Assembly: GCA_951406725.2 (NCBI GenBank)
Contig: OX597826.1
Coordinates: 82,212,001 to 82,276,000, forward strand
Origin: Octopus vulgaris
Lineage: Eukaryota
DNA length: 64,000 nucleotides
Direction: 5' to 3'
The stretch's first letter is position 1, and each line of letters starts with the position of its first letter. Positions 1-64,000 of this stretch are shown here, in pieces. Under the pieces are notes generated by a model. That model did not search any database, was not told the DNA's origin, and saw nothing but the letters and a program-made list of their open reading frames with translations. The translations under genes were made by a program, and so were the position numbers.

Positions 1-716
1 ATGAATTGCAAATTTTCAGTAATGAGGCAAAAAAAAAAAAGCTCGCGCCTCGTTCATTATTTCATTACGTCACACTTAGTTAACATCTATTTATGTCCAT
101 ATTGTAATTTGCATAAAAATAACTTATTGCCGTCTACCGCCACAGCCACACGAGGGAAACATGCGGATGCTGGTCGTTCTTTGTAATTGCTTCGTGATAT
201 TGCGTGCCACACACACACACTAACACACACACGCAGAGACATACAGGCAGATACACACACATCCTCTCTACTGTGATGGAAAGTGATGCAATATAACCTC
301 ATCCTGAGTTAATGTCTGCTAGCAATACTCTAATATATCTTGGTGCCATTCCTTAGTTAAATTCCTGAATTGTTTGGAAAGAACTGCTCTGAACTATAGA
401 AATTTAGATATTCAGCCTTCAACGTTAATTTTATAAAGAAACAACTCTATCAGCTGAAGGGACAAGGGACTCATCCTTATTGAGCTGTTCTGCTCTCTAC
501 GTGACAACGTATACAATAAGCAAATGTATAAACCGGAATAAACAATGCTGGGACGATGGTTGAAGATCCAATGAGAATGAGAGGAAAATAAGGTCACGAG
601 TCCGTTGCCGCTCCTAATTTCCCGAGTATTTGGTTCGGTTTCCTTTCTCTTTTGAAGTGATTTCCTGTCACAAGCGTGAGTAACACTTTCAGGAAATATA
701 TGACCAACGCTTTACA

Positions 717-1040
717 TTGATTAAATATAGCATGAAGCTGGGTATCTGTGACCTCGATTCCTTGCTAATCTTTTCACGGAATGAACCTTTCATACAATTT
801 TCATGTCTAATCGATTCACTTCTCAATGACCCTTCGTGCTTTTTGTTGCATCGAGATTCCGTTTGCCACAGTTTTGTACCAAAAGTTTGTATCGAGATGA
901 TATTTCTGCAGCAGGACTGTGGCAGCGTTATAATGGATAGGAATGTATGAAATAAAGATTGTTTAGTTCAATAAAATACGGAGAATATCTCTCATCTCTT
1001 TATTTCTCTTCCTTACTCAATGCAATTATACATGGAACCG
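717..1040 (+). mobile_element. Highly decayed non-LTR (RTE-like) reverse transcriptase relic
   Basis: Translations LHRDSVCHSFVPKVCIEMI and SIKYGEYLSSLYFSSLLNAII resemble RT segments 'lhRdslw..lr.yGiP.k.i.mi' and 'GvkQGd.LSP.LF.l.lnai'; contains stops and frameshifts. Confidence 0.35.
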
Positions 1041-1589
1041 ACAATCTATCAATGAACGGACTCTTTACCGTATCAGTTTTCTTGGAGAACGTGTTTCTTG
1101 GAGAATGCGTTTCTCCTTTGAGGGAGGAGCGTTCGGAAAGGTCTGCAGTTACCATTCTCATGTCTCAACGAAGCCGATTCCAAGAAAGAAGATCGATGCC
1201 CAGAACTGATTGATACAACTTGTAATTATCTCATATAATGTCAAGGTTTAGTTGGAACTTGCTGAGCCGAAATGTAAAGAATTCAGTATATTGTTCAAAT
1301 CTATGACCATACACCTAACTATAGACAGACAGATGTGGAGCAGAAGGACGCAGCACATAAGGCATTCTATCTAACATTCTGACGGATTCGACACCTCGCG
1401 TGCGCGCACACAGAGGCACACGTACGCACATTTACTAATCCATTTATGAGAGCATCTTGTATCTGTACACATAACTACATATATCTATATGTGTGAAAAT
1501 ATGTGTATGTATATGCATGTACATGTATGTGTATATAGTCATATGTATGAACATTTACGTCCAGATAGACATATGTATTACAGTGTTTG

Positions 1590-1593
<4 letters not shown>

Positions 1594-1642
<49 letters not shown>
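1594..1642. repeat. (TA)n microsatellite
   Basis: Directly visible. Confidence 0.95.
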
Positions 1643-1645
<3 letters not shown>

Positions 1646-2029
1646 CATATAAACGTGTATATTTCTTTATACATCTACAGAAAATGCATGATACTTATGC
1701 ATTACGTTGACGTGACAATAAAATCATGAAGTTACATGAATGCATTGTATGCATCTATCAGAATAGATATACAAATAACCACGCTGAAACCGGTTAGAAA
1801 ACCTCAATAAATATTTATAGCAACCCAGTATTTCAATCCGTATCTTCCCATATGACACACTTTGAAATTTCTTATTAGAAATCAAGTTATGTCAAAGAAT
1901 TCAATCTTATTTTGAAATTGCTGGGCGAGAAACTAATTCATTTACAAATATTCTTTTGTGAACAATGAAATATTAAATATCAACATTGTATACAAAGAAA
2001 CTCATGATCTGAATCTGACGCACCTGAAT

Positions 2030-2400
2030 ACACAATTACTTCCAGGCTTGACTGAACTGTAAACAACAACACAACACCCATATAGAACGAAACAAAGTCT
2101 TCCAACAATATTCTATCAATCGACTCTCTACACATATACTATCCTCCTCTCCTGTGGTATGCCTCTTCCTACACAAGTAATTCCCAGACGTATGTACAGT
2201 AATTCTAATTAACACTTCACATAACTCCTCAAACCCCAGTAAAAACACCATGTCAAAGACTAAATAAAGACAAAAGGAAACAAGGTGTAGCACAGTCTGA
2301 CGAAGGATAACAGACCGAAACTTCAAATTTATTGTCACAACTCTTCTTCTATAAGTTCAACAAACAAGCATCTGGAAAGAAGTTTCGAGTAATTCTTCAG
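2030..2400 (+). mobile_element. Possible Penelope-like terminal-repeat relic
   Basis: CTGACGA-AGG-n8-CC-GAAAC at 2297-2321 is the hammerhead-like signature typical of Penelope terminal repeats; stems I and III are not intact. Confidence 0.3.
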
Positions 2401-2449
2401 CTTAATGTTACAAATTTATTTTATATATCACCTGACATAACAATAGACG

Positions 2450-2452
<3 letters not shown>

Positions 2453-2483
<31 letters not shown>

Positions 2484-2530
2484 TAGATAGATAGATAGAT
2501 AGATAGAGAAATACACAGACACAGACACAG

Positions 2531-2619
<89 letters not shown>

Positions 2620-2790
2620 CATACACATAAATCTACATACAAATAAATGCACATATACATGCACGCATACATATATACATAGATACATGCACACACAAAC
2701 ACGTATATAACTATAAATACACACACATACACAACACACACAAACATATATATATGCTTGTGTGTGTGTGCACATATGTATGTATATACA
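2453..2790. repeat. Compound microsatellite (TA)n/(GATA)n/(CA)n
   Basis: Directly visible; explains the low-complexity ORFs at 2408-2826. Confidence 0.95.
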
Positions 2791-3254
2791 AATCCGACAT
2801 TTGGAGAAGGATCTTTGCAAACGCATTATTTTGTTCCTTTTGCAATCTAGAATCGTCTAGTTATTAAAAAGCTTATATTGATAGATTTTGGGAGAGTTGA
2901 GTGCACGATGATATTACCACTTGCAGACACACACGCACATATATATATATAAAAGCAAAGTATCAAGATGTAGGAAGATTATAAGCTTCGAGAAGTCCAT
3001 AGAAGATATAAATTTCAGGAACAGCAGTGGTTTATTGACTTTTAGAGGGTTGTAAGTTTTTGCCGTATTGAGATAGCAGTCAAAATTTGAATCTAAAACC
3101 GCTTCATATATTCATACGGCACAAGGTGAAAAGACAAATAGACAAATAAACTAACAAAAATTATTGGATAATCTCAGATCCGGATTTCTGGTTCTGTATA
3201 AAAATATACCCCGCCTCCTCAGTAACATAAACACAGATAGTACATAATTACAAA

Positions 3255-3318
3255 TATGCCTCAGAGAAATCCAAACGATTATGCTGACGAGTACTGCCCA
3301 CATCCTTAGAAAAAACTC
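3255..3318 (+). mobile_element. R4/Dong LINE extreme C-terminal relic
   Basis: Translates CLREIQTIMLTSTAHILRK, matching the R4/Dong terminal motif Qk..LlgTAhILRK. Confidence 0.45.
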
Positions 3319-3499
3319 ATGATATTAAATGTGCTGTATTACATGGAGATATTTCGATGCTGTCCCTTCAACTTGCCCTCCCCAAGATTTCAGTCATACT
3401 GTAATATCTTTTATCCTTCACTCGCCCTATGACGCTGGTGGTATCTCAGCAAGTGATTATAACAAACATACAGATTGAAAGTAAATAATAATAATAATT

Positions 3500-3775
3500 A
3501 TGCTTTCTAATTGACGTATCAATACTAGCAGATGACAAAATTTCTCTAAAAGTAATGGAAAAACTTTTAAAATATAAAGACCTGAAAAAAAGGTAACTCG
3601 AATGTGGAGTCTAAAAACAGAAGCAATTCCTATCATTGTAGGCGCTTTAGGTATGATAAAAAACATTCAGATAAATACGTGACAAAAACACCAGGACTAA
3701 TAAATATATATAACATGCAGAAAATAGCACTACTTGGCACCGCACACATCCTACGTAAAGCACTTTCAATACAGA
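3500..3775 (+). mobile_element. R4/Dong LINE 3' fragment (restriction-like endonuclease tail)
   Basis: ADDKISLKVMEKLLKYKDLKKKVTRMWSLKTEAIPIIVGALGM/KKHSDKYVTKTPGLINIYNMQKIALLGTAHILRKALSIQ with one frameshift; preceded by a short (TAA)n. Confidence 0.85.
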
Positions 3776-3827
3776 TGGGCTCCAGCAAATATTCTGCTCA
3801 ATACCACAGATTTGCTTGTCAGTTGTA
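3776..3827 (+). repeat. Fragment of the ~500 bp (TAA)-tailed dispersed repeat
   Basis: atgggctccagcaaatattctgctcaataccacagatttgcttgtcagttgt matches the copies near 5990 and 52097. Confidence 0.85.
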
Positions 3828-5843
3828 TCCGCCGAAATAGGTGATGAGGTCCCGTGGGTCGGATAGTCTGGATTCACTTATGGCTGCAACATCTAAGGGA
3901 CCTCAGGTCATTTAAAAGTTGACCTTGTTTCCAAGGCAACCCGAGGTCCCTAACATTTATACAACCTATTCTGAGCATCACCATTATAAAATAAATTTAG
4001 GCTGGAGAAGAGCTCTACTTACCATTGCTGTTTGGCAGGGGTGTCCACCTGGTTTTCGCTGTGGGCGTTTCCACGTGGTATTTGAACAGTCTTTGCGAAA
4101 ATGTTTTTTCAAAAGACCCAACAACATTTGGAAAGTTGATTTTTAATGTGTTGTAACGTGTCGTGCTTTAGTTTTACAATTTGTATGTGTGGTGGTGGTG
4201 GTGCATTGTGTGTTGGGAAGTAAAAGTCTTCCATTGTGGTGTCTCTGTGTTGTCTGATGTATTTAACAAGGCGTGTGTTGTCGGTGTCGATGGCTGTGAG
4301 GTTGGTGGTGTTTGTGCAGTCTGTTTGTGCTCTGTACTGTGTCGGTGATTGTGGTGGTAGTGTTGTTGTTTGCTGTGTTTGCGTGTTGCTGCTATTGGGA
4401 ATTTCCTCCTGTTTGCGACTCTCTCTTTTTTTTCTACTGTCTTTCTTTTCCTTTTTTGTGGGGGAACAGTTTGCCACTCTCCCTTCTCGGCCACAATACT
4501 CGAACACACTCCGAGTTGTTTTGGTCGGGAAGGGGGATATACTCTGGCTGCTCGTATTGCTGGGGTTCACATGTTGCTGGTGGTGGTGCCTTGGTGTAGT
4601 CTGGAGTTGTCGGTGGTGATGGGGCTAGTTCCTGCTGCGGCTGTGGTTGCTGCCGCTGTGGTTGCTGCCGCTGTTGCACTGGAGTTTCCCCCGTTTCTGC
4701 TGTCGCTTGCAGCTTCCCTCTCATCTCATTGTGTTCGGGACAGTCAACCTGGAGGTGCTGATCGCTTCCACAAACAGCACCTCAGACGCCTGCTCTCCAC
4801 GGCCACGTGCAGTCTCGTGCCGCCTGGTAAATTTATGGCATCAGGGATATAATTTAGGGCCTCTTGTTCAATTTGAATCCTTGACCTGTCCAATTTTGTT
4901 GGTTCAATTTATGCACCTCCAGTATATTGGCGATGTCTTCTATATCGTACAGGGCACCCGCCACCAGCCAGCGTATATTTATTTCAGGGGACACCTCTGC
5001 AATCTTAATTTTTGTAACGCGCCGACCAAGATATTAATGGCGTTCTGGAATGTTTTCTTGCTTCTTCCTCCGTTGCGAGGCGCACTTGCACAGAACCAAA
5101 TCATTTTCTCCGTGTCACATAAGTTTTGTTTTTCCAAATCGGTTTCAGTATTAATTCCAACCGTTTTTGTGTTGCTCTTTCCAAAGCCCTTTTTCTCTTG
5201 TTTATACATTTGTATGTAATTTTTTTACGTTTTGTGTCCATCATAATTTCTGTTCAAGTATTTAGTGAGACATTATTGCCTTGTTTCCCTAAAACAGCTC
5301 CTTTGAATTTTTTAAAATCCTCTAAAATGTAAGATTTAATTTTTATTGCGTTTGTTTCGGCGCGGAAGCGAAACCGTGTCTGCTTCAATTGTCATTTTCG
5401 CTCGTGCTGCTATTTTTTCTTTTTTTTTTTTGCTTGTCGTTACTTTACTCGTTCCAGTCGGTGGTGGCGACGGCGGCGTCTACTTGGCTTTTCTTTCTTT
5501 CTTTTTCTGTATCAATCGTGGTGCAGGTGTTATGAGTGAATTTCCTACTGCTACACGTACTGTTCAGAGGAGGGCAATCTTGGCTGTGTTGGCTGAGAAC
5601 AGCCACTGCTACTACCCTCGACAGAGGAAGCCATCTTGCTTTTTCGTTAGACGAAGAATCGAAAAAGATTTCTAATGAACAAAAAAAAATCTAAAATTCG
5701 CTCCTTAAAGGAGGAAATTTCAACAAAAGAAACCCTTCTGCACACCAAAAGGGGTTCGGAAAAAAAGTCAAATAAACTTGAAAAAAAAAACTCCAGAAAA
5801 TCCAAACTTACGGAGCGCTGAAATCACGTCTTAACTCGCCGTC
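3828..5843 (-). mobile_element. Tx1/L1-clade LINE, 5' half (5'UTR, ORF1 with zinc knuckle, start of APE endonuclease)
   Basis: Minus strand begins gacggcgagttaagacgtg...agcgctcc (L1-like 5' end). ORF1 pieces YLGRRVTKIKIAEVSPEINIRW and IPDAINLPGGTRLHVAVESRRLRCC-CGSDQHLQVDCP (CCHC knuckle). ORF2 starts at ~3984 with MLRIGCINVRDL...DVAAISESRL (APE motifs). Truncated at ~3828. Confidence 0.8.
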
Positions 5844-5909
5844 AACAACAATAATGATAAGAAGAAAAAGAAGAAAAAAACAAAGAGGAAGAAGAAATAA
5901 AAAAAGTAA

Positions 5910-6449
5910 CAGACTGGCTTTCTTGGCTACTCATCTTAACTGATTGGAAGAGTCATCATATACATTGTTTAGTCTTGGTATATAAAAAAAAGGGCTGCAA
6001 CAAATATTCTGCTCAACACCACAGATTTGCTTGTCAGGTCTTTGATCTTAACCAGTTGAGCATGTCCTTTAATGGCTGACGATATGTGCATTTCTTATCA
6101 CGAGCAGAAGTAGTGGGGGAGCATCATAGCCATATGTTGAAAGGAATTCTTTGGGATTTGAATAATTCACCTTTGAAAACATAGGTGTTTCGTTCAACAT
6201 CATTAAAGAAACCTCATTCAGGGACCTTTTGAGTGGGATGGGCTACTTGACCAGAAGAAAATTCTAACTGGGCCCCACCTGCAAGATCATGCGCTGTTTA
6301 TCTTGATATGAGATCACCATGTCGCGCACATATGGGTGTGATGCATGTGCCTGCTGTACCCTTGACAGACGGGTAGTCATGATGGGTATACTGGGCTTCG
6401 TATATCTATACCTCAGTATCACTTTGATGGCATGCATTGCTCTCTCACT
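5910..6449 (+). repeat. ~500 bp non-coding dispersed repeat, copy 1
   Basis: Colinear, by-eye high identity with 52053-52556. Confidence 0.9.
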
Positions 6450-6459
6450 AACAAGAAGA

Positions 6460-6648
6460 ACCCTTTCTACTAAAGGCACAAGGCCTGAAATTTGAGAGGG
6501 GGAGCGTTGCTGTCGATTACATCGACCCCTGTGTTTCACTGATACTTAATTTATCGACCCCGAAAAGCAAAGTCGACCTCGACGGAATTTGGACTCCGAA
6601 CGTAGCAACGGGTGATATACCGCTAACCATTCTGCCAGCTCGACGCTT
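6460..6648 (-). mobile_element. tRNA-derived SINE (octopus-type)
   Basis: Minus strand gagctggcagaatggttagc... ...gagtccaaattccgtcgaggtcgactttgc...ggggtcgataaattaagta gives A/B-box-like head plus body; ctctcact on both sides may be a TSD. Confidence 0.75.
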
Positions 6649-6675
6649 TTCTCTCACTCAGTAATAGCAACAATA

Positions 6676-6810
6676 AGGGTTTCAAATTTTGGCACAAAGC
6701 CAGCAATTTTGGGGGAGTGCGGTAGTCGATTACACCGCACCTATTATTAAAATGATACTTATTTTATCGACCCCGAAAGGATGAAAGGCAAAGTCAACCT
6801 CGGCGGAAAT
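6676..6810 (-). mobile_element. Second, truncated copy of the same SINE
   Basis: Shares tttatcgaccccgaaa...aaagtc.acctcg.cggaa and ggcacaa.gcc..aattt with 6460-6648. Confidence 0.7.
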
Positions 6811-6866
6811 ATCGACAATAATAATAACATAAGACATTATAAGTTTTGGTGCGTAACTTATGGCTC

Positions 6867-6919
<53 letters not shown>

Positions 6920-7424
6920 CCGTCTCTCTCACTCTCTTTTCCAATATAGTTACGCTCACAGAGGTGTATTAATCTCCCCCACTGAGTATATGAACATTTC
7001 AAAACACTCTATCATGCACATTTATCTTTAATTTTTAAGATTCGTGGGTGTCCAGATACAAAGAGGATCGAATATATATATCAATAATTATATTTTATAA
7101 GCTTAATGCTTATAAGAGATCACCGTGCAATGACTAAAGAAAATAGTCTAATATTGAGGCAAATAAACCCTTGACGGAAGAAAGTAGGGCTCCTATACCC
7201 GTGGCACTCAAACCTGCTGTAAGTTTGTGTCCCACGCGTATAAGAACCCTACTTTTTTCCATCAAGGGCTTATATACCTCGTATACCATCTCCACCACCA
7301 CCACCACCAGAAAATGTTGTTGACACACTACGGCAGAAATTGTTTTCACCTTAATAGACGTCATTGACTGGTTGAAATTGCCGAAATGCAAGAAAATAAA
7401 CAATAGCTTACAAACTACAGAATT

Positions 7425-7876
7425 GGATCTTTTCGGTTTGAACGGCAGTTTTTTCCAGCGGTGTCATATGAAATTGTCACCCATAATTATGCCCCTAGTA
7501 TCGATCTATTGCATTTCAATCTGTTTTAGGGTTAGGGTTAGAGTTCGGGTTAGTTAGGGTTAGTTAGCGTTAGGGTTAGGGGTGGGGGAAGGGTATCTTT
7601 CTTTCTTCAGAAATGTAAATAAACCCAATCTGTTTCTTAAACGAGAGAATATTCATACGGCACAGAATGTTTTCACCTCAATAGACGTCATTGATTGGTT
7701 TAAATTGCAGAAATTGAAAAAAAAACAACAAATATCTTACAAACTATAGAATTTTCTCAATAAAGCCAAGAGAAAAACGATGTTTTATAAACACATTCTA
7801 CCAGTATACGAAGTTTAAAAGTGTTTAGTTACAAAGAAATTATTTTAAAAATATGCCGGTCAAAGCGAAAAGATCC
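7425..7876. mobile_element. Non-autonomous TIR element (MITE) carrying degenerate TTAGGG repeats
   Basis: 23 bp TIRs at 7425-7447 and 7854-7876 with 2 mismatches and GG..CC termini; TTAGGG-like tract at 7526-7581. Confidence 0.75.
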
Positions 7877-8407
7877 TGCTATACACCTTAGAATGTATCT
7901 ACATGACGCCTGCTATTTCTTCAATAATATACAATAACGAAGGGGATTGACTTTTGAGTTTGTTTAAAAAGAGAGACTAAAATTGCTTGTTCCTGTCGGT
8001 GGTGGCGATGGCGGCGTCTACTTGGCTTTTCTTTCTTTCTTTTTCTGCATCAATCGTGGTGCAGATGTTATGAGTGTTGTCACGTGATTGTATAACTGTT
8101 ACCGACAAATGTTGCTTAGTTTTACCATAGCAGAAAACTCGTACATAGTAATTTAAAATGCTCGAAACGGAAACCAATATCTCTCAAATCACTCTGTATA
8201 ATAATAGGAGAGAGATTAAACTAATTATTTTTTCTGCAGTTTGTTTGTGCTAATACTAATTTAAATGACAATGCTCTGTCCTACCCTCTCTGACGAATTC
8301 TAGACCTTAGAAATAAACTATTACCGAAATAGTGCCTCCAACATTGCCTTTTGTGAGAAGTGGGGAGAGTAGACTTTGCTGCTGCGGCCCGGGTCGGAAT
8401 CCAGCCG

Positions 8408-8441
8408 TAATAATAATAATAATAATAATAACAACAACAAC

Positions 8442-8506
<65 letters not shown>
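8408..8506. repeat. (TAA)n/(CAA)n array, left flank of the Dong element
   Basis: Directly visible. Confidence 0.95.
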
Positions 8507-8508
<2 letters not shown>

Positions 8509-8514
8509 TTACGT

Positions 8515-10624
8515 ACTCCATTCTGATATCAGTACAGAAAGTATACAACGTATCAACGAGGGAACTGACTTTGGATTCATCTTTACCATAAAGTTTGAGG
8601 TCATCCATGAATAAAACGTGGTTGACTTTTTGTTGGCGGCTTTTGAATACATACCCGTTAGTGGTATCATGCACAGTACAAAGACCAGCGGGGACAGGCA
8701 GTCTCCTAGGAAGATGCCTCTCCTGATTTCTATTGTCTCTAAAATTCTTCCATATGCTGTCAGTTCCGTCCTCCACTTCGCCATACTTTTTCCAAGCAAT
8801 CGCTCAACATTCGATGCAATACCAAATAGGTACATACATTACATAACCAAGAATGTAGGATCATATCGAACGGCTTACGATAATCGATCCATGACATGGT
8901 AAGTTAGTTTTCCTCTTCTTGTAGTCCCTAAGTACAGTTTTGTCTATCAGGCGTTGGTCCTTGGTATCTCTGCACTTACGCTTGCAACCCTTCTGCTCAT
9001 GTGGCAGGAGTCCATTTTTCTGCAAATCTCCGTACATTGACTCTGTGAGTATACCAATCAATAACTTCCACATTAGTGGCAAGCAGGATGTCGACCTGTA
9101 ATTGTCAACCGTATTGCCTTTTTCGATGTTTTCCAGACACAGCCTTGTCCTACCCAATATCAACCACTCTGATGTTCCTTGGTCGGCATTTGATAAGGTG
9201 TTGAGTTGCCCAGCTATTCGTACATGACATTCACCAAATCTTTTGATTCAGTAGCCTTCAATTCCATCTGGTCTCGGGACCTTTCAGTTGCTCATTTTTG
9301 TGCTGATTTCCTTCACTTCCCGAACTGAAATGACTATTTCTGCCTGTTATGGACAGACTACTGATTGTTTCAGTTCTTGCAACAATTCAGCATCCTTCTT
9401 GTGTTCCTTGTCTTTGCTTCAGATGTCATTCTAAAAACTTTGACTTTCAATGTTATCTGGTATCAACTTTTCATCTGTACATCCTCCATTTATTTCTTTG
9501 TAGAATCTCTTCTGATCTACTCTGAATAACCTATTCTGGTGGTAACCCTTCATTCTTTGGTCGTATCTTACCATCTTTGCTTTCTTTGCAACGAGGCGCT
9601 GTTTCAGTCCCTCTATTATCACTTTCAGGCCCTTTCTTTCAATATCATACTCCCTGTTCAGTGCCCTGTATTTTTGTTCGCTTTTAAGCCCCCTTTCTTT
9701 TCGGTCTAACACAGAAATGTCCTTCCAGCGCATATCTAACGCCACCTGTATTCTTCTTTTCCACCATGCATCTTTTCTTTTGTCACTCCCATTATATTTC
9801 TTTTCTGCTACAACAATACTTGATCAAATCATTTGTTTCTGTGATTTTTTTTTGTCCTGATTTATTTCAGAATTTCATTCACATTTTTCGCTTCTTGGTT
9901 CAATTTCCACGGATCAACCTTTTTAAGGTTGCAAATAATGTTGCTATCGTTCTTTTGTAGCCTTGCCTTTATTCTGTCGTAGATTGCCTTTTGCTCATCT
10001 ATCATATCACAATTAGTTTTATTGTCTTCTTCCAAACCATCAATATGTCTCTCATCGAGCAAGCTATCACTGTCCCTTTTCCCGTGGTTTATTAGGGATT
10101 TCACCTCTGTTTTCTGTTATGAGATTACTTCTATTAGGAAGAATTGAATTTTCATCGATTCCTCTGTTACTCTTTTCCAATACCCATCTTTTGATAGCAT
10201 CCAGCTCTACTTCTGTGAACGAACGAGTTTTTCTTATTGTTCTTACTTGATCACATAATCTCTGTTCTGTGAGCTGAAACTATCTTCTTTCTCTCCATTG
10301 ATCATACATACGTTGTCAGTATCCCCTAAGATGAATTCTATTTTCGTCTACGGCGTTGCTCTGGTAGTAACACTCCATGACCACAGCATTAATTTGTTTG
10401 CTCCACCTACACCGTGTGTGCTGGTCCCTTGCTGGATAGCGACAGTCTGGAGTCGGACCAGAATCTCTGAGCCTACCGAGTGTAACACTGTCACCATCAT
10501 TGGCTTCAGTTTCATTCCCACCGTTATTCACAATATTTTGTTTTTTCATTGTCACTCATATGAGGTAGCGATTATCAGGTTGCGCAGTTACCAGTGTTTT
10601 TGTTGTGACACCATCACTAAATGT
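8515..10624 (-). mobile_element. R4/Dong LINE, inverted 5' segment (N-terminus to RT domain)
   Basis: RWSKQINAVVMECYY...GYRQRM..TEQRLCDQVRTIRK (R4/Dong N-terminus), NYRSTSCLPLMWKLL, EQKGCKRKCRDTKDQRLID, RRGIFLGDCLSPLVF, NHVLFMDDLKLY...TDIRME; many stops and frameshifts. Confidence 0.92.
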
Positions 10625-11829
10625 ATGGAGTTCGGACTGAAAAAGTGTGCTGTGTTGGTCTTGAAGAAAGGCAAAATCAAATGTATGGACAGGCTAGCGA
10701 TACCGTTGGGGCAAGTTATGAAGCATATAAAAGAGACGGGCTATAAGTACTTGGGGATATTGGGAATAGATAAATTGATGGAGAAAGAAATGACTGAAAA
10801 ATTTAAGGTGGAATACTTGCGCAGACTGAGGCTGATCCTTAAGTCGAAATTAAACGGACGGAATAAGAGCGAAGCTATCAACACTTGGGCGGTTTCACTC
10901 CCTAGATATGGAGCAGAGGTAATCGCATGGGCAGTAGATAAGCTAAACAGCTTAGACAGAAAGATAAGGAAGTTGCTATCTAGATATGGGTCACTCGAGC
11001 CAAAAAGTGTCACAGACAGACTGTATGTATCAAGAAAAAGAGGGGGAAGAGGACTTATTGGAAGTGAATACAGCATTAGAACAGAAGAAAACAACATAGC
11101 ATGGTATGCAAAAAATACCACTGAACCACTATCATTAGAAGTAAGAAGGTCAGGTTTGTATAGAATGGAAGATTGCAAAGATAAAGCACTGTACAGGGAT
11201 TTGTTGTCAAAATAACGAAATTGTAAGGCATATTACCAGTCAATGTACACCACAAGCGCAGAGGGAATATAAGAGTCGTCATGACAATATAGCAAGGATT
11301 GTCCATTGGACACTTTGTAACAAGTATGGACTTGAACAGAGCAAAAAATTGGTACGAACATAAATCCGAAGGCATCGTGGAAAATGATAATGCAAAGATC
11401 TTATGGAATTTTATGATTCAGTGCGACCATAAGACAAAGAATCGGCAGCCAGACACTGTTAATTGGGTGAGAAAGAAAACGATGCTGGATCATAGACATA
11501 GCATCTCCAGCTGACAAAAAGTTATGCGATAAAGAAGAAAGAAAAGTCGACAGATATGACAGGTTAGCTTGGGAGGTTAAGCAGCCGTTTGTCGCTGAAA
11601 AAGGTAGTAGTAATACCAATAATTGTCGGAGCCCTGGGAGCAGTGAGTAAAAATCTTGAGAAGTACATGGAACAAATAGGAGATGCAATAAGGGTGGAGT
11701 ATTTGCAGAAAACAGCACTGCTTGGAACCGCTCGAATACTCCGGAAGGTGCTCCAAAAATAAGATGTGTTATCGTAAGCTCACTGGTAGTGAACAGCTGC
11801 CACCGTAGTACATCTCCAACTGTTCAAAG
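10625..11829 (+). mobile_element. R4/Dong LINE, 3' segment (RT C-terminus, endonuclease, 3'UTR)
   Basis: MEFGLKKCAVLVLKKGK..YKYLGIL..DRLYVSRKRGGRGL..RHDNIARIVHW..ILWNFMIQCDH..PD..IDIASP..IPIIVGALG..QKTALLGTARILRKVL*; ends in (TAA)n; internal deletion near 11220. Confidence 0.92.

Positions 11830-11875
<46 letters not shown>
11830..11875. repeat. (TAA)n array, right flank or tail of the Dong element
   Basis: Directly visible. Confidence 0.95.
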
Positions 11876-11877
<2 letters not shown>

Positions 11878-14314
11878 GTATTTTAATCCTACATATAATC
11901 CTCTTCGAACCTAAACGGATATATTCGCAATATAAAAATTATTTATAATCAAAATATTTTGAGTTTAATATTAATTTGAAACTATATTGAAAAATTTACC
12001 TTGAATTTATGAACCAAACAGTTTGAAATGGCAACACGCCGCTGCAATGATTGTTTAAGCAATTTGTTGAGAACATTTGATGTAATTAGTGGCCGTGTAG
12101 CCGTTATTATTTGATGTCATCTATAATAAATGAACAGTAGGGCAACGTATTTGAATGGGAAGTAAAACTCATGCAATTTCACATTATTTGCGCTTTTCAA
12201 TTTTTACTTTCCTTTTATGAACTGCCACAGTAAATTACTGTATCTCACTCTTTCATTTCATTGTGACTACATTTCTTTTTTCAAGATTGTCTGTTTATAA
12301 TACATTATGAATCAATGTAATTAAGAGTGCGGCAGAGAATATTTCATTTAATTCGTTTATAAATTTTACTGATTAGTTCACAATATCAGTGGTATCAATT
12401 TTCACATTAAATAGAAAATTAGAGGATTGTGGCCGGAAATTTTTAAGTAACTCAAAAGACAATAATTAGATTAACTCGAATTGAAGTGTAGCATCATGGT
12501 GTCCGGAAATGTAATCTGTTTCTGGGCTGGACACGAACCGAACTGAATTTTATACAGGATCGCTCTAAATACAAGAAACGCCATCCTTTCTCTCACAATT
12601 CACTCTTTACAATTTGAAAATAGCAGGATCATACTATGATATAATCCTAAAACAGTTATGCATGAAAATGAATAAGACAGACCGGTTCTAGATGAAATCA
12701 TATGCCACACAGTTTACGAAGTTACGTTGCTTATCACCGCCATTAATTTACACGTGATCTAATTGCCATATCGTATGTATTTCTTTCTAAACTGTTCTGT
12801 GCATCACGTAGTATTAGCAGAATCGCAAGATTGTAGGAGAAAAAGACATTCAGTATCTAGTTTTAAGGTCTCTTAAAATCGAAGTTCAGTTTCGGCTGGG
12901 ACTAAATTTCACCATTCATCCATCTCGGTAGATCGATAAATCAAAGTCAAACAGCAGGTCGATTTATATTAGATTTTTTTAAAAGAGAACTTTTGACAGA
13001 GACTAACAAACGAACCACCAAATTATTCTCCACGCTTAGCTTTGAAAGATATGATAGAAGCATAACTCGGCGTTCGATACCAATCAGAGTATGAAGCGCA
13101 TCCAACAAAGTGCCAAATGCTAGTTGACAGACAGAAAGTATGCCATGTGATAAACATATAATTAACATGATTAACATAATAATTAAAACTAGCTTAAAGT
13201 GATCCGCTCTACGCGCGGGTGAGGGTGTGGTTATTACTTTCTGTTTCTTATCGCCACATTCTTCCTCTTTGTTTCTCTCTCCTTTCTCTCTCACTTTCCC
13301 ACTCTCTTACTCTCGGACTCTCCCTCTCTTTCTCTTACACTCTATCATTCTCTCTCCCATTTATAAAAAACAAAAAGATCTCGAGTAAGTTGAGAAAGAA
13401 AATATTTTGAAAGATCAATCATAAATATCAGGCAGTGACAACGGAAGGACACTTGCCTTTTGTACGTGCCACTATTGGAGCGATTAAAAATAAGGAAAAA
13501 AAGGATTTCTTTGTTAAATTTAGTACTTATTTTGGGAATTTTTCGACGATTGACCATACAAATGAAATCTCTAAACACGGGCTACAGGCAGCTGTAAATT
13601 TCTTTCAGAAAAAATGAAAACTGTAAGCAATAAAAATTAAAAGGCAAAAATACGTAAAAATGAGACACTGTTTTCAACTTCAAAAATTTTGCCTTAATTT
13701 TCAAAATTTGGAACCCATTTTCCGCACTTAAATTACAAATCCGCTTCCACTTTACCATGTTGAAAATTTCATTGAAATCGGGCCAAAGGTATCCAATCTA
13801 GACCCCAAAGTGTCCTCAAAAATCAATAAAATTCCCGTTTTCACACCAAAGCAACCAATGTAGTGCCCCAAAACGTCTCCCAATCAATTTCTCACCTCAA
13901 GTTATCCCCTCCTGTTAATTTCAATCCCCTTCCAGCCCCATTTAGACCCCTTTTTACATAAAAATCTAATTTGCATCAACGTTCACCTTCTTCATTTTAT
14001 AGATTAGATTAGATGCCAATAGCGCCAATCTCGAAGGGCTTAGAGCCCCCTTGAATCGATAAAAAATCACTCTTCTCACCATAGCAACCGCATCTTTTAA
14101 CCTACTCAACTCTCTGCCTCATCACGCCTTCTATGCCTGTTGAGAATCGTAAACTATCTGATGAAGTTAGTTCAGAAAGTCACATAAAATTTGACTAATG
14201 AGTCTATAATTTTGTGTAGTAAATTTGCAATTAACAAGGTACCAACGATAGGGATGATTTCAGAAAGAGGCGAACGGAAATAGATCTAACGGATGATGAC
14301 ACTTTTCTTACAGA

Positions 14315-14348
14315 TTATATATATATATATAACAAGTGAGGTTGTATA

Positions 14349-14391
<43 letters not shown>

Positions 14392-14585
14392 ATATATATT
14401 GAAGATGAGTTAGTGATTGAGAGGAAATTATTCGCTTGTGCTTAAGGAAGGAATATATGATTTGCCTCCTAGGAGAATATGAGTAAGATGTCCAGTTTAG
14501 AATTATATAGATACATAATACATACATACATACATACATACATACATACATACGTACATACATACATACATACATACATGCATAC

Positions 14586-14671
<86 letters not shown>

Positions 14672-14696
14672 CAGAGAGAGAGAGAGAGAGAGAGAA
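14315..14696. repeat. Compound microsatellites (TA)n, (CATA)n, (GA)n
   Basis: Directly visible. Confidence 0.9.
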
Positions 14697-15578
14697 ATAA
14701 TTTTATAAGAAACTAGTTTGAGCAGTTCTTTGTTATAGAAAAGCTGTGCGCAACATTACTCCTGGTTCGTAGTGCTTTACTCTGTTGTTGTCTGCTAGTA
14801 GTAAGTAAATATGCTTGTTTATTCAACGAATTCATTTATACCAATTTATTGCACTAACGATAAACAGTATTTATCTCATAAACAGATAAATATAAGTAAC
14901 ATTCTAGTGATAAACATAACAAAATGTTTGAAGATTACCGAATAATGCCGACGCCAGATGAGCATTGCGCTAATAGCTCTATTAGCTCTGGATATGCATA
15001 TAACACTGAAGAGCACACACACACATATACTAACATACATGTATACTTACCCTCACACACAGCAATTGATACACATACAGACGCACAGACATATATTGTG
15101 TGTTTGCAGTAATAGTATGTTTCTGTCACAGGAATTCTGTTATAGTTTAAGAGTAAACAGGTGTATTATATAAGAGTCAATGACGGTGCTGGTTGAAGTG
15201 TTTCTTGCTAATAATCGAGATTTTTGGTAGATAAGTGCGGTTTTGGCTTCTTTTAAGAAGGTAACGTTTATAGGTTATACAACTTCGATTTGTCTCTCTG
15301 TATATGTCAGAAAAGGTCAAAATTACTGTTGATGTTAGTCGCGTTTTTGTGAGAAATATTAAACCGTGTGTTTTTAAATTGCTTAGATTGAATGGATTAG
15401 GTTGCGATAAGACATTTATTGAGTTTTCTATTTGTAAAATGCTTCTTTAGAATTACATAAACATAGGCAATGCATGTATAAACCTGCATATCAGTAGTTG
15501 TATACACAGATTAATCCACAGAGATGATTCATTTTCCCCCGAGATATGTATTTACATGGAGATATAAACATAGGTATG

Positions 15579-15623
<45 letters not shown>

Positions 15624-15884
15624 ATAAGTGCGTATACATGTATATGTGTAAATGTGGGTGCGAGCTTGCGTGGGGGTATATATATATCCATCTGTACATA
15701 TATTTGCATACTACCCAAACATTCATACCTGCTCAGCCACTAGTAGGCTTGTATGTATATATGCACACATATAAAGAGGTATACGCATACACACTCAGCT
15801 ACACACAGGTAGGCCAGGCTGTGAGAGTAAGAACCTCGTTTCGAAGCCTCATGGTTTCAGGCACAGCACCTGCGAAAACTATTT

Positions 15885-16659
15885 CTCCAGTACTGTTATG
15901 ACCTCATCTACAGAACTCATATTTCTTTCGTCTAAATGACTTTGAAGACTGTGGAATAAATGATAATCAGATGGGGCAATGTCCGGTGAATATGTTGGGT
16001 GGGTCATCATTTCCCGTTCAAACTGCTCCAGCCTTTGGAATGTCATCCTCGCAGTATGTAGCCGAGCATTATCCTGATGAAAGATCTTTAATCTTGAAAC
16101 CAAAGATTCTCATTTTTCTTCTAGTGCTGACTAAAGCTACTCAAGCTGCTCACAGTAGATCTCCTTTGTTATCATTTGGTTTGGGTTTAAAAGTTCAAAG
16201 TGGACTAAACCTTTCATATCCCACCAAAGAGAAAACAACACCTTACGTGATTGAAGACCTTCTGCAGCCTGAGGTGCCGTGTTTCTTCTTTCCCTACCCA
16301 CAGTAGGGACCACCTTTGACACTGGCTTACGCTTATTGTCCGATCCCCATATACTGCATTAACTTTCCTCGCACTTTCCGTTGCGTTGTTGCCGTCATTG
16401 AAGTGAGAAAGTCAATGCGTCGTTGCCTTTATTGAACTCATAAAGCAAATACCGAATAGGCTCCTTTGTCATTTCCCTAATAGCTTTGAAAAAATAACTG
16501 TTAAAAATTGAACCTCATTCTACAAAACGTGTACTAAGAATAAGGAAAAAATTATCACCTGCTTTTATAGCAAAGCGATGCAGGTAGTTTATCCCCATCC
16601 GAATTTAGCTCATGCAATTGAAAAAAAAAACCCCGCATTATTTATGGGATGACCCGGTA
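15885..16659 (-). mobile_element. Mariner-type transposon relic, internally deleted
   Basis: KVLFSLWWDMKGLVHFELL, HQDNARLHTA, HPTYSPDIAPSDYHLFHSLQSHL; one TIR-like end ta-ccgggtcatcccataaataatgcgg at ~16633-16659. Confidence 0.9.
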
Positions 16660-16868
16660 ATTAGGTGTATCAACTTTCAGGTAATGGATTTTTTAAACGC
16701 CCAGAAAAGAAGGTAAGTAGTAGGTAAGTTTGTGTGTGGGCAGGTGCTATTTATGGTTACTCACCTGTTTGTATTGGGAAAGTTTGTCTTGGTGTTATTT
16801 GTACGGTAAATTTGTGAATTATATGTTTTAATTTCCACAAGGAATCTCAATTATCCAAGGAAAGTAAA

Positions 16869-17114
16869 AATAAAAGTAAAAATAAAAAATATTTGTAGGG
16901 TGTTATAGTTGCAGTTGCATTATCCAAGGAAAGTGGTGGGTAGAAATGGTAGAAATGCTTCTTGTCTGTGATATGTAAATTCCGATAGGAGTTCATATTT
17001 TGTTATGGCATACCTCGGACAAGAAGCCTTTCTACCCATTCTACACACCACTTTCCTTGGATAATGGAACCGCAACTATAACACCCTACAAATATTTTTA
17101 TTTTTACTTTTATT
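16869..17114. repeat. Imperfect inverted repeat (~106 bp arms, 33 nt spacer), probably Penelope-derived
   Basis: Arms 16869-16975 and 17009-17114 are reverse complements with scattered mismatches. Confidence 0.85.
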
Positions 17115-17207
17115 CACTTATTTCCCTTTATACTTCTTATGTCCATCTTTTTCCAAAATAACTCCTCATATTGAACTCTACTGTTTCCCCCTATTTCGCC
17201 ATCTCAC

Positions 17208-17262
17208 GTCGCCTCTGGTGAAATGGGTATTCCTAATATCCCAGAAACAGCTGTAAGACTAC
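17208..17262 (+). ncRNA. Degenerate minimal type I hammerhead ribozyme motif
   Basis: CTGGTGA core (position 6 is G instead of A), stem II tgggtatt/aatatccca, GAAA, palindromic stem III ACAGCTGT, GTA triplet; stem I is imperfect. Confidence 0.5.
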
Positions 17263-17329
17263 CTTTCTCTTTATAACTGTCCTAGAAATTTCACTCTACC
17301 TTGGCTTTATTGCCTCATTCTGTTAATTT

Positions 17330-17348
17330 ACATATGCATATGTATATC

Positions 17349-17385
<37 letters not shown>

Positions 17386-17474
17386 GCATATATACATATA
17401 CATATATATACACACAGAGGTATATGCATATATATATATATATATATATACATATATATACACACAGAGGTATA

Positions 17475-17510
<36 letters not shown>

Positions 17511-17720
17511 CGTGCATAGACACATGTATGTGCTTTTATGCACACACATCTATATGCACACATACATATGTGTGTATGTACGCGCGTGTATATGCATGTG
17601 CATCTATATGCTTATATTTGTAATCTATATATATGCTCTTTCATATATGGGTGCCAATGTTTGTTTCACGTGTGTGCGCGCGCGTGCGTTGTGTGTGTAT
17701 GCGTGCGTGCGTGTGTGAAG
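17330..17720. repeat. TA/CA/TG low-complexity tract with a short internal duplication
   Basis: Directly visible; 'cacacagaggtatatgca' occurs twice. Confidence 0.9.
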
Positions 17721-18581
17721 ATACACCCTAGGTTTCTTTCTTTCTTTCTTTCTTTACTTATTACTAATTTCTTTACTAATTTATTTCTTTACTTATTGAA
17801 AGGCATTACGGGGAAGCTATTTGAAAAAGTACGACCTGTCCACGTGACATTGTTATGGTTTTCACACTCGATCCAAGAAACCACAGGAAATTGCAATTCT
17901 TCCTGGCTATATATATACAACCCAAAAATCTCTGACCTGAAGCTTGTTTGATTAGTGCCAATGCGTGAAAGTTACCGGCCTTGCATCACACTGATGTATC
18001 TATTAAATATTAATATGTCTGTGTGCGTGTGAGTGCGCGTGCGTGTGTATATTATGAGCGTACGTGCGTGTGTGTGTGCGTATACGTGTCTGTGCATGTG
18101 TTTGTATATATGAGTGTGTGCTTGTACATATGTATTTATCTTCAGAATATATTTAGTTTTTGTATCTATAGACATACATTTCCATATATGCATCTGTTGT
18201 TATGTCCGGTTAATTGCATTTGTATAACATTTCTCTGTTTTTTTCCGTCCTTGTTCTCGTATACATTCGCTGCTTTCTCCCAAGCAATCTAATGCTCTTA
18301 GCTTAGTTTTTCCTTGGGGCTGGCCAGATTGGACCACTCTCGAGTATAACCAGCCGAAATTGCAAAGATAATCTGGAACTCGACTGAGGATAGAAAACTC
18401 TGAATGACCCGTCCTTGTTTTCTTTGTATCATCTGTCTAGATGTCTTGTTGTCCTTTTTTTGTATCAGCTAACTGTCTGGATGTTTTGCGTTCTTCTCCC
18501 ATTTTTGTACTTTTTATATATAAAATATAGCGGTGTACGTACACTTTGGTCTCTTATATATATATATGCATACACACAGAC

Positions 18582-18613
<32 letters not shown>

Positions 18614-18704
18614 AAACCCTTTTTATCTGCACAGCTATCTCTATATGAATATGTTTAAGTACATGTACGGGTGAGAGTGAGAGAAGAGATAGATAGAGAG
18701 AGAG

Positions 18705-18752
<48 letters not shown>

Positions 18753-19973
18753 ATAAAATGGGGTTTTGAGCAGAGTGAAAATAAGAATATTTTTCAATGT
18801 TATGTCAATTAGAAGATTTCCATATTTCTCCGGTTAGAAAGCAATGGGAAGAAGAAGGGGGTGTTTGAGAAAGCATATCTTTTGTGTAAGAGAATACTTA
18901 TTAATTTCTGCATCTCACATTTCATCTATGCGAGACGAAGAACTTGAAGACGGTGGGGGTATATTAGAATGCATACGGCTGAGACTGCAGAATCGTTTTT
19001 CTATATAATGGAAAATCCTCAAGAATAAACACCAAACACCTCAAAGACATACAATGGAGGAAATAAGAAGAAAACATAAACGTAATAATATTATACATAA
19101 AAATAAAAAAAATTATGGCAACGTAATTTCACGAAGTCTATTTCAATGAAATCTAATTTAAATTATTTATGGTGACATGTGATAACAATCGCAGAAAGTT
19201 ATCTTTTTTTCTTCGATGGCTGTCAAATAATAAAATCATTTGCTTTTCGATTTTAAAAATTATTTTCCTTTTTTTTTGCTTTTAAAAACATTATATTCTG
19301 TATTTATTTCTCTCTGTATCGCTTTATTTGCGACTTTATCGTTCTCTCTGTCTGTTTCTGTCTAATACATACATAGAGACACATATATATTTATGTATAT
19401 GTGTATGCCTGTGTATGTACTATGTATATATGTATATATCTGATTATATGCAGAACAATGTACACATATGTATGTTTTTGTATATATGTGTGTTTGTGTG
19501 TACGTATATGCATGTATGTATATATGTATATATATACACGTATATACATACATATATATATATAAGTATATGCATAACAATGTCTACCTGTGTATATGTG
19601 TGTGTGAGTGTGTGTGTATATGTGTGTATACACAGTCACACACACATACATCTGCACACACATGTATATACGTAATGAGAGAAAGACAGTATTTTTAAAT
19701 AAAATTAATGTTTGTATGAATGTGTATATATATATATCTGTATCTCTGTATCTCTGTGTATATATGAATATATATATATGAATATGCGTATATATGAATA
19801 TATACATTGAATATATACATTGTATATGCATTGTCCGTTTAATTAAAAAATTCTATATGTGGCTGAAGATTGCTCGACATTTTAAAACTGATGTAATATT
19901 TACAGTGTTTAATAAAATGAAATAGCATGAAACAATTGTACTACACTACCTTGGATATCCTCGTTGCTTATTT

Positions 19974-20076
<103 letters not shown>

Positions 20077-21229
20077 ATCATGTAATCGCCAATATTTTTG
20101 CCAGAAACAATAAAAGTGGTTGTGAGCGTCAGTGTATTGTGCGCGATGGAATGTTTCGTGGTTGTTCGTTGCTGATTTGTTGCTGGTCAAAATGCTATTC
20201 CATCCATTATCGGGACGTTAACTGAATCTACCATTCATGGACTGAACCCGTTATAATGAACTGAATCTTCCACCACTTCATAAAAACATTGCGGTGTGTA
20301 TTACAATTTATTGCTTTTGTTGTTATGACCAAAGCCCAGTGAGTTGGTGATTTCTTTATGTTTTTAGACGTGGTTTTGATAATTTTGATATGCTGCGTTG
20401 TTTCTTACTTGACCGGAGCAAAAGGGCACTGACCAATCGGTTTTGTTACTCTCTCCTCCGGGCCGAAATTCTGAGCGTAAATCTGTTTCGAAACTGAGAA
20501 AATATTTTCGGAATCGAGAAGTTGCGAGATTTTGAATGTAAAACATGTTTCACAGTGATCTCCTGCCACCGGATCGTGCTGGCAGAGAATTAACAAAAAA
20601 CCAGTAACAGCAACGTCAGTGGAGACAACAATATTTACAACAACAGCAACAATTACTGAAATCAATAAGAGTAACAAAATTCAACAATAGCAGAATGAAG
20701 AACTATGAAATATCAACCAAAGGTGCGCGTAAAATTACCACAAACAGTAGTAGCAACAACACGACGGTGGCGACGGCGGCGACGGCGACGACTAATACCA
20801 CCAAGACCAGCAGCAGCAGCAGCAGCAGCACCACCACCAACAACAACAACAATAGCAAAAACGATGCTTCAATGAGAAACAGTATTAGCAATGACAACGA
20901 TCACATAAACAGCAAACAATGATCTCAGCAACAGCAGCAGTCAAAACAGCCGAATCAATAACCGCGTTCGATCTCATCTCATTAGACAATAAGCAAGGAT
21001 TTTTATAAGGGGCGGAGAAACACATCATCAGCCTAGAAAAGAGACACAGCTCCACTCCATATATCTCAAAACCTTTTACACCAAACAGAATGAAAAACAA
21101 TTTTTTATAGGTGCTTTTACAGCCACCCCTTAACCAACCTCAGAACAAGCTGAACCTTGCTAAAAATTACTGTCCAGATATTATTTTCCACTCGGAAACC
21201 TCAACCGAGATGCGTGGGGTCGTGCCACA

Positions 21230-21565
21230 AAGACCTGAACACCTCCCCCCCCCGTTTTCTATTTATCTGGAACAGAGAGTAATCAGAATAAATATTTAAA
21301 ACATACCACGAGAACTCCAAGTGGATACTGAAATTTGCAGATTTGGAAGACCCTTGCTCACTGCTTGAAGATAGTTTCGTAAAGCTAATTGGTTGCAGTG
21401 GAGCCTTAGATCATGATTGATGTGAAACCTGAGTTACTTGACAAGATCCCAAACCCCTCCTGAGATCTCAGTAGGATAGCAAATGCAGATTGTAGTGGAA
21501 TGTAGAACATATTGATGCAACAACTACAGATACACTAATCACCTCCTGAATTGCTGCCACCTGCA
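21230..21565 (+). mobile_element. Decayed Tx1/L1 ORF1 relic
   Basis: IYLEQRVIRINI*NIPRELQVD and KIPNP..MQIVVECRTY*CNNYRYTNHLLNCC parallel the ORF1 at 4760-5040; set in CAA-rich sequence as that element is. Confidence 0.55.
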
Positions 21566-22030
21566 ACAACAACAAAGTGACAAATGGAAGAATTCCACTG
21601 CCACTTACATCACAGTTTTAGCGCCAAAAACAACAAATTCAACCACAAAACCAAAATTTAAAGTATTTCTATAATAACAACATGCAACCGCCGCAACAGT
21701 GATTGCAAAACGGCCAGAAGAACAAGAGCAGGCAACGGCAAAAAAGTGGCAAAACACAACAAAACAACACAACAAAACAATAAAAGAAAATCCTCCGATG
21801 TGAACCAACGCATCACCAAATACAGCAACAGAAAGCCCTTAAACAATAAGAAAAATCGAAAATGACAATGATCCCTAAAATATGCAGTTCCCCGATTGCG
21901 ACTTCTCAGATATAACATATAACAAATGTGACGGTGAGGCAACAAAATGAAAAGGTAAACGAACAAAAACTAACAGACAAGAATAAATGGCTGAAATAAT
22001 TTTGATGAAACAGGCTCCATCAAAACGCTC

Positions 22031-22076
<46 letters not shown>

Positions 22077-22329
22077 TAATATGAATACCATCTTTATCAT
22101 TATCTCCAACAACAAGCACAAGAATAAAAGGATTAACGCATACATCAGTCATATCTCACAACATGGACAAAAAGTAGAAAAAAGAAAACGTTAACTCTAC
22201 GGTTATAGACAAGCAATAAAATACTAATGGATCACATGGCTGTATTACAGTGAACAGCTACGTTATATAAACTTATAATAACGGATATCGTCTAAGTGTC
22301 GCGGCAAACCTGCACATCCTCAGAAAAAC

Positions 22330-23230
22330 ACACGAGATGTCTTAGCTTCAGCGAATGTCTGCTCATCATTAACGACTGTTTGCCTATTTTCCCACTCAAC
22401 CCGTGTTGGCTTCAATAGGAGTACTTGACCTGTAGAGCACGTCGTTTGACAGTAAGTTGAAGGGAAAGGCGCTACAGTCCGGTTAGATATGAACAAGGCC
22501 AAGTAAATCGATTTGGTGGTAATATTCAGAGGAGGCACTTCAAATATTCGTTATTTCTGCCTGAATTTCCAAGGAATACTTTGTTCAACAACATGCTCCA
22601 ACTTATTTGCCAACATCTTACTCAATCTCAAGCTTGCTTAGCCACAGTGCTTAATAAATATGCGTCGAGGAACACGGTCAGTTGAAGTTCTCGATGAAAG
22701 CCTAGGCATCGACGACGATGAACTAGTCTGTTTTCGGAGACTTCCAGGTCCGATACTACCATGGATAACTTCCAGTAATCCCTGGCCTACCATTACAACT
22801 AAGGACCACCAACAGTTCGAGATAAACGCTACAAACACGGAAGCCCTGTCAAATGGGACTGTCCGAGATGCGTGTAGAGCGGCAAAACCATTCTTGTGCA
22901 GTGTCCGAGATTGCTGAATTGTGCTATCATGTGGAACAGTTGCTCTCGTGTGTGGTACGAATCCGACAATAGTCTGATTCCATCGTGTGGATCGAACCTT
23001 CACGCACCTTTAACAAGGCAGAGCAGGAGGAGCTCCTTTGTCCAGTGATTATGGCAAAAGAGGTAGTGCAGAGGGTTGAGGGAAGGCTCCTTCCTCTTCG
23101 GTGAAGTTCTCACTGACTTTAAAGTTCCACTTGGGAAAGGAAGTGAGTGGCGTGTAGGAAGTGTTACCTTCCGATATATTTGTGAAAAGATGGGCGACTG
23201 TAGGGAAATGGTTTGAGTGAATGGCTTTAC
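22330..23230 (+). mobile_element. Tx1/L1-clade LINE ORF2 3' end (zf-RVT region)
   Basis: MDNFQ*SLAY..VRDKRYKHGSPVKWDCPRC..ILVQCP..VEQLLS..MAKEVV..FKFHL..EVLPSDIFVKRW. Confidence 0.75.
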
Positions 23231-23329
23231 TCCAAGTATTCACACCTGTACATTGGAGAACAATATTCGGAAGAGGACTCGTGCATTTGGCGGATCTGTA
23301 GGAGATTCCTTGGTTAGCTATAATTGGTT

Positions 23330-23660
23330 TTTCTCCTCTTTCAGGAGCCTGAATTGTTCATGTTATCCATACTTTGTAGACCATGTATACTTGTATCGTA
23401 TTTCACCGTATTTTACCATTTCTTCGTACCCACCTTTATACTCGTCTGCTTGCTGTTTTGACCACACTTATATTTTTACGGGGATTCTTTCTATCTTCAG
23501 GTTGCACATTCGGGTTATCTCTATTTCCAGATCTTTGTATTTAGATGGTTTCTCTATTTCTTTTAGAGAATATATTTATCTGTTTTAACAGATATGTCTA
23601 GTACAAAGCATTTTTTCCATGTTGGTCCACGGTAAGAATACTATCTCTTGTCATACTGTC
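23330..23660 (-). mobile_element. R4/Dong LINE 3' fragment
   Basis: Minus strand SLKEIEKPSKYKDLEIEITRMCNLKIERIPV. Confidence 0.7.
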
Positions 23661-24691
23661 AGCTCCTGTCATTCTGTTATGCGCGCCAAAATTAGTATTT
23701 TGCTGGCGCGCGATGATGGGCAGATTTGGTGCTTTTCGCGACAGAACAGTGCACGATTTTTATTCACTTTAAGGGCAACTTCATTTCTATTACACTGTTT
23801 AGCTTAGGAATAGCTAATGAATAATTCCCACCTTAAAAAAAAAAAAGCAAAAACAAAACAGTCAGGTGTTTTGATTAATATTGGGTTGTTCATTCTCAGA
23901 GATAAAGCCAGATTCATGTAAGTTAAAAGTGTTCTCTAATATTCTGTTGCTGAACTAGGTTTAAGAATACATTGATGAGAAACCTCTTCATTAATTCTGA
24001 TATCGCAGAGGAAAGAGCTATATCCCAGAATTATTTTCCTATACACTAACAGCGTACTTCTTTCTTCCACTTAAATTCCACGTACTTTTAATGCAAAACC
24101 AGGAAAGAGATAAATTCTTCGATAATCACATGAGTATTTGAACTCCAATCATTACACAAATGGAGAAAAACAAAATTGCACTAAATTTTTTTTTATACAT
24201 CAACATCACAGAGAAAGCTACTAAGTTGAAGCAGACGGTAGGCATTATAATTTCTGTTGCTCTGTCAAAGTGCCCTGACTTATATAACAGTGCGAAACAT
24301 CTATTTTCATAACTGAAATGTGATCCTCGATAGATTTCTGCTTGTAGATCTTGAACGGTGCTGTCGGTTACTCACTTATACCCCCGGCCTATATACAACA
24401 GAAGGTCATACTGCCTGACTAATATGTACTAAACTCAGGGATCTCCCCGCCCCACCACCAAAACCTGACTGTAACTGAAGTTTATTCTCTTTAAAAACTG
24501 TAACCCTGTTAAGTTGCAACATATTGTATCCATTAAAGCACATTTAGTAAAGTCGAAAGTCAGATAAGCTTTGAACAAATATACACCCAGAACCCCGCTA
24601 GTAGCTTAGGAGTGAAATTTAGGATTTCTCGGTTCTCTGTGAATCGATTTTGATAAAACGTTTCCCGGCTGGTTTGCACACTAGGATAACA

Positions 24692-24890
24692 CCATCTTCG
24701 GATGTCAACCCCGTTCATCATTAAACAAGATGTTTATGATGATGGACACCAATTTACGTCGAAAGATGGGCGACCATCAAAGCTTGCAGTAGAAGCAATC
24801 TAACCCGCTGCTATTAAGGAATTGACAGATTCCATGACTGATAGGGCTTTTGAAGTTATCTGTCGAAATGATGCTCATGTGGCTAAATAA
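24692..24890 (+). mobile_element. Tc1-type transposase C-terminal relic
   Basis: PSSDVNPV / IIKQDVYDDGHQFTSKD..IKELTDSMTDRAFEVICRNDAHVAK* matches the Tc1/Tc3 pattern SPDLNPIE..VY..G.QF.S..L.DSM..R.FEVI..NG. Confidence 0.65.
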
Positions 24891-25889
24891 TTCATTTTGT
24901 CAATAAATGTTATAATATTATTATGGTTTTCTGTTAAATATATACTCAATGTATGCTTAATATGTATCATTACCCTTCATTTTCTGGGGGAAAAATGTCA
25001 AGATGTGCTATTTTCATTCAAAAGCTATTAGCATGGTTCACCAAGAAAGTGAAGAATCTGAAATAAAAACGAAAGGACGTTACACAGAATAAAGAAAACA
25101 TAACAATGGTGTGATCATGGTGTGCAAACCAACTGGGAAAAGCTTATCAAAACCAATTCAGAGAAAACCGAGAGATCCTAAATTTCTTTCCTAAGTTATT
25201 AGCGTAGTTCTGGGTGTTGAAATCTTCAGTTTTTAATAAATGAGGTTTTGTTTGTTACTAGAATTTTCTTACCAGCGATTCAGCATAAGAATTATTATAA
25301 ACATTTCTAAAACAATCTTCAAAACTAAGTTGATATTTCGAAATGCATCAATTGCAGAATCTTATCCATATTTCCTGTTTTTCTAATTAGAAATTATGTG
25401 CATGAATGAAAACTATTCAAAAAATCTAATTTTCCTTAGTTTATTCGCTGAAAAATACAAAACAAAGGCGATTTTGGTTTGCCAATATAAAGTATCCTGT
25501 AAGTGTTGAGAAGTAGATATATCTTATTATATAAGAATCTCCTAAACAGAATCAGTTTTCATGTAAGAATCTAATGTTAAAGTCAACGAAGCAATTCAAA
25601 AATCAACTTGGTAATTATTGGGAAGACAATAAATTTCTACGTATAGCATTGAAATTGTCGATAGAAGCCACTCACGCAGCCAGTGATTTGTGAGAATTAA
25701 CCGTTATTTAGCTGAATTATCGATGTTGCCTAAGTATTATGTAACCACAGGATTAAGACATCTTTGCCAAATGGCTGGCGTTCTCTTAGAAGCAAATATA
25801 TATTTAAATCTAACAATCCATAAATTAAACAAAGGATTAATTAATCCAAAACAGACATGACATAATGAGAAGGAAAATATAAAAATTAT

Positions 25890-25929
<40 letters not shown>

Positions 25930-27282
25930 GGTGTGTTTGAAAGAGGCATTACGCAGAAAACTATTTAAATCTTCAGTCGTGAAATTGTAATAAAACGTCT
26001 TTCAAATGAGAAATGTTTTCTTTATCTTTATTTTATTTCATTTTCAATTTTGTTTGAGAAACTAACAAATTATTCTGATCGAAATATTTCATTTAATGTT
26101 TTAAGTAATATTTTTCTTTAAGTATCTTCTAAATGAAATAAAAAAGAGAACCAAAACAAAGGAACAATATAAATTACTGCAAAGTAGAAAATTGTCTCTT
26201 TTTTTCTCTTCTCTTATTATCTCTTTAGCAACAATCTTTTCATTCAACAAAGTTATCAATTTTATTGTTAAAGCAAAATTCACCAACAGCTCCATAATTA
26301 CCAAATTTATCAACATCTAATTGAACGATTTACATGAATGATTATTAATATCATAGTTTGAAAAAAAAAAGTGTTGACAAAAACATACAAGCTAAATACT
26401 CATTACTCATAAACAGTTTAAAATACAAAGCATTGAAAATAGGGAAAGATCGACTCCTTAGTTTGGTAATCACGGGAAACCATTTTATTCTTTCAGTAGA
26501 GTCACGATACTTGGATCTTTTGTGATTTCCCTCACTGTTTACAGTTATCGTAAAAAAATGTTAAGGTATCATCTAGATGTAATTTTCGACGTTGAATCCG
26601 AATTTATTATTCGTTTATTCTTGAAAAATTTTGCAAAAATGTTACAGGCATTCAAAGTTTGATCATTTTCAGAATTTTCAGCCAATCAGAAAACAGCATG
26701 TTCGCTGCCTCTTCCATCATCAGGAGGGAGGGAGGGGGGCATCGCCATCTCAAAATATTAAAGTAGGATTTTATAAAATTAATTCTTTCTCGTATTTCCT
26801 TCTCTTTCTTGTGTGCGTGCGCAGTATCTTTGGTTACTATGTAAACAATTATTCACAATCAGCAACTCGTGGTGCGTATTTGCTTCTATGCAAATAGAAA
26901 TTTTCGTAACGGTGATATGTAAAATACTCGCTTCTGATTGGCTAAAATCTGATTGCAAATTTTAAAGGCTAATAACTTTTTTATTATGGATTTATAGGAA
27001 AAAGGAATTTCATTTTCATAATTAGTATACAAAACTTCGCAGTGTTTTGTCATGGAGAGAATTTCTCGCTGTAGTCAAATGGTGGATACACCAAGATCAG
27101 TTCGCAGCGCCACCTACGTAGACTTTGAAATGCCAGTATGTCGAAGTTATTACTTGCTCTTCGGTTACGGACACTAGGTAAAAGGGAACTGGTAAAAGGG
27201 ATTGTTTCTTTTATGCTATTTAAGTATAAAAACATCATTTCAGGAGCGTGTGCACCCGTGAACCCATCCGAACATTAATGCA

Positions 27283-27287
<5 letters not shown>

Positions 27288-27338
<51 letters not shown>
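27288..27338. repeat. (TG)n microsatellite
   Basis: Directly visible. Confidence 0.95.
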
Positions 27339-27339
<1 letters not shown>

Positions 27340-29957
27340 ATGTACCTCTATTACCCTATCACATATTTAATCTGCCAAAATAGCTCCTTAGAGTTGCCTG
27401 GATATTTCGTATGACATCATGTCTTTTCTGCTCTTTGTCGCTATAAACACCAGTGGCCTTTTCCTCTCTGTTTAGAACTGCTTGATGTCGGTTTTATACT
27501 AATGTAATCAATTTCTCTCCCCTTCCCCCACACTAGTTTCAGTTAAACAGACTAAGTCATAGCCGCTCCCTTATTAGGATTGAGTATGATGAATTTGTCC
27601 AGCTCGTGTAGTTAAGTAATTGATTGGATGTTAGTGTTAATGTACAATCCCTATTCTTAATTTATTTTTTATTTAATATTTTATTTTGGCTTGGATGAAA
27701 ATTTAGATTAATGGTTAAGGCTACAAGAAAACTATTTTATTATTATTCAGTGTTCAGAAAATCCAGAATTATCCAAGGAATATTGTTTCATTTAACGCAG
27801 CGTAAATTATAGTGATAAGACATGAAATGATTGGATATTATAGATATCACTAAATGTGCTTTAGTAGCGATTTAACAACACATTGCTTCACACAATATCG
27901 CATGAAAGGACATCTAAAATGATGTAGTAAGATGCAATAAGGCGTATTTGCGACATTCACATATCTCCGGGCAATATTCCACTTCTATAACGTGATATGC
28001 ACCACTGGAATAATGGTAGGATAGGAAACTTTCCAGTGAAGGAGAGTTAAATGTGCTAATTGGTTAATTTAGGAATGATAGGGTTAGTATAGAACCATTG
28101 AGCAATCAAACCCATTAAACTCACTTGCTATGATGATCTGGACGTACTTAATTAGTTGCTACACAATAATTCAAAACACAATTATTGTTTCTTTTGACGT
28201 TATTAATTTGTACACCAAAATTCCTTCTGTTAATTGATTCAATGCGATAAAATATTGGTTGGATACATATGAAATTGAATTATCAGACAGCATGGAAAAA
28301 AAAGTATATTATTGATGGTCTGAGATTCATTCGGACATAAAATAATTACTTCACATTCGATTAATTAGTGTACCGTCAGCTATCAAGGACTGTGCTAGGA
28401 ACCATAGTTAACCCACGGCACATGCCAAATAGTTTCATGTGTTACCATGAAGAGAACTAAGAACTCTTAGGCAGAATGTACTCAAATATTTGGAGACGCA
28501 TTGTACACATTCTAAACATAAAACTGGGAAAGGTCCCCAGTCCACTGCTTGATTGTATGACGACAGGAAGATCTCAATAACCTTATGAAACATGAACACG
28601 CTAACAGATAATATAAACTACAGAATTCAGATGACAATGGAATTTATTCAAAAAGAACAACGATTTCCATATATTTTAATCCTGAATATGTGAAAGAATA
28701 AAAGCGGATATTTACGAAAACTTATGGATTATTTGCACATCCTGTCATCTTAAACAGACAAAAATAAACACATCTTACAACTTAGTTAAGTGTTATGGGT
28801 CAGCGACGGTATGAAACAAAATCTAAGGAAAGTGGCCGATGGTCAGTGACGGCATAAGTCAGGCTCCATTATAACTGATCAGTAAGATATAGTGTGTAAG
28901 ATAGTATTCTGTCACAATTGGTAAAAGTTTCAGTAAATTTGATATTGAAAGAATCAGCAAAATACGTTATTCGAGTAAAGTTTTATTGTTCAATTTAAGT
29001 AAAATGGAGAATTAAGATATCAGTGTTAGTATAATACAGAATCCGAATAAGTGTTAGTTGCCAGTGTCGGTAAATATCACAAAATGGAGTTGTTATTGAT
29101 TGGCAATTATTTCAGAAACGATAGGTCAATCCCGAAACGTCAGATTTCTCCTCGAGTAACGATGTACAATCATGTCTAGTTAATACCAGTGACACATAAG
29201 CTGTTTGTACTTGGACAATAGCCACGAACTTAATATTCATGAAATGAATCTAGATATTGTACAAACGAGATAGTTTCTGGCCATGTTTACGGAAATATAA
29301 TTTCACATCATGTTACATACTACCGAGTTGTGGTTGTTGCATTCGGCGTTGAACTAACTGTGTCTCTCCACTTGAAGAATTTTTGTTGAAATTGTTCTTT
29401 TTTGCAACTGAAGTGTCTTTTGCTCTCTTTAGCTGTCAGGAGATGATGCTCACCATTAATCATTCTACTGCATGGGGAGTATCCTACCAAATCCTTCATC
29501 AGTTACAATTAATTATAATTTACTGAAGCATAATAAAACAATTGAAGGCCATAACTTGTCTTGTAACTAAATTGATGGCAGAGACCAGAAATATTTATTT
29601 CAAATGATATTGTTGACATGATCCTAATTCGATTCACATAATATCTTGGCAGATTTTCCTGTAGTTACGTTGACCAGTTTCATTTTAATGATTAGATTCC
29701 ATGCGTGGATCTAAATTTCATTAAATCTACCAGAACTTCCGCTGCCTAAATTATCCTTGAAAATTAATGGTTTTCTTTGACAAAAGGTTTGACTGGCAGG
29801 AAGACTTGGCGATGTAAACAAATAGATGCCAATTACACTTATTCAAAAAGAAGAATGAATTTTCAATGTTATTTCATTTTCTACGTAAATGAGATGAAAT
29901 CACGTTTATATATTTGTTGTGCAAGATTTTTTATGGGAAGTCGTGTGTTGAAACATA

Positions 29958-30095
29958 TATTGTTATATTTCGGAATGGTCATTTTGCCAGTTTAGCCAAT
30001 AAAAACACACGCACTATTTTCTTCATTTTGCCAGTTTAGTGCGTGTGTTTTTATTGGCTAAACTGGCAAAATGACCATTCCGAAATATAACAATA
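29958..30095. repeat. Perfect inverted repeat, 59 bp arms, 20 nt loop
   Basis: Arms 29958-30016 and 30037-30095. Confidence 0.95.
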
Positions 30096-31878
30096 AGAGA
30101 TGAAATCATTTTTATTTGAAACTTTGACCATCATAAATAACAAAAATTCTTGTTTTCTCGTAAAGATCGAAAAACTACATCAACTGTTTTGGACTTTAAT
30201 TGAAAAACGGAGCCGGAAAAAAATTTCGTTTGTTCGACAAAAGATTTTGTTATTCAACTTGCCACGTCTTTTTCATGACACTCTTCATTGGATAAAATAG
30301 ATTATTTAGACTTACGGTCTACAACAAAAATGGGCTGATGAATAATTTTCATTATAAATATTATATGGGGTCGATAAAGAAAGTACCAATATCGTATTAA
30401 ATTGCGTGAGTTTGAAGAATCATCATCACATAGCTCAAAATGTTTCGTTTGACTCTCAAGAGTCAAGTCTCATGGAATTCAACTTAGTCTAACATTCTTT
30501 CGAAATCGATAAAATTAATCACCAGCCAATGGTAAGGGATCTGTGGAATTGTCAGAACTGCAGACGAGATGCGCTGCGCTAGATTCTCCGAGTCTTCGCG
30601 TTACGGAGTCTTCGGTGTTACTCTTATTCTGACTCTCAGAATAACTTGGTTATTATGCACCTCTGGCTGAGTTCAGTTTCTTACAAGTATTCGAATCTGG
30701 TAATTTCTTTCCATCCATCCATCTTGCAGGTCCCGTACGTGGTGCAAAGACAGTGGCTCAAAGGTGCCACCCTGACTTTACTCACAAAACAGTTACACAC
30801 AGAAATGCTACAAACGATTAAGCAGTTTTCTAACACATCATGACTTCTGGTTAGGTTAAAACTTTAAAGGAAATTAAAAAAATGCCAGCCTTGGATTTAA
30901 CCACATCTACTCATCTGAGCTTATTCTTATTGTTGTTGTTTAACACCAGGTCAACTCTAACTGAAAATGCGTATGCTCACAAATCCTTCTCTTAGCTGTG
31001 GCAGATCCAAAGAGCCGAATATTAGTGTCGACATAATCAACGTATCTCTTCCACCCACCAAAATTGTTGGCCTTGTGTTTAAATTTGAAACCATTATTAT
31101 TATCATTATTATTATTATTATTGTTGTTGTTGTTGTTGTTGTCATCGTCGTTGGACAATGTTAAGAAAAGCATTTCAATGAACGTAAGACTAAAATATTC
31201 AAATCATCAGCGAAAATACATAATCTAGGGATAGAAGTCGGTTCACGCCGCGTAGACTTTCATTTTCTACATTTCTCGTTACTAGCCTCTCTCAAGATTT
31301 CCCACCAACTTGCTCCCTGTCATTTCTTTAATGATACTTCAACGTTACCTCATTTTTCCTACACCTGTTTCAATATTTAAATACATAATACTAGTAGCTT
31401 TGGCCGGGTTACGCAATATATCGGAAAATATGACCCAACACATGATATTATTTTCCTTGAAGACGTTAAGCCCTACACAAAATTTCAGCTACCAAAATCC
31501 CAGAAATGGCGTGGATTGAGTTATGACGTACGTTTAGGCATGTTTGTTTCGTTCTTACCGCTTCACAGGTAGACTTCGAAATCCCACTAACAAGCAACTC
31601 CATTAATTTCACTCCAGCACGCTCCCAACACTCTATTAAGCCGACCGCTTCCAGATACTGCCAAAATCTTATGCTTGCATCTAAACAGCGTTCCCTTCTC
31701 GTCTTAATTGTCCCGTGTAAAAGCAGTTCCCTTCCTTTCCCCTTTTCTTGCTGGGGATTTCTTTTCTTCATCCTTCTCCCTATGCTTCTCTCTTGCTCTT
31801 TTTCTGATGAAGTTCTAACGTACTCCTCACCTTTTTTATTGCTCAATATATTCAGTACACTGTTTATATTTGTACGCA

Positions 31879-31879
<1 letters not shown>

Positions 31880-31931
<52 letters not shown>

Positions 31932-32033
31932 CGGTACCCACACACATACATATGCATTTGAAAGTCTATGTGAAAAGAAGCGTACAGGTGATTTAAAAAG
32001 TAAATGTTATGAAATCTTTTATAAGGATGTTTC

Positions 32034-32098
<65 letters not shown>

Positions 32099-32180
32099 TA
32101 TACATACACGGGAGAAGGGTTGAGAGAGTGAAAAAGAGATAGATAGAGATAGATAGATAGATAGATAGAGAGGTAGATAG
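31880..32180. repeat. (TG)n, (TA)n, (GATA)n microsatellite cluster
   Basis: Directly visible; explains the spurious 256 aa ORF. Confidence 0.9.
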
Positions 32181-33206
32181 GAAGAGAGTGAGAGCATGGT
32201 TTTAGCGGGAATACCTTCCATTATAAGACTCTTCAATTAAGGTTCACTGGGAGTTAAACAAAAGCACCAGCAACACCACTACTATCAGTAACACTTCCAC
32301 TACCACAACGGCACGACACGACACCACCACTACACCACCACACCACCACACCACCACCGCCATCACTACGACAACGACAACAACAACAATTACAGCAACA
32401 AAAAACTGAAATATTAAAAAAGATTTCTGGTTGAATATCCTCCTGTATAGATTAGTTGGTGATAGACGTTGGTTTATACATAATCGTTGGGAAACAAAAT
32501 GGTGTCAACTGGGAATCTAAGCCTGGCATTTGAACTCTGGGGGAATATGGAGAGCAATATCTATCGAATATCAAAACATTTATGAAGCAGCCTGAGAAAT
32601 ATTGGTGGTATTAATCGTTGGTTAATATGATCGCATTATGAGGGTAGACATTCAGTGAAAATGCCTATTAGGTGAAATGGTATAAATCTCAGAGGAGATA
32701 TGGAGAAATTGTATGAGATATTGATTTTTTGGTTTACATTAGGTTTCAGTGGTGTAAAACTGCAGAAGCACATTTCGCCAGAGCTCCAACAGAACTGTCT
32801 GTGAACCATTCTCGATAAGTTTAGAGACAATGATTAGGCATTTACTACTCATCTTTCTACCAACGAAACATATCCAAGTACCAGAGGCTAATGAAGTACG
32901 CACAAACGATGCACAGGAAAAGTACACTTATACAGACTCACACAAAACAGCATACACAAACATACCCCGCCGTAAGTGCACTGACATTCGAATGAATACA
33001 CACACATCCGCATACGTGATTGCACAAACAAATATGTTGCGTTGTTTAACGAATGTCCATACGATTCCTCCTTATTGACTTTCGCCGTCAAAACATTGGT
33101 CGAAATATACAGAGAAAGAATCTTGGCAACATTGATTTACTGAAGGGTGGAACTTTTAAAATTGCATCACTTAATCATGGGAATATATATATAAACACAC
33201 ACTCAT

Positions 33207-33263
<57 letters not shown>

Positions 33264-34187
33264 CACACACACACGCACACACAACCACACATACAGACAC
33301 GTACATGTGCGTGTGTGTGTGCGTGTGCATATTAGCCCAGAACATGTGTGCGCTGACACACAATGCACACTCAATACGAAACTTTCCCTCCAAAAATGCT
33401 CTGAGCAACCTGTTCTTTTAAAAGTTAAGTATTTTCATAAAAGACTGTGAGTATATCAATTATTTTGTGAAATATATTGATGCCCAGACACATATATTTG
33501 ACAGCCAGTTGTTCGTTGAATATTCCAGAATAAGCAAATAGTGTCTTCAAGAGAATAACAATTCAAAGATTTTATCGTCCCTTCTGAAAGCATTAATGTA
33601 GATGATTATATCTTAAAAAGCAATTAGTTATTATAACCGTTAACATTACTATCAATTATGGTCCAGATATAGTTGGGGAGTGAAGTAGTAAGTCATTTTG
33701 CGAATATATACAGATGTTGCTTCGTGAATCATATACAGAGTTTCCTTAATAAAGAATTACAAAAAGGACAAGCCGCTGAAAGTGATCACGATTGCTACTA
33801 TCACATACCGAGAAGGATTTTGCCTATTTGATCAAGAGAATTTCATATTTCTCAATTGGCTGAAGAAGCAGTGACGTTTTTGTGCAGTTGTAGCACATTG
33901 CAACGATAATGAAGAGCTTGGAAAAAACTTTCACCTATGAAGATGTTGTTCGTTTATAATCTTTAGGATCATCTTTGTGCTATTTTAACTGTCAAAAAAA
34001 TTAGAATATTATCATTCGCTACCTATTTTGGGATTTTTGACTATTGACAGGTGATGACAATCTTGAAGCTGCAGTTTCTTTGATGCGCCTTTGTTTTGAA
34101 TGAGCAAAATAATTCAATTACTCGTCGGTAGATGATATACTAGATATAGGCTTAATTGTGCCGTTTATTATTATTATTAAGGAATAG

Positions 34188-34223
<36 letters not shown>

Positions 34224-35339
34224 GCAACTTGTATTTAAGGTTACAGGAACCATATTTACTGCTAGTTAAATCGAAAGTTATATCTAACTAATTGACAATA
34301 TTTTAATTCGCATTAACCGCAAGTTTGAATAATTACACCTTGAATTTCTATAGAAATTACTTTCTAATAACATGCATTTTATATCCATGTATGATTTGTA
34401 AAATGGAGAGGTCGATGATCAGCTAAAAACCGAGAACTGTGGAATGAAATATCCTATGAAGCTCTATAACGCTATAAAGTAAGAGTCTAGGCTCTGGCGA
34501 TTGAACTACGCAGTCCAGCATTTATCTTTTGTGATCATTCCTTATGGTTTAAACATATTTTTGAAGTAGTATATGATACAGCTATGTAATCTTACGATGG
34601 ATGTATTTTTATTCATTCTCAAGATTACTTTTTATAGATTGTCTAAAGGGAACTTGGCTCGAAAAGTTCAGTTGTTTACACAAAATTTAACGATTCCTTT
34701 ATCTACCAGCATAAATGATTATATGATCAATACAATTAAGAATATATTTATCCACAAATTCATAGAATTGGATGAATAGATTGTACATATATTCTAGAGG
34801 TTACGTTTCTGCACCAGTCTACCGAGAGATATACTGTTACCTGAACAAAATGCAGAAGTAATGGGCGAACTCAAAATTACTTCTCCGATATTGATGAACG
34901 TAGATGTCATCGATTTAATCATTCGCAATTCTTTGAGGAAAACAAATTAATGTGTTGATGTTTCATAAAAAGAATCTATTTTCACAGAAATGTGTGGTTG
35001 TTTTAAAGAAATTTATGATAAAAAAGAGACGAGACATGCGTGCCTTGAAGTGTAGTGAAAACTATTAAATCAGTCAGCAGTGAAATCAGATGGAATTTTA
35101 TCTCTAGCTAAAAACATTACCTCTGAATTACTGAGATGCTATGAGATGGCGAAACTTTTGTCATGTTAATCGCACTTGTGGAGCAGCAAAAACCCACAAC
35201 AAAAATAGAAAGCCATTACACATACACTTTTACAATCACAGACAGACAGAGAAAAACTTATACTAATACAAGAATTGGTTCGTGTATACATGCATACACA
35301 CAGACACACAGACCTACCAACATTAAGACATACATAAAT

Positions 35340-35366
35340 GCATGCATACATACATACATACATACA

Positions 35367-35397
<31 letters not shown>

Positions 35398-35607
35398 GTT
35401 TATCAAAATGTATGTATTTGTTTATATACATGTATACATATGTGTATGTATGTGCATAGACCTATATATATATGTATATATATATGTATATATATATATG
35501 TGTGTGTATATATATACACATATATATATGTATATATATATACACACACACACACATATATATATATATGTATATGTATAAATACAGGGATAGACAGGTA
35601 GGTTTAA

Positions 35608-35664
<57 letters not shown>

Positions 35665-36016
35665 CATGTGTGTATATGTATACATATATGTATATGTATA
35701 CAAGCACTCGATGAAATTAGTTGCTGAGGTGAGAATTTCCTTCTCATTCAAGTGCAAATTTATAACAAGGCAAGAAAGTTGTTAATAAATGTTTCAAAGG
35801 TAAATATATTCTCCTCACGACATTTACTGATACTAGATCTACGTAGACAAACAACGAACTCGACCCTCAACACACACACATATTTACTCACACAAACACA
35901 CACACACAAATAAAAACATATATGTAATTGTGAGTATAGATGTTTGCGCATACATAGATATATACATACACATATATGCACACACACACACACATATATA
36001 TATACATACATACATT

Positions 36017-36077
<61 letters not shown>

Positions 36078-36759
36078 ATATACATATATACATACTTATA
36101 CACACACACGCTCACACACACACATACATATTGTTAACCTCGGCCTTTTTGATGCTACGCTTTTAAAATAGTTGATTTCTATACAACGATTTTCTTGTCA
36201 AGACTGTGGTAGGTTGGAACTGTTTGTCTGAAAAGACAATTTTAAATTTTAGCAATTAGCACTTCCTTCGAAGAATATTCAGGAACAGACTGGAGATTTT
36301 GTTTGATGTAGCTGATGCTGTTAATGTGGTTGTTGTTTCGCTGGTGCGTCTCGTTTTTGATGTCGACTGAGTGTTGTTATTTCCCTTTTATTAGAAACTG
36401 AAATAATTCTTTATAATTTATTTTTCATATCCTGCAGGAATGTTTTTCCAAAATTAAAATTAAGAGTTTCTTTTTCTCATTTTTGTGTATGTTTTTCACT
36501 AATTAATTTTTTTTTGTCACTAAGCTCTAAGTATTATTTTACATAACGAAATAATTTTTGCACAAATTTGTTCGATCTCGTGAGAAGTACACGTATATTT
36601 GTACATGTTTACGTATGCATATATATGTATATATATTTACGATATATACACACACATAGATATATTTATACATACTTATATATTCAAATATACAGACATA
36701 AATATATATATATATATATATATGCATATATATATATATATCGTACATACATACATACA

Positions 36760-36811
<52 letters not shown>

Positions 36812-36812
36812 C
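35340..36812. repeat. Extended (CATA)n/(TA)n/(CA)n microsatellite cluster with unique spacers
   Basis: Directly visible. Confidence 0.85.
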
Positions 36813-37396
36813 GCACATATACATTAATTCGCCAATGTCTATATATGTGTATAATCAGTACAAAATGTCGAGGATGTTCAAACCGATAACTCATAAAACA
36901 TCTTAAACTGTAAACAAGAAAGAACTAAAAGAAAACATTCAATGAAAATTTTTAACAATCAATGAATACGTATTTCATTGATATTCAATAAACTATATTT
37001 TTTGAAGGGAAGTTGATATTTTTATTGGTTTCTCAAGGCAATTTATCAGTAATAGTGAACTAATTATAACTGAAACTAATATTATTGGTGTAATGAAAAT
37101 ACACGGAAAAGAATCGAAAAGGTTTATGGAGATAATTCGAAAGTGGAACAGTTCTCCTTCACATTTTGCTTTAAAATATAGGGTAAGTGTAACGTTGCAG
37201 TTAGAAACATTTGTCAGGCTGAGATGGGAAATGTTTTCTGATGTTGATGAGTCAGTGATGTAAATTTGAAATGATGAGCGAGTCAAGAGAAAAGAATACA
37301 TAGAATAATATATAGGAGGTGGAACAGATTAGAAAGTGAGACACAATTTCTTAGGGAAAGAATTTGTAAATCCTCATAGGCATGTCTGAAAAACTA

Positions 37397-37434
<38 letters not shown>

Positions 37435-38629
37435 GAGAGGGGGAGAGAGGGAGGGAGGGAGAGAGAGAGTTGTTAGATAAGAACAAGGGCAGGTAAAAAG
37501 GCTATACCAAGTAATAATACAAGTAAATTTGAAAATCATTGAAGAGAAAGCGTTATGGCTATATTTTACCTCATTTTCATATTATGTCGCGGTAGGTCAA
37601 AATATTTATGAACTTCTGACTATAAATCTCTAGAGATCATCGTATTGGTTGGGGTCAGTGAGAAGAGATCACATTTTAGTGAAGTCTCAAAAAGAAAATT
37701 TCACTTTTTTTCTTTGCTTCTCCAATATTTACAGGATTTGCCGATACACCAAGCCATACGTACACATCTCTCTGATCTGGTTGTCTCTGTCTCATTCTCG
37801 AAAGGCCAGTACTATGATTATAGATAAACTAGATTAGATCATCCCTTTATCCTGATATATCTAACCGGATATTATCTAATGTGTTATTCCGGTTTTATGA
37901 AGATTTCATTTCTATGAAAGAACTTCTTTATTGTTTCTATCAAGCTGACGAAATAGTCGCCACATCTACGGCTGGTATTTGAATTGGTGTTATTCTGAAT
38001 GACATACACCACTGAATACTTAAATGCCGAACAGAATTATCTCCACCCATGAAATTGACCCAGAGTTAATTCCTTTGAAACACATTTTATCAACAGACAA
38101 ATTTTAATTTGTAATTCTTTTATTACTTATTCTATGAAAATTCAGTTATTTGGTCTTGGCCTTTGTTCGAACGAAAAACTAAGAATTTGAACTCAAGGCA
38201 CCAATAGTTTGAACAAAAGAAATGAAATGTTAACACCTTTGACATACGCGGCTTAGAATCTTTTATGCAAGTAATAGCCTCGTTCTGTCCCAGAAAAAAA
38301 AATAATGTTGGTTTTCGAAATGCTTCATTAACAGGTTCTATTAACATGTGTTTATATGTGTGTATGTGTGTGCATGTCTGTATGTGTGTATATGTTTATA
38401 TAAGCATATGTGTATGAATTCAAAAGCGTGAGCCTGAAGCGGCCGTTCTCGCAGGTGTTGTTCACAAAGGATTTTAAGCGAAAGGACATAAGGCTTAGAG
38501 TTTCCTTCAAACTTTCATTTCATATTTCAAACATATTCAGGCCGTGGATATTCAAATGTTATTTAACGAACTGCTCTCCTTGGGAAATATATGATTGTCA
38601 TCTCACTGTTTCTTCTATTTACCTTAACT

Positions 38630-38908
38630 GACACTGCGTCGGTTACGACGCCGAGGGTTCCAGTTGATCCGATCAGCAGAACAACCAGCTCATGAAACTG
38701 CCGTGCAAGTGGCTGATCCCTACACTGACACGTGTAGCCTTAACGTAGTTCTCCCAGAAGTTCATCATGGTACAGAATGTGACAGGGTTGACCCTTTGAA
38801 TTAGAGATAGAACTAATTTCTGCCAGTTGAGGGTAAAAGTGTCTTGCTCAAGGACACAACCCACTACCAGCAATCGGACTTAGGACTGTGAGCCGAATAC
38901 CCTAAACA
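38630..38908 (-). mobile_element. tRNA-derived SINE (second family), decayed
   Basis: Minus-strand head tttagggtattcggctcacagtcc...gggttgtgtccttgagcaagacactt (CORE-like 'gtccttgagcaagacac' block) followed by a body. Confidence 0.65.
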
Positions 38909-40677
38909 TATTTAGTCGAACAGTGCACTGACTAACTCATTTGCCCCCAACAATGAAATATGTGTGTTCTTTGGTAAGCTAGATTAAACAGTTTTCTGGT
39001 TTCCCTGTCTGCCCTATTCGTGTTTGCAGCCTGGCTTTGATTGCCCATGGAAGCCATTTCTCTCTTATACGCTGACTATTTACACCATTGATGCAGTTGA
39101 CTTCTCATTATTACTTTGTAATAATGAGATGGCTTCCGTATAGTCAGGCGAATTGCTAGAAAAAAAACCCAAATCTGCGTCAAATGACAGCAATACTGGA
39201 AGAAGACTTTAGATAATGTATATCTAGATTCTTCGTAAAGAGACGGTATGGGCATGGCTGGAATGCTTTTCTTTTATCATAGGTCTGCTCTATACGACCA
39301 CATTATTGTAAAAATACCGGAATTTGCGTTTGGACAGACGAAAAAACAATGCATTTATTTGCATTAAAATTACCTTCTTTCATATTTCATGATGTTATCC
39401 ATACATATTTACTTTTTGATCAACGTATATTATAGATCCCCTCTCTATTGCTAATTTGTCGATAAAATGTTGACATTCAGTCGACGCCGTATAAAATCAT
39501 GAGAAGAATATATAAAGAGAGAAAATGCCTTATTACGAAATAAATGTCTCAGTCATTTTTATTTCCTTTACTAAAAGTCTTGGAGTATAAAATGCTTTTA
39601 TTGGTTTAATAAGGAAACGAAATATTGTTCCTTTACATTTAACGATACTATGACAAGTTTATGTCAGATCTAATTTGATAATACTTCGATCACATCACAA
39701 ACTCACTAAAGTTTTGTTTGCGGTGAAATATTTGTATAGCAAGGCTTGTATGGACTGTTTATTGTTAGTCATTAAAAACAGTTGTTTGGAAGGCATCACA
39801 AACTTTTCTTCCGAATATATGTTTTCTTATGGGACTTTTATAGCTGGAAGAAAAAGTAGGAATGGAATGCCGAATTTTAATCTAAAGAAGCAACGACTGA
39901 GTTCTATACTTACAAACAAACATATGTATTGGAAGAGGCGAACGGTTTCGAATTTAATAGTTGCTTAACATTTGAAACTGTGGAGTCGATGTGCTGACAG
40001 ATTGTACAGTTGAGAATTAATAGCTTGTGAGCTTTCAGACATGTCATTAATAATTTTCAATAATCTTACATTTTGCATTGCAATTCGTCCTGAAGAGTAT
40101 CAAGAAAACAGAAGTGTCAGCACATTTCTAAGGACAATTCAATTAAACTTCATTCTTCAGTTTAGGTCTTATTCGAGCAAAAAATCAAAGTTTATCAGTG
40201 AGTGTTCTTTGCTGGTAGGCTTGGCATTGCGTACATTAACTTCAAAGACTTTTCGGAAAGTTTACCCATTAAATATCTATAGGGTTGAAGAGCTTTCATC
40301 GATAGTTATTTTGGCTATTTTCAGGGAAGCCTTCATTGGAAAATAAAGAACTATGAACAAAGATATGACCGATTTCATCAGCAGATATTTTTCATGTCAA
40401 ATTGTATCTTGGGTTATACAATCCATTCTAACCAACCTTTTTATTAAACTCTTAGAGATTAAAACCACTGCGTAGGAACATTCGTTTGTTCATGAATAAG
40501 AATAGCGAATATAATCGGGCTTGCTTCCACGGGCTGTACATAAGCCAGTCACTTTCTTTATTATGTTATGAAACCATTTTGATGTCCTTTGAACAGAAAC
40601 TATACATTATAAAGAAGATAAACACATTATAATATCTAAAATGGTTATATTTTCTGAATGTAATCAGTTCAATAATT

Positions 40678-40777
<100 letters not shown>

Positions 40778-43700
40778 TGTATTAGATCCAACTGGAACGG
40801 AATCATCAAAAACTAAAACAATTAGCTTGATAGTTTGAAGTGTTTTGCCAGTGTGACCAATTTTTGAAAACCACATATCCTCTGCAACAAAGTGTAAGTA
40901 ATTAAACAAAAATTCGGTTTTGCACAAAGTTGTAAAAATTAAAATCTAACGTGAATTTTCTCGGGCAAATATTTGTCAGTTTTCGATTCGAGTACATTTT
41001 GTGTCCTTTATTCTCAATCTTTAGAATGTAACATTTTCATGCACATTTTACAATGTATCACACATTTCAACTGCAAATGATTTTCTCTCATCATATTTCC
41101 ATCATCATATCAGTTCCCACAATATCTTTAACAATCTGTAAGGGGAACCGCTGTTCGAAACGATCGTTTATCGAAAATGAGACATTGTGTCTCTGATAAG
41201 ACATTCCTACTTTTTATTTCGAATTTATACAAAGGACAAGCGCAAAACAATGTTTGGCCCCCATTTCTTGCATGTAAGCATGGTTAGTAAAAATTCTCGA
41301 GTTGTAAGGACATAGTTTCGGTATGGAAACCAGTGAACAACAACTTAGGCTGGTGTCCTCTGTCGTAGTCTTGGTTATCTCATATGCATAGGAGTAAGAT
41401 TCGATAAACGAAGACTGTGCTGAAGCATGTCAGAGAGATACTCTTGTCCTTCGTTGATAGATATTATCTATCACAAGGATTACGCCATCCCCATCCTCTA
41501 GTATCTGATATTTGTGTGTTTTTTTGCAAGTAAGTAAGTATTCAAGTATTCTCTTGAATTTGCGGACAATATCATCCCTTCCAGCTAAACATTTTTAGAA
41601 TTCCTGGTACTGGTCATGGTCACAGTCTATCTCTCTTTGACCAAGTCAGGTTTAAAACGTCTTAGAACCCTTTTTTAAACGTTGGACAAAACAAAAATGC
41701 ACTTGCACTTCTCAAGATCATTAGAAGCAATAAATTAAACGGTGTTGTTTCAGCCATCGTAATTTTAAGCGAAAACAAGGGCTCAGGTGATATCTGGCTC
41801 TGCTGTATTTACCAAATCTCTGTAAATTGGAATTATGTTTGCAAACGAATGGAAAGCTTTTGTTAAATTCTTAAAATGTTTCAGTACTGAGATTGAAATA
41901 CAGACTTTAACAGCGAGTCGTTGACCAAACTTGTAAAGTGTCTTATTTCATAAAACTGGTATTTATGTCGATCTCAAACAAATATAAGCACTCGTATGTT
42001 CACCCCTCTTTCCACCATTGTAAATCTACTTCTTGAATATACATACATGCACACATTAACATGTGCATCTCTCTCCTATTTCTTTGTCGCATATACATAC
42101 ATGTACATAACTAGAAATACACGCACACACACACACACATGTGTGTGTGTGTAAATACTATGGTCTGTTATTTTGCGGATGGAGAAACGAAAATTTATAA
42201 ACATTTTGGAACACATTTACAGTTTAAAAGAAGGGATTGACATTCCAACATAATTTAATCTATGTTACAGTCTCCTGTTGACGTCATCTCATTTGCATAT
42301 GCGCTCAATTACAATGTTTCCAAGAACAGATATATGCGATATTCTGAGTTAAAGCAGTTATTACTGTTTCTCTAGAATTTTAGTTTTAACACTCTAATAC
42401 ACGCCATACTGTAAGGTTATTCTATAGGCAGTGTTTCATTTAAGACATTATATTTAGATTTTTCATGAGAGGAAGATCAGAAGATGAGAACATTTCCTCT
42501 GATAGATCTTCCTTCTCAGGTTGTTAACTTCACACCGAATACATGGGCCAATTGCTGTATTTGGCAATTTTCATCATGGAAAAATAGTAATTTTATGTTA
42601 TATTAAAGTCATTCACTTTACACGGTGCATTAAATACTCTCCGTTTTTGTTCGAGAAACCTCATATTAAATAGACCCCTCCACACACACTTTTATATATA
42701 TATGTATATATATATATATATATATATACATATATATACAAGTGTGTGTGGAGGGGGTCTCTTTAGTTATATATATATGTATACATGTATATATACATTC
42801 ATGCATATAAACGTCCATCAACCTATCCATGCACAAACATACATAGATAGACAGATAGAGAGATATATGTACACGCACATTATCAATAGAGTGAATTTCG
42901 GTGAAGCCACCCAAAGACCGGTTGGTGGATTCAGTCTGAACAATAGGAATGGTCTCACCGGAAAGAAAGTCTTCCACAGACGCTTTTCTGCAAAACCCTA
43001 CGAGGAGTTATTAGACCACGTGGTAAGACAATTCCTGAAGTTGCTACACAGTGAATCGATCCTGAGACTATGTATTCTCTTAGTAAACTTATGAACTACA
43101 CATTCATTACCCTTAGATAATAATGTATAAATTTACCTTTGGATAGGACACCTAAACTGTCCTATCCTTTTTAACCCCAGGTCAGCCAAGATGGAATGGA
43201 CCTATCATTCAATGTATTCCTATTTTCTACAGTTTTGCAGCCAATTAGAATATAATACACGATGCTTATATAAGAGAATAAAGTGAAACTTGAGATAAAT
43301 TTGGCTGCTATTTCTCGCGGAGAAGAGGACAACTTAGCGTAATACCTAAGTGTAACTTTATGCAGCGTTATCGTTGTTGTTGCTGTTAAACCCTAGATAT
43401 GCTCGGGTCCAGTAAAACAATGAGCAAAGATTTCCAGCAGTGACAATTCTGTTTTTAATAATATTTAGGCTTACATTCTCCAATATCTATTTTCCTTATA
43501 CAATGGTCGGAGGATATGACTTGAGGGCAAAATTCTTAAAGTTCGAACGACTGCATAACGTCCTATTCACTCTCCAATGCAGCATTGAGCAGCTGTTGTT
43601 TTTATGTAGAGTGTGGAATGAATGGTACTGCACTGTATAGAGGGAAGAGTCTTATAGTGGAGGAGAAAGAGCGTAAACTATTTGCAGCATCATAAATATA

Positions 43701-43939
43701 TTGGAAACACAACAAGCAACACATTTGTATAGGAATAAACTGATATTCAGTTTAGTTATATATAAATGCAATGTTTGTATATATAGTTATATATAGTTAT
43801 ATATAAATTCAATGTTCGTTGTTTCCAGTATACAATACAAAAGCAGTGAATGCCATAATCGACATAGAGAGCTGGATAAAATACAGACAAAATTTTATCA
43901 CCATCCTTTATGTCCCGAGTTGAATCATTTTTACAGTAT

Positions 43940-44260
43940 TTATTTCTGCTTTTTATGTTCTGAGTTTGAACCCCATTGGGATCCACTTTGCTCTTGACGA
44001 TATAAAGTACCTGTCAGGTACTGGAGTCGATATAATTGATGAGCAAATCCCTAAATTTCTGGTTTTGTGCTTCTGTTAGACAGTTGCTATTTCGGTGTGG
44101 GTTAGAAGAAGCGTCTAAACATCGGACCTAGTATTGACTTCCGGCTCTTCATGTTGTGAGATTGAATCTCACCGAAGCATCTTCCAGGGAAGAGGAAATC
44201 AAAATTAAGTACCACTAGTGTTCTGGCGTCGATTTCACCGACAATTCCTTTTTCAACAAA
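43940..44260 (+). mobile_element. Two decayed copies of the octopus-type SINE
   Basis: gttctgagtttgaacccc...aagtacc...tactggagtcgat and gttgtgagattgaatctcaccga...aaattaagtacca...ctggcgtcgat resemble the 6460-6648 family. Confidence 0.45.
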
Positions 44261-45151
44261 CAAGTGATTTTGTATCTATAACGGAAATAGTTCTGTTCTT
44301 GCTTTTCCGGGCTGGAGGATTGGCAAAATCAAAAGAGTGGATTTAAACACAACTCATTGTACTTCATTACTCACTCTTACAGAAGTGGAAGACTTAGTTT
44401 GTTACCCAGGTCAACACAACCCCTGCAGGATTACTGATTCCATAATTGCCTTGTGACGATCATTCCCCGAGAATTTCCTACTTACACGTCCTGGATTCTA
44501 GTGGAACAGGTCGGTGTTTACTGCAAAATAAATTAAAACGTTTCTTTTTTGCTGACGATTTCTGAAATGAGCAGTTATGGATTTGAATATGCAAATGGTC
44601 CCAGAGTGGTTAAGCAGACTCCATTCTTGGTCTCCGGAGTCAGAATCAGAAACTCTCTTTCGCTGTGGGAGAACCTGGAAGAAGACATGGAGCCAATTCC
44701 TCACTCTCTGATTAAAAAATTGAAAAACATCAAGTGTTATAAACTGATAAGTATAACATGTTCTGGTTGTGTAGTTAATTGGAAGTGGACAGTGGTTTGT
44801 TTAGCTCTGAGAGAGAGAGAGAGAGAGGGGGGGGGGGGAGAGAGAGAGAGAAAGAGAAAGAAAGAGAAAGAGAGAGAGAAAGTGAGAGAGAGAGAGAGAG
44901 CGAGAGAAGAGAGAGAAAAAGTGAGAGAGAGAGAGAGAGCGAGTGAAGAGAAAGTGATTGAAAAAATAAATTCGAGTAATTTGAATAAATTTTTCCCAAT
45001 CGTTGTCAGCCACACAAGAAGTGCCAATCCTGAGCCAACAATTTCTCTCCGCCCCGCAACACAAAAGTTTTTCTTTCATTCAATTTCTCTCTCCATCGTT
45101 GGACTGCGGTTATACCAGAGAAACGTCTAGAATAATTTGCTCGATAAACTT

Positions 45152-45702
45152 GACCTCTATTGCAAATGCTATATAGGGACACAGTCTGTGTGTCGATAGC
45201 CAGCTGAAAAAGATGTTCTCCAGGGGCTAAAACAACAGTAATACCATCCTTTAAAGGACTGCCACATTCTGTTGGCATATAAACATTACTAACCGGTTCT
45301 GTTACTGTATATCTCTCGCTCAGAGATTTAAAACAAGTTGTTTTTCTCGATACGAGATCAGCGACTGTGTATCGCTTAAAGAATGTATTTAGTATTCGCA
45401 AGTGGAGAGAGCTTTCATCCCTAACCTGCGATTGTCTTACACTGAGGAGAGGTAACCACCAAGAAACCTAGGTCTGTGAACATCAGGTAAGGCTAGAGAT
45501 GGGAGCGATGACCTTCTTTGCAAATGCTATAGGGACACAGACTGTGTGTCGACAGCCAGCTGGAAAAGATGTTTTCCTGGGGGCTAAAACAAAAGTAACA
45601 TCGTCCTTTATAGGACTGCCCCATTCTGTTGGCGTACAGAATATAATATTCGGTAGTGTTACTGTATATCTCTCGCCCGGAGATTTAAAACAAGTTGTTT
45701 CT
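45152..45702. repeat. Pair of diverged ~190 bp direct repeats, offset 358 bp
   Basis: 45152-45348 vs 45510-45702: tgcaaatgcta..agggacacag.ctgtgtgtcga.agccagctg.aaaagatgtt..aggactgcc.cattctgttggc..gttactgtatatctctcgc..gagatttaaaacaagttgttt. Confidence 0.9.
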
Positions 45703-45714
45703 CTCTCTCTCTCT

Positions 45715-45755
<41 letters not shown>

Positions 45756-45763
<8 letters not shown>

Positions 45764-46021
45764 GGGTTCAGCAAAGATTTGCTTTACCACATACCCAAGT
45801 TTAGAAATAGCAGCCAAAAACCGTTAGCTATTTCTTCTACTTTAAAAAGGGACTCCCAGAAAAATCAAAATACTTGAAAACAATCCAAAACAAATGTTTT
45901 CAAGTATTTTGATTTTTCTGGGAGTCCCTTTTTAAAGTAGAAGAAATAGCTAACGGTTTTTGGCTGCTATTTCTAAACTTGGGTATGTGGTAAAGCAAAT
46001 CTTTGCTGAACCCTATTTATT
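45756..46021. repeat. Perfect inverted repeat, 127 bp arms, 12 nt loop, between two (TA)n tracts
   Basis: Arms 45756-45882 and 45895-46021; (TA)n at ~45718-45755 and 46127-46163. Confidence 0.95.
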
Positions 46022-46123
46022 AAGTATTACTTAAGTTTACCGTGAAATGGTCCTTTTTTTCATGCCGAATTCTACTTGGTGAAATTATTGATTACTTCTT
46101 AATTAATTAATTTTACCCTTTGT

Positions 46124-46166
<43 letters not shown>

Positions 46167-46470
46167 GATGGGCTTATAATACAGGCTGTGTCCTCGTAAA
46201 GTACATCCGCTTATACCTGTACTCGAAAGTTGTATACAAATGTTAGAGTTGTGTGAGGTATGTATAAGAGTTGAAACACACAGAAAAATAGGAGATTGGA
46301 AATAATTTTCGATATTATTTATTCGCGTGTTTCATTTGCTAATGGGAGTTACAAAATTGAACATGGAAAAACATATAAGATGTCGCCTATTAGAAATTCT
46401 TTGGACAGAAAATCAATAATACTATTATTTTATTTTACAATCGCCTTTTTACAAACACACACACACGCAA

Positions 46471-46518
<48 letters not shown>

Positions 46519-47541
46519 ACACACACACACAAGCACACACATGTATTCCAGAAGTGGACCACAACTAGTTTTCTGAAGACTTTCTTTTATCATTGGCTAT
46601 TTTGATATTTCCATTCATAAAATTTGGCTGATTCTGTTGTGAAATCTTCCATATTTATTTCTTCTTTATGACAGAGGGTGGATATAAATATCTGATCGCA
46701 ATATGGCAGTCTTTTTCCTCCCTCTTCCGTCCAATTACGACTAACAGTTTACAGATGTAATAACAGTGTTTTGAGTGAATCTTATGCTCAACTCCAGGGT
46801 TTAACTTCATTTCTCCAGCATAAAGCCAGCATTCATTTCGCTTTTCTAACCATATCACTGCTGTGTCGAATATTTTTCTTGTATCCTTCGTGAGCTAAGA
46901 GTATTTATAGCGTTGGACTTTAGGTTTTCCATAGCAATGGTAGTAGTAGTAGTAGTAGTAGTAATTGTAGTACTAGTCGCAGTTGCATTCATTGATGACG
47001 TACCACCGTTTTAGCATTGATCAACCATATTATGATAAAAGACGTTCCATTTATGGCCATTCCATCTTACATTGAGACAATGTTTACCTGGAACGACTTC
47101 ATTGTTCGTTTTTTTTTTGTCTGAGAACGAGAGAACGATAGTGTATGGTGTGATGAGAATTTGACTGCGCTTTCTAACAGTTCGTGTTTCTCTGTAGAAC
47201 CTTATTTCCTAAAGGGTGAAGAAAAGCTGCCGTTGTTTATGTTTTCGATTTGGATGTTATTTCTGTTGTTTTTATCGGAGTAAATTTATACAAATTCCAC
47301 GCGTTTCTATTTAGAGCGTTTACGGTTTCGAGTATTTATGCCGATAGTGTTTCGATTCAATATGGATATATAAGTACCTATGTAAGTTTATATGCATGCG
47401 TATATGCATGTATGTATGTATGCATGTACGTATATATGCGTGTGTATGTATACATGTATGCATGTATGTAAAGTATGATTGTATGTATGAATGCATTTAT
47501 GCATGTCTGTGTGTACGTAATACCTGAATATATGTATTGTC

Positions 47542-47592
<51 letters not shown>

Positions 47593-47649
47593 GAATGTAC
47601 GTATGTGTACATATGTATATGTGTGTTTATGTATATATATATATTTTTT

Positions 47650-48455
47650 TCTGCTGGTATTCAACTCCAGTTGTTTTATCCTTAAGGAGATTCCCATTCA
47701 TACATTCATGGATGCAAGCTCCACGTTTTGGCTTCCCTACACACTTGATCTTCCCACGAAACAAGCGATGGTCTGTCCAACATTCCACTCCCCGCATGAT
47801 CTGCATAATACAGTAATCTCTCTTTTCTCGCTTTCTAGTTATCATATAATCTATCAGGTGCCAGGGTGCATCCATGTAGTCTTGAACTTATCTTTTTGCT
47901 GAAAAGCAGTGCTCATAAGGAACAGATTCAGCTCAGACCACATCGGTAACAAAAAGTAAGCCATTGTTTTTACAATTTCCCGCTCCGTGTCTTCCAATCA
48001 CACCTCATCTCTCATGATCTTTACCAAGTCCAGCATTGAAATCGGCCAATATGATAATCTTAGCCTCATCTGCAATTTTGCGGATATTTTCTTTTGGAGC
48101 ATCATTTTCCCTTGCATTCATAGTTGGTGCATAAACACTATCAAGTGTTTCCGACCTTTTTGCTTCTAAAGGCAACCTCAGCAATGTCGTTCTGTCATTT
48201 ACACTGTATGCAATTCCTCTCACTTATCATCCAAGGAGGTTTTCAGAGCAAAAGCAACACCATTTCCTTTTTGCAATTTTCTTTTTTTTTCCCAGTCTCC
48301 GATAAAATGTGTAGCCACTGGATTTCTCAGTAAAGTTACTTTGCCCAAGAACTTTAGTCTCTGACAATGCTACAATGTCCATTGCACACTTTTGCTTCTC
48401 CTTAGCAATAAGAACAGAACTTCTCTCTGGGTATCTCTGTTCAGCAGAAAATCGA
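47650..48455 (-). mobile_element. RTE-clade LINE, inverted 5' segment (APE endonuclease)
   Basis: PERSSVLIAKE..MDIVALSETK, SVYAPTM, IIILADFNAGLGKDH, FKTTWMHP/WHLIDYMITR, RGVECWTDHRL. Confidence 0.88.
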
Positions 48456-49692
48456 TAATTTGGATTGGAGAGACGAATGGATGGACTTCAAAGTTTTAGG
48501 GGTAAAGAAAAAGAAACATCAGGATTGGTTTCATGAGAGGGATGGAAATATTCAACATTGTTGCAAGAAAAACGAAAGGCATTGCATTCATTAATAGCAA
48601 ATGATTCTGACCAAATTAGAGCTTTTTTCAAAGAGATAAAAGCAAATGTACAAAGAAAGATTCTAAAAGATAGAAGCTGCTTCCAACGTTTCTAATTTTG
48701 TTTACTTAGGGAGCACACAAAACACATCAGCGAATCTTGATGATGAAGTGTCACTACGCATTCAGAAAACCAGTTTTGCCTTTGACAAACTGGAAGACCG
48801 CCTATGGTCTAGACATGGTATTTCCACCGCAACAAAGATTAAGGTATACAATACATATATCTTAACCTCTTTATTGTAGGCTTGAAAAATCTGGATCATG
48901 TATCGTAAGCACTTAAAAATGTCTCAGAAGGATTTTGAGGATCAGCCGAAAAATGTCTGTGAGTGAAAATGAGGCGCTTGACAGAGGAAAATGCTTCAGT
49001 ATTGAAGCTTTGCTGTTGCAGTACAGATTGAGATGGAGTGGACACTTAGCCAGAATAACAGAGAACAGAATGCCTAAACAACTTTTTTGTTTAAGAAGAA
49101 TTGGTGACAGGTAAGCGTCCATCCCACAAACCAAAGATGAGGTACAAAGATTGTCTGAAATCGGAATTGAATAAGGTAAATGTTCCAATTGACAACTGGG
49201 AAGATTTAGCGCATTGCCGAGAAAAATGGAAAAAAGTTGTGTATGAAGACAAAAATGAATTTGAAAGGAAGAAAATGGAACATGCAACGATCAAAAGAAA
49301 GATAAATAAAAAAGTGACAGGAATGGTGTTCTAGCAAGCATTAATGAACGTGATGATCTTATATGTGATGAATGTGGAAAGATTTGTCTTAACAAGGCTG
49401 GGCTAAAGAGCTACATGAAATCCCACATTGCACGACCGCACATTGATTGTAGATGGACAAATGATTTCGAATGCATACTCTGCCATAAAGTATACAGATC
49501 AAAAAGTGGCTTGAAAAGGCAAAGTTCACGCTGCTGTAAACTATACAATCACCAAGTTTTCTTGTACTAATTCTCAAAAAGCATGCAAGTCTTTGTCAGG
49601 CCCCAAAAGCCATATTCATGCAACTCATCGATGATATTCTAGGACGTAAAGTAGTCAGGTAATGGCTCTACTCACAATCAAGTCCACAACCA
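48456..49692 (+). mobile_element. RTE-clade LINE, 3' segment (linker, deletion, RT C-terminus, C2H2 fingers)
   Basis: KVLGVKKKKHQDWFHE; NLDDEVSLRIQKTSFAFDKLEDRLW..TKIKVYN; RLRWSGHLARITENRMPKQLF; KPKMRYKDCLKSEL..WEDLAHCREKW; most of the RT core is deleted near 48675. Confidence 0.88.
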
Positions 49693-49886
49693 TCATATAT
49701 ATGTATATTTGTATATATATATATTTATGCATGTATATATGTGTGTATGTCTATATATGTATATACTATGTATGTATGTATATTTATGTATATATATATA
49801 TGTTTATTTATGTATACATATGTGTATATTTATGTATATTTATGTATATGTATGCATGTATATCTGTCTGTCTGTCTGTCTGTGTG

Positions 49887-49927
<41 letters not shown>

Positions 49928-50099
49928 TTATCTCACTATCAGGGACAAATGAATTTTTCCTTTTTGGTTTCATATTGCGTCTAGCTACCTTCGTTATTTA
50001 CACACACACACACATACATACACGCACACACACGCACACATATATACACATATACTAGGAAAAAGGGAGGTGGGGGATTTCGATTATCCCCACGTGGTG

Positions 50100-50900
50100 A
50101 GTTGTAATGCAAAGTATATATAAAGTAAGAAAAGTCAAAAGCACACAGTGTACATAGTTTTAATATATTTTATAATATATCTTTTATAAGTGAGTGTTGT
50201 GTTTGTCGACCGGCTTCACTTTCGCTAATTATGACATTGAAATTATTGCAATTTCGTATTTTCTTTAAAAGATTTTAGTCCATGTTGTATATAGGAGTTT
50301 TTGATTAAAATTAGTCAATAAATAGAAAAATCTAAGGGGAGGTAATTGTTGATTGTTATTATTCGGGACAAGGGAGGTAATTTCTCATATTTTGTGGAGG
50401 AGATAAATAGATATACACAAACTCAAAAGCTAAACTAGTGAGATGAACTATTTACAGTGATGGGTATGTGAACATAAATTAAAATATATACTGGGACCAA
50501 AGTTCATTATGCGTTCATATTTAGGCGTGTTCTGTATTTTTCGATAAAGTAATTTTCTTTATTTAAACGTTCTTGTACAGAAATAGTTTCATTGCACTGG
50601 TAGATGGGGAAAAACTGTAAAGTTTGGTTGGATATTACCTCTACATCTCTTTATGTGTTCACTCAAAGGAATCTGTCTCTACCGTGGTGAACGGCTCTCT
50701 GTGCCTTACGCAGTGTGGCTCTCAATGTATTTTGTATATGTATATGCATGCACCTTCTGATGTTGCCAGTATAATTCTCTCTGTTTCTTTGCACCATTGT
50801 GACTTGAGCAACTGGGCCGATGATATTTCTTCAAACATTTCTTCTAAAAGTTTCCACCACAATCCATACAGATATCTCTTTCGGAAGTCCGGTAGGTTTT
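50100..50900 (-). mobile_element. Penelope-like element relic (GIY-YIG C-terminus and 3' repeat)
   Basis: Minus strand RQIPLSEHIKRCRGNIQPNFTVFPIYQCNETISVQERLNKENYFIEKYRTRLN matches the Penelope end pattern 'EH...F...P...R..KE..FI.K..P.LN'. Confidence 0.7.
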
Positions 50901-51995
50901 AATGCCAAGAAATTCGTTTTTTTTTCCTTTCTGATATTGACATTGGTGAATCTGTGAAAAATACAGCTTTGAGGAATAAGTCATGTTATTCTGAAATTAG
51001 CCAATTAGAGAGTGAGAAAATTTGTTTTGTCCCAGGATGATAAATCTGAGACAGAGATCAATTGATGTCTCAGAGCGACGAAAGATAACAATTTCAATCA
51101 AATGTGTTAGATTGTAAAATGTTATGGCGAATGGTAATTTAAAAGTTCTTTATATTGGCACAATTCTCTCTCTTTTATACCTTGGTTTTATATTGTGAAC
51201 ATCGCTAGAATGGCCTCCGTTCAAAGACAGCAGTGAAATCCAAACGATGCGTTTCAGGGTTTGATCTCATACAACGTACTCAACGGACGTAGTTTATAGT
51301 CACATGGCACTGGTTCCTTGATCTTTCTCCTATAGTTATTGTTAGTGTTGTTATTGTTTTTTAATGATAGTTGTTGCTCAACCCAATGGACTAAGGAGGA
51401 AGAAGAAGAAAAAGAAGGAGAAGAGGAAGGAAAGAAATAGGAGAATGAGATTAAGAAAAATAAGCAAAAAAGCATAGGATGCTGTTTCAAAGACTTTATC
51501 TTTTAGAGAAGGATATTAAATGTTTTTTTTTTTAAAACAGCTTTTCTATAATCTATATTAAGTTCTTCATCGCGCAACGTTTATGGTTTACTCCTATAAA
51601 ATGGTCAACTTTGTTAACAGGTAAGTAAAACCAATTACGAATTTAATGAAGACAAATCTCAAAATTTAGATTATTCATGAAATTAATTTCATTACAGTGA
51701 AAACAGAAAAGACAAAAGAGAGCAAATGGAAGAAACCGTTATTCTAATGTTTTATGGAAATTAATACAAAATTGACACGATTCTGGAATTAAACCGATAA
51801 AAATATATTTCTTCCTTCCTTATAGTATTATGACAGCTAAAACAACAGCACAATTATTATTATTGATATTTTTTGATTTCTTTGCAGACGAGGCGAAACA
51901 GAAAGTCGGCGGAATTTCAACTAACAAGCTTCAATAGGAAGAAGTGTCTCTCAGCATTTTGTTCGGCGTACTAACAATTTTGTCAGTTCGCTGCC

Positions 51996-52052
<57 letters not shown>

Positions 52053-52054
<2 letters not shown>

Positions 52055-52568
52055 TGGAAGTGTTATCATGTACATTGTTTTGTCTTGGTATAAAAGATGG
52101 GCTACAGCAAATATTCTGCTCAATACTACAGATTTGCTTGTCAGTTGTTTGACCTTAACCAGTTGAGCATGTCCCTTAGTGGCTGACGATATGTGCATCT
52201 CTGATCACGAGCAGAAGTAGTGGGGGAGCATCATAGCCATGTGTTGAGAGGGATTCTTTGGGGTTTGAATAATTCACCTCTGGAAACATGGGTGGTTCTT
52301 TCAACATTCTTAAACAACCCTTATTCAGGGACCGTTTGAGTGGGATGGGCTACTCAACCTGAAGAAAATTCTAACTGGGCCCCACCTGCAAGGTCATGTG
52401 CTGTTTATCTTGATATGAGATCACCATGTCGCGCACATATGGTTGTGATGCATGTGCCTGGTGTGCCCTTATCAGACGGGTAGTCATGATGGGTATATTG
52501 GGCTTCGTATATTTTACCCCAGTGTCACTTTGATGGCATGAACTGCTCTCTCACTCAATAATAATAAT
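52053..52568 (+). repeat. ~500 bp non-coding dispersed repeat, copy 2, embedded in (TAA)n
   Basis: Colinear with 5943-6449; (TAA)n at 51996-52053 upstream and an (AAT)4 tail. Confidence 0.9.
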
Positions 52569-52699
52569 CCTTTGTATCCTTTCCTGCTTAGAATAGACCG
52601 ATAACTCGTCACCTCCTTTCCCGTTCACCCTCCTTCCAATAAATTTATTGTAAGATGGGACAGAAACTTTCTATTATTTCATCATCTTCCGTAGACAAA

Positions 52700-53720
52700 A
52701 GTGTGTGTATCTACACATCCTCCTGTTACATTCACCACACAACCTCTTTCACCAAAACCTTCTTCCCGGTCAGAGGAAGGTGGCGGGGCGACCTTACAGA
52801 TGGATTCAGAAGATAACCGGATCGAAGTCACATGCATCAATAGCTATCTAACAATTAAAAAAATCAGGAATGATCTGGAAGAGTACGAGTACACGAAGAA
52901 TGGTCTCATCGCTCTTTTCGCACCTCTAATATGCCAACATGATGGCACCAACATGTCTATAGAGTTTTTCTCGAACCGTAACTGCCTCCTGGTGGTGGCA
53001 CTGCCAGGCCAGGGATTTCGGAAAATTACCCATAGGAACTTGACCAGAAATACTTGGGTTCGCATAACACAGCAGATTCTGGACAATGGTTCCAGAATTT
53101 CCCTCGGTAATCCTTAAAAGAACTCCATCTTAAAGTAGCAAAGTCTGCATTACTCAGCTCAAAGAAAGTGGAGGACCAAGCGTGCCATGAGAAAGAAATA
53201 GGACAAGGCACAACAGTGAAGCAGTGTCACAAGACCGATGTAATGGAAGTGATTATCACCACCGACCTACACTTCAAGGAGCGCTTCATATTGGCTCGTT
53301 TCTGAATATTAACCTCATCCCAGGTTTTTTTTTTATATGGAAGACTGGACCACACCAAACCCTAAGTAATTTAACCGGTACATCTATCCAGCATCCTAAA
53401 AGGCGGTTGGATGACATGGATATTTTCTTGAAGAGATGCACTGAGCAGCGACCGGCGAAGCGGCGTGCCCTGATTCCTTTTTGCTTCTACTGCCGGTTCC
53501 TATCATTCAGAGCCATTTACCGGGATAGGTTCAGCATTGGATGCTATTACAGTAACACCATCCGCATATGCTGACACAAATCTTCCACTTCTAGTCCAAG
53601 TCGAATGTCCTTCACTACTGTAACGTCAGCACATGATGTTCACTGGATGCAGCGTTGGGAAAAACTATGAACAGTGGACCCGTTAAATAGACCTCTTCAG
53701 CGATTTAGAAACTCTTGACG
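52700..53720 (-). mobile_element. Tx1/L1-clade LINE ORF2 relic (RT to 3' end, with deletions)
   Basis: SAYADGVTVI, GCWIDVPVKLLRVWCGP, SLKCRSVVI..TVVPCP, MGNFPKSLAWQCH..VREKLYRH..RCEKSDETI; same family type as 22330-23230. Confidence 0.75.
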
Positions 53721-56011
53721 AACTTTCAAGACTTTCGCTGACGTCACTCCAGGATTGACTAATTACATATTTTTGGGGGGCTTAAACCGAGCCCTCAGGA
53801 TAAGAAAGAAATAACCATATAATGCCTTTTAACAGTCAGCTGACCGAGACATCAGAAAACAAGTGACGTCTTAAGAAAGTCAGCCATCTGGAACGTTGGA
53901 TGAATGTCAGACAAAAACAAGTGAACAAGACAGTTGAAAAAAAGGTTGACGTTGACAATACTTAATCAAGCAGAGCACAAGACAACTACCGAACAAAAAT
54001 CAGTCTTAAAATGTTGATAAATATAAGACATCACCAGGAAGTGAAACAACCAGAACGCTCGATTGCTGCCAAACCAGAATTTGTGACCAGAGCATTCACC
54101 AAACAAATGACGGAAACAGGCGGTCAGCCAAGCAGAATATTTGTCCTCAAGCGCTCAGAAACTAATGGCGTCATTGAGTTTAGAACCAATGAACAAGTGG
54201 ACCAAACATCTTACATGTACCTTGGAATTTCAGTTTAAGGCAGTTCAAGCTCTCACCAACAAAACCTACGAGGAGAAGTAAAATGAGCTTTTTTGCTAAT
54301 ATTTCAATTCTGTTCGTCTCTAAATGCTAATATGACTTATTGATTTGAAATGAATTCGACTCTCAATCATTTGTCATTTTTATGAAATTCATCGAACATT
54401 TGAACTTGCACTTTTTTCTACTACAGTGAAATTTATTGATATTTATATTTGTTTGAACACTTTCTTCTTTTGTGCAAGTTTCACTGAATTTTCTCCTCTA
54501 GATTCAGTTTCTTTTACACTTTCACTTGCTTTTCCTTTACCATTGACAAAATTCCCGAAACTGGTATGGCAATTAACGGAATACATCTCTGAAGTGGTTA
54601 TATGATGTTCAGGAATTATTAGAACCTGTAAGTCCATACAGATTCCATCCTGAATGCATAGCATTTTTGATTGCCTCTTCAATTACCGGCTTTATGTACT
54701 GTGCCACAAATGTGGCAATGCGCCATCTATGTGCCTCTACTACGCTGGCCTACGACGGACATTTTGGTTTATGTTGCACAAACTGGGTCTGCGATTTCCT
54801 CTCTTGGAAATAATGTTGTAAAAGCAATTAAAACAATCCACTCCAGTTTCAGAAAGTCAGTAGAAGTTACTCTCCTGCCTTCTAACATTTACGCAAAATT
54901 TCTAAGATAAAGAAACAGTTTAGTGACATATTTTCACAAGCAAAATTGTTGTTCTTATTTTCTCCGTTGAAAGCTTTCCGTTGTGTTTTGATGCAAACAT
55001 CCCTTTCAAGTGATACACGTGAGTGTCAAAATAGTAAACCTCCATATTTAAAAATAACCAAAGTTAACAACATCAAGGTTTCTACTCGCAATATACAGCG
55101 ATGATGCTGAATAATAAAATGTAATTATTTACTGTTACTGTTGCCATTGTTCCAGATTAGTCATAAACCAGCATTTTATTAATAGATGAACCGCGAAGAA
55201 GCACGATCTATTTTTATAAATACCGTATACTTATATAGTTCACTGTCTCCTTCCATGTTTTTAGGAACGGAGTGAATTATTGACGGAAACTTGGCTGCTA
55301 TTTCTAGCAGACGAAGCAACGATATGCAAGTTCCGTTTCTGTTTCGTATTGTATATTTAGTTTGACGTTCTGCCAGGTCTTCTAAGTTGTAACTACTTTT
55401 AAAACCATGTTATTTATTGCTTTGTAAATGTTTTGCTAGTCGCTTTCTCCCTGCTGTTTATCGAACAAGAAAAAAAAGATATATGGTAGAGTTTTTGTAA
55501 AAATTTTATTTGTTTATTTAATGTTTAAAACAAAACATTATTTAAGAGTTCCACTGAAATGCTATTGTCTATTATAAAGAGGAAAAAAATCAATTTCATT
55601 TTCATAGTCTACGTCTTGTACAAACACCGTTTCCACAGAATATTGTTGTTTAATATTGGAATATATTCATGTATTCCTTGGACTGGCTTTGGCAGAATAT
55701 TTTCAGATATGGTACATTCAAATGCAGACTCTTTTCCGATATAAACGATTTTGGCAAGCGATCAAGCTTCGTTTCCAATGTATTACAGCAATCGCTTTAT
55801 TGTAATCAAACTATTAATTGTAATTAATGTTATGGAATTAGAGAAACATGTGCAACTGACATTAAGTTGTTCAACCAGGAATTACAGAGACAGTGATTAT
55901 CGTCGCCATCGTCATCATCATCGTCGCTGTAGTCGTCATTGTCATCATATATATATGTATGTATGTATGTCTGTATGTATGTATGTATGTATGTATGTAT
56001 GTATGTATGTA

Positions 56012-56042
<31 letters not shown>

Positions 56043-56084
56043 GTGTGTGTTTGTGTGTCTGTGTTTGTAGCCCTATATTCACTT

Positions 56085-56250
56085 GAAAACCGATGTTGGT
56101 GTGTGTACGTCCCGGTAACTTAGCGGTTCTGAAAAACAGACCGATAGAATAAGTATTGGGCTCGGATAGTGTAAGTCCTAGGGTTGATTTGTTCGACTAA
56201 AGGCGATGCTCCAGCATGACCGTAGTTAAATGACTGAAACAAATGAAAGA
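56085..56250 (+). mobile_element. SINE body and tail (octopus-type)
   Basis: aaccgatgttggtgtg.ttacgtccc.gtaacttagcggtt..gaccgatagaataagta..gatttgttcgactaaaggcg.tgctccagcatg..tgactgaaac, recognised as an octopus SINE tail. Confidence 0.55.
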
Positions 56251-56259
56251 CTACCTAAT

Positions 56260-57960
56260 CCGCCTACTGTAATAGGATTTGTTTCTGTTTTTAAGCTCCA
56301 TGTTCGACTTACCTCTCTTTCCAGATCTTTGTATTTTGAAAGTTTCTCCGTTTCTTTTAGAGAAATATTGTTATATGGTTTGTTGTTTCTTGTCCATCAC
56401 CACATTTTCTGCAGTTACTTGTATTTCTTTACATTACATGTTTTTGGTTATTTCTAGTGGGGTGGCTTTGGTCTCGTGCTACAATTAAAAATCTTTCAGT
56501 CTCTGCTTTTGAGTCCTGAGTTTCTCAGCCTTTGTTGGGATTTTGCTTTGTCTATTTCTTTTCTGTTTATTTTAACCCAATATTTGCCACGAACGGGCTT
56601 TTCTTGACATCGTTCTATCATGACACGCTCCTGTTCCAGTTTTACTTTGGATTTCTTTGTTGTTTCTTCTTTTTCTTCATAGCTGTTAGGTACCATAACT
56701 TCTTTCTTGTATTTGTCAGCTCCCTTAAAGAAAGAAAACTTTTTCCTTGCTCCTGAAGTAGTTATTTCTGTAGTTCTATGGTTATTTTCTAATAGTTTTC
56801 AAGCCGTATAAGGCCTCTACCACCTTCGATACATTGTATATATAGCTCCCTCCATGTCAGATTTTGGGTGGTGCATCCCAAATCCTGTCATTATTTTTCT
56901 TGCATTTCTATCTATTTTCATTAGTTCATTTAGAGTTCAGTTAAGAATATTGTAGATGTAACTTATAACTGGGACAGCTACAGTGTTGAAACCTATTTTC
57001 TGTTTTTCGCATTAAGCTCTGTTTTCCGTGTTAGTTTAACTCGTCTATAGTAATCTATTCTTATCTTCTCTTTCATTTGTGTGTGTTGTATTGTATCTAG
57101 TTTATCGATTCCGAAGTATGTGTATGTCTGGATTTGGTCTAATTCTCATATTTCATTTGCGTTATCTAGTGTGATGCTGCTACTCTTAACTAGTTTTCCT
57201 TTTTTCGAAGTTGCTTTGGCACATTTTTCTAAGTCAAATTTCATGTTTATTTCTTTGGTAAATCCAAATACTGTTTGTAGTAATGTTTCCAGCTGTTTTT
57301 CATTTGTATCATACAGTTTTAAATCATCCATATACAAAAAAAAGGCCGATCGTTTTGCCGTAACAGTTGTATCCACATCCAGTTCTGTTTAGCATATCAG
57401 ATAAAGGTTTCAGCGCCAAGAAGAAAAGGAGTGGAGAGAGCGTGTCTCTCTGGAACATTTCTCTCCCAATGGGGATATCTTTAGTCTTTATGAGTCCCTC
57501 TTCTGTCTGGAGCTGTACCACTGGGAAATACTATCAAAAGCCTTTCGGTAATCGATCCATTCCTACTTAGAACCTTCTTCTTTCTGCGGTTGTCTTCAGT
57601 TATAGCTTTATTGACCAGTAGCTGATCTTTAAAGCCGTATGAACCCGTTCAGGCATTGTCTCTGGCTTTGCTAGTATTTCATCAAATTTCTCAGCCAGCG
57701 TTTTATGTATTCTTGTTAGATACTTTAATCAGAATTTGAGGATCTTGTCGTGCTCGGATGCCTTCCAGTTGCCTAGTTTTTGCAGTGCTGGGTTGACCTC
57801 TTCAGTTGTTATAGGAGTCCAGAGTTCTTCAGGTGCTGTGTTTGTTGTTTTGATAGAACTTTTCTGAGGGTGTTCCATCGCCGACCTTATTAATTTCCAA
57901 AATTCTTCCACTTCTTCTGCTGTTGGTGCTGCATTGATCTCTATTTTATTTTTGCCAAGT
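56260..57960 (-). mobile_element. R4/Dong LINE relic with multiple deletions
   Basis: EEVEEFW, NWKASEHDKI, REMFQRDTLSPLLFFLALKPLSDMLN, FLYMDDLKLY..MKFDLEKCAK, SGLKSRD, EKLSKYKDLEREVSRTWSLK. Confidence 0.85.
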
Positions 57961-57989
57961 TCAGAGGTCTTTGGCCAAGTTAAGAGGTC

Positions 57990-58213
57990 CTTTTGCCTAT
58001 CGTTGGTTGTTTCAGGGTATTTAGCCAGTCCAATTGTGATGGTTTTGTACGTAAGTTCAAGCTGGATCAAGCCTCGACCTCCCTGAGCTCTGGGAAGGTA
58101 AAGACGATCCACGCCTGCCTTTGGATGGTGCACCTTATTACCGGTCAGTAGCTTGCGGATTTTTCTGTCAATTTTCATTATTTCACTGGTATTCCAGTTA
58201 AGCACATTGAAGC
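57990..58213 (-). mobile_element. Separate R4/Dong fragment abutting (TTA)n
   Basis: SFNVLNWNTSEIMKIDRKIRKLLTGNKVHHPKAGVDRLYLPRAQGGRGLIQLELTYK; the same region is already present in 56760-56960, so this is a second copy. Confidence 0.85.
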
Positions 58214-58399
58214 TATTATTATTATTGTTATTATCCTCATTATTATTATTATTATTATTATAATTGTTGTTGTTGTTGTTGTTATTATTATTATTATTAT
58301 TTATTATGTCTTCGTTTTTAATACTTTGTTTTATAAGAGCTGTTCCAAGTCTCAACTAGAGACTTAATTAATTAAAGATACTACTACTACTACTACTAC

Positions 58400-58431
<32 letters not shown>

Positions 58432-58450
58432 ATAATAATAATAATAATAT
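58214..58450. repeat. (TTA)/(TTG)n and (CTA)n/(TAA)n arrays
   Basis: Directly visible. Confidence 0.9.
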
Positions 58451-58730
58451 TAATGATAATTGTCAAGACGAAGAGCGCGATTCGATTGTAAGATATTTTA
58501 TTAGTTGAACGATATTTCAACAGTACGTCTGTCTTTGTCAAGTTCAAAATAAGTGATAAAAATTCAAAATTACAGAAATTTATACGTAAAGTATGAACGA
58601 GAGCAACCAGCGTCATCAGTTTGATATGAAGCCCACGGCTCCGATGATTGCAGAAACATTTGTTATTCACAGGTGTCTCCGTAACCTTTCAAAAGTTTTC
58701 ACAGACGTATTGCATACTGTTGGGAGTGAC

Positions 58731-58764
<34 letters not shown>

Positions 58765-58990
58765 GAAATATTAAAATTACTAAGTCTCTCTAAAAGAGAA
58801 CAACGGCAGCGTTCCCGGAAAATAATAGTTATCGCCATACTAATATGGCATTCTTATAAAAATAAGAATAAAGCTGTCCGCTTATTAGCTCCATGAGGCC
58901 ATCGCCTTAAGTTAGCTATTTGATACACAAACTGTATCCATATAGCCTTCGAACAAGGGAGGTCAGTCGCTCTACACTACTTGATCGACA

Positions 58991-59032
58991 GCTACAGACG
59001 CGTTTCGGGGTATTGCCCCTTTTCAATGCAGC
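58991..59032 (-). ncRNA. Mirror copy of the same hammerhead motif
   Basis: Exact reverse complement of 59126-59167 in the left arm. Confidence 0.75.
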
Positions 59033-59125
59033 GTAGCCAGACCAGTAGGTGTCGCTTCTGACAATCTCTGTTCGAAGGTTTTATTTACAGAGATTGTCAG
59101 AAGCGACACCTACTGGTCTGGCTAC

Positions 59126-59167
59126 GCTGCATTGAAAAGGGGCAATACCCCGAAACGCGTCTGTAGC
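59126..59167 (+). ncRNA. Minimal type I hammerhead ribozyme, U3:A8 variant
   Basis: Stem I GCTGCA/TGTAGC (one G-U), core TTGAAAA, stem II GGGG-caata-CCCC, GAAA, palindromic stem III ACGCGT, GTC cleavage triplet. Confidence 0.75.
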
Positions 59168-59479
59168 TGCCGGTCAAGTAGTGTGGAGCGACTGACCTCC
59201 CTTGTTCGAAGGCTATATGGATACAGTTTGTGTATCAAATAGCTAACTTAAGGCGATGGCCTCATGGAGCTAATAAGCGGACAGCTTTATTCTTATTTTT
59301 ATAAGAATGCCATATTAGTATGGCGATAACTATTATTTTCCGGGAACGCTGCCGTTGTTCTCTTTTATATATGTATATATATAAGGAAACTATTTATCAA
59401 TAGTTCTGTTGGCTTGAATAGCTCCATCAATTTGAAAGTTAAATTTGCAAAATTGCTGAGATCTTTATTTTTCTCCTAC

Positions 59480-60070
59480 TTCGGCAGGTTTATGTTCTCA
59501 CCAGTTCTTCGTATATGGGAGTCTAGACTTGGGGCATATGATATGGTGCAAATAATGACCAAATCCATCATAGCGATTAATAGACTCTTTTGCAGTTAAC
59601 ATAGAACGTCCATTGATGGGGTGGGGAATAATTTCTATGGCTGTACCGAAAAAGCGGCAGAAACCATGAGCATCGTTATTAAGAATCTTGGTTTCATAAT
59701 TTCTAATGGAAGACTCTGATCTTTAGTTGACACAATGAACTCCTCTGTTTATGACTGAAGTCCAGATGCAGCCACACGCTGATGGGTCGTATATGCATCA
59801 ACATCAAAATCACTGATCTTTGTATGGTATTTACCATGTACTTCCTTACTTTTCCAGTTACTTCACAACTCTGAGATTGCATTTCATTTGGATTGTGCTT
59901 TTGTTTGTTTTGATTTCACAGACGGTTCTTCTGTTTCGTCTCGTTGCTCTCCAGTTTCGAGTTCTTATATTCTTTTACACATTTCATTTTTACTATTGAT
60001 TTTGACTACAGATTCTTAGAACTGTTATGCATTATATTTCGAGATTCTTCAAGGTGTGTACGCAGTGGCG
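59480..60070 (-). mobile_element. Old R4/Dong LINE relic (pre-endonuclease and CCHC region)
   Basis: EVHGKY..DVDAYTTHQRVAASGLQS*TEEFIVSTKDQSL-RNYETKIL..FCRFF..EIIPHPING..NRYDG..LHHIIC. Confidence 0.7.
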
Positions 60071-60804
60071 CCAGTTCCGTATATTGTATACTATAAATGG
60101 TGCTGTAGGCCGCACGTCAGCACCAACCTGCCAATTCATCAACATTTGCTTGTGCAGGAAATCTTAGCAATTGCATTTATCACATGACAGATAACTGATT
60201 TCATGTTAACAGGTTACAGGTGAGTTTCTGTGAGAGATAAAGTAAGCTATACACTTTATGAGAAACATGAGTAGTTTACCTTGCTCTTGTGTGTAACCCA
60301 TTAGGGGTAGAAGTCTTTTCGACTGTATCCTAATCTGCAGATGAAGGAAGGAAAGAAACTCGAAATTTCCTTAATTCTACGTCTGAAGGAGTGAATGTGT
60401 TAAGTGTATTTTCCCTTAAATCATTGGCTATAATACCATGCAACGTCATGTGATGCTATCGAATTGTGTTTGGGTAAAGACAGACAGATTGTTGTTAGTA
60501 TTTCGACGCTCACTGTTTAGAGTGAAGAGCGGACATATATAGGTAATTGTTTGCGTCATTTCTAACGTTCAATGTTTGTGGAGAGAGCGTTAGTTGCTAA
60601 ACTTGACATTATGGTAATTGAAGATAATATGGCGCCTATGGATCCTTAGGAAATGTTTTTTTACTCAACGTCGGTAATCTCTTACCTATTAATAGCGGAT
60701 GATTCTAAACTGAATAGGGATTTAAACCAGATTACTTTTCTCATTTTTAGACGCTTCGTGTCTGGGTCTGTGAGTGTGTGTGTGTGTGTGGAGGGATCCT
60801 CTAT

Positions 60805-61900
60805 ATTTACTTGCTGGTAAAATCCTTTGTGATTGTGGGGCGCGGCCATGTTGATCTCTTTGCTAACTGTTTTGAGATCTCTCTGCTGATGCCATTGACT
60901 AGATCTGCAATAACAACAGGAGGGTTATGAGTGACTATGAATATGAATGATTCTTTTTTCAAGTATAGCAATTGCGTATCTGGAGATCCAAGTTTTAATC
61001 CAGTACCTCTTTGGTTGGTTGTAAATGTCATATCGAAAACCATGTTTTGTTGTTGTTTGTTCCTTCTTGAGTCATGTCTAGCTCATAAGGGCCGGTTTCC
61101 CTGTTTCGTGGCGTATAGGTTCCCCACCTGGACGGGACGCCGGTCCGTCGCAGGTGAGCTGCAAGATGCAGGAAGAAAGAGTGAGAGAAAGTTGTGGCGA
61201 AAGAGTCAGCAGAAGTTTCGCCATTACCTTCTGCCGGAGCCACGTGGAGCTTAGGTGTTTCGCTCATAAACACACTCATCGTCCGGTCTGAGATTCGAAC
61301 CCGCGGTCCCTCGACCGCGAGTCCGCTGCTCTAACCACTAGGCCATGTGCCTCCACATCGAAAACCATGGCGAATTGTTTACCATATTTAAATGCTTTCA
61401 TTGCAAAAAATATCGAATTTGAAGGCAATAACTTTCTAACTCACTTCATCTAGAAACACTGGGACCATCAAGAGACTATTACAGCATCACATGGAATATT
61501 CTTTACGTAGTCCATCCTTATTCACTTGGACTCTTTATTGCCAACCCCGCCTCCGAAAGACAGTCAATAGTTTAGCATCCTGAAGGAAAATTAGCTATCA
61601 TAGTTCTGCCACCAACAGACGAGCGCACTGTTAATGACTTTGAAGTCTCTTGTCAATGAAAACCCGACTGCGCCAAGCTAAGCCCTTCTGGACCACAAAC
61701 AAAAACAGTGTACCGATTTTATGTTGCTCATAGAGTGTATACTTTACTCATGTCTGTCATGGGAACCCATTTGTAATTTGACACTACCGAATCGGTTACT
61801 CCGTGTGAAAAATTTAATGGCTAAGTTTTCACACGCTACAGAAGAATGTTCACTAATTGAAAGAGTGATGCCAACATCTAACATGCACCACAAAATGAAA
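60805..61900 (-). mobile_element. Penelope-like RT relic interrupted by a SINE
   Basis: KLQMGSHD (cf. V.MGSxD) and THNPPVVIADLVNGISREIS (cf. SNHPP.II..l..gIS.RiS). Confidence 0.6.
61045..61356 (-). mobile_element. Full-length tRNA-derived SINE with target-site duplication
   Basis: Head tggaggcacatggcctagtggttagagcagcggactcgcgg...gggttcgaatctc (A box TGGCCTAGTGG, B box GGTTCGAATC); (CAA)-type tail; TSD atcgaaaaccatg at 61032-61044 and 61357-61369. Confidence 0.92.
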
Positions 61901-62843
61901 TGAAAAGAACTGGTGTCGTTATATATGCAGTTCTACAGGTTAGCGACAAAAGTATTACAACAATCTTCCTGCAAAACTTGGACCTAACAGTGAACTGAAT
62001 AAACCATTGGAAGCCAAATACCTAGGGAATATTTAAAGTTTTCGTTTAAAATCTCTTTACATTCTTTGAGCATCTGATGAGGGGGGGGACACTATGGTAG
62101 AATCAAACAGTTATTATACACACATGCGGGCACATACATATATATGCGTACGGTTTTTCTGTAGAGGGATGCATCGCATGGGCCACGGCCATAATTTAGC
62201 CGCAATCCTTGCAGTACACGTAAAGCTGTGAACATCACAACATCTCAGTCGTCTTTCATCTTCTAACAGAGCCAAGGTCCTGTGTTTATGTAAGCAAGTA
62301 ATTTATATTAATTTATTGAATGCACTTAGCAATTTAATGCTTCTCTTGCTGCACAAAGTAAAGAGAGTAACAAAAAAAAATAAGAAAGAAATATAGAATA
62401 GAAGAAATAAAACAACCACAACAAGTATTTAGAAGACTAAAAAAAAAATGACATTTGGAATATTTATGCAAAGTTAGATTTCGGTGAAATGTATTGGGTA
62501 ATTTGAATATGATTAAGTACTTGTCATGTCTTTTGTGCAAGCGAATCATTTTACAAACGAAATAGCGATTTTCTGTCAGTCTTCTTCCATTAAATAGTAA
62601 AGTAGTAAAAATGAAATAGTAATATTTATAAAATCGATGGGAATTATAAACACTGTACATATATGAGTGTATACATACATACATACATACATACATACAT
62701 ACGTGCATACATACATTCATACACACACACGTTTACACAATCACATATAAACACAGATATTAGACATATATTAATATCTTAATACGTATGTAGGAATGTA
62801 TGTATATGTGTGTAGGTGTGTAAATATGTGCATATGTATTGAA

Positions 62844-62883
<40 letters not shown>

Positions 62884-63402
62884 GTATACAAATGTGTCTG
62901 ACATATGAACTGACACACACACATACGTGCGTGTTGGTGTGTATAGATGATAAAGAATTTGGTGCATGAAAACGTCTAATGAGGTAATGTAGAGAAATAT
63001 GGAAATCTGAGTGAAATAAAACTATAAACTGCTACGAAATAAACTTTTTAAAAGGGAATTAAAAAAAAATGATGAGAGTGAGATTTATAGTTGCTTTTCT
63101 TAAATGCTAGAAAATATAGGTATTGGATTTCAAATCGTGGCAGGTTTGGTGTATCATTTAAAGAAGTATGAACTAAGAATTGATATCTTTTCATTAGTTT
63201 AGACATGGTATCTCTATTTTTACGCTTTGCAGGTTATGAAGTGAATAATCCATTTTTTGCTCGGGTATTATATGAGTACCCGAAGCATCAATCGTATTAT
63301 ACTGCGCTCTTGTTGGTGACAGGTATCCTGAAAGGATGATAGGGCTAAATACAAGGGATCATATGCCACCTGCTGTAACTCTACACTTACCCTTTTCTTA
63401 GT

Positions 63403-63407
63403 GTAGT

Positions 63408-63463
<56 letters not shown>
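63403..63463. repeat. (CAG)n/(TAG)n compound microsatellite
   Basis: Directly visible. Confidence 0.95.
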
Positions 63464-63465
<2 letters not shown>

Positions 63466-64000
63466 TATAGACATGGGCTGTAACAGCGCGTCACTGCATC
63501 CACTAGTTGTTGCTACTACCTTATTCCACCAGTCTGATGACGCCTTGGCACCACTCAAGCGAGAACCCTGCGCCCCATGGATCTGTTTGCGTAGTCTTAC
63601 CTGATAAGGATTGTACAAGTTTGAATTGCAAATCCTGGCTCAACCACTTTTAGTCCCATTGCACATCGCACAGATAAAGTGTTGGGTCCAATATTTGAGA
63701 TGCCGGTCCCCACACAGTAGAGGAGTCACTTAAAATAAACTATTTTGTTCAAGAACACTGCACGCTGCCCACTCTGGGATTTGAACCTTCCATCTGGTCA
63801 TTGTGCGTGTAACATACCAAATTTCAGTCTGCAAACATTCGAAGGAGAGTCCCAGCTGTTATTCTGGTTCCCATTCATGCTGCAGGAATTCACCTGGAAT
63901 GCTTGGGTATCAACTACATCAACGTCAGAAGAGGTGAATGTTTTGGAAAGCATCAAGGCCAAAGTTCCACCCGACACCAAACAATTAAAAGAAAAACAGG

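Follow-up and report, generated by a model that had tools for sequence, protein, structure and literature searches.

Hammerhead ribozymes in which the core pair between positions 3 and 8 is changed from C-G to U-A have been described before. Perreault et al. (2011; PMC3088659) reported the first natural C3-G8 to U3-A8 covariation, with several examples, and stated, citing earlier work, that U3-A8 is active in vitro. In Schistosoma mansoni, the Cercyon Penelope-like elements (PLEs) carry minimal hammerheads with U3-A8, and ~1,300 hits were found (PMC4209133). The U3:A8 swap itself is therefore not new, and the novelty implied by the first-pass annotation of the locus described here is not supported. 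Retrozymes have been proposed to be non-autonomous derivatives of PLEs (bioRxiv 10.64898/2026.07.22.740005), and in the anole Poseidon PLE PAc, mutations in the hammerhead had no effect on insertion in vitro (PMC11167929). Further background is given in PMC3884650, PMC6155905, PMC6765202, and PMC7151607. Our literature search, whose coverage was partial, found no U3:A8 retrozyme family and no amplified C3:A8 form; the supplements of PMC4209133 and PMC7229834 may hold such cases.

The window analyzed here is a 64,000-nt stretch of Octopus vulgaris DNA. Rereading of the sequence confirmed that the letters of a hammerhead with three stems, a UUGAAAA core, and a GUC site are present on the plus strand at 59126-59167, as originally annotated. 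Stem I is formed by 59126-31 with 59162-67 and stem II by 59139-42 with 59148-51; between them lies the core at 59132-59138 (U3 U4 G5 A6 A7 A8 A9, with U3 at 59132 and A8 at 59137), which is supported by the copies as well as by the sequence. Loop 2 (CAAUA) occupies 59143-59147, GAAA occupies 59152-55, and the palindromic helix III hexamer ACGCGU, which is also supported by relatives, lies at 59155-59160. By established hammerhead numbering, cleavage is predicted after C59161, the last base of the GUC triplet at 59159-59161. All core elements of a canonical type I hammerhead (C3/U4/G5/A6/N7/G8/A9, G12/A13/A14, A15.1-U16.1, and H17) are present, except that the 3-8 pair is U3:A8 and not C3:G8. 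Stem I resumes beyond a UAC/U bulge, where 59118-22 pairs with 59169-73, and the motif accordingly extends past the 42 bases first given. Sequence, folding, and covariation together point to a full type I hammerhead at 59118-59173, consisting of extended stem I, the bulge, stem I, core, stem II, and palindromic helix III. The motif had been classed as minimal, a label that does not hold: it has a 6-bp helix I, a 4-bp helix II, a short palindromic helix III, and conserved loop and bulge letters, as in canonical metazoan type I hammerheads (PMC4209133), and it lacks the long helix II, short helix I, and absence of a defined loop 1 that mark the minimal hammerheads of PLEs. By analogy with the known type I fold, a tertiary contact is predicted between loop 2 and the bulge in stem I. 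The U at 59168 in that bulge, a position in no search pattern, was invariant in 27 of 27 representative copies (described below), and the U at 59123 was present in at least 90%; the CAA..A loop 2 was kept in all 16 of the older copies retrieved without use of the loop. In this respect the UAC/U bulge and the CAAUA loop are probably similar to the elements of the tertiary contact in the Schistosoma ribozyme.

A second hammerhead lies on the minus strand at 58985-59040 (U3 at 59026, C17 at 58997), with identical core and stems and 2 changes in the extended stem; the same 42 letters thus recur at 58991-59032, inside a 281-bp inverted repeat formed by 58791-59071 and 59087-59367. The arms of this repeat mismatch at 3 of 281 positions, none of them within the 42-letter motif. 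The whole insertion (58759-59367) consists of two fragments, 5'-truncated and arranged head to head, of a 363-nt noncoding unit, numbered here from the first base 3' of the predicted cut. The left arm (58759-59088, minus strand) contains approximately unit positions 272 to 363 followed by 1 to 239, ends at the main 3' end site of the family, and takes in the 15-nt “spacer” of the inverted repeat. The right arm (59087-59367, plus strand) contains approximately positions 289 to 363 followed by 1 to 206, so that the full unit is present in neither. A (TA)n tract at 58734-58761, the likely insertion target, flanks the insertion on the left and a TA-rich stretch at 59366-59383 flanks it on the right, and no reading frame of at least 120 aa overlaps it. 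Folding of the insertion predicted a single 281-bp hairpin (-551.6 kcal/mol). Because its inverted arms are predicted to form one hairpin and no cut-to-cut unit is present, the window copy is likely inert, a dead end. We also considered whether this copy is a chimera broken at the cut. The left arm has 2 letters of another subfamily just 3' of the cut, without the other markers of that subfamily; no such pattern was seen elsewhere, and the idea was dropped.

Predicted folding of the motif depends on fragment length: 59120-59170 favors a shifted stem I, whereas 59110-59185 regains the hammerhead stem I, so short constructs of 42 to 56 nt may mislead. An Rfam search of 58700-59450 (E ≤ 10) gave 15 matches, none of them a hammerhead, and there was no hammerhead among the 150 of 244 matches listed for the whole window. 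The miss is likely explained by the absence of helix III in the monomer together with the swapped core. It also bears out the expectation that a search restricted to CUGANGA would overlook the motif: none of the 19 hits to CUGANGA...GAAACGCGUC, which have the same helix III, carries the stem II of the family.

The annotation had set the family consensus as a check on whether U3:A8 is a private feature of this copy. A genome-wide pattern combining TGANNA with the stems of the family matched 1125 times, and 1118 of these matches read UUGANAA; the tight pattern gave 1118 matches compared to 0 for a reversed control, which excludes chance as the origin of the motif. We also retrieved older copies through a motif ~190 nt downstream, so that the core played no part in their selection. 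At the 28 nonoverlapping loci examined in this way, 16 of 16 older copies carried UUGAUAA. U3:A8 is likewise retained in older subfamilies that are 15 to 25% diverged, in which N7 is A, C, or U. (Invariance of the core in 14 of 14 copies of another row set was discounted, since those rows had been picked by their core.) Among the matches listed from contigs of four sequencing runs, which are not on record as RNA and do not reveal ends, strand, or level, there was no difference at position 3 or 8. U3:A8 is the consensus of the family and not a private double mutant. The descriptor search allowing U3/A8 that had been proposed was run genome-wide in a looser form, with 4-nt stem II arms, a CAA..A loop, and GAAAC-NN-GUC, a pattern that counts this loop type alone. 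It returned 3136 U3:A8, 898 Y3:G8, and 143 C3:A8 hits, with 0 reversed-control matches for each, and U3:G8 made up 7 of the first 100 Y3:G8 hits listed. U3:A8 thus accounts for 75% of the 4177 hits, although these hits are related copies and do not count as independent events. This differs from the examples of Perreault et al. (PMC3088659) in that three quarters of the descriptor hits in a single genome have the swapped pair and the path between states can be traced.

Pairing of the stems was assessed in 27 representatives, chosen by hand from several related families. The expected partners paired in 91.9% of 459 cells, compared to 27 to 47% in slid controls, and 15 of 17 pairs were altered on both sides, with covariation in all helices. 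The 3-8 pair was U-A in 17 representatives, C-G in 9, and U-G in 1. Because the core and the CAA loop were required both for this set and by the genome-wide descriptor, invariance at those positions is built in. The center bases of helix III were Watson-Crick complementary in 26 of 27 representatives, and the center was self-complementary in 176 of 186 distinct segments; four forms were seen, and the center letters vary among relatives. Since complementary adjacent bases cannot pair with each other within one strand, this points to action as a dimer, as had been proposed. Consistent with this, two window motifs were predicted to cofold as a double hammerhead (-47.9 kcal/mol, compared to 2 × -20.9 kcal/mol), and for natural tandem pairs the double hammerhead was the unconstrained best fold in 2 of 2 cases, with helix III probabilities of 0.83 to 1.0. 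As a separate observation, the first stem II pair in a large C3:G8 family is often a mismatch (U.U or C.A) instead of G-C (L131, L144, L115, L173, and relatives).

With the arm as query, 40 of 880 candidates in the 2.8-Gb genome were scored and gave at least 105 matches, the best of them 99 to 100% identical. Copies occur as head-to-tail units, with a spacing of 362 to 364 bp in many arrays, and as two-armed inverted insertions. The family resembles the metazoan non-LTR retrozymes of coral, mussel (350 to 390 bp), and axolotl (PMC7229834) in being built of noncoding tandem units of 150 to 450 bp with one canonical type I hammerhead per unit, in its thousands of copies, and in its self-paired predicted circle. 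One natural unit folded as a circle gave -119.7 kcal/mol compared to -82.8 ± 4.9 kcal/mol for 60 shuffles (z = -7.5). It differs from those retrozymes in its U3:A8 core pair and in its two-armed insertions into (TA)n with a pair of fixed 3' ends; its circle and its cutting are predictions. Neither “inverted” nor “microsatellite” appears as a word in PMC7229834. We mapped 49 loci, made up of the 29 best matches (chosen for query coverage) and 20 from the pattern list. Of their 82 arms, 71 end at unit positions 173 to 179 or 236 to 243, while the 5' ends are scattered, and most flanks are (TA)n. Partial tandems, an inverted truncated copy, a tail, and a microsatellite target are the marks of mobilization by a PLE as described in PMC8557442, and the family has all of them. 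The anole PAc (PMC11167929) likewise uses two internal start sites, giving a “tail,” inserts at AT-rich targets, and extends both DNA strands, but PAc encodes its own enzyme, and the octopus tail is ~63 nt compared to 30 to 40 nt in PAc. With the Cercyon hammerheads (PMC4209133), the octopus motif shares the core swap, abundance, a palindromic helix III, a dimer model, and a link to Penelope. As for the association with Penelope-like elements that the first-pass annotation drew, the insertion footprint supports it, whereas the carrier turns out to be a noncoding retrozyme unit and not the pseudo-LTR of a coding element.

Within loci, tandem units share variants: both units of L022 carry A6G, L021 and L053 each have an altered stem II, and L026 and L028 are further loci with variants common to their units; the units of L004 differ from each other. 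Variants shared in this way are as expected if one template is copied repeatedly. An enrichment of 5' junctions at the cut was sought and rejected, with 8 true junctions in 15 matches at the cut compared to 7 in 10 for a single control site lying 18 nt downstream. Separately, all 7 listed copies in which base 17 is changed and the upstream core letters are present carry C17A, never G or U; these copies (L070, L072, L074, L075, L082, L083, and L084) make up 7 of the 15 cut-junction matches. C17A keeps an NUH site, and the copies that carry it may form one sub-lineage.

To examine how the core pair changes, we built trees with rows chosen from the related families. A 50-row tree (54 chosen rows minus 4 that were missing), built with positions 3 and 8 masked, needed 2 changes between U3:A8 and C3:G8. 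A 52-row tree included a related ~359-bp family, whose U3:A8 and C3:G8 members can be aligned closely along the unit; in this family, U3:A8 rows were basal to a nested clade (99/93) of two young subfamilies, one with C3:G8 (4 rows) and one with C3:A8 (9 rows, 99/92). The young C3:A8 subfamily, which comprises L185 to L193 (e.g., G000:C4:80857199-80857949), accounts for 19 of the first 100 hits listed, at 12 loci, and has tandem arrays; its copies are near-identical. An older family also holds many C3:A8 copies, which the tree does not resolve. The deep tree is unrooted and the rows were analyst chosen, so it does not fix the ancestral state of the whole group. At the level of sequence comparison, these results confirm that the 3-8 pair covaries between related lineages. 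For the ~359-bp sister family, we infer that the simplest path is U3:A8 to C3:A8 to C3:G8. We tentatively suggest that this series is a stepwise record of change at an active site in which the mismatched form multiplied, a possibility that we rate somewhat below even odds. C3:A8 RNA could have been cut in trans by the partner's core in the double hammerhead, an option suggested by the helix III palindrome that the three sister subfamilies share, or tertiary contacts could accommodate C3:A8.

We favor a mechanism, to which we assign a probability of roughly 0.7, in which a full type I U3:A8 hammerhead occurs once per 363-nt noncoding unit, of which the genome holds over a thousand near-identical copies, tandem copies cut after GUC as a double hammerhead, and the product is inserted into (TA)n in the manner of Penelope elements. 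The observations behind it are the sequence itself, copy number, consensus, covariation, copy layouts, two 3' end sites, and TA flanks. Tandem donor copies would be transcribed; for the paired hammerheads in the transcript a double-hammerhead fold is predicted, and they would cut after GUC. Monomers would be released from cut to cut and then ligated into circles as for other retrozymes (PMC7229834); the circular monomer is predicted to be strongly self-paired. A Penelope-type enzyme would then probably write the RNA into (TA)n DNA, with reverse transcription starting from both nicked DNA strands at two internal sites of the RNA. Since reverse transcription would run across the cut site, the template would be a circle or an uncut multimer. 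The two fixed 3' end sites, which are reminiscent of the paired start sites and “tail” in the anole PLE (PMC11167929), support this mechanism, and the window copy would be a two-armed, truncated product of such an insertion. Judged from sequence evidence, the motif likely functions at the level of the family. The earlier argument from covariation to function is upheld in part: the 3-8 pair does covary, but a mismatched C3:A8 subfamily was amplified as well, and the window copy itself is predicted to be locked in a hairpin.

Amplification of the C3:A8 subfamily implies that spread does not strictly depend on an intact 3-8 pair. It could be taken, together with the many C3:A8 copies in the older family, to mean that the fold is kept while cutting is slow or dispensable, in which case uncut multimers would be the templates and the structure would serve as an RNA fold or an enzyme-binding handle. 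The lack of 5'-junction enrichment at the cut (8 compared to 7), the continuation of nearly all arms past the cut site, the A6G change in both tandem units of L022, and the role of uncut RNA as the main substrate in the anole PLE (PMC11167929) would all fit such a reading. We nevertheless consider it unlikely, as mismatches are a minor class (143 C3:A8 hits, plus 7 U3:G8 in the first 100 listed Y3:G8 hits, against 3136 U3:A8 and 898 Y3:G8), the at least 2 double switches on the tree finish as Watson-Crick pairs, and published retrozymes cut and circularize (PMC7229834). The even split of 5' junctions and the A6G units of L022 nevertheless count against the favored mechanism, as do the anole PLE, whose insertion in vitro was unchanged in hammerhead mutants (PMC11167929), and the lack of a homologous end in the coding PLE family that was searched.

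Much less probable is an origin of the repeat as a pseudo-LTR that became detached from a coding PLE, which would make the motif a PLE minimal hammerhead. The Penelope-type insertion footprint, the U3-A8 pair known from PLE minimal hammerheads (PMC4209133), and the proposal that retrozymes derive from pLTRs (bioRxiv 10.64898/2026.07.22.740005) would accord with such an origin. Against it stand the canonical architecture of the hammerhead and the arms themselves, which in the 49 mapped loci, an incomplete sample, run into TA repeats or further units and never into a reverse transcriptase (RT) frame; in addition, a protein search for an autonomous partner found 30 loci of one coding PLE family, none with an end homologous to the unit. 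We give hardly any credence to the notion that U3 and A8 arose through decay, whether of a dead copy or in one lucky founder. Both changes are transitions, and the youngest subfamily is nearly uniform, so that its 1118 copies approximate one event; yet U3:A8 persists across subfamilies 15 to 25% apart, although N7, the stems, and helix III change. A private mutation is ruled out by the 1118 of 1125 copies and the 16 of 16 older copies that carry the swap.

In this genome the swapped core is the majority form (3136 of 4177 hits), so surveys restricted to CUGANGA would miss most retrozyme hammerheads of this loop type. We regard the three-state core series in the ~359-bp sister family as the most interesting lead. 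Its sister subfamilies are ~90% alike and differ at positions 3 and 8, with an amplified mismatch among them, and they offer a test of whether retrozymes and Penelope elements need self-cleavage in order to move and of the way in which evolution crosses a paired active-site position. Should the stepwise record prove true, the genome would hold natural, near-isogenic core versions for asking how much cutting retrozymes need.

Several minor observations concern coding elements and the surroundings of the insertion. At L215 (positions 601-3021; G000:C5 near 50.46 Mb) there is an 806-aa open frame of a PLE with, as read by eye, a Cys-rich linker ahead of a GIY-YIG motif, as described for Neptune/Nematis; it belongs to the coding PLE family whose 30 loci were compared with the unit. 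A Pfam search of 7 frames gave 1 hit, RVT_1 in L033, and none among the 4 window frames. An older, decayed relative of the repeat group lies in the window at 45171-45763. It comprises ~1.6 units with a 357-bp period and ends at (TA)n; its core at 45442 is of the C3:G8 type, its stems contain mismatches, its helix III palindrome is 8 nt long, and it is 64 to 77% alike to L161, L195, L200, and L202. The window therefore contains both core types. Starting at a (TA)n tract, a perfect 127-bp inverted repeat at 45756-46021, common to L141, L138, and L105, looks like another two-armed insertion. A short inverted-repeat element at 29902-30117 is found also in L063 and L081. On the minus strand at 57729-58355, a 208-aa frame is broken by a TAA-type microsatellite; as read by eye, its later part resembles a non-LTR retrotransposon protein.
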